Shown here one piece after another: positions 1 through 64,000 of a stretch of DNA of 64,000 nt. Each line of letters opens with the position of its first letter. Within the stretch, counting starts at the first letter, position 1. A program made the translations under genes and the position numbers. This stretch comes from Moniliella sp. 'wahieum' (lineage: Eukaryota): positions 496,001 through 560,000 of the forward strand of contig RSEE01000018.1 in NCBI GenBank assembly GCA_003971905.1, in the 5' to 3' direction. The notes under the pieces are model-generated. The model had not been told where the DNA came from. It searched no databases and worked only from the letters and a program-made list of their open reading frames with translations.

Positions 1-110
1 AACGCGTAACACCGGGAACAGGTAGCTTAGGCCAGGGCCTATTACTTTCCCTCCGCCCGGTGCTGTGTGTTCCGGTCTTCCGGTTGTTTGGCTGGGGGCG
101 GCCGAGGCGG

Positions 111-111
111 G

Positions 112-147
<36 letters not shown>

Positions 148-148
148 C
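111..148. repeat. (GCAG)n microsatellite, about 9.5 copies
   Basis: Directly visible gcaggcaggcag... tract upstream of the acyl-CoA synthetase. Confidence 0.95.
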
Positions 149-611
149 GGGCACCGGGGACGCGGACGAAGGAACCCCAACCATCAGCGCCAGCAGCGCA
201 TCAGCCATCCCCACCGTCTGGGTGCTGAGTGCGGGAGCCGCCCAGACAGTGCTCGCGCCTGTGCAATCACACGTGGGTCATCATGCATCATGCACCAACC
301 TATCAACATTCAATTATTCAACACAGCCGTGCGGGGCACCGCTTCCTCTGCCTCCTTGCTCTCTCGCCCATCTGCATCAATATTCAATCCGTCGGGTAGC
401 CTTCGATGCTGCACCACCACAGACCTGCCAGGGGGCATGCCAGTGGCTGTACCCTGGCACACGCCCAGGCGCACTAACCCCGCACCACTGCCCTCGTGCC
501 GCAGCGGCATGCATCATGCTACTAACCCCGCCCATATATCCATCCAATTACCCCACCAGCGCCTGCGCCCGGCCTCCCGCCATGTCCGCCGCCTCCGCCT
601 CTTCTACTTAA

Positions 612-2866
612 ATGGCCTACCTCCTCCGCCTCCTCCGCCGCTATCAGCACCACCCCCACCCACCCCCACTCCTTCCCCTGCCTCGGCCACTGCACTCGCT
701 AGCCAAGATGGATTCGACAGGCTTCGTGCCGCTGCGGTCTTCCCAGCCCCCGACAGACCGCCCCTTTGTCCTCCGCATGGCTGTCCGCCCCGGCACACCT
801 ATCAACCACACCCCGCTCACCCCCGTGTCGTTTCTGCTGCGCTCCGCCCTCATTGCGCCTACGGCCCAGGCGGTCGTCCCACCCCGAGCGCAGCTACGGC
901 TTCACCTACGGCCAATGGGCCGCTCGCTGCCTCAGCCTCACCTATGCCATCCGCTCCGCCCCCTCCTTCCAGCCGGGCACTCCGGTCGCCGTGGTTGCTC
1001 CCAACTGTCCTTTGATTCTCGAAGCCCACCAGTCCGTCCTAGCTGCAGATTCCTTTGTACTTCCTGTCAACGTCCGCAACACTCCCGCCGAGATTAGCTA
1101 CATCTTGGAGCACAGTGGCGCCAGCCTCATCCTCGTCGACCATGCCTTTACTCACCTCATCGAGCCTTACCATACCGAGAAGCGAGGGATCACAGTGGTT
1201 GTTAGCCACGACACGGGCGGAGCTGAGGGTTGTCGGTCGACCCATATGAGCAATTCCTCGATCAAGGCTGGCTTCGATGGCAACAAGCCAACGAACAAGC
1301 GGCTCAGCTGGCCCAATCTCAGGGTCGCAGTCTAGCCACTGCCCCTCGTGATTGGGAAACGGTGCCAATGCCCGAGTCGGAGTTTAATCCGAGTTCGCTC
1401 TGCTACACCAGCGGAACAACCGGCAGGCCGAAAGGCGTCATCACCACCCTGCGCGGTTCCTACCTAGCCGCCTTGGCCAATGGTAAGTCCAGAGCCTCTC
1501 TTTTACTGCATGTACAGGTTCAAAAAGCGATGACCCGACGCTTCTCTTTCTGCTTCTAGCTTTCGAGATGCGTATGGACCACAATAGTGTCTATCTCTGG
1601 ATTCTCCCGGCGTTCCATGCGAGCGGCTGGACGTATCCTTGGGCTGTGACGGCAGCATTGTCGTGCAATTACACCCTTCGTCGGGTGGATTACGATGCGA
1701 TCTGGGAGGCCTATCTGCACGGAGGCGTTACCCACGCCTGTGGTGCCCCCACGGTTCAAGTAGGGATCGTGTCCCACCCGAAAGCCAAGAACGTCAAGAC
1801 GCCCACCCGTGCCACGATTCGCATCGGCGTAGCCGGCTCTGCCCCGACAGCTGCCCTGCTGGGACGGATGGAGAGCCTGGGCCTGATGCCCGTACCGCTA
1901 TACGGTATGACGGAGACCTACGGCCCCATCACGCGGCGGTACGATGAGAAGGGCGGATTGGGTGAGGCATGGCAGCATCTCACTCCGGACCAGCGAGCTC
2001 GTTTGATGGCGCAACAGGGACACGGTTTCTTGACTGCCGATGAGGCCCGTGTGATCCGGATTCCCAAGGACTTTGATGGTGATTGGAGCAAGGTCAAAGA
2101 GCCTGCGGAGGACGTGGCGGAGGATGGAACGGAGGTTGGAGAGGTGGTCATGCGTGGCAACATTGTCATGCGGGAGTACTTCAACGACCCTGTCGCCACG
2201 GCCAAGGCGACAAAAGACGGGTACCTGTGCAGTGGTGACTTGGCTGTCCGTATGCCGGGGGTGCGATTGCCATGCGGGATCGGTCCAAAGACATTGTCAT
2301 CTCGGGTGGAGAGAACATTAGCACCACTATGGTCGAGCAAGAACTTACGGCGCATGAACTGGTGCGGGAATGCGCAATGGTCGCTCGCCCCCATCCTCGC
2401 TGGGGCGAGGCGGGACATGCGTGCGTGGTGCTTACCCCGGTGGGGCTGCGGACGCTTTTGGACAAGATGCATGCCCAGGCCAAGGCCGCCGGCCGTCCCT
2501 GCCCAGTGTGAAGGCAGCGCAAGTGCCCGAGGCAGATGCAGACAGCCACGACCGGGGCTTGGCGGCAGCTTGCGAGGCGCTGAACGCTGAGCTGGATTGG
2601 CGCTTGGCTCTGACACAGGAAATGAGGGCTTGGTGCAGGGAGCGGATGAGCCCCTTTGCTGTGCCAGCTTGGGTCGAGCTGGTACCTTACCTGCCCAAGG
2701 TCCCGACCGGCAAGGTACAGAAGAACGTGCTGCGTGAAAAAGTGCGGAAGTTGGACGCCGATTATCCTGTTCCCTTGACCTGGTTACTTCCAGTGCCAGT
2801 ACCCACCAACCTACCGCTGAAGCCTCCAGTGGTTTCGTTCCGGACATGCCTGTCAGCAAGCTCTAG
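612..2866 (+). CDS. AMP-binding acyl-CoA synthetase/ligase, predicted peroxisomal (C-terminal SKL)
   Basis: Motifs TPLTPVSFLLRSALI, AMP-binding YTSGTTGRPKGV, PAFHASGW, YGMTETYGP, GEVVMRGN, SGDLA, DRSKDIVISGGENIS and LPKVPTGKVQKNVLR. Intron 1483-1559 (GTAAGT..TAG). Restoring one base in the CCC run near 2772 gives ...GFVPDMPVSKL* (TAG 2864-2866). Several frameshifts. The start could be 612 or 708. Confidence 0.9.
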
Positions 2867-4192
2867 AGAGAAGGCATATAGACATGCTCCACGATGAAGA
2901 GGAACGCAGCGTGTAGAACTCGTTCCTCATCCACTGATGTATACTGTGTTGATATGAGATGTGTGCAGATGTGCTTGCTATATATACGCTCATGTTCTCC
3001 GTTCCTTTTGCAACCCACCGTTCAATTGTGTGTACTTCCTCTTAGGCCTGGGTCGGCTTCACCTCGTCTCTTTTACCTATCCTGTGCTGTTTTCCGTCTC
3101 ACGACTTTTTGAACATAAGGGAAGACAACCTGCACGGCTGCTAGTACCGAGCCGACACGAAGGACTGTGGCGCCACAGTATAACACGGAGCCTTTCGGTG
3201 AAACTGAAGCGTCACTCGGGGCTTTTGTAAATGAGATGCCACAGCCACCATCGTTTGTCGACAGGCGTGTTATAGAGAACTGACAGATAGCATTAATCCA
3301 TTTTGTCAGCGACAAGATCCAAGCATCTTCATCGTCGTTCATCCTCGTCTGGTCTGCTGGTTCAATTGACGCCGCATAATCATTTCACGAATCAAAACAG
3401 GGGAACCCACCAGGAGGGAGGAGGGACTACAACTCTGGTCAGTACTCCTCTCTTCCCTCTCCACCGTCGAGCCGCTGTTGGTCCACTGGTGTCACCAGGT
3501 GGTTCTTTCGACGGCGGTTTGTCAACGTCGACAGGAGTCTCCACCACGGGCTCCGACTCAGGTATCAACGTTGATACGTCCTGTGTCCCTCGGGCGGCGA
3601 GCGGCGTTGTTAGTCCGACTGGACCCTCCTTTTGGTGCAGGAGGAAGGCATTCCGAAGTGGCAGTGCTGGCTCAGCAAACGTTGATATGGCGGCAAAGGT
3701 GGTGGGAAGAAGGGCATGCAGTCCGCGCAAAAATGATGCAGCTCTGTGGTCGCTTCACCACCAGGGGTCGAATTGTGGCCTGTGGCGCCGCTGATTCATG
3801 TGGATCATGTGGATCATCATGCATCGTGCATCATGCATCACACCCAAAAGCGAAGCATAATGCTCGAGGTGGAATGAGCGATTAGAATACAGAGCGAGTG
3901 CGCGGCGCCCGCTGTGAGTAAGTACCTTTTGGCGCGCTCAGCGCGTCACCCGTTGAGCTGCCTTGATCTGATTGCCACAGCCATCAACCGTACGGGGGCA
4001 CTATACAATGAAGACCCTTCTCCCTCTCGAGCAACAAGTTGAATAATCCGCCGTGAGAACACGTCGTAGCGTGTCAGCGGAGAAGTACGAACGCACAGTT
4101 CAAGCAGTACAAAGAGACACCTGCTCACCTAGCTGAGGAACTCTCCTACAAGTACACCATCACCATCTCCCCAAAACACACAATCTGCCAGC

Positions 4193-5959
4193 ATGCCCGT
4201 TCGCCGGAACCCGGAACTTGATCCCGAAAACAGAAAGTATTGGTGCCCCATCAACATCGAAGGCATCGTACACTATCGATGTTTAGTATGCAATTATTCC
4301 TCCCCGATACGCGTGGATTCTTTCCACAAGCACGTCACGAGTCCGCGAGCACGCAAGGGGCAAGAGCTGCTCGCACATCGGATGAGGGAACAGGCTGAAG
4401 CCAGGAAATTATCACGATTGATCTCTGGCAGAGATCCTCCCGTTCAAACGGAAGGCACGACAGGCACATCACCAGACGGATCTCAGCGCAATCCTGGCGA
4501 TTACGCCGCTCCTGAACAAGACAATAAAGAAGGGGTAGTGGTCGAGGAGGAAGAGGAGGAGGTGGTGGAGAAGAGGGGTTTGTCGCAACTTCATCGAGAT
4601 CGCTCTGTCTCTAGGCTCTTGAGTGTGATCTTTTCAGAAGACGAAGCGGAGAATCCCCAAGCGTTGAAAGACGTGCGCCAAGAGAGAGCGCAAACGCAAA
4701 CGTGTCGCCGACTTGCCCAAGCAGGAGGATACTCCCAACCTGATGGAGGCATGTCTCCCGTTCAAGAAGGCCCGGTTGCTGAACCTGGCATCCTCTCCCT
4801 TCGGGGGGGCTTTATCTGCTATCCTTGACAGGCCCAGTAACTTCAGCCAACGAGCATTAACTCAGAAGGGGACGAGCAGGACGAATTGCTCGTATCCCCC
4901 TGATGTGACCCTTTCCCCGGCGCAGGAGATCATTCTTTCATCGATCCGCTCGTTACACCGGCAACTTGCTTCAGTGCGTGAGGAAATCGATCCGATCAAG
5001 AAACTTCGGGAGCTCTTGTGTCAAACAGTGCGAAGCAAGAATCGTTGGCTGGGGGCTTTTTACATGCGCAACCCACACCAGTATTTGCAGCAACGCTTGC
5101 TGGAGCACAACAAGGTCAGGACCATCAGCTCTCGCCGCACATCCCTGGATTCTTTTGAAAGTACTGACACTTCCTCTCTTTCCATGAATGGTTCGTTTCT
5201 CACAGAGATGGTGCACAGAGCTCGCGGTATGGGTTTTTCTGCATCCCCAGAGCAAGGCCTGCAACAACAAAGATTAGGCTTGTTCTTCCGTCGGCAACTG
5301 GCTTGTTCCCCTCGAGGTCTCAAAGAGTTTAACTTGACGCGGGACAACTCCTGGCTCACATCGGTCGAGAAAAACAGTTTGACCAAACCCTGTTGACGGT
5401 GTTCCTGAACCGGCCTGGTCCACCATGCGTCCGCGCATTTACGATTTGGCGGTACGTTGTGTGCACATACCCGATATGGTTGCTTGCAGTCGGAGATATT
5501 GACTTTGGGTCATTTCAGCCCATGTCTGTGGATGCATCGCACCAGGAGGACTGGATGAACGAGACTGCGTCATGGACAGCAAGGGTCTGGGGAGTATAGG
5601 GTCCAACAGTATGGGATCAACGCGCATGCTCTCGTTCCCATGGTGTCTCGTCGCAAAGTCGTGTCCCTCCTTCTGGCTACAGCGATGTATAAGCAACTGT
5701 TTGGGGGCTTTGAGCCAGATTCGACCCCCACCAGGGGCAGGGAATCAGGATCCCGGGGCAAACAGGTCGAGACCGGCGAGGATGCTGATGACCTGCCGGA
5801 GGAAGACCTCACTGGCGCAACTGGCCCGCATCCCGAAAGGGCACCAAGAGGGCGAAGACACTGGACCCGTGGGCGGAGATCCAAAAGTTGATTGACCAGG
5901 AACCCCGTGTCATCGAGAAGTGCCGTGCAAAACGTGGTATTAGCGAAACGCTGGAATGA
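4193..5959 (+). CDS. Hypothetical zinc-finger protein, possibly derived from a fungal DNA-transposon transposase-like family; frameshifted
   Basis: N-terminal YRCLVCN..FHKH (C2H2/BED-like), an acidic linker, then LPFKK..ILDRPSNFSQRAL..SIRSLHRQLASVR..GAFYMRNPHQYLQQ. A plausible C-terminus LDPWAEIQKLIDQEPRVIEKCRAKRGISETLE* ends at 5959. The family assignment rests on recalled similarity only. Confidence 0.4.
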
Positions 5960-6591
5960 GTCAACGGCATTTCTGATCGCGTCCCCTTTCCTCCTCCTTC
6001 ACGCCATTTCAAGGGCTCGCCAACCCCCTCTGCCCTACGAACCTCACTGTAAGAGGATGACGGAATGGACACCCTATAACCCACCCCAAATATACGTAAA
6101 AATGTATTTGATCGAACCGGAAAGAATCCCCCTTGGAACACTTGAATAGGAACCAATTGTCGCGGCCCCTATAACGGGGCAATAGAGGGCGATGTGGAGT
6201 AGATTCAAAAACCAGAAATCGGGGAAATGAACGCTTGCGAATTTGGCAGATATACCCCTGGCGCAAATGCATGAGGTTAAGCTAAACATTCTATTATAGA
6301 GAGAGAAAGGGACAATGGTGTGCATACTACCTTCGTCATATGTGCCGACTTTAAAGCTAAGTGTGCCGGCAACTTGGGTTCATCTCAGACAATTAAACCC
6401 CGCAGTCGTGAAAGAAGTGGAACAAAGGCGAAATGGTGGCCTGCGTCATTTTCTGTAGCGCTGCATATATTGTAGGTCTGCGATATAAAAAGGGAGATTG
6501 CCATCGCGTGTACGAGAGAGAAGAGAACCAAGAAAGCGATGATACGTAAGTGAGGTCTGGCAGACAACGATGAAATAGTGCAACACATGGA

Positions 6592-8709
6592 TTACATCTT
6601 GGACAAGTCGCGGCCAAGATGCCACGTTTAACATAGTCCACCGTCAAAAGCAAGCGGGTACGCCAATCAACTTGCTCCGAAAGGTAAAATGAGCGCCACA
6701 CGTACATGGCCACCAACCCTCCAGCAAATTGGCCCACCCTTTCAGGCAGGAATGGAATGTCAAACGCTGCTGCATTGCCAATGTAGGCCAAGCTGCCCAA
6801 GTTGCGGAACTTGAACGGAGGATAGTTGTTATCCTCCCACTTGGCAGGCTTGGCCACCGGGTTGACGGAATTCAAGTCGTCAGATACACCGGAATTCCTG
6901 GTCGCAAGCTCCTGATCCCGAGCTGTGGCTAGGTCGTTGAGCATACCCCCTAAATACGCCCCTGCTGTGATGCGGTCTGGGCGGTGGCAGGTAGGCGGTA
7001 ATGTTGTTCTGCAGACCGAGAGGAGGGAGGCAAGCTCATTGATAGACAGCTTGTTGTCCTGGTCTTCGTCGTATTTTTGGAACAGACGGTCCAGTTTCTG
7101 GAAATGGCGTGTGGCCAGCGGGTAATGCACACTGATCTCTGTTACAACCCGGACGAATTCTGAGTAGGACAAGAGGCCGTTGCAGTTGCCGTCAAAACGG
7201 TCCACCCACTCGTAGAGATGGTCAATCAACCGATTGTCAATCGTTGCCGCATCCCCAAGTGCGTACATCGTGCCCGGAATGCTCCCTTTCACGCGGAGAT
7301 ACGAATCCACCATAAGTGCCTTGAGATGGAACTGATTAGGCAGGACCTGCGTCAAACGACGGGTGAATGGGTTCATGGCAATCCCTGTCGACCAAAGAGT
7401 AAGCCCGAGGGGATCTCAAACTCCTCCAGGGTATTGTCATCCTTGCGCACCGTGTAGACAACCTTGTCGGGAGCGATCAGCTTGACCCGCGTTAGTGATT
7501 AGTTGTACGCCCGTCGCGAGAGAACTTGCTTCGGCATATTGCGAGATCTTTTCGGCGTACGTGTTGAGAATGTGCTCTCGCGATTGGATGACAGACACCT
7601 TGACTTGGGCCGGGATGATCTTGGGATAGAGATGCTGGACGTCTTCGTTGATCATGTCGAAAATTTCGGCGGCGGTCTCGACTCCAGTCGGCCCGCGCCA
7701 CACACAACAAAGCTCAGCTGATCCGCTCTTCCGGAGTCGTAGTCGGCAGTGAAGCAATTTCCAGATTGTTAACGATCTTGGCCCGAATCGCACGGACTTG
7801 GGGGATGGTTTGAGTTGGTACGAGTGTTCCAACCCAGGAACGCCATGTGTTAGTCACACTGCCACAGGCAATGACCAGCTTGTCGTATGGCACGTACACA
7901 TGCTTGGTTAGATTGTCCCCCCCATTCTCGGCATCCTGATCCCCATCAATGACCGCCACCTCGAGTAGGTGCGACTCTTTTTTCTCTCACTGGGTGCCTC
8001 GAGCTGTGAAGGATCACCACATCGACGGCTTTGCCTTGTAAATAGTGCCCATCAACCCGTTTCAGGATCCGGCGCAACCCCTCCACCAGCGAGCGGGGCT
8101 CCACCGTGCCTACCGCGGCAGAGGGAAGGAGGGGAGTGAAGAGAAAGTAATTGGTCGGGGACACAACAGTTACATGGTACTTGTCCGGATCCAGCGCTTG
8201 AATTAGCGCAACCGCACCCCAGCCTCCGCCAACAATGACCAGATGCTCCTTCCGAGCCAGTTGGGCCGATTGCTCATCATCCGCATCGTCCACTTGGGTG
8301 GACAAGATGGGCAAGCGTTTCGGACCGCCCACCTCTGGCTTCAAAGCCAATTCGGGGAGGGTCACATTGCCGACATGGCGCTCAGTATAGGTAGTGAAAT
8401 CGTAAGCCATCAAGAGCACCACAGTTGCTGTCAGGCCAAAGACGATGCTCCCGTTCCCAGAAGAGTATATTTGAGAACTGGGTGCCGAGCCCAAAAGCCC
8501 AAGCGTCGAGGTAAAGCTGGTGGCGGTGAAGGTCCTTGCTCTTTGACCAGAAGAGGCTGCGAGGTGGAAAAGGCGCGCCAGGACGCAGTCGAAAGAGGCT
8601 GAACCGCCGAAAGTGTAACGATAGGCGTAGCAGCTCTCATGGGACCGCCGTTCCACATGGCTCTTCGAAGGGGCAGCATTACGCTCCGTGAGAATTGGGG
8701 GGGAGGCAT
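6592..8709 (-). CDS. Mitochondrial external type II NAD(P)H:ubiquinone oxidoreductase with EF-hands (64 kDa, Neurospora NDE1-like)
   Basis: Targeting-like N-terminus and TM segment, then HLVIVGGGWGAV, SPTNYFLFTPLLPSAAVGTVE, PYDKLVIACGS, GPTGVETAAE, YALGDAAT, EF-hand loops DGNCNGLLSYSE and DEDQDNKLSINE, GSLAYIG, WRSFYLSEQV and C-terminal GRDLSKM*. Multiple frameshifts. Confidence 0.92.
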
Positions 8710-10195
8710 AGCGATCTGAAGAGAGATGGTGGAAGTAGTCATAGATGTGTAAGCCGCGTGGTATAGGGATGCAAGTGTGTCTCTCCCCAACACGGGGGTC
8801 TTTGTTGGACGCGTTGGCGTGTTCGGTGTGCAACGGCGCGAGTGAGAGATCGGGAGGATGATGTCAATGATCGATGAGGCATCTTCGGCATCTCTCGAGT
8901 GTCGGGAAATGCTATCCCAGACGTCTGTCTCACAAGACCAAACTTTTTCTGGTTGTTGTCCCTCGCACATCACCTGCATCACACCGGCATTGGCCCCCTA
9001 TCTACCTTTCGATGGAGCAGACATGTTGACATTTACTGATTTAAGTCTCGTTTAACGCTTAACAGGCCCGAGGATTAACATATCTCGATCAAGCTGATCA
9101 AGCAATAATCTGATTGGCATCGGTGAGTACACGATTCGCATATTCGGACACGAAGGGAGGTGGCGCGCCGCGTCATACTGGTTTGGGTTATTTTTTAGCA
9201 GCAGGTCTCTCCGATTTAAAAGAGGAAAAGAACCACGCCGTGCTGCCCCATCGACCTCATCCACACACCTGCCCTTTTCACCTTCGTATCCATCTTCTCG
9301 TCCACCGATACACGTTTCCACACGGGTGTCCACAATTGCTATGTTTACTATACAGTCACTAATAGTTAATCGCGGGAGGCCTCTGCATGAGTATTTGTCA
9401 CACGTGCAGACAGCCTACTACGGATGCAGAGGAAGAAGGCAAGATGGCAGATGCCATCTCAAAAGACGGGGAGCGCTGGCAGGAACCAGCAGGATTTTAG
9501 AGACAGTATGACCCATTTCCCTCTGTACTAAGCCTACCTGATCTTCTTTGTCGGAATATAACTATGGTTTGTTTGTCTCAATACGCCAAATCCGCGCCTT
9601 TCGTATATCGCGGGGACCGCGGGTGGTACCGGAGATTCAATTGCTGGCTCAGAACCTGCGCTGCGGGATGATTGTGAACTGCGACTGAAGGGTTGCCAGA
9701 CGCCTTCAGAGAGGATTCAGATTCAGTGCTCAGTTCGTCGTCAGCATCCATGTGGCAGAGGCGACACATCATTGATCAGATGGATAACACGAACAGTACT
9801 GTCACTTATCACAACCTCGTTCTGCGCCCGCCCAGAACATTCATCACGCATTATGTTTGTCTGGTTGAGAGCCATCAGGGCGCAACCTGAGACCGGCATA
9901 GCAACCAGCGCAAGTTGGGGTTACCGGAATATAACACTCACTACCTCAGGCCTGAGCCTCAGTACTCAGACTCACTGCTCATTCAGGCTCAGGGCGCTCT
10001 GGCAGGGCGCTCTGGCCCCATTCCATCCCAACAAGGAGAATGCAAAACGGTTTTGGTCGGATGTCACAGGACGAGCGGCATCACTGGGTAGGGAGACAAT
10101 GACAAGGAATCATGGTAAGGGCAAAGGAGGGGCGGGGAGGTACCAAAGGGCGGCGCCGCAGTCGTGTGATAACAGGAACACGTCATTCGAGCCGA

Positions 10196-12651
10196 TCAAA
10201 CATTGGGCTTGATGAAGTGCAACGTCCAGGTCGCCAGTAGCTGATGGCTTCTTGCTTCCTCTGGGGTCAGAGGCCAGCCATACGTGAGCGGGGCAATCCA
10301 CCAGAACCCAGCAATGATAAGCCCCACCAGTCCCACAGGATGGAGAGGGTGGTGGATTCTACCCAATTGAACAAGGCGCGGCGGGTGTGGGTAAGCGGAT
10401 CGTCGCGCAAGCCGGGTCCGGGGCGCGAGATGGGGAAGTTATCGTCTCGGTCAGGACAAAGTTGACAACTGTACCGCCATAAACAAGCGAGGATGTTGGC
10501 TGGAAGGTAGTGGTGAAGAAATTGCCGGTTCATCAGGTAAAGGGGAGGTAGTGCCAAAGCCAGGCCACAAAAATAAATCCGCCGAAGAGCAGTCGGCCAC
10601 GGATGGCCGAGGCAATAGGGTAGATTCCTCGTTGACGAGCAAGCGCATCGGCCAACATAATGCCGACAAACATGCTGAGAGAAAGGGTACCAATGTACCA
10701 AGAGACAGGATTGCCAATCATATAGATCTGTTCTTGCTTGTCCCCATTTGTCCAGAACGAGATGCCAGAGATGAGGAACGGCCAGTTGAGTGGGCCAGAG
10801 GCATAAGGGTGGGACGAGGTGAGAAGGTTGTTCTGGTGCAGCATTGTCAACTGTAGCTCAGCCCACTTCTTGAAGAAGTTCATCTTGGTCACCTTCTTGG
10901 GCGGCAGGGGCTTGATCCGTTCCTCATAATCGTCCGCCAACTCATCCGGGTACAATTCATCGACCACCCACAACGCCGATTTGTCGAACACATTCTTGTT
11001 ACCGTTCACTTCTTGATGCTTGAATCCCCACTCGGGCAGAAGCTCATCGTCATGTGTCCAAAGCGAAACGCGGGTCGGGACATGAACCAAGTGCACGCTT
11101 GACGCTTTGGACTTCCACGCGACCTCAGTGTCCTTTCCCGCACCATCAATGTGCAGCTCAAAGAGCGTGTCATTGTAGCGACTGGTGTCGTTCCAAGGCC
11201 AGGTGGTGAATTCCTCGTTGGTTGCGATCAGTGGGCGGCCACATCGTGGCTCATGAGAACCGATCGTGTTGACATGCAAGAGGCGAACAATATCCTTATT
11301 GCGTACTACGGCCTCTTCGCCGCTGTACCGTCAGGAAGTGACTTGACCGGGACGACCTCCCAAAGATTGTTCGTGTCGTTGAATGGATAGGCAGTCACTT
11401 GCTGGCCTTGCGAACTGATCCTTCCGTCATCGTACCGAAGCGGGTAGGTGTCCCAATGCGAGTGAAGGAAGGCCTCAGTAGCTTTGTCCTTCAGCACGAT
11501 CCGGTCGCCATAGTGAATCTCACGTGCCTCCGCCAACAGTGGGTTCCCCTCGAGCGTTTCTTGAAACTCAGACGACATGAACGCGTCACCAGTTCCGCTC
11601 CGGGTCAGGATGGCAAAGTGGACCCAGAACCAAAAGATGTAAACGACAGCCGGCCAGAGAATCAGACCCACGGCACGGGCAGCAAAGTGTTTAGCGAAGT
11701 CATTCTGTGCAAAAAGTGGCCAATGAGCAAGTGGGTCCAAATAAAAGCGTGCGTCGAAAGCAGTTACGCACCAGACTCTTGCCTCGCCGGTAATCGAGCA
11801 AATTCCATAGGTCCCACACGACAGCCGTTCCAACACTGAATATGGTTAATAGTCCCACCATCTTGCACGACATGGTTAGCGCCAGGTTTGCGCCGTCATA
11901 AACATCCAGAACCACCAGCGCGCCGAGAACTCATTGTAGCGCTCCTTGTAGAACTTGATGTACGCGTAGATTGAAGTGGTCATAAAGAGCACAAGGGCAG
12001 CGTCGAGTAGGATGAGACGGTCTTGAACAATGTGTCCGTTCTCAAAGAGCACGAGGCAGGCAGTAAAGGTGGCAATGGCCTGGCCGTAGCCCGATTCGCG
12101 CATGATGGCGTACGCAAGCGGAACGAGCAGCGAACCGAGGAAGGCAGGGCCGGCCCGCATACGCACGTACGGCACATTGTTCTCGACGTACTTGTCACCA
12201 ATGTCGACAAACTCAAACTTGCCGTCAAACCCAGCAAGCCAGGCAACAGCAGCGTTGATGAGCTTGGCCAAGGGGGGTGACGTCAAAAAAGTACTCGCGG
12301 CGGAGATAGTAGGCGGCAAATTTGCCAAAGTGGACCTCGTCAAACACCACCTCGGCGGGGTGTTGGATGTAGTAGAAGCGCAAGGCAAAGGCGCCAGCCA
12401 AAAGGAGAAGCATAACAGGCACATCGGTGCGATTGCGGTAGATGGCGGGGTTGACGGGCGCGTAGTGCTTGAGGCGAGATGCGGGGACCGCCGGGGCAAT
12501 CGCGGCGACGCCGCTATCGGCAGGGGCGGGAAGGGCTGTCGGGGCTGGGGCAAGCGGCGGAAGCCGAAGCTGGTGCAGACGCAGGCGGTGGTGGCGAGGC
12601 AGCGTCGGTGGGCTCAGGCGCGTCCGCGCCCGAAGCCACAGAGGAGCTCAT
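10196..12651 (-). CDS. PMT4: Dolichyl-phosphate-mannose:protein O-mannosyltransferase, PMT4 subfamily
   Basis: VVFDEVHFGKFAAYYLRREYFFDV, RLILLDA, WDLWNLLDYRRG, SGTGDAFMSSEFQETL, MIR domain FLHSHWDTYPLRYDDGRISSQGQQVT, SSHPYAS, RQFLHHYLPA and C-terminal APLTYG..WTLHFIKPNV*. Intron 11705-11771 (GTGCGT..CAG on the minus strand). Confidence 0.92.
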
Positions 12652-13471
12652 GGTGGTTGGCGGCGCCGCCGCAGACCTCCGCCTGCTCGCGTCTGGCCAC
12701 GTCGCCCCAGGTGGCGTGTGGGCGCGCGCCTGGATGCGACGGAATATGAAACGTTTCATTCATCGGGCGCTCGCCGGTCCGGCCCTGGCCTCGCTGATAC
12801 GATGCGCCTGTACGTAACCACTCCAGGCACAGACACTGGCCGCCTGCTATCGGCTGTTTTTGGACGTGTTACGCGTTACGTGTTACGGCGTTGAAGACGG
12901 CGAAGCACCACTCCCTGCCTTCCTTGTGGGCCGAACACAGCAGGGTGGGGCAGACGGCGCTGGCCGGTGGCTGGCCCAACTTCTCGACAGCCTCAGACCT
13001 ACATGTTACACCTCTCATGTATTCCAACCAGAAGCCGGTTTCGGCTAGGTTAGCTGCGTGCCTGGCCGGCTCGGCCAGCCCTTGTGTCCGAAAGAATAAT
13101 GATCGCCGTCCAACCCATATTCCACGTGCAATGTACGTTCAACTGACTTTTGTACTGAGACTGGGTATCAGTACTCAGTGCCAGTACTTGGTACTCAGCT
13201 GTGGCGCGCTACAGGCGCGCGGACCTCCGCAGGCCTGAGGCCCTCAGGCCTCAGGCTCTCACTACTAGTCACTTCAAGCTTCAGGCAGGCCTCTGGCCTG
13301 AGGCCTTTCAGGGCCTCTCAGATCTCAGGGGCCACCGCGGATCCACACCCCACAGTTTCACAGCCAGCCCCCCTTTCCCCTTCTTCCCTCTCTCGTCCTC
13401 ACCACCACCGCCACTATCCCCACCACCACCTTCGTTTGCACCCTCTCACACAGATCCATCACTTCATCACC

Positions 13472-14558
13472 ATGCTCACCCAAGGGCCCAAGGATCTCCC
13501 TGCACTTCTCCCCAAGCCGTCGACGGAACCGCAACAACACCCCCCTCCCCCCCGCCGATCGCTCAGGGCCCATTCTTGTCTCCTCCTCCTCCTCGTTGCC
13601 AGCTCGTTGGTCCTGTATACCCATCTGCCCAGCCTCTCTGCGCCCCGCCCATGGAATTCCCCCGGCGCTTGGGCTGCTTCGACTTTGCTGAGGCCCAACA
13701 ACGCACTCCTTGCGGCCCCTTCACCTGCCTCCTCACCCTCCTCTTGATGTCGGCCTTACTCCCACTCTTACTCCTGTTTCCGTTCTCTCTGGATCTGCCT
13801 CTGCCCCTGTGTCTACTTTTGTTTCTACCTCTGTCGCGGCCACTGCCTCCGCTTCTGCCTCCGCCTCTGCCGTTGCAGCTGGAGAATCCGGAATGAGAAT
13901 GGTGCCCGTGTCATTCCAAACCGTTCTCTCCGTGCCGGAGCGAACTACAAAGGTGGAACGTACGGCCCTTTTGTTTCAAGCGCTTTCCGGAAGCAAAAAG
14001 TTCCAGCACATGGGCCGATTGGCTTTTCCCATCCACCCGTCCGGCACAGATCACGGCGCTAGCGCTTGGTGCAACTCGGCCGGGCCACGCCTGAAGATGC
14101 GAAGCTAGTGTGTATTCACGTTTTTCCCCCGGGCGGTCCGTGCGATGTAAATGCCACTTTGTCTGACCTTTGCTTGGCCCAGTATCGTCGTGACCCTCTC
14201 GCTTGGTCCAATCAACACGGACGCCGAGGCTTAACCCTCTTTCACGATTCTAGTTCCGAGTCAGAGCAATTGGTGCGTCTGCTGGACCGAATGGGCGCTA
14301 CCTATACCTCTCTTCGTATGGACCAAGGTATGTTTTTCCTGTTGGCATATATGCCATGTGATTGAACTTTTCTTGTACTTACACCGGTATATTCACACCA
14401 GACCCTGCGCTTGTGGACGTCCTCCACTTCCTTACAGGGGATGAAAGGGGGCCCATGCTATTTACAGGAACCTCCCGTGTGGGTGGGCTGGCACAGTGCA
14501 GGCCCTGAACTACCATCGCCTGCTCCATGGCATTCTCGACGCTGCCGAAGCCCTGTAA
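13472..14558 (+). CDS. Hypothetical type II membrane protein with an Ala/Ser-rich stem
   Basis: ATG 13472, hydrophobic anchor LLLLLVASSLVLYTHL, ASASASASA stem, globular-looking region and a likely intron 14328-14401 (GTATGT..CAG). It ends LLHGILDAAEAL*. No family recognised. Confidence 0.45.
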
Positions 14559-15187
14559 CTTGTCGCGTTTACCTTTTTCATGTGTGCTGTTCCCGTGCTT
14601 TGCTTGTTACGTGTATTGGGCACTTTTGCGATCGGACTTGTCATTCGTTTCTTGCGTGTTTTGCATTGGGCCTTGGCGTGGAAGCCTCGCTTCCGTACTT
14701 CATCGCACCTCTGTTGCATAATATCTCTTCTCTACGTCCGTTTTTTCCCTCTTCCCCCACCCCCCGTTTTTGCGATTTTGTCACCCCGTTCCTTCCTTTT
14801 GTGTGAGAGCTACCTTGTCACCATTTGTGTCCTGGAGGTCTTGAAGGATTTTTGCTTCAAGCGTCAAGATTTACGAGTTGCTACTACGTTCTCTGTTGCC
14901 CTAGTACTTAACCGAAATGCAACCCTAAAAGATGAGAAGGGGAAAAGGATTGGCGCCAGGTTTAATATATGGTTTGTTGATGTTGGCAGAGAGAGAGGAG
15001 ACAGAGCGGCACCTAATGAAAGTATTAATGACAGTTGTGTTGAGGAATGGATACGGTGGCGTGCATGGGTGCACTCGACAGTGTGGAGATACAGTGTGGA
15101 GATATCCATCGGGTTAGGGGGAGAACCAAGTGTTCGAGGGAGGGGAGAAAGGAATATATAGTACCCGAGCAAGAAACCAACAGTAAA

Positions 15188-15259
15188 GGGCGGATAGCTC
15201 AGGGGTAGAGCGCTTGCTTAGCATGCATGAGGTCCGGGGTTCAATTCCCTGTTCGTCCA
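15188..15259 (+). tRNA. tRNA-Ala (anticodon AGC), intronless
   Basis: Cloverleaf: acceptor GGGCGGA/TTCGTCC with the G3:U70 alanine determinant, D arm GCTCAGGGGTAGAGC, anticodon loop TTAGCAT (AGC 15220-15222), T arm CGGGGTTCAATTCCCTG, discriminator A. Confidence 0.95.
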
Positions 15260-15261
15260 AC

Positions 15262-15267
15262 TTTTTT
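15262..15267 (+). terminator. RNA polymerase III terminator (T6)
   Basis: TTTTTT lies 2 nt after the tRNA-Ala 3' end. Confidence 0.8.
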
Positions 15268-15590
15268 GTGGCTCTAGAGACTCTCACGCGCCACGTTGGT
15301 CCTGGCGCGTTTGCATGCCACTGGCTGTGCCAGCCTGTGGGAAGGGGGCGTACACCGCCCCGGCGCTAGCCTTAGGTGACTAATGACTGGGGACCGGTGA
15401 TATGGTGGCACCAGCTGCCCCCCTGGGGACTAGGGTTGCTGAAGTGCAGTCAAGTTGAACGTTCAACCCCGGAGGGGACTGACGGGACGCGCTCGGGCGT
15501 ACTTTTTATTGCCTCAGTCAGGCGCGCCTCGGCTTGGCCTGTACTCGACGCGTCCCTTCCCCCTTGACCACATCTTCATCTGCCCTGTCC

Positions 15591-16599
15591 ATGATGCCCA
15601 CCCCTTTCCGCCCGCCCGCACGCAACCCGCCCAACGCGGCGCCCACCCCCAACCTCACCTTCTCCTCGCCGGCCGAGCCGAGACCGCAGAAGCGTGCGTC
15701 CGGTGTCGGCTCCTCGCCCGCCACACCTTTCTGGTCCGCGCAAGCCCATGAGCCGGCCGGAGTCCCAGGGCGTGATCTTTCCCTGGTCGCACCGACTGTC
15801 GGAAACGAGCCAGGGTAGGCACGCCCCCCGCGGCGCTGACTCCTGCCGGCAGCGCACGGCGGCCCAAGCGGCCCAGTCGGTCTCGGTCCAGCGTACGTTG
15901 GAGGCACCATCCAAATGCGCCAGCGCGCAGCATTTGCAGCGCGTGCTGGATCGAGAAGAACGGGCTTGGGAGGAAGCCTTCATTGTTCCTGCCGCGCTTG
16001 AGGCCGGTCCCGGCACAAGGAAGCGCACCGAACACCTGTCTCCTTTTTCGCCCCCCGGCTCGCCCAGTTGGCGTCGAGGCAAGCACCCGCCTCTCTGTTC
16101 TCCAGTTTGTTCCTCTTCCCCGTCTCGTCTCAAGGCTCAGGATGGGAGGACACAGAGAAACCCGGAAGCGGACGAAAAGTGCGTCAATGGCGAGAACAAA
16201 TGCCCCAGCTACGAACCAGACCATGATGAGGGCGACGACGATGACGACATCTTCTCGCCCAAATCGCCAACTAGGATAGACCTGTGTGCCGCTCGTCGTT
16301 CCAGCCCCGTATCCCACCGAACCCCTACCTCGCCCCGAACCCTATCCTACCTCCGTGCGCTCTCAGCGGCACAGTTGCGCTGGGCCAAGGCGGCACGAGG
16401 GGGACGGACGCCACTGCAGGCTGGACCGGGGGAGGTACGAACTTCCAGTGCGCATTCAGCTTGGTCTGACCTCATCCGATCTGACTTGACGGAGGAGGCG
16501 GATACAAGTGACGAGGAAGCAAGTGCGTCGGAAGCAGCCAGGGCCGGGCGTGATGTGACGCCAACGCCGACGGGGCTGACGGCGCGTCGGCTCAGGTAA
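15591..16599 (+). CDS. Hypothetical Ser/Pro-rich, largely disordered protein
   Basis: ATGATG at 15591 joins the long ORF 15694-16599 through one frameshift and includes an acidic patch DHDEGDDDDDIF. The gene may continue after a CAG|GTAACG splice donor near 16596. Confidence 0.35.
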
Positions 16600-17196
16600 C
16601 GCGCATTCTCTGGCATTTGTTCTGGAGATTGGGGAAAATGGACTTGATGAGGCCTGATTCTGGTAACAATTCTAAGGCGATGGCACGAAGCCTGTTGTGG
16701 TGCGAGGATCGGGATGTTGGTGCGTAGAATGACTGCCACTGGTGACAGCCTGTAGACGTTATCGTCAACTGCGCTGTGGTTGGCGTGGGTGCCAGTGGTT
16801 AGTGCAGGCCAAACCCGCTGCCGCGCTACAAAACGCGTGCTAGTAAGGACATGCGAGCACCTAATGCGGCTCATGTTCCCATAGGCTCGGCACATTCGCT
16901 TCATGCGCGCCTCCTCCAATAGCATACTACGGGCATGTTGATACAATATGCAACAGTTACACAGGCAAAAAACTTAGCAAGCGATACAGGTATGTACCGC
17001 ACCATCCAATCAAACAAAGTCCGGGGATGCTCCGAGACATCCCATCCGCGCGGAAAACCGGTGGGGCTGGCGGCACACGGAACAGGGTTAGCCAATGTAA
17101 GAACCTGGGGCTCTGAATGACAGACAAGGCGACTGTGATTCAGTAAGAGACTGCCCAAATCCCAAGGAAGGCAGATGAGGGAAAGCTGACAACCCA

Positions 17197-19075
17197 TTAC
17201 ATTGTCCAAACATAGGACGACAAGCCAGGCTCAAAAGTGAGTGTGGTGGTGCGTCGGTTCAGGGCGACCGTCATGGTGGTCTGGTTGGTACAGGAATTCT
17301 CCACCACCAGGCCGTACCGGCTCATGGTACGATTCCATGGCGCAGAGAAAGCGAGGGCCTCGCCACACGATTGGCCCTTGACCATCGTTGCATTCATCGA
17401 TGTGGCCGGTCCACCGCCAAAGCGGGTGATCAGAGGAGGCGACGGCCATGTGTTGCATCATGATGCTCTGCAGGCTAGGTTGGACCGACGCCGGATCAAT
17501 TTCGATCACGCCTTTGCAATTTTGGCACACGGTCGAGCTGAGGTGGGGCCCATTGTCGCTGTTGAGGGCGAGGTTCCAAACGAGGATCGAACTAAAGTTG
17601 TGCGACAACATGGGGAAAAAGATGTTTTGCGACCACCAGCGAAAGTTGGCCTGATCGGTCGACGTGGTGTCTTGGCCTGTGCACTCGGACATAGCCATAC
17701 GCAAGTTGTCCGCTTGGTCGCCAAGTGCATTGCGGAGCGATTGGGCACCGTGCCAACTCCCATTGTAGCAGTGCCAAGAGATGCCATCGACGCTGGATGC
17801 ATTCTGCTTGACCAGCGTCTCGGCTGCATCATTGTGGATAAAGTTGTCCTCTAGGCCCCAGAGAAGCGTGTCGCCGTACCCCAGCTCCCCCAGTCGACCA
17901 CGGAGCGTGTTGAGCAGCTGGATTTGCAGTCCCGTCGTCATGAGCATCGAAGGGTAAGGCATCGAGTTGAACGGCTCGTTTTGCACGGACAGGGCCCATG
18001 GTTTGACCCCAAGTGCCGTATCGAACGCTTTGACGGATTGAGCCAAGTACTCGGCCAAGCCCGATGTCATGCCATTGCTGAGTGAACCGCCATTGAGCGC
18101 ATCGTTGGCCTTCATCCAAGAGGGAGGCGACCAGGGTAGGATGCTAATTTTAAGCGTTGGGTTGACCGCCAACACGTCGCGCAGGACGGGGAAAATGTAG
18201 GTTTCGGCGCCTTTGGCGCTGAACTTGGACAACAAAATTGGACGAAGAGCCTTGGCTATCGGCAAAGGTGTAAAGGCGGTTGGGCAAACTGTAATCCGAC
18301 GAGCCGATTGGCACACGGATAATGTTGAGCCCCGAACGGCGATTGAAGAGTGAGTGCAGCGTGCTGTTGTACACACTCACATTGCTCTTCTTAATCTGCA
18401 TCAGCAGTGATGCACTGGCATCCGTCAGTGCAGCACCAAACCCATCGATCGGTGTGTTGGGCGCAGTGTTGATGACAATGTCGGCGGCATTGGTGTTGGT
18501 ACCGTTCCAGTGGATGGGCAGCGGTGACCATTGGAACGGGTTGGACAGGGCACTATATGATGACTGTGTCGTTTGCCCCACATGATCAGTGCCTACATCA
18601 ACGGGCCATGTGGCGGGAATAGGAAGAGTTTTGATATACGTACAGTTAGTAGCCACTCTCGAGCATCCCAGCCTGGGAATCGTCCTGGCCGGCAGGAACA
18701 GCCACTTGGTTCCCGCCGGAAGATTGAAGGCATAATCGACTGGCTTGGTTTTCTTGTTGTTGTGGAGTCCGACACCGAGGCCAACACCCAGCTGGAGAGA
18801 GGGACAAGACGGACGTTTGGAGGATCAGACACGTCCAGGTGGCCACATGGAGTAGCGGCGGCGGGGTAGGGGGGGGAGGGATGAGAGACGGGACGTACCG
18901 CGACGGCTAGGACGATAACGATGCCCACCAGAGTGAGGAGGAGCCAGAGGAGGCGGCGGCGGCGGCGGAGCGGGGTCTTGGGCTGGGACATGGCAGGTGG
19001 GGGGTAGGCGGGAGTAGAATCTTTGGTTTCGAAGGGCGCACCGGTGGATTGGCCAAGTGTCGAGGCGGATGCCAT
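17197..19075 (-). CDS. Glycoside hydrolase family 30 (endo-beta-1,6-glucanase/glucosylceramidase-like) with an N-terminal membrane anchor
   Basis: RRRRRLLWLLLTLVGIVIVLAVAV anchor, DGFGAALTDAS, IRVPIGSSD, PWSPPSWMK, acid/base SVQNEP, WHCY, nucleophile MSECTG, WNLAL..GPH and C-terminal GLSSYVWTM*. Confidence 0.88.
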
Positions 19076-22007
19076 GGCAAGTACGACAGAGTGAGCAGCG
19101 CAGAAGGGGGTGCTCTGGCCCGGACAAGCGTGTGGCGAAAGGAAGCGCAGGCGACCCAGCAAAGAACGGGCGGGATACGGATAGGTGGGAAAGCGTCTGG
19201 GTGGTGGTGGGACGCAAGGTTGGGGTTGGACAGGGCAGGTGGGCGGCGCTGGCTACAGTAGGCAAGTGGGAATGATAGCGAGGGAGGAGCAGCGGTTGAT
19301 ACATAATTTGATAGTCACCCATCAGTACATCACTCCCGACAGAGGCTGCATAAAGCAATGCCCGCCCGGGCTGCCGGCGGGGACTGCGGCACCGTGTGGC
19401 ACAGCCTGGCACAGCCAGTGCGAAGCCACTTAGGACTCAGCAGGCACTCAAACGCGTAGCACGCATGGCCGATGATCGATGACGAATGGTGTGGCCGCAT
19501 GTTAATGATGCTGATGCATGATGCACAGGATGCATGATGGTCTTGGCGACCATAGAGTGGCGGAGACTGGCGCGCTGCCTGCTGCGGGCCTCTCCTGCTG
19601 CCTGCCCCTCCTCAGCCGCTCCCTCGTGGATCGAGAGGCGAAGACCCCCGGCACCGGAACCTCTCCCAGCGTACTGCGCCCCCCTGCGGTTGGACGGAAA
19701 AGGGGCGTGCCCAAAAGCCTACTTCTAAGACCTGCATTGCGAACGACGCCGCTCGGGGCGGCGTAGGACTACCGATAGCGCCTCGTACACCACAGAAGCC
19801 AGAGGGCCGACCAGTGACAGTGACTAGTCACTGGTCAGTAATCAATGTACTCGTACTCAGTAACCAAGTATGCTCGGTACTAGTACTCACTACATCCGCA
19901 GTGGTATCCAGCACAAGTGTGCTCTACTACTTCGACATGTCATCATGCCATCGATGTTGCCCCGATGTTATCAATCGAAGATTCACCCGTCCCGTCTTTT
20001 CATGCACCCCCGGCGTCAGCGAGCCAACAGACCACCCCTTCGCCCACAACTTGAAGCCACAGAGAGCCTCAACGCCCAAGATTTGAAGCTCGTGAGGAAC
20101 CACGGAGGGCGCACCAATCGCAAAATCACGCCTATACTGCATCCATATCATTCACAGAGCTTAAATGCTGTGGGACAAAGAAACGCTGCGCCTAAACCGA
20201 CTCGTTCATCCTGCGTGTGCTGCTTGATACGAAGTAACTATGTCTGCTATCAGTGCTCAGTGAAGCAGACTGGCTAAGAAATCTAAAGAGACAGCATGAT
20301 ATGAAAGCCGATAATGAGATTCCTCCCTAACAGCCTTATAAGCCAAAAAAGCGACAAAAGACGACAGAGGAAACGGAAAAAGCATCAGTGGTGCTATGAA
20401 ATTGACATGTGAAAACGGGGGGGCTTCCGGTAAGCGCCCGCTAAGCCGTAAGCCCTACTGATAAGCCACAGGCGGGGTTGTGTCGTCAAGGCCTAACTGT
20501 CGTTGTGACATGTGACAGTCTCACATATGAGGTGTATATGTGGGAGGCCTGAGGGGATCAACAAGGCCACTACAAGTATATTAGGTGCCACAATAAGAAA
20601 ATGTGCATCTTTAAACCTTTTCTCAGTATTATCCCCGGAGGGTGTTTCTCGGCATAACAAGCATCACATGTCCCTTAAAGGGTCCCAACAGCCCCAATCG
20701 CGATATTATAACTGGTCCCGGGATTCGCGACATCCGGCTCTACACACAATAAGTTCTATGAGTTACACCGAGAGCGACACTGCCTTTTTCTATTCTGCAG
20801 TCATAAAGAACTTAAGGTTGGAACGAAGAAACACTGCGCCTATAAACCGATCTGCTCGCATCATCCAGAGTGTTTTGTTGTGTTACTTTTTTTGGTGCCA
20901 AACCCTGTTGAAAGAACCAGAGGACCCGCCAGCAGAACATCTTTCCGCATGAGTGCCCAAACATATTTTTGCTCGCCATATTGGTGCCATAGTATTCATG
21001 CGTCGTCATAAGCAAAGGGAGAGGAAAGGTTCTTGGGCCCGTCCGTAGTTCATAGCGTTCTCGATTTGCGGTTCTCTCGTGCACCACCCTGCGGTACGCA
21101 ACCATCGGCACCTCCCGTATCCCCGATTCCCGCAACGTGTGGTCCATCTCCATTCCTGATCCTCCGAACAATGCTCGTCCCATCACTTGGTCAATACTCA
21201 GTATGCATATCGCCTTGAATTCTTCCCACACGCCTCGTCTCTCGTGCGGAGTCTCTTCCTACAACTTTTCTGGTGAAACATGGGGAACGCATATCATGTT
21301 ATCGTAGTTGAGTACGTTGGTTCTTGACCGGTTGACTCCAGGAGCTTGGAGGGGGGGCACTTAAGGACGTTTGGACAAAAGCACAGAGGCAGAAGAAGGG
21401 CAGAGCGCACACACGCCTCGTTGTTTTTGCTACCGCCACGCCATCCGCCATGCCGCCCATCACCACATTGCATCACACCCACACGCCGCGAGCTGCGATG
21501 GGTAACCCAGCACATCAGAACACACCGTCTCCGATCGGTGGAATCTGACCACGTGACCCGGTTTGAACCCGGTGAGTGCAATTTGGTGAATGCAATTTCA
21601 CTTTGCACATGCCGCTGCAGCGAGACCGGCACTGGCCGGGGGGCGCAGGGGACCCTGGGCAGCTCGGAGAAAAAGGTGGCTGGGGAATGAGCACCAGGGC
21701 AGTGTCAGGTTCCACGTTCTCGCCGCATGGTAGCCGATCCCCGCTGGCCCCATGCCCCGCTGCAGCGCATGACGTCGACGAACGCGCCACACGGCACGAG
21801 CGCTTTTCCGGAACAGACTGGCGCCGTGCTGGCCTCGTGACTCGACCCGGCTTACGCGGGCTCGCCATAGCCGCGCGTTCTTATCGCCCGCCTGCCCCTC
21901 CCCCTGTATATAACAGGCCATCTCCCGTTGGCTTATCTGCCGACACGGCCTGACCATCTCCCATCACTTCGTTCCCCCTCCCAACCACACTTCCTCCTCG
22001 ACACACC

Positions 22008-23671
22008 ATGGGTACCACCGCCTCAAGCCTGTGACGGCAGAGACCGAGAAGGCAGCCTTCACTTCCTCGGCCCCTGCTCCCGAAGCCGCTGCTATGCACC
22101 ACGCTGCCGACCGGTTGGCGCGCATCCAGGCCGAGGCGACGGCTCGGCAAACCTCATCTCAGCAGCCCTTCAGCCAACATTACCCCCAAGAATGTCAAGG
22201 ACTGGCAGGAGGATGCCTTTGCTGTACGTCTTGCCTTGCTTTGTTTCTTTTCGTGCGCCCAGGACACACGACGAGCGCTCCTGCTAACCTCCCTCTCGCC
22301 TTGTCTAGGAGCCGGCCGCACGTCTGGCGGCACTGACGCTGCACAATGCCAACATCCCCGACTCGCTCCACTCGCGTAAGACAGAAATTGAGCACAACCA
22401 GATCTACAACCTCCAAGTGCCCATCCTTCCTAAGAGCGTGACCAACCAAAGAGTTCTGGGCGGTGTTGGCTGTTTGCGACCACAAACCTGATCCGCCTCG
22501 AAGTGATTCGGCAGTTGGACATTAAGGACGCCGACTTTGAGCTGAGCCAGTCCTACCTCCACTTCTGGGACAAGCTTGAGAAGGCCAACTACTGGTTGGA
22601 AAATGCGATTGAGTTGGCGGACCGGTCGTGGGATGACCGGGAGCTGAACTACCTCAGCAAGAACTTTAGCTCGGATGGTGGCCATTCAACATGGCAACCA
22701 ACCTGGCGGTCAAGTATGGCATCTGCCCCCAGAGCGTTTACCCCGAATCCTCCTCAACAGCTCCAACACTGCCAAGATCACCTGGCTGACGACAGTCAAG
22801 TTGCGCGAGTTTGCGCAGGAGCTGCGCGATCTCAAGAAGGTGACTGAGGAGCGGCTGAGTAGCAGTGTCGCTCAGGCGTGATGACGCCCACACAGATGAG
22901 CGGTGCTTGCGACAGTGCGAACCCACAAGGAGAAGCAGATGAAGGAGGTGTATCGCATGATGGCCATTGCGTATGGCGCCCCGCCAGGCCCGCACGATGA
23001 GTTTACGTTTGAGTGGTACGACAGCAAGAACCGGTACCAGTCGCTGACTACGACGCCATATGAGTTCCAAGTCAAGTACACTGGTACTTTTAAACCGCCA
23101 AGGGCTGTGTCTCGCTTGTCCACGACCCACGCTACCCCGAGGACACGGTGATTACTGTGGACCGACTTGGAAATGTGTGGGATGGCCAGCCGGTCACCTA
23201 CATCAACACGAGCGTCGAAGAAATGGAGCGGTTGGTGGTCAAGTCCATCAAGGCGGGCCACACTGTCTTTTTCGGGTGCGATGTGGGCCAGTTTAGCCAC
23301 ACGCGAGTGGGATTATGGACACGGAGCTGTTTGACTATGAGGCGGCATTTGGTCAAGCTGGGCTTGTCCAAGAAGGAGCGGCTGGAGATGGGCGAGTCGC
23401 AAATGACGCATGCCATGCTGATTGACAAGGTGCATGTCGACCCGAAAACCGACACCCCGATCCGGTACGCGTGCAGACTCGTGGGGCGCACCGGGTGGGT
23501 AAGGATACAGGCTACATGTCCATGTCGCGCAAGTGGTTTGCCGAATTTACGTACCAGTGTGTCTTCCGCAAAGAGCTCCTCTCGCCCAAGCACCAAAAGC
23601 TGGCCGAGCGTGGCATTGACGAGCATGCCATCCACTTGCCCCCCTACGACCCAATGGGCGCGTTGGCCTAA
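22008..23671 (+). CDS. LAP3: Bleomycin hydrolase / cysteine aminopeptidase (peptidase C1B)
   Basis: VTNQKS..CWLFATTNLIR (catalytic Cys region, frameshifted), FELSQSYLHFWDKLEKANYWLE, SDGG, VFFGCDVGQ, ESQMTHAM (catalytic His), frameshifted NSWG region and the family-typical C-terminus YDPMGALA*. Probable intron near 22224-22308. Confidence 0.92.
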
Positions 23672-25696
23672 CTTGCTCAAGGGGCCCTGTCTGGACAGGG
23701 TCTTCCCCCCTTACAATAATGTGTTGCACCCTTCACTCTTTCCCCACAGGGTCAATCAACCGCGCGTCGTGTTTCCTGCCTTGCTGCACACTACCACTTG
23801 TTACTGGAATTAACATTATGATGCCATAACCCCTGCCATCTAGACTCGTATATCTGAGCACCATGGGACCAACCGAGAGGCTGTTGGGTACTCGTGAAGT
23901 TCCAGGAGCAACCAACATGGTTGGTACACGAGATGGATGGGAGATTAGGCGAAGTTGTGGTAATCAGCGCTGCTGTCGATGCTAGATGGCAGGCATGCTA
24001 GTAGCCCCTTTCAGGTAAAAGCTGTCAATCCTCGGTCTTCGAGCCGTCCGTTGCCTGCCTATAGCCATCTCTCCCTTATCAACTACGAATCAACATTTGC
24101 CTGTCTACTAGCTACTACTGAGCTCCATTTTCCCTTGACTGTTACGTTACGCATTACACCAGGTAGGTAGTAGTGACATCCGATCAATCCATAACGTGTA
24201 ACCCATTACACTTTTTCTTTATCTGTATCTTCGCTAGCGCGTTATCGCGTTATAGCGCTTACCGGGCTTACCCATCGCGAACCCCTGTCATCGATTGACT
24301 AAGCTCGCTCCAATTTTCAATTCTGTGCATCCCGAGGATCTCGCTCTTCCTTTTCCTTTTGCTTCGTCATTCCCTGCGGGATGCCTCTTGTTTCCTGGCA
24401 TATTTCACACGTCACGAACAACTGCCCATTCCCCCGTCTCTGACAGGACCTTCAATAGCCTTCTCTTCGCTTAGCCCCGGCGTTACAATCCCCGCTCTAT
24501 TCGGTTAGGTTGCGCGCGCACGGTGCACCTTTTGTTTCTTTTGGGCTGCGCTAGCTGTGTGTAGTAATATCAGTGGCCCGGCCTTGTGCTCACACAGCCC
24601 TTCGACGGGCCGAGAGGAACGGGTGCACTTTGGGTGAGTCCGTTTGACTGAGGAGCGTGCCATGGAAACGCTTGGGATTTGGCCCGGGCGCCGTGGTGCC
24701 GAGTGAGTTTACAGTCTGGTCGCGGCCAGCTAGAGTTGGTAGGGAGGCGGGACGGTTTCCTGCCGTGCTTTTTGTTCGCAGGAAGGGGGTGCTGCGCATT
24801 CGCGGCACGGCGGGCAGCGGGGGGGGGAAGCGCACGAGGGAGTTGCGCCTACAGTATACAGGGAGATGTTGGAGATGTTATAGGGGTTACGTGTTACGTT
24901 GATTCCGGTTCTTTCCCCACGCGCAGGTGATGTGGGATGTGCGAGCTTGACTTGCTTGGCTTAGTTTTTGGCATGCAAGCGAAGCAGCGAGATGTGGGAT
25001 GCGAGGGGTGTCAAGCGAAGCTCGAAGCGAGATGCCGTCCGCCATCCCACACCGCCGCTGCGCAAGCAACAAAGCGCAGAGCGCGACGGCGACGCGCAAC
25101 CCGTCCCGCTCACCATCCCCACTGGCCATGGGGGGCAGGCAGGCGGCCAAAGCAAGCCGTACAACAGCTCGGCGTGGCTCTGACTGGGCGGAGACGGCGG
25201 AGGCTGGAGCCCGAAGGGGTCAGGGACGCCTCATCCGCGGTGGCATGGCGGTGGGCCGGGTGACCGGTGACCGGTGAGCCTGCCAGGCTCGGCAGCCACG
25301 GCAGGCCGGCACAGTGCCGCACCGAGCGCGGCAGAGCGCGGCAGAGAGCGCGCTGCTGCAGCGAGCAGCCGGCTGCGCTGCGGCCCCGCACGCGCCACTC
25401 CGCCTCCTCCGCGGCAGCAGCCGGCATCGGCACGCCGGCCTGCGCCAGCACCCGCCAGCACGGAGCCAGCCAGAGCCAGACAGCCGAGGGGAGCTGTCGA
25501 AGCTCCAAGTGTCTACGCGTGTCCAGACGCGCGCCCAACACAATGGCTCCTCTGCCGCCAGGCTGCGTCGGCCATAGTCAAGGGCGAGGAGGAGGGTGGG
25601 CAGCCCCACTTGCTTATAGCCCTTATCTACACCCCCCCCCCCCTCGCTCTGCGTCCTCCCCACCCTCGTCCACCCCCCCTCCTCCTCCCTGCCAGC

Positions 25697-27389
25697 ATGA
25701 CGCTGTCACAACGCCCTGCGCTGGCCTTCTTCGACGGATGCGCACGCCAGCCCTGCTCCTCTTCCTCCCCACCGCCTCCTTCTTCCGCCCGGGCCCACTG
25801 ACGAGCGTAGATTTGGCGCTTGTCCAGGCCTTTCACGCCTATCCCCTTGCACCTCTGCCTCATCCGCCGCACGAGTTTTTTTGGTCGGCCATCGTGCGGG
25901 CCATGCCGCTGCCCGTGCCGGCCAGTTACGAGGATGAACGAGAGCTGTGCGATCGCTCCGGCACCGACTCAAACGTCTCCGTCAATGCAGCCCAGATTCA
26001 TCTTCTCCTTTCGCATCCGCCCAGGCGTTCGTCTGGATCCCGTCTGGCCCAGGTCATTCCCGCCCCACACTGCCCATCTGCATCCCGAGGTCGTGTGGAC
26101 CTGGATCGGCAACTTGACCTTGCGCCACACCGTCTACAGCACTCGACATTGCCCTGGTTCCCCATCCTGCCCCTCTGCTGGACCAAGAAGACTTGCGCAC
26201 CGCACCATCAGCGTGTCTCTGTCGTCCTCCCTCCCGATCCACTGGGTCAGCAGGGCTCGCCTCGCCGTTGTCGCTGGCCGCTGATGCCTGTCGGAAGGAT
26301 CCGGATCATGTTGCTCGGGTTCGTTTCGAGGGACGGAAGCGCCGTGCAACGACTTTCTCTACTACCTCCGCCTCCATCTCCTCTCTGTCCCCGTTCCAGG
26401 ACGCCTTGCCCACGCCTGATGTGGAGGAGAAGGAACCCACCTTGACTTGGTGCCACCAAACGCGCTCGTGGGACCAATCGAGATCGTGCCACCCCCCTGC
26501 ACCAAACTTTTGGCAACGGGCCTGGACAACGGAACGGGATGTGATGCTAGTGGAATGCTATATGGACAGCGTGGTACCCACTCCATCCGACTCGGCGCCC
26601 TCCAGCACATCGTTTGTGCTCAGTCGCACCACCATCGTGTGTGGCGCCGAATTGTGCGGAGCGTGTTTGGCCCGTCGTTGGATCCCAGTGAGGAACGCGA
26701 GGTAGGCGATTCGGCGCGGCAACCGCTCAAGAAATTGAAAGGGTACGCGGCGCAGATTCACCAGTTGCTCCAGACCACCGAGCAGCTATTGTATGGGACG
26801 CAGCCAACGCTTGTCTCCGAGTCAATTCCCTCCTCGGCCACGACGAGGAGACCACCTGGGCCAAAATCCGGAACCCTCAAGTGCGCAATCGATTGATGCA
26901 CGCCCACTACCCGTGGCTCCCGCGCTTGCGCATTGTCGCCTCCGATCTACCTCGTACTTTTATACCACCACCTTGGGAGCCGAGTACTTTTCATGCGCAT
27001 CCACCGCGGTCCGGTCCCCCTATCTCCCTCCCAGGTCCCGCCACGCTCTTGCCCCGGCCGCCGCTCACCTCGCCACCATCATGCACCACCGCTTCAACAA
27101 CGAGGCAGTCCAATCCGCTTCCACACGTTTTTACCATCCTCACCCTTGTCCGCCTACCCCCTTTCCCCATGCGCCTTGCCCCAGTACCCCTCCCCCCGAC
27201 GCGGTACGAGGTAACACGGCACCCACCTTTCCCCGCCCCCACCACGACCTCGACCTGGGCGGCAAGCGCGTGCTTCCGCCCGTACCACAGTGCCGACACA
27301 GCCAGAGCAGAGCGTCACGGACCCGGCCCAGCACAGCGTCCTACCGTACGCGGCTACTTCTACCCTGCGCGACCCACCTCAACGAATAA
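25697..27389 (+). CDS. Hypothetical protein, possibly with a Myb/SANT-like (MADF/trihelix) DNA-binding domain
   Basis: Overlapping + ORFs joined by frameshifts. The segments WQRAWTTERDVMLVECY ... HRVWRRIVRSVFG ... ARQPLKKLK show the Trp spacing of Myb/SANT-like domains. Pro-rich C-terminus. Confidence 0.35.
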
Positions 27390-28272
27390 GGCAGGCGGAG
27401 GCGAAACGCAGTGCGCCAGTCTTGCGTGGTGGATCGCCATCAGGTCACTCCTTGCCACCGCTTTTGTGCGGGGGGCGCGTACAAGGGCCCTCCGACCCCC
27501 TTCCTTTGTCTCCAAAACACTGGCGTTGCCCGCCTAGCCCTATTAGCTTAGGATGGACAGCGTGACGAGGCGCAACCCCAGGATTCGGGCCAGTGTCGGA
27601 CTGCTGTCCACGGCACGATTTGTACCACACTCACCTCGGTCCACCGACCCCAATTTCAATCGGCCGGTCGGGTGGGGGAGGTGGTGTGGGGGGCGTCCTT
27701 GGCCCCCGCTGCTGACGCGGCAGATGGCAAGCGCAAACGAGCCGCCTGGCGCGTATGCATTGTTGGACCAATTTGGGGCACGCTTCTAGGCGTCACTTGC
27801 TTAGTACGTCACTGGGGTGCCACTTGGGTTCTCTTGCTTGCCCTGCTCGCGGCAGGGGAAGAGGAGACTGCCGGCTGTCAGGGCTACCGATTAAACAATC
27901 GTGTTCCCTATCGTTTCCGTCCCCAGACCGACTGCAACCAGCTGATGCACGTTAAACGTTAATCTAGGGTAGGGCCGACAACCTACCACCCGCTCCCAGC
28001 TGACAGCAATTACGATACGAATTCCTGTCCAGTGGACTATTGTATCCCAAAGGTTCTCCTGGGTTCCATTCATCGCGGGAAGTAGAGGGAGGCTGGGGAT
28101 ACCGTTGGCAGGCAAGCAGGGAGGTGGGAATCCAAGGAAGGAGAATAAAGGCCAAAGGGTGCGAAACAGGGAGGAGAAAGCAAGAACAAAACGATAGGCA
28201 AAGCGCGCGGGGACAAAAAAAATGGACGACAAACGGGATAGGAAAGAGGGCGAAGATTCTCGGGAGTAGACG

Positions 28273-30295
28273 TTAGCCTAGCACTGCTTGTCTCCGCTCA
28301 TAGCAGCCACGCCGCAGAAACAGCCACAGACCCAGGAGGGAGATCATGTGGCGCGGCAATGGGGCAACGACCACAGCTGGGTTGAGTTGTTGCTGCCGCC
28401 AGAATTGAGGCCGAGGTACCGTTGGAGGTGCTGCCCAACCGGTGCCGCGACCGCCGTTCGACGTCCGGAGCGCCGTCACGTTGACGCCACCGGTCGGCAT
28501 GATTGCCGAGGCTTGCTCCGAAACGGCAGCGAACTTGGCCGCTTGGTCCGTCACAAAGATTAGCGCGACACCGGGCGCAGGGACCGAGAGGAGCATTGTC
28601 CATTGTTGCATTTGGCCGTCTTGAGATCCTCGGTACCACCAGGGTACCGAGCGACCAGTAGCCAAACGTCTGGCCGGCCCAAGTGATGTTGTCATTGGAC
28701 TGCACGCTAGGCGCAGTAAGAATTTTGTAAGTCACGTTGGCTTGGGTCGGGGCAACTGGCACATTGGTGGTCCATGTATTAGCACCGGAGGGGTCGTTGA
28801 TCAGGTTGGTGAGAACAATGCGTTGGACGGTGTCGCCCTCGTAGATGGCGTACCCCGAGGCATCTGAGCGGGGAATCTGCAGGTCTTGTACGCGCGACTG
28901 GGCTCCGTTGGCGGAAGGGGCAAACGCTTCGGCGACAACCAACATGGAGTACATAACGGGGGTAGAAAAGTAGTGGTCTGACCCGGACCCATGGTCGAAT
29001 TGACAGTCACTTCGGAAAAGAGGTTGACCGCGGCGTTGGAAGCGCGGCTGTGGTAAAACGCACCGGAAAAGTTGTAGGCCGCCAGCTGCATCGCGGCATC
29101 CACTCCCCAGAGCGAGGCGGTAAACGTGTCGGAAACGCTAGCCACGCCATTGCACGAAGCAGTATTCGTTTCCGTCATGTACACAGGAATCCCGGCATCA
29201 ACGATCACTTGCCGATCCAAATGCATGGCCGACGCAAAGCCCACCGTATTGGGGTGGTAGAGGTAAAATCCGTGACCCTGGGCGGTGTAGTTGGCCGTGT
29301 TGCAGCCAGACTGTGGGTACCGCTGTTGGCCATAGGACCCCACACGATCCGAGTAGGTTTGGAGGAACCCTTGTGGCCCAGTAAAGTTGGAGTAATCCCA
29401 TTCGCTAAATGCATTGGGAGCAACAATCGACTGCTTGTGGGGCCAATTGGGGGTGACGTAGTTGTTGGTGTAGGTGGCAAACTCTTGTGCGTACTGGGCC
29501 ACGTTGTACATGGGGTCACGAACTCCCAGAGTGGGATACCGGTCGGGAGCATTGCCCACCATCAGGTATTTGACCGAATCACCAATAGCTCTGGAGCGCC
29601 TTGAGCTGCGCCCCTACGGTTGGCTCCGTATTGTTGATAAAGTTGAGCCCATACCAATAATCGACGGGCACACCCGTAGAAACATTCTTGAGCGACATGA
29701 AGAGCATATCGTCAAAGGTGAAGGTATTGTTGTTGTGATTGATAAGGGAGGTGGGAACACCGACCTGGCTCGGGCCAGAAAGGGTCCCGTTGACGGCTGC
29801 ACCTGGCGTGTGCTGGTTGGCAGAGCTCGACACAAAGCCAGAAGGAGTGGTGTTGAAGAAACCGCGATCTTGCGACGAGCCACCGAGACGGACGTTGACA
29901 TTTTCCCGGGCACGGGAGGAGATGGCGGCCAAGTAGCCAAGGAAGACAGAGTTAATCTTGTCTGGGCTCCGCCCAAGCACATAGTCGAGTGAGTTGAATT
30001 CGAACGAGAGACCCAAGAAGGAACCAGTGACGGGCACGGAGAGGTAGATGGTCTTGTTTTCGGCGTTGGTGCGGCTGATCGTGACGGCGGTGGCGCCAAT
30101 GGCCTGGTTGGGCGGACCGGGGGGACCCTCGGCGGTGGTGTTAACCTGGGGCACAGGGGCGCGCCTGAAGTGGACTGGCCGCTGGTCATGGCTGCCAGGG
30201 AGTTGGCGGGGATCAGCACCTGGAGCGCCGGCTCGTATGCGGCGGCGGGGTTGTTGGGGGCTGTAGCGCATCGAAGGCGCGCGCATCGAGGCCAT
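28273..30295 (-). CDS. Glycoside hydrolase family 79 (beta-glucuronidase/heparanase-like) with a substituted acid/base residue and a hydrophobic (GPI/TM-like) C-terminus
   Basis: FLGLSFE, NVRLGGSSQD, YWYGLNF, MVGNAPD at the NEP motif position, RYP, nucleophile MTETNTASCNG, VSDTFTASLWGVDAAMQ, YAIYE, LTAPSVQSNDNITWAGQTF and C-terminal ISLLGLWLFLRR. Start approximate. Confidence 0.85.
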
Positions 30296-33200
30296 GCTCG
30301 GGCCACTGGCCCAGCGCCGAGCCAATGGCGGCAGCGGCGAGCGCGAGGCGGCAGAGTCTGCGGCCCATCAGAGGAGAAGAGGGTGGCGGAGGTGGTGGCG
30401 GCGTGGCGAGGGCGGCGTGGTGAGGAGGGGGCAGGCTGCTGCCCAGCCACGCCAGACCAACCGCACACACGCCTGCTGTGCCGCGCGGCAGTGCAGATCG
30501 CCCCCGCGCACGGCGCCAGTGCCTGCTGCGAGTCGATCGCCGCCTCGGCTGTCACTGCCCTGCTGCGGCGCCCGCTGTTCGACGAACACGTGAACGCTTG
30601 CACGCTTGAACGTTTGAACGCAGCCGCTGAATTCGATGCGCCGATCGCCCCTCCTGCCGCCGCCCACCGGGCCGAGGTACTATGTACTCCACCCTCGCTT
30701 TTCCCAGGCCCCCAGAGTGGCTGGACCAAGTGCAAGAAGCTCTCCAAGCTTCAAGCTTCAAGCGTGGCTAGCCCAAGTCACGACAGCCCATAGCAAGTCA
30801 TCGAGCCCTCCCCGGCACCCTCCACCCGCAGCTCTCCGCCCTCTCTCTTGCCTGATATAGCATCTCCGAAATACCAAAACCCTGCAGGCACACACACAAC
30901 TGAATTAATAGAGCAAGGATAGACAAAGAGGAACAAGGTGGACGCCATGGAATACGGATGGTGGCTGTTCGTACCAGCAGCAACAGCCAGTACAGGAGCC
31001 AAGACGGAGGCCAAAGGCAAAGATTATGGCGGTCGAGCTGTCTCTGGTCCGTCGGGCCGGCCAACAAGATATTATGCTACTCTGCCAACATTGAGGGCAA
31101 GAGGGAACTATATTTGAAGAGTTCTGAAAAAAACGGGAAACGTGAGTCAGGAGAGAGGTCACTGCGCTATGCCATACACGGCAGGGACAGAGCTTGGGAA
31201 CCGAACCTGACCTGCCGTAGGTACGGCGAAGTGTGTGGCGCTACAAGGGACCGCAAGAATGGGCGGGCTACGGTGGTCCGAAAGGAGTTCACCAGGCATA
31301 GCGGAAAAGTATGTTGTCTGGCTTCAATGGGTGGTGTGAGGGGAAGGGGATCACTGCCGCGCTAAGGGAAGTGACAGGAGTAGATATCAGAGACGGTGAG
31401 GGTGGAGGCTCTTTGCGGGGAGGAGTGGACAAGGGAAAGATGAGATCGCCGCCTTGGCTGAAGAGAAAGAAAATCGTTTTTGCTCAACCAAGGGGGGTCG
31501 GTTTTCTGGCATTAGATGTGGCAGAAAGCTCGTAAGAGAGACAGAGAGGTGTGGTCATGCAGGTCATGAGGGGATCATTTCAGCTTAATTGTATTATAGG
31601 GCTCAAGGATATCCAGACCACCCGCATCCCCATGCGTAATATCCCATACGTGTGGCCTGCTGGTTGGCAGATTGAAGGGCCTTCAGGTTGCGGCAGGTTG
31701 ACTTACCCCCCCCCCCTCCCAATTGGGGGGCAACAGGGGTCTGAGGGAGGTGTGGATGTGCAAAGGCCACATCACCGCCTTGGATCCAAATGGAGCTGAT
31801 TCTCAGACTTCACAAGTTAGAAAACAAGGAGACGGGAGCATCAGGGGAAACGAGTATAGCCTGCATACGGTCAGATTCGACGTGCCCATAGATCCTGTTT
31901 GGTCACCTCATCGTCCTGGTGAAGGGCCAAAAGATTGACTTAAGTGCGACATCAATTTCGTGATGACATCTCTGTGCTGTAGGATGGGTCGGATATAGCA
32001 GTAGACCGGGGGGGGTGGCATAAGCTGCAAGGTACAGTGGTGGGCGACGGCCAGTCTTGTCTCCTCAAGCAGGCGCAAGTCGAGTTCAGCGCGTCGAGTT
32101 CAGCGCAACCTCGTCGTCCAATTGGCCGCCCAGAGGGTGGTGGTGGGTTGGCGTCGTCAGGAGGCGGGATTGGGCGTCTGTGTACGTTCGTGAGGGACGA
32201 GAGGAGACGGATCGCCCGGAAGAGCGCGGTAAAAAAACATGGTGCAGGGTACTAGTGGGATACCAAATGGGGTGGGGGTGTGGAGGGGAAGAGATGAAGA
32301 TGTGGAAGTGGTATATGGGGCCAAGTGTGGAATGAATGTTGGTAAGGCCAGGCTGGGGTAATCTTATGCGGCAGCCGCTGCCAGAGCGGGATGGAGCGTT
32401 CGGCTGCGGGAGTCGGCTGGCTTCGCTGCGACACTCTTGCCATTCAATATTCAATGCTCACGTGCTCAACACTGCCCCTGCGCCTGCTCGTGACCACCCC
32501 CCCTACAACTGAGCAATGCAACTTTGCCGTTGCTCAACCGTTTTTACATTTCAGCTCTTCCGTAGGTATCGCTAGTTCGCGACTGCTGGAGTGACTGTAT
32601 CTGACTACTGCTAATAGTCAACGCGACTCAGGTAAAAATAATGAGAAGTACACATGTGTGCTCTCTGACAAACTGCTTCTTTGTTGGGTAACACGCTTGT
32701 TCACCACCACGAAACGCCAGTAGTCGCTACCAACGGAAGGATAACTCACTATTTTGTGAGTATATCATGATCGAGATGGAGAGATCGATGACCACACGTC
32801 TTTGTTTTTTGTCTTCACCGTCGCCCGCCCCCCCGAAAGTGGCGAAAATGAGTCTTTCAGTTGCCGTCGATCAAATGCCGTCACAATCGATATATGTTCT
32901 CTTCTCTCTTTCGTATTTGACAGCTTTGATGAGAAACCCAACACATACAACGCAAAGTCTTTGTATACATGACCACACCACAACAGTTGACAACGTTTTG
33001 ACAGCTATACGCCTCTCCGACTATACTCAATGTTGAGCAAAAAATGAGAACGAAGAAAAGAAGATAACTGTGGCGTTTTGGAACACATGTCACAGAAAAG
33101 CGCCAGAAAAGTTCGCGGGACCGCAGGAGAACGGGCGGAGATGAAAAGGAAGGGAAAAGGGAGCTTGTTTTCTGCTCATGTCAATAAGTGCGTTGTCACT

Positions 33201-33588
33201 ACATGCCATTGACATAATGGTGAGAGACAAAAAGACAAGAGGGAAAGCGGGTGGAGTATACACAAACAAGCGAGAGAAAAACACAACAGGGGAAGTAAAT
33301 ACACTTTCGTGTAATCTCGAGGCCACGAACGCGGGCGTGAGAAAGGTTGAGACGAGAGGCAACCCGTATAATACGGGAGCGGGGGAGGGAAGAGGGAAGA
33401 GGGAAGAGGGAAGAGTAAATATACTGATACGAAAAAGTCGTTGGAAGGAAATATAAAAGGGATCGAGAAGTTGTAACAGTTGAGAAGAATGACGGCCTCA
33501 ACGGTGAGGATAAATATCCTTACCGGCACCAACCGTGGTAAGGAAAAGAGGGACTCGATAAGAGCAATTCACCTCTTATCGTGCTTTT

Positions 33589-35017
33589 TTAATACGGCAG
33601 CCCACGCCGAATTTCGGACGAGCGGCTGAGCTCGTCTTGCAACGTCTGGAAGCGAACGCGGGCCATATGGCACTCGTACTCCAGCGTCGACACCTTGTCA
33701 CGCAAGCTCGCATTCTCCTCTCTCAAGCGCTGCACGTCTAGGCCATTGTGCATCGCTTCCAGTTCTTGGTTGCGAAGGCGGAGAGCGTCCAGCTGCCGCT
33801 TGCATGTCCCGCCATTGCTCTGCCTTGTGTAGGCGGGTGGCGCCGAGCAGCCAAGGTGTTGCGGATCGCTGGGCTTCCGACTCGTCGACCGTTTCGTCTG
33901 ACTTGTACTTGCGCTTCGACCCGCGTTTGAGCTGCATACCGCCTTCGCCGTGTCGGACAGGTCCCCATCCTTACCCTTCATCTGGGTTGGAAGGCGCCTT
34001 AAACATCTTGCGCGCGGCGGGATAGGCGCGTCAATCTGGGTCAGCTTGGCTGGGTCTTTGGGGATCGGTCGCTTGCGGCGTTCATGAATCGTTCTCGTTA
34101 CAATGTCACCAACCGTAACTGGTCCGCTCGATTGAGCGTCGACCGCTTACCGCCTCGCTGCGAGTTCGTGCCACCTTCACTCCGTGCCGCGGTGGTCTTC
34201 TTGGGGCTAGTCGTGCGCGCCAGCGCGCCGGTCCCATGAACGGTGGTGTCCGTGGCGAGTGAGGCAGCACCCGAGGTGTCGTTGGAGCGACGGGTTGTGC
34301 TGCTGGCGGTGCCAAAGCTCGCCCTGCTTAGCCCTGATCCTGGGCCCATGCTCCTCTGACGAATAGGGACGGCCATCCAAGGTGGAATGAGAGGAACGGT
34401 GGCCTAGCATCCCGTCCAAAGGGGGACGAGGATACACTGTCGCGGACTCGGCCATTAAGTTGGACGTGTTGGCACCAGAGGGAATCATATCTGACACGGG
34501 GGGGGGGGCAGCGAGACAAAGTGTCAATAAGGGAAAGCCGAACACAAAGAGGAATAAATCCACGTACCCCCTTGATTCATGTCCATATGGTTCCAAGATG
34601 ATCCTTGAGGATGGCCAGCCGCCGTCGCGTCTGGAGGTGGTGGCGGAGCCGTCACGGTAAGGCCGCTTGCTTCGCCCGTTTGAGCAAACGAGGGGAGTTG
34701 GGGTTGAATCAAGAGCCGACCGTCTTGACCAACGGGCATCTGGGTGCCCGCGTAGTGAGTGCCAGGGTCAAAGTACCCGGTACGTCCTGATGATGAGTAG
34801 TGAGGCATGCCATAGGAGGCGAAATGAGCAGGGGCAGGCAACGGAGACTGCGGCAGCGGCGGTGGGCGCGCCACGCTAGGGTATCCAAACCGGCGATGGT
34901 CTTCGGTCATGACTGCGCCGGCAGTAGTAGCATCGGGCCCGGCACATCGGCCTGGGCGGTAGGTTCGCTGTCGTAACGCATGCCGGGGGGGTTGCGATGG
35001 AAGGTATTGGTGGGCAT
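33589..35017 (-). CDS. bZIP transcription factor with a GCN4/CPC1-like basic region
   Basis: Basic motif RNTLAARR(T)RLHK (around 33820-33865, one frameshift) followed by the heptad coil RQLDALRLRNQELE..RLREENASLRDKVSTLE. Pro/Ser-rich N-terminus. Probable intron near 34490-34567 (GTACGT..CAG on the minus strand). Confidence 0.7.
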
Positions 35018-37694
35018 CAATGATGGGGGGGAGGTGCAGAGGAGCGAAGCCAAGAAGCGGCGAAGAGGAGACGGGGGGGGGGCAGCGGTAATAAGGCAGC
35101 CCAGCACCTGGTGGTGGAGAGGCGCTACGCGGAGGTGGGCAGATGAGCGGGTGGGCGCAGTGCTCGCTTCACGGGTAGGCAACCGTCGCAAATGCTTCTT
35201 GTGGTGATATGGGGTTGCCAGGGGGGAGAAACTGCGGTGCGATGGCAATGGGACGGCCCGTTTAACCGCGTGCAACTCTTTAAGCGAGCACTGGCGGGTG
35301 GTGGCGATGTTGCTGCAGCCCAGATTCAAGCCGACGCGCTCCCCAACCAAGCAGCTGGACATGTCCCGGCGAGTGTCCGCTAGTCACTAGCCACGGTGTG
35401 TGCTACAAGAGGCACTCTGTGTGTCTTGGAGCCGAGCAAAGGGACGGGTGACACGTGACGGATGAGTGTGATGCTGTTGAAGAAGACGCGTGAGACGGAA
35501 GGCCCTGGGCGATGGGAAGTTGCATGTCTGCAACCGGGGTCTGCCCTCGTGTCCCATGTCCCCACCCCACCCGCGGAAAGCGGAGGGCCACTGGCTCAGA
35601 CTGGCCGCTGGGTTGCCAGCAAGCCCGCCAACCAGCTGCGGGAGGATGCTTTCCGTCCGCAGATGTCACATGTCACAGGCTGACGCTTCCCTCCCCAACA
35701 ATGATCGTTATGACCAACACACGCCCCTCCGTTTCAGTGAAGCACGATAAGCTTAAAGCTTAAAGCTTACGCTTATAAGCTCACCAGCTGATTGGGCACC
35801 ACCCCTGCGTGAGTTATTGGTGTACACCACCATCGTACTACTGAGCAACAACTGGCCGCGTGCAATGGCAGTATCCACCTTCGTAGATCTTACTGGCAAA
35901 GATGGACCCTCGAGGACCGCGCACGGGTGAGAGAGTGAACATCAAACGGTTTCCCCAACCATCCGGTTTCGGCGAAAGGTCTCGGCTACCTGGAACTGGA
36001 TCAGTACCATCAATAATATACTCAGTTCCGCAGGTCTCAGTCCTCTTCAGTCCCTCAGGCCTCGGGTCCTTAGGACTGAGCCCCAGGCCTCCGTGCTCAA
36101 TATTCAGAGCTCAGTACACGCAGTACTCAGTACCCATAATGCAGTGCTCAGTACCTATTGCTCAGTACCAGTACTCAATACGCAATACTGAACACGGATG
36201 AGTACTATGACTGAGAGTTCACACGTTCACAGGGCCTCTCCATCAGGCCGCAGGGCCCTTAGTACCCTCATTATTCAATTCAGTATACCCTTCAGCACCT
36301 CAAAAGCCGGATGAAGCACACGCCCCCCAGTGTTGATTGGTCTTATTACAAGACATGCAGACGGCCGTGTCTCCGTTGCATCCGTGGGGTGTGTCCGAGG
36401 CGATGGAGAATGGCAGCATACTGGCGGCTACAGCGACTGCGACACGCTGCGCTACGCTTCCTTCCCCACGATAGCTCTCCCGCATCAGCGCGCCATCAGC
36501 CATCAGCGCATCAGCTGCAAGACGAACCGTGATCGATGAGTGCTGCAGTGCCTTCAGCCCAACGGTCAGATGATCTGCTTTCACTTTTCCGCTCCGTCTG
36601 AGCCCTGCGGCTCCGCGAGACATCACACATCATGCATCGTTGCATCACATCCCACTGTGCGTGGATCTGTGGGCATGTAAGACGGGCAGGGGGGCAGCAA
36701 CACACGCAGGCCACCACTGAGGTCGAGCGCTGAGCCCCCCGAGGCGTATCGTGCAGTGGAAATTAGTGCCGCATTTTCCCGGTTCACCACTTCAGCCTGG
36801 CGATCGGAGACCCCCTCCTTCTCCCTCCGTCGCTGAAAGCGGTCTTGTTGGTGACCAATTTGCGTTCAGGAGATGCACCAACTCCCGATCCAGATGCAGA
36901 CACCCGCCACAACACGTCCCACGCCCACGCTGTGGTGAATAAGGCCGAGGATCGATGGCGATGAGAGACCACATCTCTCTGTGGAATTAGCGCAACCGAC
37001 GAATCCTCTTCGGTCTCCGGCACCGCGCAGCAGGGCTTACAGCTTGTATACCTGCAAAATGTAATCCTGAATCGATAATCAGGGAGGCGCAATGTGAGTT
37101 CGAAAGGGTGTGAGGCCTGTGAATGTGAGGGCGCGCGCGTTAGCTGTATCCATGTAGTTACTAGTTTTTACTGCGTTATGACTAAGAAAAGTACTCGCCA
37201 AGGGCCTGTGTACTAGTCCAAATTAATATGACCCATCGTATATGCAACGAATCTTAATCGCTCACTTGGATACTGTAAGAGTCGGGCGATACGAGTGAAG
37301 CCAAGTACCAAGGGAGGCAGAGGATGCACCGGTAGGGGAAAGGAGAGCGATTAGCGCTTAGCTAAGAGGACTGTGACAGATACTAACTCGTGACTAGTGA
37401 CTAATGACTAGTGAGCCCATAATCACAGGCGCCAACGCCGGCGCATATCGCAATGCGTGTTTTGTGTATCGCGCGCCAGCGTCCATGATACAGCCAATCG
37501 CGGGAAATGTCAAATTGTATTTGGGTGTCTCAGTTGGTTGAGTGACGATTTGTGCTAGAGGGTAGTGCTAGGGTTCACCTGCACTCTCCAATGGATCGGT
37601 GATGCTGGCTGGTTCGGGTGATTCGCCCCTGGCGCGGTCTGCGCCAGGCCTTTGTCTGTTCCGACTTGCTTGCTTGGCTTATCTTCTTCCCTTC

Positions 37695-37846
37695 AGCTTG
37701 CTTGAAGGACTTGTGGCTGACTGCCCTGCCTTCTCGTACGCCTTGAAGGTGCGCCTCTGGTTTCCTTGTTCTTGTGTTCTCCTTCGCAATGGAGCTTGCT
37801 TGAAGGACTTGTGGCTGACTGCCCTGCCTTCTCGTACGCCTTGAAG
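37695..37846. repeat. Identical 54-bp direct repeat (37695-37748 and 37793-37846) within a probable minus-strand ORF
   Basis: AGCTTGCTTGAAGGACTTGTGGCTGACTGCCCTGCCTTCTCGTACGCCTTGAAG occurs twice with period 98. On the minus strand it encodes LQGVREGRAVSHKSFKQA. Confidence 0.9.
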
Positions 37847-40800
37847 CTCATCTCTCGTGCTGCCCATAGCGTTTCCTAGCTGCAGTCTAGCAATTTGGGC
37901 CGCTGCAGCGTGCATGGCGGTCATTTCGCTCGCCAAAATGGATTTTTTGTCTTTCGAAACGGCCATATTTTGAAACTTATACCGCCTCGTGCTTCTACTG
38001 CTTGTGTCACCCATTCACAGCAAATACTCTCGTCGCCATCATGCATCATCGCTCATCTCACTAGCATATGCACTCTGCTCCAGCTGATGCCCACTCGAAT
38101 CCCTCCCAGCTCGTCCCATTCTCCTTTTGGCCACCACCATTGACCCTACCACAAGGACTAGTCCTTCCGTCTTTGGGTCACAGCGTGCGGCTAGGTCGTT
38201 TCATTCCTCATCATCTTCGCCCCCTTCCGCATCAACGTCTTCGTCTTCGCTGCTATCCGACAGGGACTGTTCTCCCCCTTGCTCATACTCATGCACAGAG
38301 CTTTCTGCTTCTTCGTCACTGGATGTTTCGTGCAAAATAGGGGTAGTCCGATTGGCGGCCGCGTTCCCTTTCCCGTGCCGGCGCGATTGGTGGTGTTTCC
38401 TGAGGCCTTTTCATGTCCCGCGGCATCCTTCCTTCGTGCGGCATTCTTGCCTGTCGCCCTCGTGCCTCGCGGTTTTTGGGTCGGCGTCCCCCCAAGTCTA
38501 CGGGAGACGCTTCGGATGAGACGTTCCCGATCTTGAATCTGCATTGGCTTGGACAAGTACAGCGACATTCAGGGTCGGGATTTGGGTGGGGTCTTCATTT
38601 GGAACTCAACAAGAATGTGGTTCTTGTTTGTTCTTGGATGATGGGCAGTGGGTACTGTGAAGGGTTACACTCCTTCAGAGTGTCCGATTAGTATTGTTTT
38701 GCCCTGTCCTTCGAGCTTGCAGTGCTGATTGCAGGCATGGGCCAGTCCGAGCACCTTGGACAGCTGGCGGATCCCGTTCAATGACCTTTATGTTCCACCC
38801 GTGCTGCCACAAGTTGAACTCCCGATCGGTGTACCAACCTGAGGGGATGGCATGCCGTTGAGAGTGAAAAGCTGACTCTGTCCTGACTGTATATCAGGTG
38901 TCTGCCACCCTAATAATTGTCCTCGCTCTCAGGCATTGCACGTTGCCCTGACTCGAGTGGGACGAAATGCTTCTTTTTCTTGTTGGCCTACTGCAAAAGG
39001 CTACCATTTCGATGCTGCGCCCACTTGTTTTCAAGGTCACTTCAACCTGCGACATCAACTTTTTGTCCCCCGTTCCCTTCTTCAGTGTCGACCCATTTTT
39101 GAAAGCTCGTTCGACTTCTTAAAGGATACCTTTGACTTACTTTTGAATTAGTGATGATGCGTTAAAAGACATGGGTGCATTGGGTTGGATGGTGTTGTGG
39201 CGGAGAAGACGAGTAGTGATCGCGGTGTGCGTAAAAGGAGGCACGGAGGCGCGGGGCTTCGCATGGCCCTTGGGTGGCAATGGGCAGGGTGAAGGACAAA
39301 TCTGGGTAATGGGCCTGCTAACACAAGAGGTGGAGCACATGGTGTTGAGATGGAGACTGACTTGTGCTTTTCGGTAAGTTCCTGGTGCTTGGGGCGGGCA
39401 TGGAGGAGATCCAAAACGATTGAGCACCACAAGTGCTGAACACATTGAACGCAAGGGTGGGGCCCAACAACCACATTGCACCAATCAACTTCTGAAGGAT
39501 CTGAGATCTGAAGCCCTAGGCCCTATGATTGAAGCAATTGTTCAAATCTCGAACGTGGGCACGAGCTGGCTGCAACCAAGTCGGCCGATCTGATGACTCA
39601 AGATACACTGCCCCCCGGCCGGATGGCCGACGAAGTCGGATTACTCATCATGCCGATCATGTTACTCCACACTGCCCCTGCGCCGGGTGTTGGCTTGGTT
39701 GCTCACAACACTGTAAGCCGGTACGAGGGCAGTGTACACTGCTTTTGCTGCCAGTATCCGGTGGACTACAAATGCCGCGCGCGCGTCGATGCGTCTGTTT
39801 CCCCACCCCCACCAACTCCTTGCACCCTGGTTCCTTCTACCCGCTTCCTGCCTATTATCTCCTCTCAGGTTTGCCCCTCCTCCTCTCCTCCTCTCCTCCT
39901 CTCCTCCCTTGCCCCCCCCCCCCTCCCCCTCCCCCTTCTCCCCTTTCCGCAGTGCCACTGGTCAACTGACACCAGCCTGGGCTTGTCAGTCCCTGGCCAA
40001 CCTTGTCTTGACAGATCGTCGAAGGTCAACTTGTCGCCCTGGGCTACGTGCGCAACATTCTGGCCCCTCGTGGTTGTCAAGGACGCCTCTTCCTCATCTG
40101 TTTGTGTCTCCATCGGTTCGCATCTCACCCTGATAACTGACTATGTGCCCTTTTCCTGCTTAGAATGGCTCTATTTCCATTTGGCGCCCATGCGATATGA
40201 TCGCCTCGCCTCCATCAAGCCTTGAATGACCTACGCCTTTCCTTCTTGGTACGTGATATACTTGATGCAGTGCTCTGACCAGCTATCCTCAGTTTGATTG
40301 CCCATCTCTAGCATCTTATTGCTTGTCGCTTGTGCTGTTCTCGGTATTTATGTTGGGTACGTTACTCTGCCCTATCCTCTTGCCATCTATCATCCCCACT
40401 AACACACTTTCAGCAGGTCTGCTAGCTGCATGGTCAGCGCTTTGACTACCCGGGGTTCAAGATCTATGGCAACCATCAGAGCTTCCGTGCGTCATTAAGC
40501 AAGAGATCGGCGAGAACCCACTTGACTATTGCCTGTACTTGTTCTCCAAGCATGCAACTGTTATGCGCGCCAATCAAGTGTGGTCGGCTGGTTCAAGGCG
40601 TTACAGGCAGCCAGCATCAAGTACCAACCCAAGCGACGACTCGTCTCATGTGGGCCCGAGGACATGCCTACTTTCCTGTCCACCATCTCTCCGTTTTCGA
40701 TTCTCGCTAACCTGGTCCTGCCCATACTAACGTGCATCTCATCAGGCCCAGCGTTACCGATCCTTCATGGTTACTGTTTTCAGGCTCGCCGCAATGCATT

Positions 40801-42383
40801 TGTTTTGGTTCTACTAATCTCATTTGTGCCCCCTGCGATAGTGGATTGCAATGTCTGGAACGCATTACAGCTCCCCAGGTGGAAGGCGAATAAAGCATTA
40901 CAGACCTGCGCCGGGAAGGCGATATATGCCTTCTCGTCAGAAAATACTCCCCGTGCCTTCCCGGGCTGAAATAGGATTTGGCACCCGCAAGGGAAAAAAT
41001 TGAAAATGGTTAATCATCATTTCCGACTTTGAAAATACAATTTCACCTGTCCCGCGATTGGCTGTGTAGTCACGAAGAAAGACGGTTGGCATGTGCTCAT
41101 CAGCAGACAACCCACACCGATGTGCATAGCATCTAGAGCTCCTTTTTGCGGTCCCCGGTCCACTGTAGCCATCATGCATCATGCATCTGTACTTGAGTGC
41201 ATATCCGACACACTGGAAAGGATGTAGTCAATAAGGATGATCATCTGAACGATCAGATGATCAATGTTAAACGTTAATGGTTAATGACGCGTGATATGCG
41301 ATGCGTGATGCGTGACGCCTCTACGCCCCGAGCCCTGTGGGTTGGCGGCGGTGCATAACGCGTAACGCGCACAGGGAACAGACAACATGACCCGATAGAC
41401 ACCCCCCTCTGCCTTCTCACCCAGTATATCTCTTTGGGCTGTGCAGGCCTCTACCAATGCCCAAGCTTCAAGTATTAGACCACTTGCAACGGCTTATAGA
41501 ATGCGACAAGAACGAGTATCCGGGGTGCGCTCGCTCAAGAAGCTGCTTTTCTAGTTCTTTCCCTTTTGGTAATGAGGCCTGAGGCTGAGGCTTGAGGATG
41601 CGAGGATGTTATACCACCAAGATGGCCAGCGAGAGCTTTTGTGGGCACTGTGTGAAAGAATCATAACTGAGGGGTCTCAATCTCATTGGAGAGATCGTTC
41701 AACGCTCAAAGCTCACACCCTGCATCTACGTGTGTCTACCACGCTCATTGTATTCAGGCGCACTACATTTGTGGTTTGGAAGCGAATGGCGGACACCAGA
41801 GGGCCCTAAGGCCTAACTTGCAGGCGATGACTTCACTGGTTTCCTAATTGGTTTTTGGTACCTACAAGGGCCACACGCCGAAAGAGCCGAGTCAACAAGG
41901 CTCAGTGTGTCTCTTTGTCCCAGTCTCGCAAAGCTCTCTGTAAATGATATGAACGCACTAGTCTCCTGAACTAATGCCATCACTTAGTATCATCTCTCTG
42001 TGCTCTCTCGGGCAGCAGTGATAGATGAGAGTCTGGGTGTTGGCTAGCCAGATCATTAGTGCCTTCAACGAAGAAAACGGTGGTTATACCATCAGCTATA
42101 CCCTTTCCTTTTTACCATGTCTATCATGCTGGGACTACTAACTTTTGAATCCCAAAACTCTGGACCAACATTCGTGGCCCTCGATAATCCATACAGTCCC
42201 TATTTCAATACCCCACAAAGAGCAATTGATGATAGGGTTGGAAGCGATGGTAGTGAGCAAAATGCAGGAGAGACTCACCCGGGATCAGGGTGAATGTGTT
42301 CTGAGGGCTGAGCCAGCCTATCGCTATAGAGAACCGCCACCGACCCGTTCATCCTGCGCGTGTGGCTGGTAGCGCCACTCCTG

Positions 42384-42975
42384 TTAAGGAACCAGGGGAG
42401 TCGCCAGGAGATCAGGACCCACTGGTGCCTGCCATCCTTTCTCATACCCGAAGAAGTGCTGGTGGATACTGATGAACAGGGAAGATATCCGAGCGGTGAA
42501 CCACATCTCCATTGAGACTCAGTCGTCAATTCCTTCCAGTTCCCAAGCCTCTTACCCGCTGTCTTAGTGGCATAGTATCCTCGCGTCGTCAAAACAAGGG
42601 GAAAAACGGTTCTTGCGTGCGTCCCTGCTGGTATTTGGCGTTCTGGTCGCATTCTGCTTGCTCCAGTAGCCGAAGCAGCTCCTTCTCCCGGCGTTCCAAA
42701 GCGTCGTGCTCTCATCTTCCGGGACGCGGCCTGCGCCTCCTGAGTTCCCGAGTCGCACAGCGTGTGGTCCACCTCCAGTCCTGATCCTCCAATTGCTCCT
42801 GTGGCCTCATCACGCGGTAGTCAGTGCGCATTGCCTTCCTCCCGGGCCTCGTCCCATCCTCTTCCTCCACCGTTGGCTCGTTGTGGATGTGGGTGTCGGG
42901 GATGGAGCGCACGATCTGGAAAATGGGCTCTCGTACTGCCTCATGCAATGCACCAAACTCGGACTGGGTGCGGGT
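42384..42975 (-). mobile_element. 5'-truncated non-LTR retrotransposon fragment: C-terminal restriction-like endonuclease (RLE; CRE/Cnl1-like)
   Basis: Stitched minus-strand translation LHEAVREPIF..NEPTV..RTDYRV..LEVDHTLC..LEQAECDQNAKY..PFFPLVLTTRG..GNW follows the RLE motif order RH-x-V / EP / RxD / D / (K)xxKY / FxPxxxxxxG. No reverse transcriptase is visible upstream. Confidence 0.5.
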
Positions 42976-44329
42976 TAACGGTTCGGTTTAGAGGTAGCGT
43001 TTCCCCTGTCCCAGCCTTAAGCTCTGTTAATGATATGGACGCTACTTAGTATATGTGTACTACCTTACGAAAAAAAATGACTAGAATTGTATAAATGTTG
43101 AGAGTACACACTGAGTATCGTCCTAGTATTGTCGTGACGCAATCTAGTGACAAAAGCTGTACATGACGACCGAGTAAGGACGAGCGATTACGTGGATCAC
43201 GTTCATTTGCTCCCCCCCTACTCCGTTTTGCCGCGTTACTAGTTATTCTTTTACCGGGCCGGGTTCAATACTTTTCAGACTGTCGAGAAGTTATTTGCGC
43301 TATCATCATGATGTATCATCGATTTTTGCTCTCTTGATCGCCCTAGTGCGACACCTCTCAGTATTTTAAGTAGGAACTAACGCACAACTGCTTAGCGCTC
43401 ACATGAGTGCGCGATGACGACGAGCTGTCAACTTGTCACATAGCATCGTTAACGTTTAACATCATTAATCATTGGTCAACACTCCCCCGTGTCCACTGTT
43501 GCGCTACAACTGTCTGGGAAACGAAACAGAGAACAACCTCGACCTATTGAAGAACAACCTCGACTTATTGACCCAGCAAACTCCGGGTGAGAGAGCGGCT
43601 AGCTCCTCACTGTGGTGAGGGATGCGTTTTCTCTCTGGCTGCTTAAGGTCTGCACATGCCATACTAATACGGGTGGAGGTCGAGGATCGGAACGGGATGT
43701 GATAGCTCTCTTGATGAAAGTGCGAGATAGAACATGTGCCCAAGTTTGATACCATTATCGATATCTATGAGAGAGGGGGGGCTTCTGCGGTGTTGGCAGC
43801 TGCACTACATTCAGACGAAATTTCTCCCTCTAAATCATTCGGAACTCAAACACATGCTGCTTTATAAGGAGCAAGTGAAGATTGACGCTTTCTTCTGTTG
43901 AATAGAATTCCGTCGGATCTGGGAGATGTGCCCCCCAACCTCAGTATACAGGAAGGAGAAAACCATTAAAACCTCTCATTGGGGCTGCCCTCTTTCTATA
44001 CTCTCACCGTACATCGTGCCTCACGCGAGTGCTGCTGTTCATTCAACTACTCTTGGCTCTCTCCTGTTTACACCTGCTGCTCAGTGCCTCGAGCCCGCTG
44101 ACGAGCAAGTCCAGATTGGTCTGGTAAAAAAACCCTTAGATGAACCACTTTCTTGTCCATTAGGATCGCTCATTCGATGAAATTGTCTCCTGCAGCTCGC
44201 GACCACCCAAATACATAGAGATGTTCAGTTGAGTAGAACAAAAGAGACACTCTTATAGCTTCCAAAGTGAATAGATACCCTAGACTTTGTGGATATGGAT
44301 GGAAGTGGGATGAAATTCTTGTTGGACTA

Positions 44330-45109
44330 GTAGTGTCACGGGGCGGGCCCCCCAAGTAAACGTTGAACGCCAAGCCCACGATGCCGCCACGATCGCCCGA
44401 TTAGAAGAACGGATCCGCTCACTTGAGGCAATAGTTCAAGAGCAAAATCAACGAAACCATCCCAAATCTTTGATGATGGAAGAAGATATTACTGCCCCCG
44501 CCATCCTCCTGAGACGCGAGGATGAAAGAGGAGCTGTTTGATCGCAATATCGAAGTTGTCCAAAAGATAGAACCGGGGCTCCAGTTCCCTCCCTCTGGCC
44601 AAGTGGAGCCGGCAACTCTAAGGCAAATCCACGGCCCATCCTCCAAGCCCTCATCCCTACTCAAAAGAAAGGTCTCGCAGTAGCAACTCGGACAACTGTC
44701 ACGTTGAGATTGTTCAGGCCACTCCCAAAGCGCTCAATCGCCATTTGGATAGTTGCCGGTGCAAATATGACGACAATTCAAGTCAAAGGGGACCCAGTCC
44801 TTCCTCTCACGCATCGCCTGACCGTTCAAACTCACGAAATGAGGTATGTGCGCCCGTTTCGTCCCGTTTGCGTAAACGAGCAGCAACAGGATGGATTGGG
44901 GGACGTGACGGCTTTCTTTGGCGGCAGCACCCCTGACAATGCGCTTGACCCCAAAGCCAAACGATTTTGGTTCGGCCCCATTACCATGGAGAAAACGGGA
45001 TAAGGACCTACGCAAGTTACTCAAGGATGCAGGTCTTTCAGGGGTGGGATCGCGCCAGCGAATAGTTCTGATCTTTCCCATGGACAAGCACCTTTATAGC
45101 AACCTGTAG
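44330..45109 (+). CDS. Hypothetical protein with an N-terminal coiled coil; frameshifted
   Basis: AATIARLEERIRSLEAIVQEQNQ followed by coding-like segments ending RIVLIFPMDKHLYSNL*. The start is not determined. Confidence 0.3.
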
Positions 45110-46364
45110 CAACCCAGGGGGGGGTTGAAATTGGACTGAAGATGACATGTGCATGACATCGATGAAGTTGATGAAGACAGATGGCACAACCACAGCGTGT
45201 TGTAACATGTAAACGCAAGCTTCTGTTGACAAAATGGAGGTGGCAGGGAGTACTGAACATACTGCTACTGATAAGATCGATGAGATATCAACAATTAATG
45301 AGAAATGAGATCGGAGATTGCTACTCAGACTGAGTACTGATATGGATCTGATCGGCATATACTTGTCAGCGTTGTTTTTTGATCAAGAAATATCGGCCTC
45401 TTCCTCTCAAAAGCGATCGGTGACCTACAGTATGGCAATTGTTCCTCTGAAGCCTGAAGCTAGCCTGAAGCTCCTGAAGCTTCAATTGAAGGCACGGGTC
45501 GCGGAGCTCCGTGCCTTGTTGAGGGGGGTGGAGGGCAGGCCGGGGTAGACATTGGGCCGCGAGATCGAAATGGCAGCAACGGCGTTCTCCTGGTGTGGTC
45601 AAACGCCGGCTTGGATTTCCCTCTGCTTTGTTGGCGACGGCGTAGGGGCCTGTCGGGGCACGTGACGCCAGTGGCACGTGGCGTGGGACATGTGACGGTG
45701 CAGCTGAAAGCCCGAACTTAAACGCCGAGCTGGCAAAGGCTGCACAGGGCTGCACAGGCACTGAGGCGCTGCGGCTGATCTTCCAACTTTGAACGTTCAA
45801 CCGGCAAGCCAAGGCGAGCGGACGCGAGGCCGGGAAGCGTCGGGCAGGGCAACAGGGGAACCTAGCCGTCCAGTGCCTGGAAAGACCCCGTGCAGAGCAC
45901 GCCGCAAGGCGTGACAATCATTAATCGATCATTAATCCCGGGGCCAGTGGCAGTGGCATGGCGCAGCGTGAGAGCGGCGGCGGCTGGCCACTGGAAGACT
46001 CGTTTGTGTTTCGCCGCCTACCGCTTTTGAAAGTGGCAAGCAGACACACTCCTGCATGGGCAGCCTCCCGTGCTCGATAACATGGACGGGTGACGGTCAC
46101 GCATGCCCCTCCAACCCTACCCCGCCCCTCTCTACTGGTCCCGTGCTGGGCGTTGGCGTGTGGATCACGTCAGGCCCAGGCACTGAGGTTGCTGGCCAGC
46201 GTTCCGCCGGCCTTTGCGTCCGGCACAACGCCGGTGTGGCACCCGGGCCGACGCCCGTGGCTCTCTTAGGGACGGGTGAGCAATGCGTGATAACGCCGCC
46301 AGAGTGCATGCATGGTCCATGCACGCCGTTGCTGCCTGTCTTCTTCGTCCGGCTTCTCCGCTAC

Positions 46365-46371
46365 TATAAAA
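46365..46371 (+). promoter_or_regulatory. TATA box of the peroxiredoxin gene
   Basis: TATAAAA about 65 nt upstream of ATG 46434, followed by a CT-rich tract. Confidence 0.6.
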
Positions 46372-46433
46372 ACGTGCTCGCCTCGGCCTGGACTCCGTTT
46401 CTCCCCACCCACAGCCTCTTCTCCTTCTCCACC

Positions 46434-47093
46434 ATGCCTCTTGTTGGTTCCAAGGCCCCTCTCTTCACCAAGGCTGCTGTCATTGACGGCCAGATCTCGG
46501 AGGTCTCTCTCGAGAAGAACCTCAAGGCCGGCAAGTGGACCGTGCTCTCGGTATGTCTACTTCTATCCCGCCTCGGCCCTTGTGGGTATGCTTGCTGACC
46601 CGCCATGGTTCCTCTTTCCCAGTTCTACCCCCTGGCCTACACCTTCGTGTGCCCCACCGAGATTGTGAGCTACGGTGCGGAGGGCAAGGCGTTCAAGGAC
46701 CTGAACGCTGAGCTCCTGTACGCCTCGACCGACTCGGAGTTCACCCAGCTCGCCTGGGACCAGGCCAAGACCTCGGACGGTGGCCTGGGTGGCGTGTCGA
46801 AGAACGTGGCTCTGGTGGCTGACACGAACCACAGCCTGTCGCGGGACTACGACGTGCTTCTCCCTGACCAGGGCGTTGCGCTGCGTGGCACCTTTATCAT
46901 TGACCCGCAAGGCATCATCCAGCATGCCACCATCAACAACGCCCCTGTTGGCCGCAACGTGCAGGAGACCCTCCGTCTGCTCGAGGCGTTCCAGTTCACT
47001 GCCGAGCACGGTGAGGTCTGCCCTGCCGGTTGGCAGAAGGGCGCGGACACCATCGACACCAAGAACGCCACGGCCTACTTCTCCAAGCACTAA
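46434..47093 (+). CDS. TSA1: Typical 2-Cys peroxiredoxin (Prx1/Tsa1)
   Basis: Exon 46434-46550, intron 46551-46622 (GTATGT..GCTGAC..CAG), exon 46623-47093. Motifs FYPLAYTFVCPTE (peroxidatic Cys), GGLG, LRGTFIIDP, VGRN, GEVCPAGW (resolving Cys) and YF. The frame is intact. Confidence 0.96.
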
Positions 47094-49671
47094 GCTGGTC
47101 TTGTAACTTGGCTCTGCTGCTTTATATTTCCTGACCTGAATTGACCACTCTGTAGTTTGCTGCGCAATCGTATAGCTGCACAAGGTGAAACCTTCCCGGG
47201 ATGTGGCCTATTGAAGCGTCAGGCCTCAGGACATGGATCCTGAGGATACATACGCAGAGCAAGTTGAACCTTTCTATTAGACATCGGCAGTGCTCATTTC
47301 TAAGGAGTACTTCATGTTGTGGCGTGGAGGAATGATATTATGCCTCGTTGGCGTCGTAGGCACACCAGCACGGAACTCAACCCCATACTGTGCACAGGGA
47401 GCGTAGTCCCGTTTCCTTCCTCCTTTCTCTGAGCTCGAGTCGCTTTTGTCACCTTGCCACTGCCACGCTCTCGCTCTACTCTTTAACCTCGTTCCCACTC
47501 TCATTGCTACCGTCGGATTAGTTCTCTCTAGCTTGAAGACTGCGGTGGAAGAGGGCGCTCGGCATCCACAGCGCAACATACCCTCATCACGAGGGCGAAG
47601 TCGCCAAATTCTTTGTAGAGATTGGTGCCCACCCTGTGCTTTTCTGACAATCCGAGAGAGAGAAACAGGTGGTGTGCTTGGCCCTTTCTTTAATGGCAGC
47701 TTAAGACCTGTTATGCCGTAAAAACCTGAAGAGCACTTGACCCTTCTAATTATCGATGCCAGTGTGCACAATGCAGAAGTCCACGATGGTTTTGAGATAC
47801 CTAGTATATCTCCTCCAGAAAACCCAAACAGCAGGGTGCATTATATGGATTCAAGTATCGAGTTGGAGCGAAAGAGAGGAAGAGAAAAACTGGGGGGGGG
47901 GTCGAGAGACGCAGAGGACATGCGGGGAGAGGAGGAAGGGGTACGTATGCGCGCTGTGATAAGTACCGAGGGTTGCTGTCGCCATGAGACGAGTACAAAA
48001 TGCCGCATGAATAAGAGAAAGCCGGGGAGAAGAGAACAGAAAAGGAAGAAAGGGAAGAGAGATTAATACCTCAATTTACTCACTGGCGTGGTGACACCAG
48101 ATTCCTGCTGTGGCGGGTAAGGCAAGTCAAACCCGAAAATAACGGACGGCTACCGTTCTCTTCTGTTGTGACGGGGGGGGGAGGTAATGAAGATAGCTTA
48201 CCACGCTAGCGTCGTAGTCGCAAGCAGCCCCCCGCCCACCCCTAGTGACATGCTTTACCCTACGGCCCGATGTTGTCATGCGGTAGCCTCGGGGTGTATT
48301 AACCCGTCCCCTCTTGTAATGTTAACCGGGGACACAACAAAACCATTTGGACGGCCAATGGGACCTACGCACATTACTGGATTCCGTCTGATCCCGCCTG
48401 ATGCCATACGAGAGGTCGGATGTGCTATAACGGCCACGGAACCGCGTTACCCCATAGTACATGGACCCCTCTTCGACGAGTCTTGACGACTTATGCACGC
48501 TGCTCTCTCTGTCCTCGGAGATTCTCTCCTTTCTTTTGCCTCAATATCCGTGCTCGGTTCGATCTGGATAAAGTCCGTCATACCACCCTTCCCCTTCTTC
48601 TCGAATATCCCAACGACGGCAATGCTGTTCACCAATGGAGGGAAGAGCAGAGCACATCTTCAATAAGTCTTTCCGAAAGTGTTGAGAGGCTATCAAATCG
48701 AGTACTTCATCAACACTCTTTGCTTCTCTTCCTCTTCTATATAGGTTCGAGCGAGAGAATGGGTATATCTGCCGGCACTCGTCTCCTGGCGCCAAAAGCA
48801 TCTGGTCCGCCGAGTTATTATCTTCGTAAACACGGTCTCAAAGGGGGCAATGCCGTAGTCTAATGCATCTTGCACCATTTTTAACGGCGCTTTACTGTTT
48901 CGCGTGCTCGCCCTTTTCCTCTCGGCCCTTTTTGCTTTCTGCTCCGTGTTCTCTTTCTTGCTACATTCTTCAGCCTTGCCTGGGGAATCTCTCTAGTCTC
49001 CCTCGTTTTAGTCTTCGATGCGTTCCTTTATGGACGGTATTGATTGGACTGATGCATGGTTTTGGTCCAGGACCACAGATAAGGGGGGGCACACAGGTTT
49101 TTTGGACGTATTAGTAGAGAGAGAGAACCAACACTACACACAGTTCGGCTGTGAACCCTATCCTTGGTGTCCCTCTCTCCCTCAAACATTTGTTTCCCGT
49201 TCCAGCACCATAGGGAAATGTGCCCTTCTGCATTTCTTTGGCCTCCAGTTCCAGGCAGGCTTTGGCACTTGGCCCCAGGCGAAGATCGGGTGCTAACATA
49301 TACAGTGCGAAACGCCGCGTGTGACGGGTGATGGGTGAGGCTGGGCCTGAGGCCGGGTGCGGAGAAGGTGGAACAGGGGCCCCCTAGGAAAGTAGACAGT
49401 GCACCAACGTTTCAAAATCGGAGGCTGCCTGCTGCTACTGCTGCTGCTGCGGGCCGCTCGGCTGCTACCATCCCCTCCCCCACGGCCCGCAGCATGCGCC
49501 CCGCCCCTGGCGCTGCTGCGCCGCCCACTGCCCCGCCGTCGCCGCCGCCGCCGCTGGCCACGTCTCTGCACCCCCCCCGGCCACGCCGCCCCCGTCGCCC
49601 GCGCCCGCCTCTCGCTCCCAGGCTCCCCAGACCCCGTGGCGCCACCCAGCCGCCTCACCCACTCCCGCTCC

Positions 49672-52600
49672 ATGGGCGACCTCTCCTCCGACGCCCTCCG
49701 TTCCTTCGGCAGCGGCATCGGTTTGGGCATCGATCTTGGCGATGAGGCAGACCAAGACGCCGACGAGCCCTTGCCGCTGGACATCGGCCTGCCCAAATCC
49801 CAAGCCTTTGTGCCAACTGCTGCTGTCCCCCTGGCGCACAACAAGGTGTGTGGCTGAATGAGAATGCCTTGTGTAGAAGCAACCAAAGACGACTGACTGT
49901 TTCTTTCCCCTCTAGTACCACCTGATTCCATCTCCGTTGCCGCACCCATTCATCCGCCAAACCCACCCACGCGTGCCCCCAGCCTCGAGGATGCAATGCG
50001 CTCTTACGACAGATCCCTGTGTCGCGAGAAGCCACCCCCCCACCTACTGACCCCCAGGAAACCATTGGGTGGGACGACCATCTGCGATGGCCTTGGATGC
50101 CCAACCCGCTTCCCTCGACGCCTCTGAAACCAAGTCCACCGCCGTCATCGGAGACACCACTAACGACGGCGAAGTCTCCCCGTCCGAAGTGTCGGCGAGA
50201 CCTGCCTGGTCTGAGGGACGGGGAGGCTGCGGAGCGGCGTGCCTCTCTCCGCTCTTTATCGGTCCGTTCGGGACGTTGTCTGAGCTTTGGGTTTCCAACG
50301 GGGCACACATGGGTCCGGCCCAAACCGCCTGTGCGCGCCAGGGGGAACAGGAGGAGGCGAGCATACGTGGCGGGGGAGAGCATCGCCTCGGGCTCAGAAC
50401 CTGCTCAGTCCCGTCAGTTGTCCCAAGCTCTCAACCGAAGAAGATTGGTCCTCGTCGGCCACTGCCTAACCCGACGGCGCCAGCCGCTCAACCACCCACT
50501 CAGGCAGCTGTTCAGCCCCCAGCTCACCTACCCTCTCAACCAGCACCTTTTCGAACGCTTCCTTCAACCACTCAACCAACTGCTCATTCAGCTTCTCACT
50601 TAACCGGCCAACAAACCAAGAGCCGTCTGTCCCGTCTCGCTCGTTCCCTCCATCTGGAAGGGATGTCTTGAATCGTTTGGGCAAGACAGGTGGCACAGCA
50701 CCCCCCAAATCGGATGCACACTGAAACATCACTCTCCTCCACCTCGACTACGCCCTCCCCACTCGGCCCGACCGATTTAGGGCAAACGGTCCAGCGGGTC
50801 TTTCACTCCGTCCGAATCAGCTTCGACTCTGGCCGGAGGTTCGCCCGTACGGCTGCCGTTCTCTTCGCTTCCTCGGTCGCAAACGGTGCCAGAACGGTTA
50901 CACATGTTGACCCGCACCGAATCACCTGTTCCCGGTGCTGGCCCTGGATCTGCCAAAGCAGCTGCCCTCCTTCTCTCTCCCACACGGCGGCGTGGACTTC
51001 CCCTGAGAGAGCGTTTGCGCTCGCTCCAAAACGAGCGACCCAGCATACCGACTACCTTACAACCCCCTCCAACTGCGTCTATGGACCGCCCCACCATCTT
51101 TGGAGCAAATCATCTCGCGCCGATGTGCCGGCGGACGGGCCCAGCACAACGCAAGGCCCCCCCAGCACAGCGCAACCACCCACTCGTCCCGATTTGCCCA
51201 TGGCTACTAGCTCTGAGGCCCGAACTTCGTTTGCCTCGCCATCGAGCACGGTGCGGCCATACGAGACCAGTTCCAAGTCGACCCAATGCCCTAGTCCTGT
51301 GGTGCAGGAGTTCGAGGTGCCCACTGCATGTTGTGCTCCCGCCCCACAGGAACCAGCTGCCGGAATGACTTTTGACCGTTCCACCTCGTTGTCGCCCCAG
51401 CCCCGTCCCGTCTCTTCTGCTCATCAACCATCGCCTAGTCCTGTTTCCCCTCCTGCTCGTCGACGGGCCTATTCGCCCGATTCGTCGTTCATGACTGTTG
51501 CAAGTTCTCCCCCCCCTCGACAATCTAGCCGGCCTATATCCAACATGGCGTCTTCCTCCTTCTCAGCCGCCCACCATGCTGCCACAACGCCGGAGCCAAT
51601 GCCGAGGCGAAGGCCACCAAGCCCCGGAAGAGTCTACAAAAACTAGCTCCCGGCTCGGTCTCTGCACGGATCAGACACTGCAAACTAACGGTGACAATAG
51701 CCATTCGGACGCAACAGACAAAAGCGCTCTCCACCCATCCCCTGTTCGGGCGGCGAACAAGGCTTCATTGTGGCCGCCAGCCAGCAAGCCAAACGTGGCC
51801 ACTATCGAGGTTCAACCCAAGAAGAGGTCACCCACCGCCAAAGGAACCGTTGACGCTACCGGGCCCAACGGGAATAACGGGAAGGTTGAGCTAGGCGAGT
51901 TGGGCTTGCCCCAAAGTGCCCGCCTCCTGAGCATGCGCGCTTCCCCGTTGGTACAGTCCTTTCCCCAGTGCCCAGACGTCAAAGAAAGGAGCGTTGGAGA
52001 CTACCGGGCCTACAGGGAAGATCGAGCCCGGCGATGCTCGGCTTACTAGCATACCCCCTTCCCCGGCGGGCACCACCTCTTTCCTCAGTGCCAAGTCGCC
52101 AGCTTCGTCCACCGCAAGTCGGGATGCGTACATTGTCTTTGATCAACCCGCCAAGGGGATCGCCACGTCCCCTACCTCCCGTCCACGGACCAAATCGGCG
52201 GCACCTGCGCTGACATCAACGGGGTCACTGGCCAAAGCCTCTGCCAAGGCGGATCCGGCAGCGCCGTTTGGGGTCCGATTACGCACCGTCCCTCGCCCCT
52301 CTGCTCCGTCGGCCCCTCCTGCACCCAAGTCAGCTTTGTCGAGTGCCCCCCCCACCTCGCCAGAAGCCGAGGTCGCCCAAGGAGGAGGTGGTGGAGCAGC
52401 AGACGAGCACGGCGACACCACCGTGGTACGCATCACTCGTGCCTCGGCCTTTGACGCTTGAGCAAAAACAAGATCTACGGAGGATCGCAGCCTTCTGTGT
52501 CGTCTTCCTCTCCCGGGTCGTTGTTTGGGGTAGCGTTGCGTTCGGCCCAACCGAGTCCTGCCCCGCCAGCACGGTGACGCGACCCAGTGCGCTGGCGGCC

Positions 52601-53357
52601 CCCATCTCTGGCACCGGATGGCTCCGTACCACTTCCTCCACCTTATCTTCCGTGTCGGGCGAGTCGGCAGCGAGTCCGAGCCCATCGAATGCCCATTCGG
52701 ACCAAGGCTCGCTCGTCTTTCAAACCCCGCGTGAGGAGCCCTACCAGCACCCTCGAAAAGGTGCTGGGTCCCTGTTTCGTCCTCCCTGCCTCAGTTGCCC
52801 GAAGAGGCTACCCCGGCGTCTACCCCCGCCAAGTCGCCTGTTGGTTTACTGCGTCGCTCCCCGTGCGCGGACGAGGAGAGTAGGGAGAAGGCAGCGGTCA
52901 CGCCCACGGCGCTCGACTCGCCCATTGCATTGACAGCACCATCTTCTCCTGCCGCTCTCGACCGCCGTCGTTCGCCCCGTGGCTCGCCTAGTGCTTGTTC
53001 CACCAGCGACCGCTCCTCCGCGGGGAGACACTCAGACGGGCCCGCGTCCTCCAGTACGCATGGCAGCAGCGCCTCCTCCGCCTTTACCTTTTCTCCCCCC
53101 ACTCCGCTGGCCGAGCTGAGCCCGGCTGGCTCCTCGGCGTGTGCGCCGCCGACGCGCTTGTCGGCCAGCCCAAGCAAGCTCTCCGCCCCGTCGACCACCA
53201 GCACCGCGGCCTCGCTGACGCAGCCGCCGAGGCGATGGCGGATGTGGAGGCAGCAATGGGCGCGCTAAGGGTCGCGCTGACGGCGGCGGGGCGAGTTTCC
53301 GGTAACCGGGAACCGGTAACCCCACTTGTCTGTCTGTCTGACTGTCCGTCGGTCTGA
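49672..53357 (+). CDS. Large hypothetical Ser/Pro/Thr-rich disordered protein
   Basis: A chain of overlapping + ORFs with consistent S/P/T/A composition runs from MGDLSSDALRSF to an amphipathic end LADAAAEAMADVEAAMGALR. Probable intron after 49845. No domain recognised. Confidence 0.45.
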
Positions 53358-53972
53358 CGGTCTGATGTCTGTCTGTTTTTCCCCCTTGGCGCCCAGAGAG
53401 GCTCAGCGCTACAAGCTAAAACCCATGGTAGCTGCATGTTATACCTTGCCGTTCAGATTCCCTGCACCTATTTTTGCTCTTTTGTTTTGCTTTGGTTGGC
53501 TTGGGCTTGGGAGGTAGTAGGTTTGGTGCGTGCCAGTGTGACAGACGGTCGACCAGTGGAAGTGTGGTGCCAACCCTAGCTGCCTGGGGACCGGCTGCTG
53601 ACCAGTGAGTGACCCCATGGATGATGTCGATGGCGACGAACCGGCCCATTGCCCGGCCCGAGCCGTCCCGAAGACTTGCGCCGTGCGTGTCTGTCGACTG
53701 GGCGGGGGCAGCGGCGGTGGGGCGCCGGGCGCAGGGCCAGTGTGCGATTAATAATTGCTTAGCGGGGGCGGGGGCACCTAACGATTCGCTGACGCAGACC
53801 AGAGCAGAAGCAGAAGCAGCGGCACGCCCCGCCCCCGCCCCTGGTCGGCTGGGTTGCCTCGAGGTGGGTTGGGTAAGCCAACGGATGGGATTCAGCTTCT
53901 TGGGTGGGCTCGGCGGCGCAGCTGGCACGTTGGTCGCCTCTCGACCCACCCACCTCCTGCTCTGTGTGCGCC

Positions 53973-54671
53973 ATGCTCGTCAAGGCTCTCTCCGCTTGAC
54001 CTCGCTTGCCACCCAGCCCCACCTCCGCCTTCTGGCCGGCGGGTCGTCCCGCTCGTTTGCTACGTGTGCGTACTCCTCTTCCTCGCGCCCTGTGCTGCAT
54101 CGCGTGTGCGTGGAGGACCGATGCTCCCTGGCCGTGGCAGTGGTACTGACTTGTGTGTGTTTTGCGGTGCTGCAGCGGCGTACCGCCAAGTCCAGGCCAG
54201 CCAAGTCCAGCCGGCGTCCTACATCAAGGGCACGGTGAACGAGCCGACTGAGTACCCGCCTTCGAACGCCGCGCACGGCTCGTACGAGTGGACGTTTGAG
54301 CGGGTGGTGGCCCTGTCGCTCGTGCCGCTGATTTCGGCATCGACAGTGAAGCATGGCGCGTCGGGTGCGCTGGATGGTGCACTAGCTTTGGGGCTGATCA
54401 TCACTCGCACTACGGTGTGAGCCAGGTGCTGTTTGACTACTTCCCCAAGCGCAAGACGCCCAAGCTGGCCGCCTTGTTGACCTGGACCTGGCGTGCCACC
54501 TCGGCCGCCGCGCTGTACGGCCTGTATGGTACGTTGTCCCTCTCTTGGTGTGCGGTCGCCGACCCAATCTGACATGTGTTTGTGTTTGCGTTTGCGTTTG
54601 CGTTGCTGCTCAGAACTCAACACCAACGACATTGGCCTGACGAGACGATTGCGCGTGCGTGGACGGCGTAA
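53973..54671 (+). CDS. SDH4: Succinate dehydrogenase membrane anchor, small cytochrome b subunit (CybS)
   Basis: YIKGTVNEPTEYPP..HGSYEWTFERVVALSLVPL, HSHYG..DYFPKRK, YGLY|ELNTNDIGLT..WTA*. Introns near 54064-54175 and 54529-54613. Confidence 0.88.
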
Positions 54672-55601
54672 GGGGGACGGGGATGCCTCGCAATATACTG
54701 GTCTCTATGGTATGAGTGGCGGATAGGGAAGCAGAGTGCTGGGAGCTGGGATGCCAGGTTGGTCGGACGAGGGCCATCATCTCTTTTAGGTACAGTCTAA
54801 GGCTGTGGACGAGCTGGCTGAGTAGAAGAGGCAAGGCGAGGGAAGCACGGAGCGTGAAGCGCCTGACCAATGTATGCTTGGGGGGCGGGCGCTTCGGCTG
54901 AGCTGGCGCTGAGCGCTGGTTGGATGCTTGGGTTAAACATGAATTTCAAGCTTGCAGCTGCCATGTTGAACATTGAATCGTCGTTTGGAGGGAACACCTG
55001 GGACGCTGCATGGAATGGAGAACTCTTGAACGTTCAGTTCAGTTGAACGTTGACGTTGTTTGTAAGTACCAAGTACGAGGATGGGTTTGAAATGTGTGTC
55101 GTCTCACTTGGCCAGGGGGGCAGGAGGCGGCAGACGCGCACTAGGGCTGGCCAGACCAGGCCAGACGCAAGGGCAGAGGTCAGCAGGTCAGATGGTCAGG
55201 CTGATGAGAATCGATGATCGGTGCGATGTATGAGAACGAGGGATGCAACTTCCAAACCCGACGGAAAAGTCCGTGGCGGCACAGCGCCAGTGTGCACGCC
55301 TGGCCTGCTTCCCTCTGCTTCTCACGATCTTACGCCGAGGCTCGGGCGCAGGTCTCGTGTGGTGTCTGGCTGCTTGCTGGTCAGGCGTCGTGACGCTGAA
55401 CTTTCCGGCCACGCTAGCCAGCTGCCGTGGCAGTCGCAGTCGCTGGACGCCCAGACTCGGCGCTGACAAACTGACGCCCCCCCCCCCCTCAATAAAAGGC
55501 CCGCAGCCCTCGGCGCTTTCTTTAGCTTCCGGCTACCTTCGTGGTCAATCGCTCTTGCTCCCCAACTGGAGCACCTTCCCTCCTTCCGTAGCCCCGGTGC
55601 T

Positions 55602-56990
55602 ATGTCCCATCTCCCTGCTACCGCCGCCTCTGGCGTCCAGGAGGGCCGCGCCAGCGTGGTCCTCGGTGCGCAATGGGGTGACGAGGGCAAAGGTGAGTTC
55701 CTTCCCCTCCTTTTTCCTCGTCGCCTCTGCTGACTGTCGCTTGGTTCTGCAGGCAAGCTTTGTGACATCCTTGCGGGTGCCATGGACGTGTGCGCTCGCT
55801 GTGCTGGCGGCAACAATGCCGGTCACACCATTGTGGCTCATGTGGGCCCCGACAAGGTCAAGACCAAGTTTGACTTTCACCTGCTGCCCTCGGGCCTGGT
55901 CAACCCTCGGTGCGCCGGCTTTATTGGTTCGGGGGTCGTAGTGCATGTGCCTTCGTTTTTCGCTGAGCTCGACACGCTGGAAAAGAAGGGCTTGGAGGTG
56001 AGTGGCCGTCTGTTTGTTTCGGACCGCGCCCATCTGGTGTTTGACTTTCATCAAGTCGTCGATGGCATGAAGGAAGTCGAGCTGGGAGGCAGCAGCATTG
56101 GCACCACCAAGAAGGGCATTGGGCCAGCGTACGGTTCCAAGGCTTCCCTCTCGGGCCTGCGTGTGCATCACCTGTACGACCAAGAGTTGTTTGCAACCAA
56201 GTTCCGTAACCTGGTTGAAGGCCGGTTAAACGCTACGGTCACTTTGAGTACGACACGGAGGGAGAGATTGCGCGCTACCGTGCCTTTGCTGAGCGTCTGC
56301 GCCCGTTTGTTGTCGACGGCGTCACTTTCATCCACTGCGTTGGCACAGAACCGCCGTGTGTTGGTCGAGGGTGCCAACGCGTTGATGCTTGACATTGACT
56401 ACGGCACGTACCCCTACGTTACTTCGTCTTCCACAGCGATCGGTGGCGTGTGCACTGGCTTGGGCATCCCCCCCAAACTGGTGGGCAAGACGATTGGTGT
56501 GATGAAGGCCTACACTACGCGCGTCGGTTCCGGTCCCTTCCCCACCGAGCAGCTCAACGAGGTTGGAGTTCACTTGCAAGAGGTGGGTGCCGAGTGGGGC
56601 GTGACGACCGGCCGTCGTCGCCGGTGCGGATGGCTGGATTTGGTGGTGATGAAGTACTCGCACATGATCAATGGCTACGACAGCCTCAACCTCACCAAGC
56701 TCGACATTCTCGACGACTTGGAGGAAATCAAGGTGGGCGTGGCGTATTACCACGATGGCGTCGAACTCGCCTCGTTCCCTGCCGACTTGGAGTTGCTGGC
56801 GCAGGTGCAAGTCAAGTACGAGACGCTGCCCGGGTGGAAATCGAACATTTCCAAGATCACCCAGTACGACGAGCTGCCGACCAACTGCAAGAAGTACATT
56901 GAGTTCTGCGAGAAGTTCCTCGGCGTGCCCATCGAGTACATTGGCGTTGGCCCTGGCCGCGAGAGCATGATCCACCGGCAGCAGGCGTAA
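55602..56990 (+). CDS. ADE12: Adenylosuccinate synthetase
   Basis: [14 protein letters not shown] across intron 55693-55752, [76 protein letters not shown] and IGVGPGRE. Confidence 0.97.
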
Positions 56991-58771
56991 GAGGCGCGAT
57001 GAACTCCCTTGGGCCAGTTTGTGGTTGGCAACCCCAAGGACCTGTGGGATCCTCTAATGCAGCGATTGCCGTGACTTTCACAATCTGGAGTAGACTGCAG
57101 GACTGGTAGCGAGATTCCCTGAAGTGGTGTGCTGTAGCAGGTAATGTCGCAGGTGGACGGTGGACCGGGCGCTCGTGCGGGACACCATAGTTGGTAAGTA
57201 ACTGGAAGAAGTGAGCATGTGAGAGTTGAATACCACGTAGACTATCATCATAGCTTGACTCTCACAGCAAAAGTGACTGCGTGCGTACTACGTGCCATGG
57301 CTGCCACGGCCTATGGTGGCGGGGGGGGGGGCAGACAGACCAGTGACAGTGACATGTGAGTCAACGTCTTGCGCACTGCATGTGAATGGTAGAGAACTGG
57401 CATACACACCAATACCCCTTTTCCTAGGACTTGGATGCTGTTGGGGCTTCGCAACAAGTCCGGGGAGGTACTGGAGACAAAAAAAGTCCGTGAGTGGGGT
57501 TGGTTTGGAGAAGGTAGAGACCCGAAAAGAGAGGCGCACGCTTCAGACACTATGTATGGCAGTCCTCAATGGCCAGGCTGAGCTCAGCGCTGACCCGCGG
57601 ATCGCGCTGTTAAAGAAAGCCCAGTGCTGCCCCACATGGGCGGGGTCACCTGACCAATCACCGGTCACCGGTCACCGGTCATGCTGGCCAAGGTACGTAC
57701 ATTAAGGTGCAGACGGACATGGATGCAGGCTACCGGTCGAACTAGCCGTTGGGTCTAAAAATGCCTACAATGCGTTCGTTCATCTTCAACTGCACGCTCA
57801 CCTCAGGCCCTCAGTATTCAATCAAGGCACAGCGGTGTTCCAACACGTTCCACCCAACCAACCGCCGTGTAGCCTGTCGGCTCTGCCATCCGAGCGCCCG
57901 CCATGCGACGATGGTCTAGACCTTCACTTAATTCCACCTCGAGTTGAAGGAGCTGGCGCAACTGAACGTTGAACGTTCAAGTTGAATTTTCAACCGGCCC
58001 GTTCGACGACGTCACACGTAGCTGGAAGAATCCCCCCGTGTCACGGTCCTCTTAGGTAACTGGCCGTGCTTCTTGCGCGCTGGCTGGCTGGTGTTGGCTG
58101 GTGGTGTTCCTCGTTCTGGCGAGGCAGTCGGAGACATGCTGGGCGCATCGTGCCTGCGGGTGAGGCCCTCAGGCGCTGAGGCCGGAGGCAGGTCTTCTGT
58201 GCTGGCCAGGTGTGCCTATGTGACATGTGACATGCGACCTGTGCCATGTGAGCTGGCTGGTTCGGTTCGAGCGGCCCATACTGGGCCAGTGGCCGAGCAG
58301 CCGTCGAGATAGGCAGAGAAGAGCAGCCTGGGCCGGCGCAGGCAGACGCCCGGTCTCCGTACGACAATCGCCGCCTGTTCGGCTGGTCAGACTATCAGTA
58401 TCGCTGGGCCCCCGTGCTGGTGACGAAATGCCGTTCGAAGCGGCGGCATGGCAGCACTGCCCCTGCGCTGCGTGCGGGTATGGCGGCTCGGCCCAAGCGG
58501 CCCTTGCTGCTGCACACCGACGCGTGTGCGTCACCCGTCACCCGTCGCACGCCACAGAGCCCACGCGCCCGCAGTGCGCCAGAGTGCGGGAACCTTCGGA
58601 TGCAGTTCCGGACAAGGCGAGACTGGCGCCGTGCGGTGCCATTAATAATGATTGGGTGCGTCTGGGCAGGGATGTCCGTCAATATTGCCGCACTTGGTCG
58701 TGGGCGCTGGGAGGCCAATGTACCTCCTTGTGGGGAACCGACGGCCGTGGCCAGAAAGCGTTTTCTCCGTC

Positions 58772-58778
58772 TATAAAG
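58772..58778 (+). promoter_or_regulatory. TATA box upstream of GLT1
   Basis: TATAAAG followed by a CT-rich leader, about 190 nt before ATG 58960. Confidence 0.5.
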
Positions 58779-58959
58779 TCGCCTGGCTCCCCCCCCCAGC
58801 CGTCTTTTCCTCTTTCCCGTTGGCTGCTGGCTCGCTTGCCCTCTCTTCTTGCTTCTTCCACCCTCCTCCCTTCCTCCGCCGGTGCGCATCTGCTCTCGCT
58901 CTGCTCTGCTGCTCAGCCCCGCACCGCCCCATCCTTCCCTCCCGCCGCCTGCGAGTACC

Positions 58960-61900
58960 ATGGTCGCCGTCCGCGTCGACGCCCTGCCCGTGCAGCCCCA
59001 GCAACCCGACCTCAACGACCCCCTTGTCGCCCCCCCGCGGGGCGACCACCCCGAGGTGACCACCTCGGCCAACCTGGATGCCAATGGCTTCCACCATGTC
59101 GTCCGCTCGCAAGCTTCCTACGGTGGCGATGCGCTCCCTGCCGCCCAAGGCCTTTACGACCCTGAGAACGAAAAGGACAGCTGCGGGGTGGGCTTTATCT
59201 GCCACATCAAGGGCAAGCCCAGCCACAAGATTGTGTCCGACGCCAAGTTTGTCCTGTGCAACATGACCCACCGCGGCGCCACTGGTGCCGACGCGCGCGA
59301 TGGTGACGGCGCTGGGTGCATGACTGGTATCCCCGACTCGTTTTTCCGCCGCGAGCTCGAGATGGACTTTGGCATCACCCTTCCCGCCGAAGGCCAATAC
59401 GCGGTGGGCAACGTCTTTTTCACCCCCAAGGATGACCGCTGCGTGCGGACCACCAAAAGATCTTTGAGTCGGTCGCTGACTCGGTAGGGCTGCGTGTCCT
59501 GTGCTGGCGGAACGTCAGTGTCGACAACTCCATCCTTGGTCCCGCCGCGCTCAGCAAGGAGCCCAAGATCCTCCAGCCCTTTGTTGTGGCCAAGGAGCAC
59601 TATGGCGCCGGATCGGCGCCTGCGCAGACAGAGGCTCCGTTTGACGAGAAGAACTTTAATCGCCAATTGTACGTGCTGCGCAAGTCGGCCACTCACAAGA
59701 TTGGTTTGGCCAACTGGTTCTACATCTGCTCTCTCTCCCCGAGCAACATTGTCTATAAGGGTCAGCTTGCACCCCGGCAGGTGTACGACTACTATTATGA
59801 TCTGCTCAACGCCCGTTACGAGTCGCACTTTGCCTTGGTCCATTCCCGTTTCTCTACCAACACTTTCCCTTCTTGGGACCGTGCCCAGCCGATGCGGTGG
59901 GCAGCCCACAATGGTACGCATGCCTCCCCTCTTCGCCTTGGTCTACTTCCTTGTTACTGACTCCCTGATGCATAGGCGAAATCAACACGATCCGCGGTAA
60001 CAAAAACTGGATGCGTGCCCGCGAGGGCATGTTGCGTTCGGAAGTGTTTGGCAACGACCTTGACCGCCTCTACCCGATTATCGAACCTGGTGGATCCGAC
60101 TCGGCTGGGTTTGACAATGTACTGGAGCTTCTGGTCGTCAATGGTGTCTTGACGCTGCCCCAAGCGATCATGCTTCTTATTCCTGAGGCTTGGCAAGGCA
60201 AACAAGACCATATGGAGCCCGAAAAGGTTGCCTTTTACCGCTGGGCGGCTTGCATGACGGAGCCTTGGGACGGGCCCGCCCTGTTTGCCTTCTCGGATGG
60301 TCGCTTCTGTGGTGCCAACTTGGACCGCAATGGCTTGCGGCCGTGCCGGTATGTCATCACTGACGACGACATTATGATTTGTGCGTCGGAGGTGGGCACC
60401 ATCCACATTGATCCGGCGACGGTGTTGGCCAAAGGCCGGCTGCAACCCGGGCGTATGCTCTTGGTGGATACCAAGGAGGGCCGCCTGGTCGACGACAAGG
60501 AGCTCAAGATGACTACTGCCCAGTCGGCCGACTTTGCTGCCTGGCTCGAAGCGCAGCTACTGCATCTCCCTGACATTTGTCGCCGCACCCGGGCCAACGC
60601 GCCGATCACGGCCGAGCTCGACAGCACCACCCTTAGTACCGATCCGCGGATGAAGGCGTTTGGGTACACCAACGAGCAGATTAATCTGTTAATGCTCCCC
60701 TGGGCACGTCTGGTAAAGAGGCGCTGGCTCGATGGGTAACGATGCGCCCCTGGCGTGCATTGCCGATGCGCCTCGGCAGGTCTACGAGTACTTCCGCCAG
60801 CTGTTTGCTCAGGTTACCAACCCGCCCATTGACCCATCGCGAAGCGGTCGTCATGTCGCTGGAAACGTATGTCGGTCCCGAGGGCAATCTGCTGGAGATG
60901 AACCCCAAGCAGGCTCACCGCCTCTTGCTCCCATCGCCCATGCTAAAGATTGAGCAGATGAATGCCATCAAGCGCATCCACGAGGCTCGACGACTGGAAG
61001 ACAAAGGTAATTGACATTACATTCCCCAAGGCGATGGCATTGCGGGCTACGAACGCACGATCGACCGCATTTGCGCAGAGGCTAGCGCGGCGATTTCGGA
61101 AGGCTACACCATTGTCGTTTGTCTGACCGTGCGGTGAGCGAGGACCGCGTCGCCTTGAGCTCACTGGTTGCCGTCGGTGGTGTGCATCATCACCTGATCC
61201 GCAACAAGGCTCGTACCAAGGTGGCTTTGATGATTGAGACGGCCGAGGCTCGGGAGGTGCATCACTTCTGTGCCTTGACGGGCTATGGTGCCGACGCCAT
61301 TTGCCCCTGGCTGGCGATTGAAGTGATGGCCAAGGTGCACCGCGAGGGCTTGATCAAAGAGGACATTACGCTCGAGACGGCTGTCGAGAACTGGCTGCAC
61401 GGCGTGGATGGCGGGATTCTCAAAGTGATGTCCAAGATGGGCATTTCGACGCTTGCATCCTACAAGGGTGCCCAAATCTTTGAGGCACTGGGCGTGGACA
61501 ACTCGGTGATCGATCGCTGCTTTGCCGGTACGGCCAGCCGCATCAAGGGTGTCACGTTTGAGCTGTTGGCCATGGATGCATTTGAATTCCACAACCGCGG
61601 TTGGCCTTCTCAGGAAACGGTCCTGCCCCCCGTTTTGGCCGAGAGTGGCGAGTACCACTGGCGAGATGGTGGTGAGGCTCACGTCAACGATCCCGTGTCG
61701 ATTGCCAATCTGCAGGATGCGGCGCGGGAAAAGAATCAGTTTGCCTGGGACCAGTACAGCAAGCAGGCCACCCAGTCCGTCAAGGCCACCGCCTGCGTGG
61801 CTTGCTCGACTTTGACTTTACCAAGGCGCGCCCCATCCCCGTGGACCAGGTCGAGCCGTGGACGAGATTGTGCAGCGATTCTGCACTGGCGCCATGTCGT

Positions 61901-64000
61901 ACGGTTCCATCTCGATGGAGCCCACTCGGCTTTGGCGATTGCCATGAACCGCTGGGTGGCAAGTCCAACACGGGTGAAGGCGGCGAAGACGCCGAGCGTT
62001 CCATTCCACTTCCCAATGGGGACTCGCTCCGTTCGAAGATCAAGCAGGTTGCTTCGGCCGGTTTGGTGTCACGTCCAACTACCTTGCCGACAGCGACGAG
62101 CTGCAGATCAAGATGGCGCAGGGGGCCAAGCCTGGTGAGGGCGGTGAGTTGCCAGGCCACAAGGTGTCGCCATCGATTGCGCGTACGCGTCACTCGACCG
62201 CGGGTGTCGGTCTCATTTCCCCCCCTCCTCATCATGACATTTACTCGATTGAGGACTTGAAGCAGCTGATCTACGACCTCAAGTGCGCCAACCCTCGCGC
62301 GCGTGAGCGTCAAGCTTGTGTCCGAAGTGGGTGTTGGCATTGTGGCGGCGGGTGTGGCCAAGGCCAAGGCGGACCATGTGCTGGTCTCGGGTCACGACGG
62401 TGGTACGGGTGCGTCGCGCTGGACTGGCATCAAGTACGCCGGACTTCCCTGGGAGTTGGGTCTGGCCGAGACGCACCAGACATTGGTGCTCAACGACCTG
62501 CGTGGCCGCGTGACGGTGCAGACTGACGGTCAACTTCGCACTGGTCGCGACTTGGCCATCGCTACGCTCCTAGGTGCCGAAGAGTATGGCTTTGCCACCA
62601 CGCCCCTCATTGTGATGGGCTGCATCATGATGCGCAAGTGCTTGGGTGTGGACACGCTGGTGCGCACGCTGGGCGGTGCGCGACGAAACGCATTGGCGAT
62701 ATTGCCCTTGGCGACACGCTGTTGGACGACAGCAACAACCCTGTGCTTGTCATGTCGGTGGGCGATGTGGAAACGGGGGAGATGTACCAGGTTGCATACA
62801 CTCTTGATGGCGAGGAAAGCGCTTTGAGTGCACGCCGGACCACATTCTTTCTTTGGCAGCCGTGGGCGTGGAGCCCACGATGGAGAACAAGACGGTCGAG
62901 TTTTACAAGCGCTGCGTGTCGGGCAAAAAGCTGGACCAGGCGGCCGAGCACGCGCCTCGTGTATGATGCACGACCTTGTAACTCTGGCGATGTCCAAGAC
63001 TTGGACCGCGAAGATGAGGTGGACGAGGAGATTGGGTATGTTATTTGGATCTTGTCCCGTGCAGCGAAGGCGTACTGACTCGCATATACCTTTAGCTCTG
63101 AGATGTTACCAAGGAGTTGCTCAGCGGGCACCGTCACCGTGCCCACGCGACGGGCGCATCGCCATTCGACCCTCGCAGTTGCGTCCATGGCAAGGAAACC
63201 GTCCACGTTTCCTTTGACCTTGGCGTCGCCATGCCCGAGCTCGAGAGCGACCACGGTCGGACGCTTCGTCGACGGCCCCTGGCACCCCAGCCATCGAGCC
63301 TGCCGCCGACACGGTGGCCCTTGGCCCGGTGGATGAACTGGTGTTGAGTGAAACTGCCAAGGCACCTGCGCCCGTTCGTGCCACCGAGGAGCCCTTCCTC
63401 CGTGTTGGGGCTCAACTGCAAGGCCGCCTTGCCCTTCTCAAGGAGAAGATCCAGGAGGCAAGTGAGTGCTCCTGCGGTGGCCTGCACAAGGTCTCGCTTG
63501 AGCTGGCGTCCGAAGAGCAGGCACAACTGGTTAACAGCCTCCTCTTCTCTGAGCACCACCACCTTGTTGAGCCCAGCCTCGTTTTGGATGGCGACCGGTT
63601 CGAGGCGACAGCTGAGGACCTTCTCAACCACTCCCACCCTAAGCTCCGTCTTTTCCGCCCTGCCAACCAGGCCGAGTTGGGGCTGGCGCAGGACGATGCG
63701 TACTTTGTTGGTGCCTGGTTGGGCGATGGAGATGCCCACCGGGCCACGCTGGCCGCTTCGGATGCGGAAATGCTGGTGTGGTTGCACAAGTATGTGGAAC
63801 AGCTGAACGCGACGCGTCCCCAGGGCGCGACCGAGCTCAAGGTAGTCAGCCGGAAGGTGACTGCGGTTGGGGACCTGGTCGGATCCAATGCGTTTGCTCG
63901 GGCCGACATGTTTAAGCACACGGTTCTTGCCCAAGACTGGAACCCGCTGGAGGCGAAGCTTACCGACCTAGGCCTTCTCGGCACCAAGGAGCGCCGCATC
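58960..64000 (+). CDS. GLT1: NADH-dependent glutamate synthase (GOGAT); intein-containing, incomplete at the window edge
   Basis: EKDS-CGVGF (Ntn amidotransferase Cys), [29 protein letters not shown] (intron 59914-59975), [98 protein letters not shown] and GCIMMRK. The sequence then switches to intein. Confidence 0.97.
62639..64000 (+). mobile_element. GLT1 intein with LAGLIDADG homing endonuclease (N-terminal part; C-terminus outside the window)
   Basis: The expected CHLNTCPVG after GCIMMRK is replaced by [13 protein letters not shown] (block A, Cys1 at 62639), [20 protein letters not shown], block [12 protein letters not shown] (62823-62855), LAGLIDADG-type [11 protein letters not shown] (63698-63730) and [20 protein letters not shown] at the edge. 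Confidence 0.93.
63036..63095 (+). other. Spliceosomal intron inside the intein coding sequence
   Basis: 5' GTATGT at 63036, branch TACTGAC at 63073-63079 and 3' ATACCTTTAG ending at 63095. It is 60 nt, AT-richer than its flanks and contains an in-frame TGA (63076-63078). Its size and signals match host introns (ADE12 60 nt; GLT1 62 nt with the same TACTGAC). Confidence 0.75.

Follow-up and report, generated by a model that had tools for sequence, protein, structure and literature searches.

A putative full-size LAGLIDADG intein in the GLT1 gene of a probable basidiomycete, with a candidate spliceosomal intron inside the intein reading frame

The analysed window, a stretch of 64,000 nucleotides, carries at its 3′ end the gene GLT1 (NADH glutamate synthase), the coding sequence of which is interrupted shortly before the window edge. 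An ungapped tblastn search with the Elaphomyces GLT1 protein (P0003) gave 16 collinear HSPs between 59128 and 62683, with 51–92% identity and no internal stops, and the Pfam domain Glu_synthase was detected on the extein with E=2.8e-47. The conserved core of the extein is 88–92% identical to an ascomycete GLT1. Only one intron is present in 3.7 kb of the gene; the HSP that precedes it ends at 59915 and the following one starts at 59975, which leaves a 60-nt gap with zero residues missing. The GLT1 homology ends at ...CIMMRK, and the intein coding sequence begins at 62639 on the forward strand and is cut by the window edge at 64000. The features are as follows:

58960..62638, + strand: GLT1 N-extein, with a putative ATG at 58960 and about 11 single-base frame changes
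59914..59975, + strand: GLT1 spliceosomal intron of 62 nt, GTACGC...TACTGAC...TAG, recognised from the gap between HSPs without residue loss
62639..64000, + strand: intein, approximately its first three quarters, the total of about 575 aa being estimated from the relative P0001
62639..62680, + strand: block A with the putative Cys1 nucleophile, in the extein frame, aligned with CLASDTLVRT... of ascomycete GLT1 inteins
62678..62682, + strand: first frame change, two extra letters in comparison with a 97%-identical metagenome contig
62683..62820, + strand: piece of the N-terminal splicing domain in a second frame, from BLASTP to P0131
62823..62963, + strand: block B piece in a third frame, from BLASTP to P0131, with frame changes near 62820 and near 62957–62965
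62965..63035, + strand: acidic linker piece ending at the candidate 5′ splice site, from alignment with relatives
63036..63095, + strand: candidate spliceosomal intron of 60 nt within the intein ORF, from sequence signals and its absence from relatives
63096..63254, + strand: linker piece ...ELESDH, matched to P0001, which reads SSEDVTQELL there
63257..64000, + strand: linker and first half of the LAGLIDADG endonuclease domain, from identity to P0001 and from family profile matches to PI-SceI
63698..63733, + strand: first LAGLIDADG motif, containing the Asp that corresponds to PI-SceI D218 in the alignment

The extein frame (codons in phase with 62561) runs through the junction into the intein, with MMRK/C at 62639 and Cys1 in-frame. 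The piece after block A is read in phase with 62560 and the segment FECTPDH in phase with 62562, and the intein motifs as assembled are thus spread over three reading frames. The T-x-x-H motif of block B, TPDH, is located at 62832–62843 and corresponds to CTPDH in each of the 11 ascomycete-type inteins of the alignment. In BLASTP searches 62683–62820 matched residues 17–56 of P0131 (E=6e-12, 48% identity) and 62823–62963 matched residues 68–98 of the same protein (E=7e-8), while 63102–63254 matched residues 12–61 of P0001 (78% identity, E=4e-27). The ORF 63218–64000, which comprises 261 codons, is open to the window edge and contains the first LAGLIDADG motif, is 71% identical to P0001 over 95% of the query (E=1.6e-104). 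Since each of these pieces has collinear matches to intein relatives, the motifs are not due to chance, and sequence comparison supports the view that 62639–64000 represents the N-terminal part of a GLT1 intein of the full-size LAGLIDADG type, inserted at the canonical site. The initial annotation had reported the stop of GLT1 homology at MMRK, block A, TPDH, the LAGLIDADG helix and an endonuclease frame open to the edge, and all of these were recovered where it had placed them. As assembled, the region is not a single open frame, since about five frame changes, spread over 62678–63257, and an in-frame TGA interrupt it; the initial annotation had mentioned neither.

The part of the intein that would lie past the window edge can be judged from P0001, which runs about 140 residues further than the window copy, to ...VAHN/C. 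In P0001 the second LAGLIDADG motif, LLAGLLDTDGSY, the junction ...VAHN/CHLNTCPVG and a GLT1 C-extein of 946 aa are all contained in one ORF, and by analogy with this relative the window copy is expected to possess its own second motif, blocks F and G and a resumption of GLT1. The C-terminal junction HN/CHLNTCPVG is found in P0001 and in all nine full-length ascomycete-type intein-bearing GLT1 proteins, of which the three organism-named members come from ascomycetes; their N-terminal junction is MMRK/C in eight cases and FMRK/C in one. On its N side the window sequence, CIMMRK/C, is identical to P0003–P0010, and the C side was read in P0001. It could be argued that a foreign intein fragment was joined to GLT1 through chimeric assembly or contamination, given the low quality of the assembly and the lack of any independent contig across the junction. 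However, GLT1 passes into the intein in-frame and precisely at the canonical codon boundary, the composition is identical on both sides of the join, and in P0001 the intein and the C-extein share one ORF, which makes a chimera hardly credible.

Profile searches gave unequal results for the two halves of the element. Pfam searches with single window pieces, which are short and frame-broken, returned no Hint or LAGLIDADG domain, only Glu_synthase. The family profile A1, in which the window pieces are included, matched PI-SceI (1dfa_A) with E=6.6e-15 over profile positions 312–569, which take in the endonuclease together with the C-terminal splicing region; the N-terminal Hint part of A1 gave only a weak match among solved inteins, to gp41-1 (E=0.013). 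P0001 itself stays below the curated Pfam cut-offs, both for Hom_end (18.6 bits, cut-off 21.1) and for LAGLIDADG_3, whereas the intein-bearing protein P0005 exceeds the cut-off for Hom_end (27.4 bits) and remains under the cut-offs for Hint_2 (E=0.018) and Hom_end_hint (E=0.024). A further point that counts against the assignment is the residue aligned with PI-SceI K301, which is Arg in both the window copy and P0001. A scan of JGI metagenomes with the 261-aa piece yielded 596 pattern matches and 0 confirmed relatives.

The frame changes may reflect either the quality of the assembly or decay of the gene. Five of them occur in about 1.3 kb of intein, all within its first 620 nt, including an apparent single-base loss near 63100–63103 and a further change near 63255, and 11 occur in about 3.5 kb of extein. 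This total of 16 across GLT1 and the intein would fit a decaying pseudogene, in which the frameshifts are real and both GLT1 and the intein have lost their function. The adjoining adenylosuccinate synthetase (ADSS) ORF, free of frameshifts over 1254 nt, also counts in favour of decay; as this gene is intact, the indel noise must be uneven and some of the GLT1 and intein indels could be real. Furthermore, PMC5056185 describes GLT1 as a gene that some yeasts can do without. Nevertheless, unrelated genes of the window are frameshifted too, the PMT gene with at least 3 frame changes and the C1 peptidase gene likewise, and the presence of frameshifts in the extein and in these other genes points to assembly indel noise rather than to decay. 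Decay should also add substitutions and nonsense codons, whereas stop codons were found in 0 of 21 HSPs and the extein core has kept the high identity to ascomycete GLT1 given above.

Independent sequence bears on the first frame change. A search for sequencing runs listed one DNA metagenome run, X1, and no RNA run; X1 contains 5% of the sampled window words, and its near-identical support consists of two 151-nt contigs at depth 2, neither of which bridges the extein/intein junction. One X1 contig, 97% identical to 62639–62791 with 5 mismatches, omits two letters at 62678 and so restores the frame, and the first frameshift is therefore absent from it. No X1 contigs extend across 62916–64000 except for a trace at 63100–63283, which places the candidate intron and the later frameshifts outside the coverage. 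Most of the X1 sequence placed on the window belongs to glutamate synthase genes of other organisms. On balance, indel errors in a noisy assembly are the most likely source of the five intein frame changes, and a pseudogene is considered improbable.

Within the linker, the segment 63036–63095 carries the signals of a spliceosomal intron, namely GTATGT...TACTGAC followed after 16 nt by TAG, with a length of 60 nt, phase 2 and an in-frame TGA. The two introns nearby, 60 and 62 nt long and with CTGAC at the branch site, match it in signals, length and spacing. Its counterpart is absent from all 11 ascomycete-type inteins that were aligned, and its removal restores a collinear reading, although one base change near 63100–63103 is still needed; as the length is a multiple of 3, the flanks are left collinear with the relatives. 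The P0001 ORF begins just upstream of the same point, being interrupted at most 10 codons upstream of SSEDV. The intron pattern occurs twice in the window (0.40 expected by chance), and the other occurrence is at the start of the peroxiredoxin ORF, a position which suggests that it is a true intron as well. Alternative splice sites that would avoid the downstream frameshift were sought by hand, and none had GT/AG ends together with the P0001 frame.

The same segment might instead be a lineage-specific linker insertion or degenerate sequence within a real intein, in which case the stop would be an assembly error. The surrounding linker is poorly conserved and variable in length among inteins, the proposed 3′ splice site is followed after only about 6 nt by a frameshift, and 9 of 100 window shuffles gave two or more pattern matches. 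Against this stand the exact GTATGT, TACTGAC and TAG signals with the geometry of the two nearby introns, the collinear flanks, the intron-like match at the peroxiredoxin ORF and the interruption of P0001 at the corresponding place. A non-intron origin is thus regarded as rather unlikely, and 63036–63095 is likely to be a spliceosomal intron within the intein ORF, for which it is at present a candidate judged from its sequence signals. No report of an intron inside intein-coding sequence was found in a partial coverage of the literature, searched by brittle phrase matching.

The initial annotation had guessed that the host is a basidiomycete, and the best ADSS hits support this. Among the best 120 hits those with organism names are all basidiomycete except for Smittium culicis (55%), and the best named one is Tilletiaria anomala (74%). 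In the ADSS tree the window sequence groups with two sequences at 100/100 support, and its position among the basidiomycete subphyla is a polytomy. The gene order CybS-ADSS is in common with a fused Malassezia gene model. A basidiomycete host is therefore supported by these comparisons, and the best named hits, the single intron in 3.7 kb of GLT1 and the CybS-ADSS order lean towards Ustilaginomycotina, so that the host is perhaps a GC-rich, intron-poor member of this group.

With regard to the history of the element, horizontal transfer and ancient persistence had both been left open initially, and the evidence leans against a recent transfer. The GC3 values of the intein (0.72), extein (0.74) and ADSS (0.75) are close to each other, and the RSCU of the intein correlates with that of the extein (r=0.84) much as the extein does with ADSS (r=0.89). 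In the intein tree the window copy groups with P0001, and a branch of some 2.8 substitutions per site separates this clade from all of the 11 ascomycete-type inteins, to which the identity is 36–40%. Such host-like composition together with the long branch argues against recent arrival. GLT1 inteins are patchily distributed and all hosts listed before are ascomycetes, as would be expected if the intein had recently come from an ascomycete; however, even the best identity to ascomycete-type inteins stays within the range given, the branch is long and separate, codon usage and GC3 fit the host, a second copy, 71% identical, exists in another organism, and the intein has probably acquired an intron of host type. 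A recent transfer from an ascomycete is therefore very improbable, and the sequence data lean towards an intein that would have been long resident in its lineage. The more specific proposal, that this is a deep basidiomycete branch of GLT1 inteins, resident long enough to gain an intron apparently shared with the 71%-identical relative, is put forward only tentatively, as a possibility that we do not yet favour.

Taken together, the joint reading that we hold to be fairly probable is that of a genuine PI-SceI-like GLT1 intein of about 575 aa in a basidiomycete, with an intron inside, with frame changes that are assembly errors, and with long residence. By analogy with known systems, the pre-mRNA would first lose the 60-nt spliceosomal intron that lies within the intein ORF. 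In the translated precursor Cys1 would perform the N-S acyl shift and Cys+1 of the C-extein the transesterification, after which the terminal Asn would cyclise with the help of the block B His and the penultimate His. Mature glutamate synthase and free endonuclease would thereby be released, and the endonuclease could cut intein-less GLT1 alleles, driving homing.

In this joint reading the host range of GLT1 inteins, reported earlier only from Ascomycota, would gain Basidiomycota, and a very divergent second lineage would provide material on allele age and on vertical persistence versus horizontal movement of nuclear inteins. If the intron is real, it is a marker of long nuclear residence. The formation of glutamate synthase in its mature state, and likewise that of the homing endonuclease, would then need RNA splicing and after it protein splicing, and the intron would travel along with intein homing. 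An intron inside the intein would also mean that protein-based intein censuses and gene callers miss the window copy. Provided that it is active, the endonuclease would be a new member of the LAGLIDADG enzymes, and its long target would lie in a conserved gene. Claims made from the window copy are restricted by the assembly quality and by its truncation at the window edge.

Among known systems, GLT1 inteins were described in D. hansenii, P. guilliermondii, P. anserina and P. nodorum (PMC1635734), and in the eukaryotic intein census the five GLT inteins listed carry the label ASCO without exception (Green et al., 2018, supplement); the ascomycete hosts named in the initial annotation agree with this. 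In Table 1 of PMC5784728 GLT inteins are given only for Pezizomycotina and Saccharomycotina. The basidiomycete nuclear inteins reported so far are those of PRP8 (Cryptococcus, Tilletia, Salmacisia) and of RPB2 and VMA1 (Pucciniomycotina); Salmacisia has an intein in PRP8 and two in RPB2, and its GLT1 is free of them. With these the window intein has the host phylum and nuclear location in common, whereas the host genes and sites differ.

The ascomycete GLT1 (GLT-a) inteins come from Debaryomyces hansenii, Meyerozyma (Pichia) guilliermondii, Podospora anserina, Phaeosphaeria nodorum and Fusarium fujikuroi, and those compared here include P0002 (Fusarium lateritium), P0003 (Elaphomyces granulatus) and P0005 (Scheffersomyces xylosifermentans); P0009 starts with the same residues as GLTi_Pichia_guilliermondii, as judged by eye against an excerpt of the Green 2018 supplement. 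The site CIMMRK/CHLNTCPVG, the block order and the full size with a LAGLIDADG endonuclease, the missing end of the window copy being judged from P0001, are common to all of them and to the window intein, which is homologous to them throughout its length and collinear with them, C-x-C-G-G and EEQAQL linker motifs included; since the insertion site is the same, it can be regarded as their allelic homologue. Unlike them, it combines low identity and a long branch with a basidiomycete host and a likely intron, and in it block B is separated from the endonuclease by a different and shorter linker. According to excerpts of PMC5056185 and PMC5784728, the closest non-allelic relative of GLT1 inteins is the Podospora anserina CHS2 intein. 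With PI-SceI, the VMA1 intein of Saccharomyces cerevisiae (PDB 1DFA, 1VDE, 1LWS), the family has in common the GDG and D-x-DG acidic residues and the terminal ...VVHN, whereas the host gene and site differ, and in the N-terminal Hint and DNA-recognition region the similarity does not reach significance (3.9-bit domain).

Homology to GLT1 (NADH glutamate synthase), which begins at ~59.1 kb, ends at position 62638, and from 62639 a block A sequence continues in the extein frame, as the initial annotation had claimed for the switch from GLT1 to intein. The other motifs that it named were also recovered, i.e., a K.IGDI.LGD-type motif, block B (FECTPDH, with T-x-x-H at 62832-62843), a LAGLIDADG helix (63698-63733) and an open endonuclease frame of 261 codons, running from 63218 to the window edge. 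These motifs are spread over three different frames, and the copy was read up to the edge, its C-terminal quarter lying beyond. The N-terminal frame pieces match P0131, an intein relative, collinearly (E=6e-12 and E=7e-8); a further collinear piece matches P0001 (78% identity, E=4e-27), and the 261-aa piece is 71% identical to P0001 across 95% of its length (E=1.6e-104). With collinear matches to intein relatives for all frame pieces, the observation is real and far above chance.

P0001, a 1393-aa ORF in a public assembly, is the sole match to the 261-aa piece (7999 scored candidates of 458-2000 aa) and picks up where the window ends. Its C-terminal part contains in order a second LAGLIDADG motif (LLAGLLDTDGSY), ...FQLADGLVAHN, CHLNTCPVGIATQDP and the remaining GLT1 C-extein, and Pfam domains Glu_synthase, GXGXG, Fer4_20 and Pyr_redox_2 are present. 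The intein part of P0001, compared with longer proteins, gave nine matches (2937 scored candidates) at 36-39% identity, all of them glutamate synthases of 2614-2770 aa with an insert of 515-665 aa; the three that bear an organism name (Fusarium lateritium, Elaphomyces granulatus and Scheffersomyces xylosifermentans) are all ascomycetes. The C junction N|CHLNTCPVG is common to all ten proteins, while the N junction reads MMRK|C in 8/9 full-length proteins and FMRK|C in the remaining one. These common junctions, together with the homology of P0001 and the nine glutamate synthases, make the window element an allelic homologue of the known GLT1 inteins.

An intein profile built from nine intein-only proteins and three window pieces matched PI-SceI (E=6.6e-15) over the endonuclease and C-terminal splicing region, and mini-inteins weakly (gp41-1, E=0.013). 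In the proposed check with Hint and LAGLIDADG HMMs, Hom_end exceeded the cut-off in the Scheffersomyces GLT1 (P0005) and stayed under it in P0001, and Hint models reached E ~0.02 at best. No intein domain was matched by Pfam in single window pieces, and Pfam backing for the intein assignment is thin.

The Elaphomyces GLT1 protein aligned to the window by ungapped tblastn in 21 collinear HSPs, none with an internal stop codon. The N-extein (59128-62638) requires 11 frame changes beyond its single intron (62 nt, 59914-59975) and the intein five, near 62678, 62820, 62960, 63100 and 63255; from 63257 to the window edge none is required. Further genes of the window are frame-broken in like manner.

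Other genes of the window
6396-8863, minus strand, type II NADH dehydrogenase split across frames (Pyr_redox_2 and NDH2_C with embedded EF-hand)
10200-12650, minus strand, PMT (protein O-mannosyltransferase), at least 3 frame changes
22434-23668, plus strand, C1-family (bleomycin hydrolase-like) peptidase, at least 3 frame changes
53782-54417, plus strand, CybS (SDH small subunit)
55734-56987, plus strand, ADSS (adenylosuccinate synthetase), beside GLT1

The PMT profile of Pfam runs on over overlapping or abutting ORFs in differing frames at ~12270-12295, 11894 and 10540-10578, and the Peptidase_C1_2 profile crosses frames at 22685, ~23100 and ~23470-23495. The split dehydrogenase looks like a calcium-binding external enzyme. 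A 151-nt metagenome contig, 97% identical, has two letters fewer at 62678, which restores the frame over the first intein frameshift, and other contigs of the same metagenome run (X1) insert single bases at the extein frameshift sites 61951 and 62058. The ADSS ORF is unbroken for 1254 nt, so that indel noise, present throughout the window assembly with this exception, is uneven. We infer that the frame changes in GLT1 and the intein are mostly assembly indel errors, and not evidence of decay of either. Two 151-nt X1 contigs (records 7 and 8), each matching the window at ~97% identity, meet precisely at the first intein base, 62639, and neither spans the extein/intein boundary; chance may account for this, or a branch of the assembly graph caused by other GLT1 alleles in the sample.

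Within the intein, positions 63036-63095 (60 nt) read GTATGT...GTACTGAC, then 16 nt, then TAG, with an in-frame TGA inside. The nearby ADSS and GLT1 introns are built in the same way, their CTGAC branch site lying 14-18 nt ahead of YAG.

Introns and intron-pattern match used for comparison
46551-46622, plus strand, other pattern match, at the start of a 1-Cys peroxiredoxin ORF (46599-47090)
55693-55752, ADSS intron, 60 nt
59914-59975, GLT1 intron, 62 nt

The pattern GTATGT-N25-55-CTGAC-N8-25-YAG has two matches in the 64 kb, both strands, vs 0.40 expected, and at least two were found in 9 of 100 shuffles. The other match is probably an intron of the peroxiredoxin gene, given its position at the start of that ORF, in which the AhpC-TSA profile begins at profile position 32. 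When the pieced window intein was aligned with P0001 and 11 ascomycete-type inteins, ...DEEIG and (S)EDVTKELL..., which flank the stretch, adjoined gap-free, and none of these relatives had a counterpart of the 20 codons. The P0001 ORF begins with a Met that precedes SSEDVTQELL by ten codons, thus its frame is broken at the same place; compared with P0001, the window is short by one base ~6 nt past the 3' splice site. We consider it likely that 63036-63095 is a spliceosomal intron within the intein ORF, an unusual feature, and nothing relevant on an intron inside an intein was found in the part of the literature covered.

The guess of a basidiomycete host was borne out by ADSS. The ORF is 83% identical to its two closest sequences, and its named matches are Tilletiaria anomala (74%), Ustilaginales (73%), Jaminaea and Exobasidium (72%) and Agaricomycetes (at most 72%); organism-named sequences among the best 120 matches are all basidiomycetes, save Smittium culicis (55%). 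An ML tree of 26 ADSS rows grouped the window with the two closest sequences (100/100 support) and assigned it to no particular subphylum. Two hints point to Ustilaginomycotina: intron paucity, which is typical of this group (GLT1 has one intron in 3.7 kb), and the CybS-ADSS gene order. The latter is common to Malassezia vespertilionis, since its fused CybS+ADSS model matches the window CybS ORF (51% identity, E=1e-22). That model (P0078) is annotated as a single 611-aa protein, and the fusion is probably a gene-model error.

GLT1 inteins were described from D. hansenii, P. guilliermondii, P. anserina and P. nodorum in PMC1635734, in agreement with the ascomycete hosts that the initial annotation gave; PMC5056185 adds Candida carpophila and gives GLT1 intein lengths of 553-607 aa. 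The accessible portion of PMC5784728 confines five GLT inteins to Pezizomycotina and Saccharomycotina, and all five supplementary sequences are labeled ASCO. The Salmacisia genome preprint, as far as its available text goes, lists inteins in PRP8 and two in RPB2, with no GLT1 case among them. Within this partial literature coverage, GLT1 inteins were not found described from any basidiomycete, Ustilaginomycotina taxa included. Judged by its sequence, the window element is a divergent GLT1 intein in a basidiomycete, of a kind already known; its protein splicing, the activity of its endonuclease and the removal of the intron from RNA are predicted.

GC3 is 0.72 in the intein, 0.74 in the extein and 0.75 in ADSS, and RSCU correlates at 0.84 between intein and extein and at 0.89 between extein and ADSS. 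In the unrooted intein tree of 13 rows, only four of them with names or name-equivalents, the window groups with P0001 in one clade, ~2.8 substitutions per site from all 11 ascomycete-type inteins. This host-like composition and long branch speak against a recent arrival from any of the sampled ascomycetes; ancient vertical persistence and an old transfer are equally compatible with both.

When 1.84 billion representatives were searched exhaustively by HMMER for relatives of the 261-aa piece, 44 matches passed E<=1e-3 and 17 of these passed E<=1e-10, but E<=1e-30 was reached by none, and the top match is 40% identical; besides P0001, no close relative of the window lineage was found in the searched collections. 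Four of the HMMER matches (P0137, P0143, P0147 and P0166) look like free-standing genes derived from a GLT1 intein. They start with a short Met leader followed by GLASDTLVRT or GHASGTLVRT, with Gly in place of the intein Cys1, and P0137 and P0143 stop without extein at the intein-terminal ...VVYN and ...IVCN. Genes of this type may be domesticated or decaying intein copies, and in this they may be comparable to HO or WHO elements.

Follow-up and report, generated by a model that had tools for sequence, protein, structure and literature searches.

The window, by which we mean the whole 64,000-nt stretch of DNA that was analysed, carries at its downstream end the N-extein coding region of GLT1, the gene for NADH glutamate synthase (58960–62638, plus strand), which ends in ...GCIMMRK and contains 13 one-base frameshift sites; its start at MVAVRVDAL is tentative. 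The Pfam domains GATase_2, Glu_syn_central and Glu_synthase were found in this order (E values of 1e-28 to 1e-82) in abutting ORFs of different frames, which leave no room for introns between them. One intron of this region has been verified by homology (59914–59975, plus strand; 62 nt, GTACGC...TACTGAC...ATAG): position 233 of the GATase_2 profile is reached at nt 59915, and the match resumes at 59975 in another frame. Two other introns of the window have been verified in the same manner, one of 60 nt in ADE12 (55693–55752, plus strand) and one of 72 nt in the gene for a 2-Cys peroxiredoxin (46551–46622, plus strand; GTATGT...GCTGAC...CCCAG), whose removal joins ...KWTVL to FYPLAYTFVCPTEI. 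Pieces of the GLT1 N-extein are up to 92–96% identical to homologues, and a Boletus protein shares 73.5% identity with the N-extein, a Tuber protein 71.3%. The closest N-exteins are those of P0101 (83% identical) and P0068 (81.5%), both of which are of the intron type described below and have no intein.

Directly after the N-extein lies an intein, whose predicted exon 1 (62639–63035, plus strand) comprises Cys1 (62639–62641), block A (CLGVDTLV), block B (TPDH, 62832–62843) and an acidic linker, and whose predicted exon 2 (63096–64000, plus strand) reads (G)SE-DVTKELL..., includes CSCGG (63464–63481) and the first LAGLIDADG motif (63701–63733), and continues past the window end. Cys1 aligns, together with the residues that follow it, with CL..DT.VRT of 10 homologous GLT1 inteins, and TPDH aligns with CTPDH in homologous inteins. 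The second LAGLIDADG motif and the C-terminus of the intein fall past the window, and in the related protein P0001 they read LLAGLLDTDGSY and ...LVAHN followed by CHLNTCPVGIATQDP, respectively. The window ORF matched GLT1-type inteins with E values down to 1.3e-25, and a profile built from seven GLT1-type inteins matched the endonuclease and the C-terminal VVHN block of PI-SceI with an E value of 3.3e-12; no intein family in Pfam was matched by the intein fragments of the window. When the 261-aa ORF at 63218–64000 was used for an HMMER search, 44 proteins were obtained at E <= 1e-3, the best being 40% identical and the longest no more than 1269 aa, and several of them are complete inteins flanked by MRKC...HNCHLNT. 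In word-index searches, which were limited to proteins of at most 2000 aa while GLT1-plus-intein models are expected to have about 2600–2700 aa, 10 of the 120 N-extein relatives listed had a homologous intein at the exact MMRK/C point (the slash marks the insertion point). Both the Pfam domains and these inteins support GLT1 as the host gene and the canonical site as the insertion point, in agreement with an earlier reading of the DNA made from the sequence only (hereafter, the sequence-only reading), which had named glutamate synthase as the host of an intein.

Judging from these comparisons, the element is a full-length LAGLIDADG intein at the classical MMRK/CHLNTCP site in the nuclear GLT1 of a fungus that is rich in GC and has introns; it would presumably still be active, with its C-terminal half lying beyond the window. 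It shares with the known GLT1 inteins the host gene, the insertion point (MMRK/C...HN/CHLNTCP) and the full-length LAGLIDADG type, whereas in its visible part the identity to those found does not exceed 40% and the linker is shorter. GLT1 inteins at this site have been described from a few ascomycetes (PMC1635734, PMC5784728, PMC5056185), and the GLT inteins listed by Green et al. (2018) are confined to Pezizomycotina and Saccharomycotina. The PI-SceI (VMA1) intein of Saccharomyces cerevisiae (PDB 1dfa, 1vde, 1lws) has the same splicing domain and LAGLIDADG endonuclease and ends in VVHN, but it differs in host gene, lacks an intron and is distant in sequence.

The reading frame at this locus is broken at many places. 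A frameshift-aware alignment of P0101 to 58950–62641, from which the verified intron had been removed, revealed 13 one-base events between 59263 and 62641, namely 10 deletions and 3 insertions, two of which lie within about 20 nt of each other (60704/60724). The visible intein contains at least five one-base slips, at 62678/79, 62820, about 62957, 63102 and 63257, and three of these can be placed to the base, where an extra A, G or T in a short run would restore the frame. ADE12 has two one-base indels: a 57-aa ORF in another frame, lying inside an otherwise intact 418-aa ORF, corresponds to residues 190–226 of a solved adenylosuccinate synthetase (E = 7.8e-15). Over the coding sequence between 55734 and 64000, one-base indels, mostly deletions, thus occur about every 270 nt (about 3.7 per kb), and the preponderance of deletions points to assembly error.

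Such a locus could be read as a decaying GLT1/intein pseudogene, in which the intron-like string described below would be a chance product of unconstrained sequence, since its frame changes at least 18 times from 59263 to 63257 and it is untranslatable as it stands. The lesions are, however, all one-base indels, with no in-frame stop in the 11 GLT1 and intein segments; the extein pieces keep the high identity to homologues mentioned above, the indel density is equal in extein and intein, and the housekeeping gene ADE12 has the same defect. We therefore regard decay as highly improbable. Because the indels are general and the 11 segments have no in-frame stop, the locus appears to be mis-sequenced rather than decayed, and the one-base shifts are, on the sequence evidence, sequencing or assembly errors, neither decay of the intein nor a part of its mechanism. 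This bears on the further base slip that the sequence-only reading needed in order to reach the DVTKELL frame: one base is indeed needed at 63102, and it is best taken not as a feature of the element but as an error of the sequence, because about 20 one-base indels are spread across GLT1, the intein and ADE12. Any gene model built on this assembly requires frameshift correction, and GLT1 can be modelled correctly here only by fixing about 20 assembly indels and by removing the 60 nt to which we now turn.

The candidate spliceosomal intron occupies 63036–63095 on the plus strand (60 nt, phase 2) and splits a Gly codon as GG/C. It begins with GTATGT (63036–63041) and ends with CCTTTAG, and the donor fits the GTRNGY consensus of this organism, for which the verified introns have GTGAGT, GTACGC and GTATGT. 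The branch-site motif TACTGAC (63073–63079, plus strand), with the branch A at 63078, lies 17 nt before the acceptor G, so that CTRAY is present within 10–40 nt upstream of the acceptor, and a YAG acceptor stands behind a pyrimidine-rich tract (ATATACCTTTAG at 63084–63095). The three homology-verified introns of the window, with lengths of 60, 62 and 72 nt, have the same signal layout. The observations on which the sequence-only reading had based its proposal of this intron were reproduced: the donor, TACTGAC and TAG acceptor are all present at 63036–63095; TACTGAC is identical to the motif in the upstream GLT1 intron at 59914–59975; the length equals that of the ADE12 intron; and the unspliced frame runs into TGA at 63076–63078, which is in frame with exon 1 and closes the ORF 62527–63078. 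This TGA falls in the frame common to both flanking exons and sits inside the branch-site motif. Joining 63035 to 63096 gives ...EEIG-SE, as had been predicted, with the two exons in the same frame; the DVTKELL frame begins at 63102 and overlaps the E codon by one base, and the extra base discussed above is required at this point.

To evaluate how often such a string arises by chance, we used a motif fixed beforehand from two homology-verified introns (GTRNGY, 25–45 nt, CTGAC, 8–20 nt, YAG). It was matched seven times on the plus strand and never on the minus strand of the whole window, against 1.65 matches expected per strand, and the expectation within the 1362 nt of visible intein (62639–64000) is 0.035. 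Three of the six plus-strand matches other than the candidate are the homology-verified introns of ADE12, GLT1 and the peroxiredoxin gene; the remaining ones are at 32562, 49846 and 53740. The more exact motif given in the sequence-only reading is present at a single place in the window; 300 simulations under a second-order Markov model gave an expectation of 0.003 per strand, a post hoc figure since this motif was defined from the candidate itself.

The main rival to an intron is that the 60 nt are a coding linker of the intein, and that the TGA and the frame problems result from sequencing indels. At the error rate of this assembly, with indels about every 270 nt and at times two within 20–60 nt, two close indels could create a false in-frame TGA, and one indel does lie 7 nt past the putative acceptor; two compensating errors inside 60 nt would nevertheless be required, and the donor, branch site and acceptor would have to stand at the right spacing by chance, for which the above expectation of 0.035 holds. 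The base composition points in the other direction as well, because the GC content is 0.47 in the 60 nt, whereas the 300 nt on either side have 0.58 and 0.66. By codon position, the GC of the 60 nt is 0.40/0.50/0.55, while five longer coding pieces have GC1 of 0.63–0.72 and GC3 of 0.67–0.80, and the 66-nt piece directly upstream of the candidate has 0.77/0.32/0.55. The codon usage is compatible with coding: in the continuing frame the segment scores -0.056, which is within the coding range though low (15th percentile of true coding windows), in a test of low power in which two ADE12 training segments were mis-framed. Frame 2 is open across the whole segment, as a coding linker would allow; no Pfam match was obtained for this frame-2 ORF or for the minus-strand ORFs over the region, and no Rfam family was matched in 62000–64000. 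The peptide that would be read through the 60 nt is hydrophobic, in the middle of an acidic linker. A longer intron starting from GTATGA (62961) was considered and rejected, because it would remove a stretch of high coding score (0.51) that aligns with the ...DL.D... motif of the homologues.

Comparison with homologous inteins is another check for an interruption of this kind, and for this purpose 16 homologous inteins and P0001 were aligned by MAFFT. In the spliced form, 24 residues separate DL (...QDLDRE...) from the H of HRHR, and the corresponding spacing from DL to HYHR in the typical homologue P0048 is also 24, other homologues being off by a few residues. If the 60 nt are left in place, about 14 of the 20 additional residues align to columns in which 15 of the 16 homologous inteins have gaps, the exceptions being P0053 with residues in two of these columns and P0012 with residues in five; such a distribution speaks against a coding linker. 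In P0002, P0003 and P0005 the whole intein is a single ORF without such an insert, in contrast to the intein of the window with its putative intron. The gap and spacing arguments are soft ones, since the homologues are no more than 40% identical and the acidic linker in which the candidate lies, between block B and the endonuclease domain, is little conserved. All in all, the 60 nt show every sequence feature of introns in this organism, and taking them out agrees with the homologues.

P0001 is the only close relative that we have found; two tblastn HSPs, which overlap by one base at 63257, cover 52 aa at 77% identity and 250 aa at 71%. P0001 is an uninterrupted ORF of 1393 aa that covers the remainder of the intein as well as the C-extein, and because of this single open frame its contig is considered to be of good quality. 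Its first residues are MLPLAFFYSSEDV, and they start nine codons before the position that corresponds to the acceptor. If the 60 nt were coding, the ORF of P0001 should extend upstream, yet it starts here; this start near the acceptor favours an intron because a continuing frame would be called together with the N-extein. One observation on P0001 is in favour of a coding linker, namely that the last eight codons over the acceptor, LAYTFSSE in the window, resemble LAFFYSSE of P0001 at five of eight positions, a likeness that could be coding conservation. FFYS of P0001 is at the same time what a TTY TTY TAY AG/Y tract, that is, a pyrimidine tract plus acceptor, would encode, and we infer that P0001 probably has the same intron. 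A search for the N-terminal ORF on the side of P0001, using residues 40–183 of the frame-1 ORF against proteins of 322–2000 aa, gave 0 scored among 450 candidates. Metagenomes scanned with the intein ORF of the window, and again with 225 aa of P0049, gave no confirmed match, and genome contigs and viral contigs searched with the ORF of the window gave no match.

On the basis of the splice signals, their spacing, the composition and the homologues, we consider that 63036–63095 is probably a genuine U2-type GT-AG phase-2 intron inside the reading frame of the GLT1 intein, with a probability of about 0.72, and that the 60 nt are presumably spliced out. A coding linker damaged by sequencing indels is clearly less probable but is the most serious of the other readings. 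The intron may also be real and its retention may serve as a regulatory switch on the output of glutamate synthase, an extension put forward in the sequence-only reading, as retention gives a premature TGA 13 codons into the intron, and the length is a multiple of three, so that this stop alone prevents read-through. Nothing in the sequence, however, sets the candidate apart from the constitutive introns of the window, and short introns commonly contain an in-frame stop; we hold such a switch to be improbable, somewhat more so than a coding linker.

Under the preferred reading, the spliceosome would remove the 60 nt together with the other GLT1 introns, and the mRNA would be translated into a precursor composed of the N-extein, an intein of about 575 aa and the C-extein. 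The intein would then excise itself by the class 1 pathway via Cys1, TxxH of block B, the C-terminal His-Asn and Cys+1, of which Cys1 and TPDH are seen in the window, and His-Asn and Cys+1 in P0001 only. At this position, in the weakly conserved acidic stretch that links block B to the endonuclease domain, an inserted intron would do no harm, and an unspliced transcript would stop at the TGA inside the branch-site motif. If the intron is real, splicing of the RNA and afterwards of the protein would thus probably be required for Glt1, and the host enzyme would rely on two unrelated splicing mechanisms acting in succession within one mobile element. Every homing event that proceeds by DNA repair would copy the intron as well. 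This would constrain the routes of spread, because DNA-level homing keeps the intron and spread via RNA would lose it.

Such an intron could also be used as a relative age marker, indicating a residence of the intein long enough for intron gain. The sequence-only reading had proposed a long residence in a nuclear genome, and this proposal has gained indirect support, in that the ORF of P0001 also breaks at this place. The fuller statement that the intron is nested in the intein frame, is common to at least two species with inteins about 71% identical, and was gained while the intein had been vertically inherited for long enough, is tentative, and we place it a little below even odds. The gain of an intron in a long-resident nuclear ORF would be mechanistically unsurprising.

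Inteins are usually sought and annotated as uninterrupted in-frame insertions, and an intron inside one, if real, would show that surveys based on ORFs can overlook nuclear inteins of intron-rich fungi or cut them short. Inteins in GLT1, inteins of the LAGLIDADG type and short introns in fungi are each known already, and an intron inside an intein frame is apparently unreported: phrase searches of the open literature turned up no account of a spliceosomal intron that interrupts the frame of an intein. The remark of the sequence-only reading that introns within inteins are rare, with no case known for fungal GLT1, agrees with this null result, which is weak evidence of absence. The nearest cases known to us are introns beside intein sites in PRP8 of Aspergillus and Eupenicillium, a mutually exclusive intein and intron in PRP8 of Bathycoccus, and paralogues in Anaeramoeba (PMC1508164, PMC3749507, PMC10710043). 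These cases and the present GLT1 have in common an interplay of spliceosomal introns with inteins within a single nuclear gene, whereas in those cases the intron is in the extein or replaces the intein, and the present candidate is within the frame of the intein itself. Self-splicing introns of bacteria that stand beside inteins, and introns within introns, also represent multi-layer splicing for one product, but none of them is a spliceosomal intron nested in an intein.

Several observations made during these searches concern the neighbourhood of GLT1 inteins more generally. In 61 of the 120 fungal GLT1 N-extein ORFs listed, the ORF breaks one or two codons after MMRKC; 55 of these 61 are closed within 110 aa, and in 6 the sequence is taken up again at NTCPVG. 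The other listed ORFs include 40 that are contiguous across the site and 10 with an intein. This pattern, a break after MMRKC(H) in 61 of 120, is the same as that of the introns beside PRP8 intein sites, and points to a widespread intron adjoining the GLT1 intein insertion site. With the GLT1-type intein profile (endonuclease and C-terminal splicing block), 167 bacterial relatives were found in Sulfurimonas, Hymenobacter, Methylobacter and others, the best 80 of them having 25–32% identity; these bacterial loci have no bearing on the intron.

The related intein ORFs P0046, P0048 and P0049 share one internal stopping point, which follows ...S/SIE..DC(K/E) and directly precedes the conserved CGG, and two of them end in short nonsense tails. 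This shared stop may represent a second, independent intron inside GLT1 inteins, and the three ORFs give a hint that introns inside GLT1 inteins are recurrent and overlooked. Relatives were also found next to sequences of other kinds: P0016 is an intein in another host, in which the sequence past ...VVHNC resembles by eye a kinesin motor (SSRSH, DLAGSEN), and P0011 has a related intein flanked by apparent Sel1-type repeats, again as judged by eye. In P0017, ...VVENCH is followed by nonsense sequence, which suggests that an intein and an adjacent extein intron can coexist.
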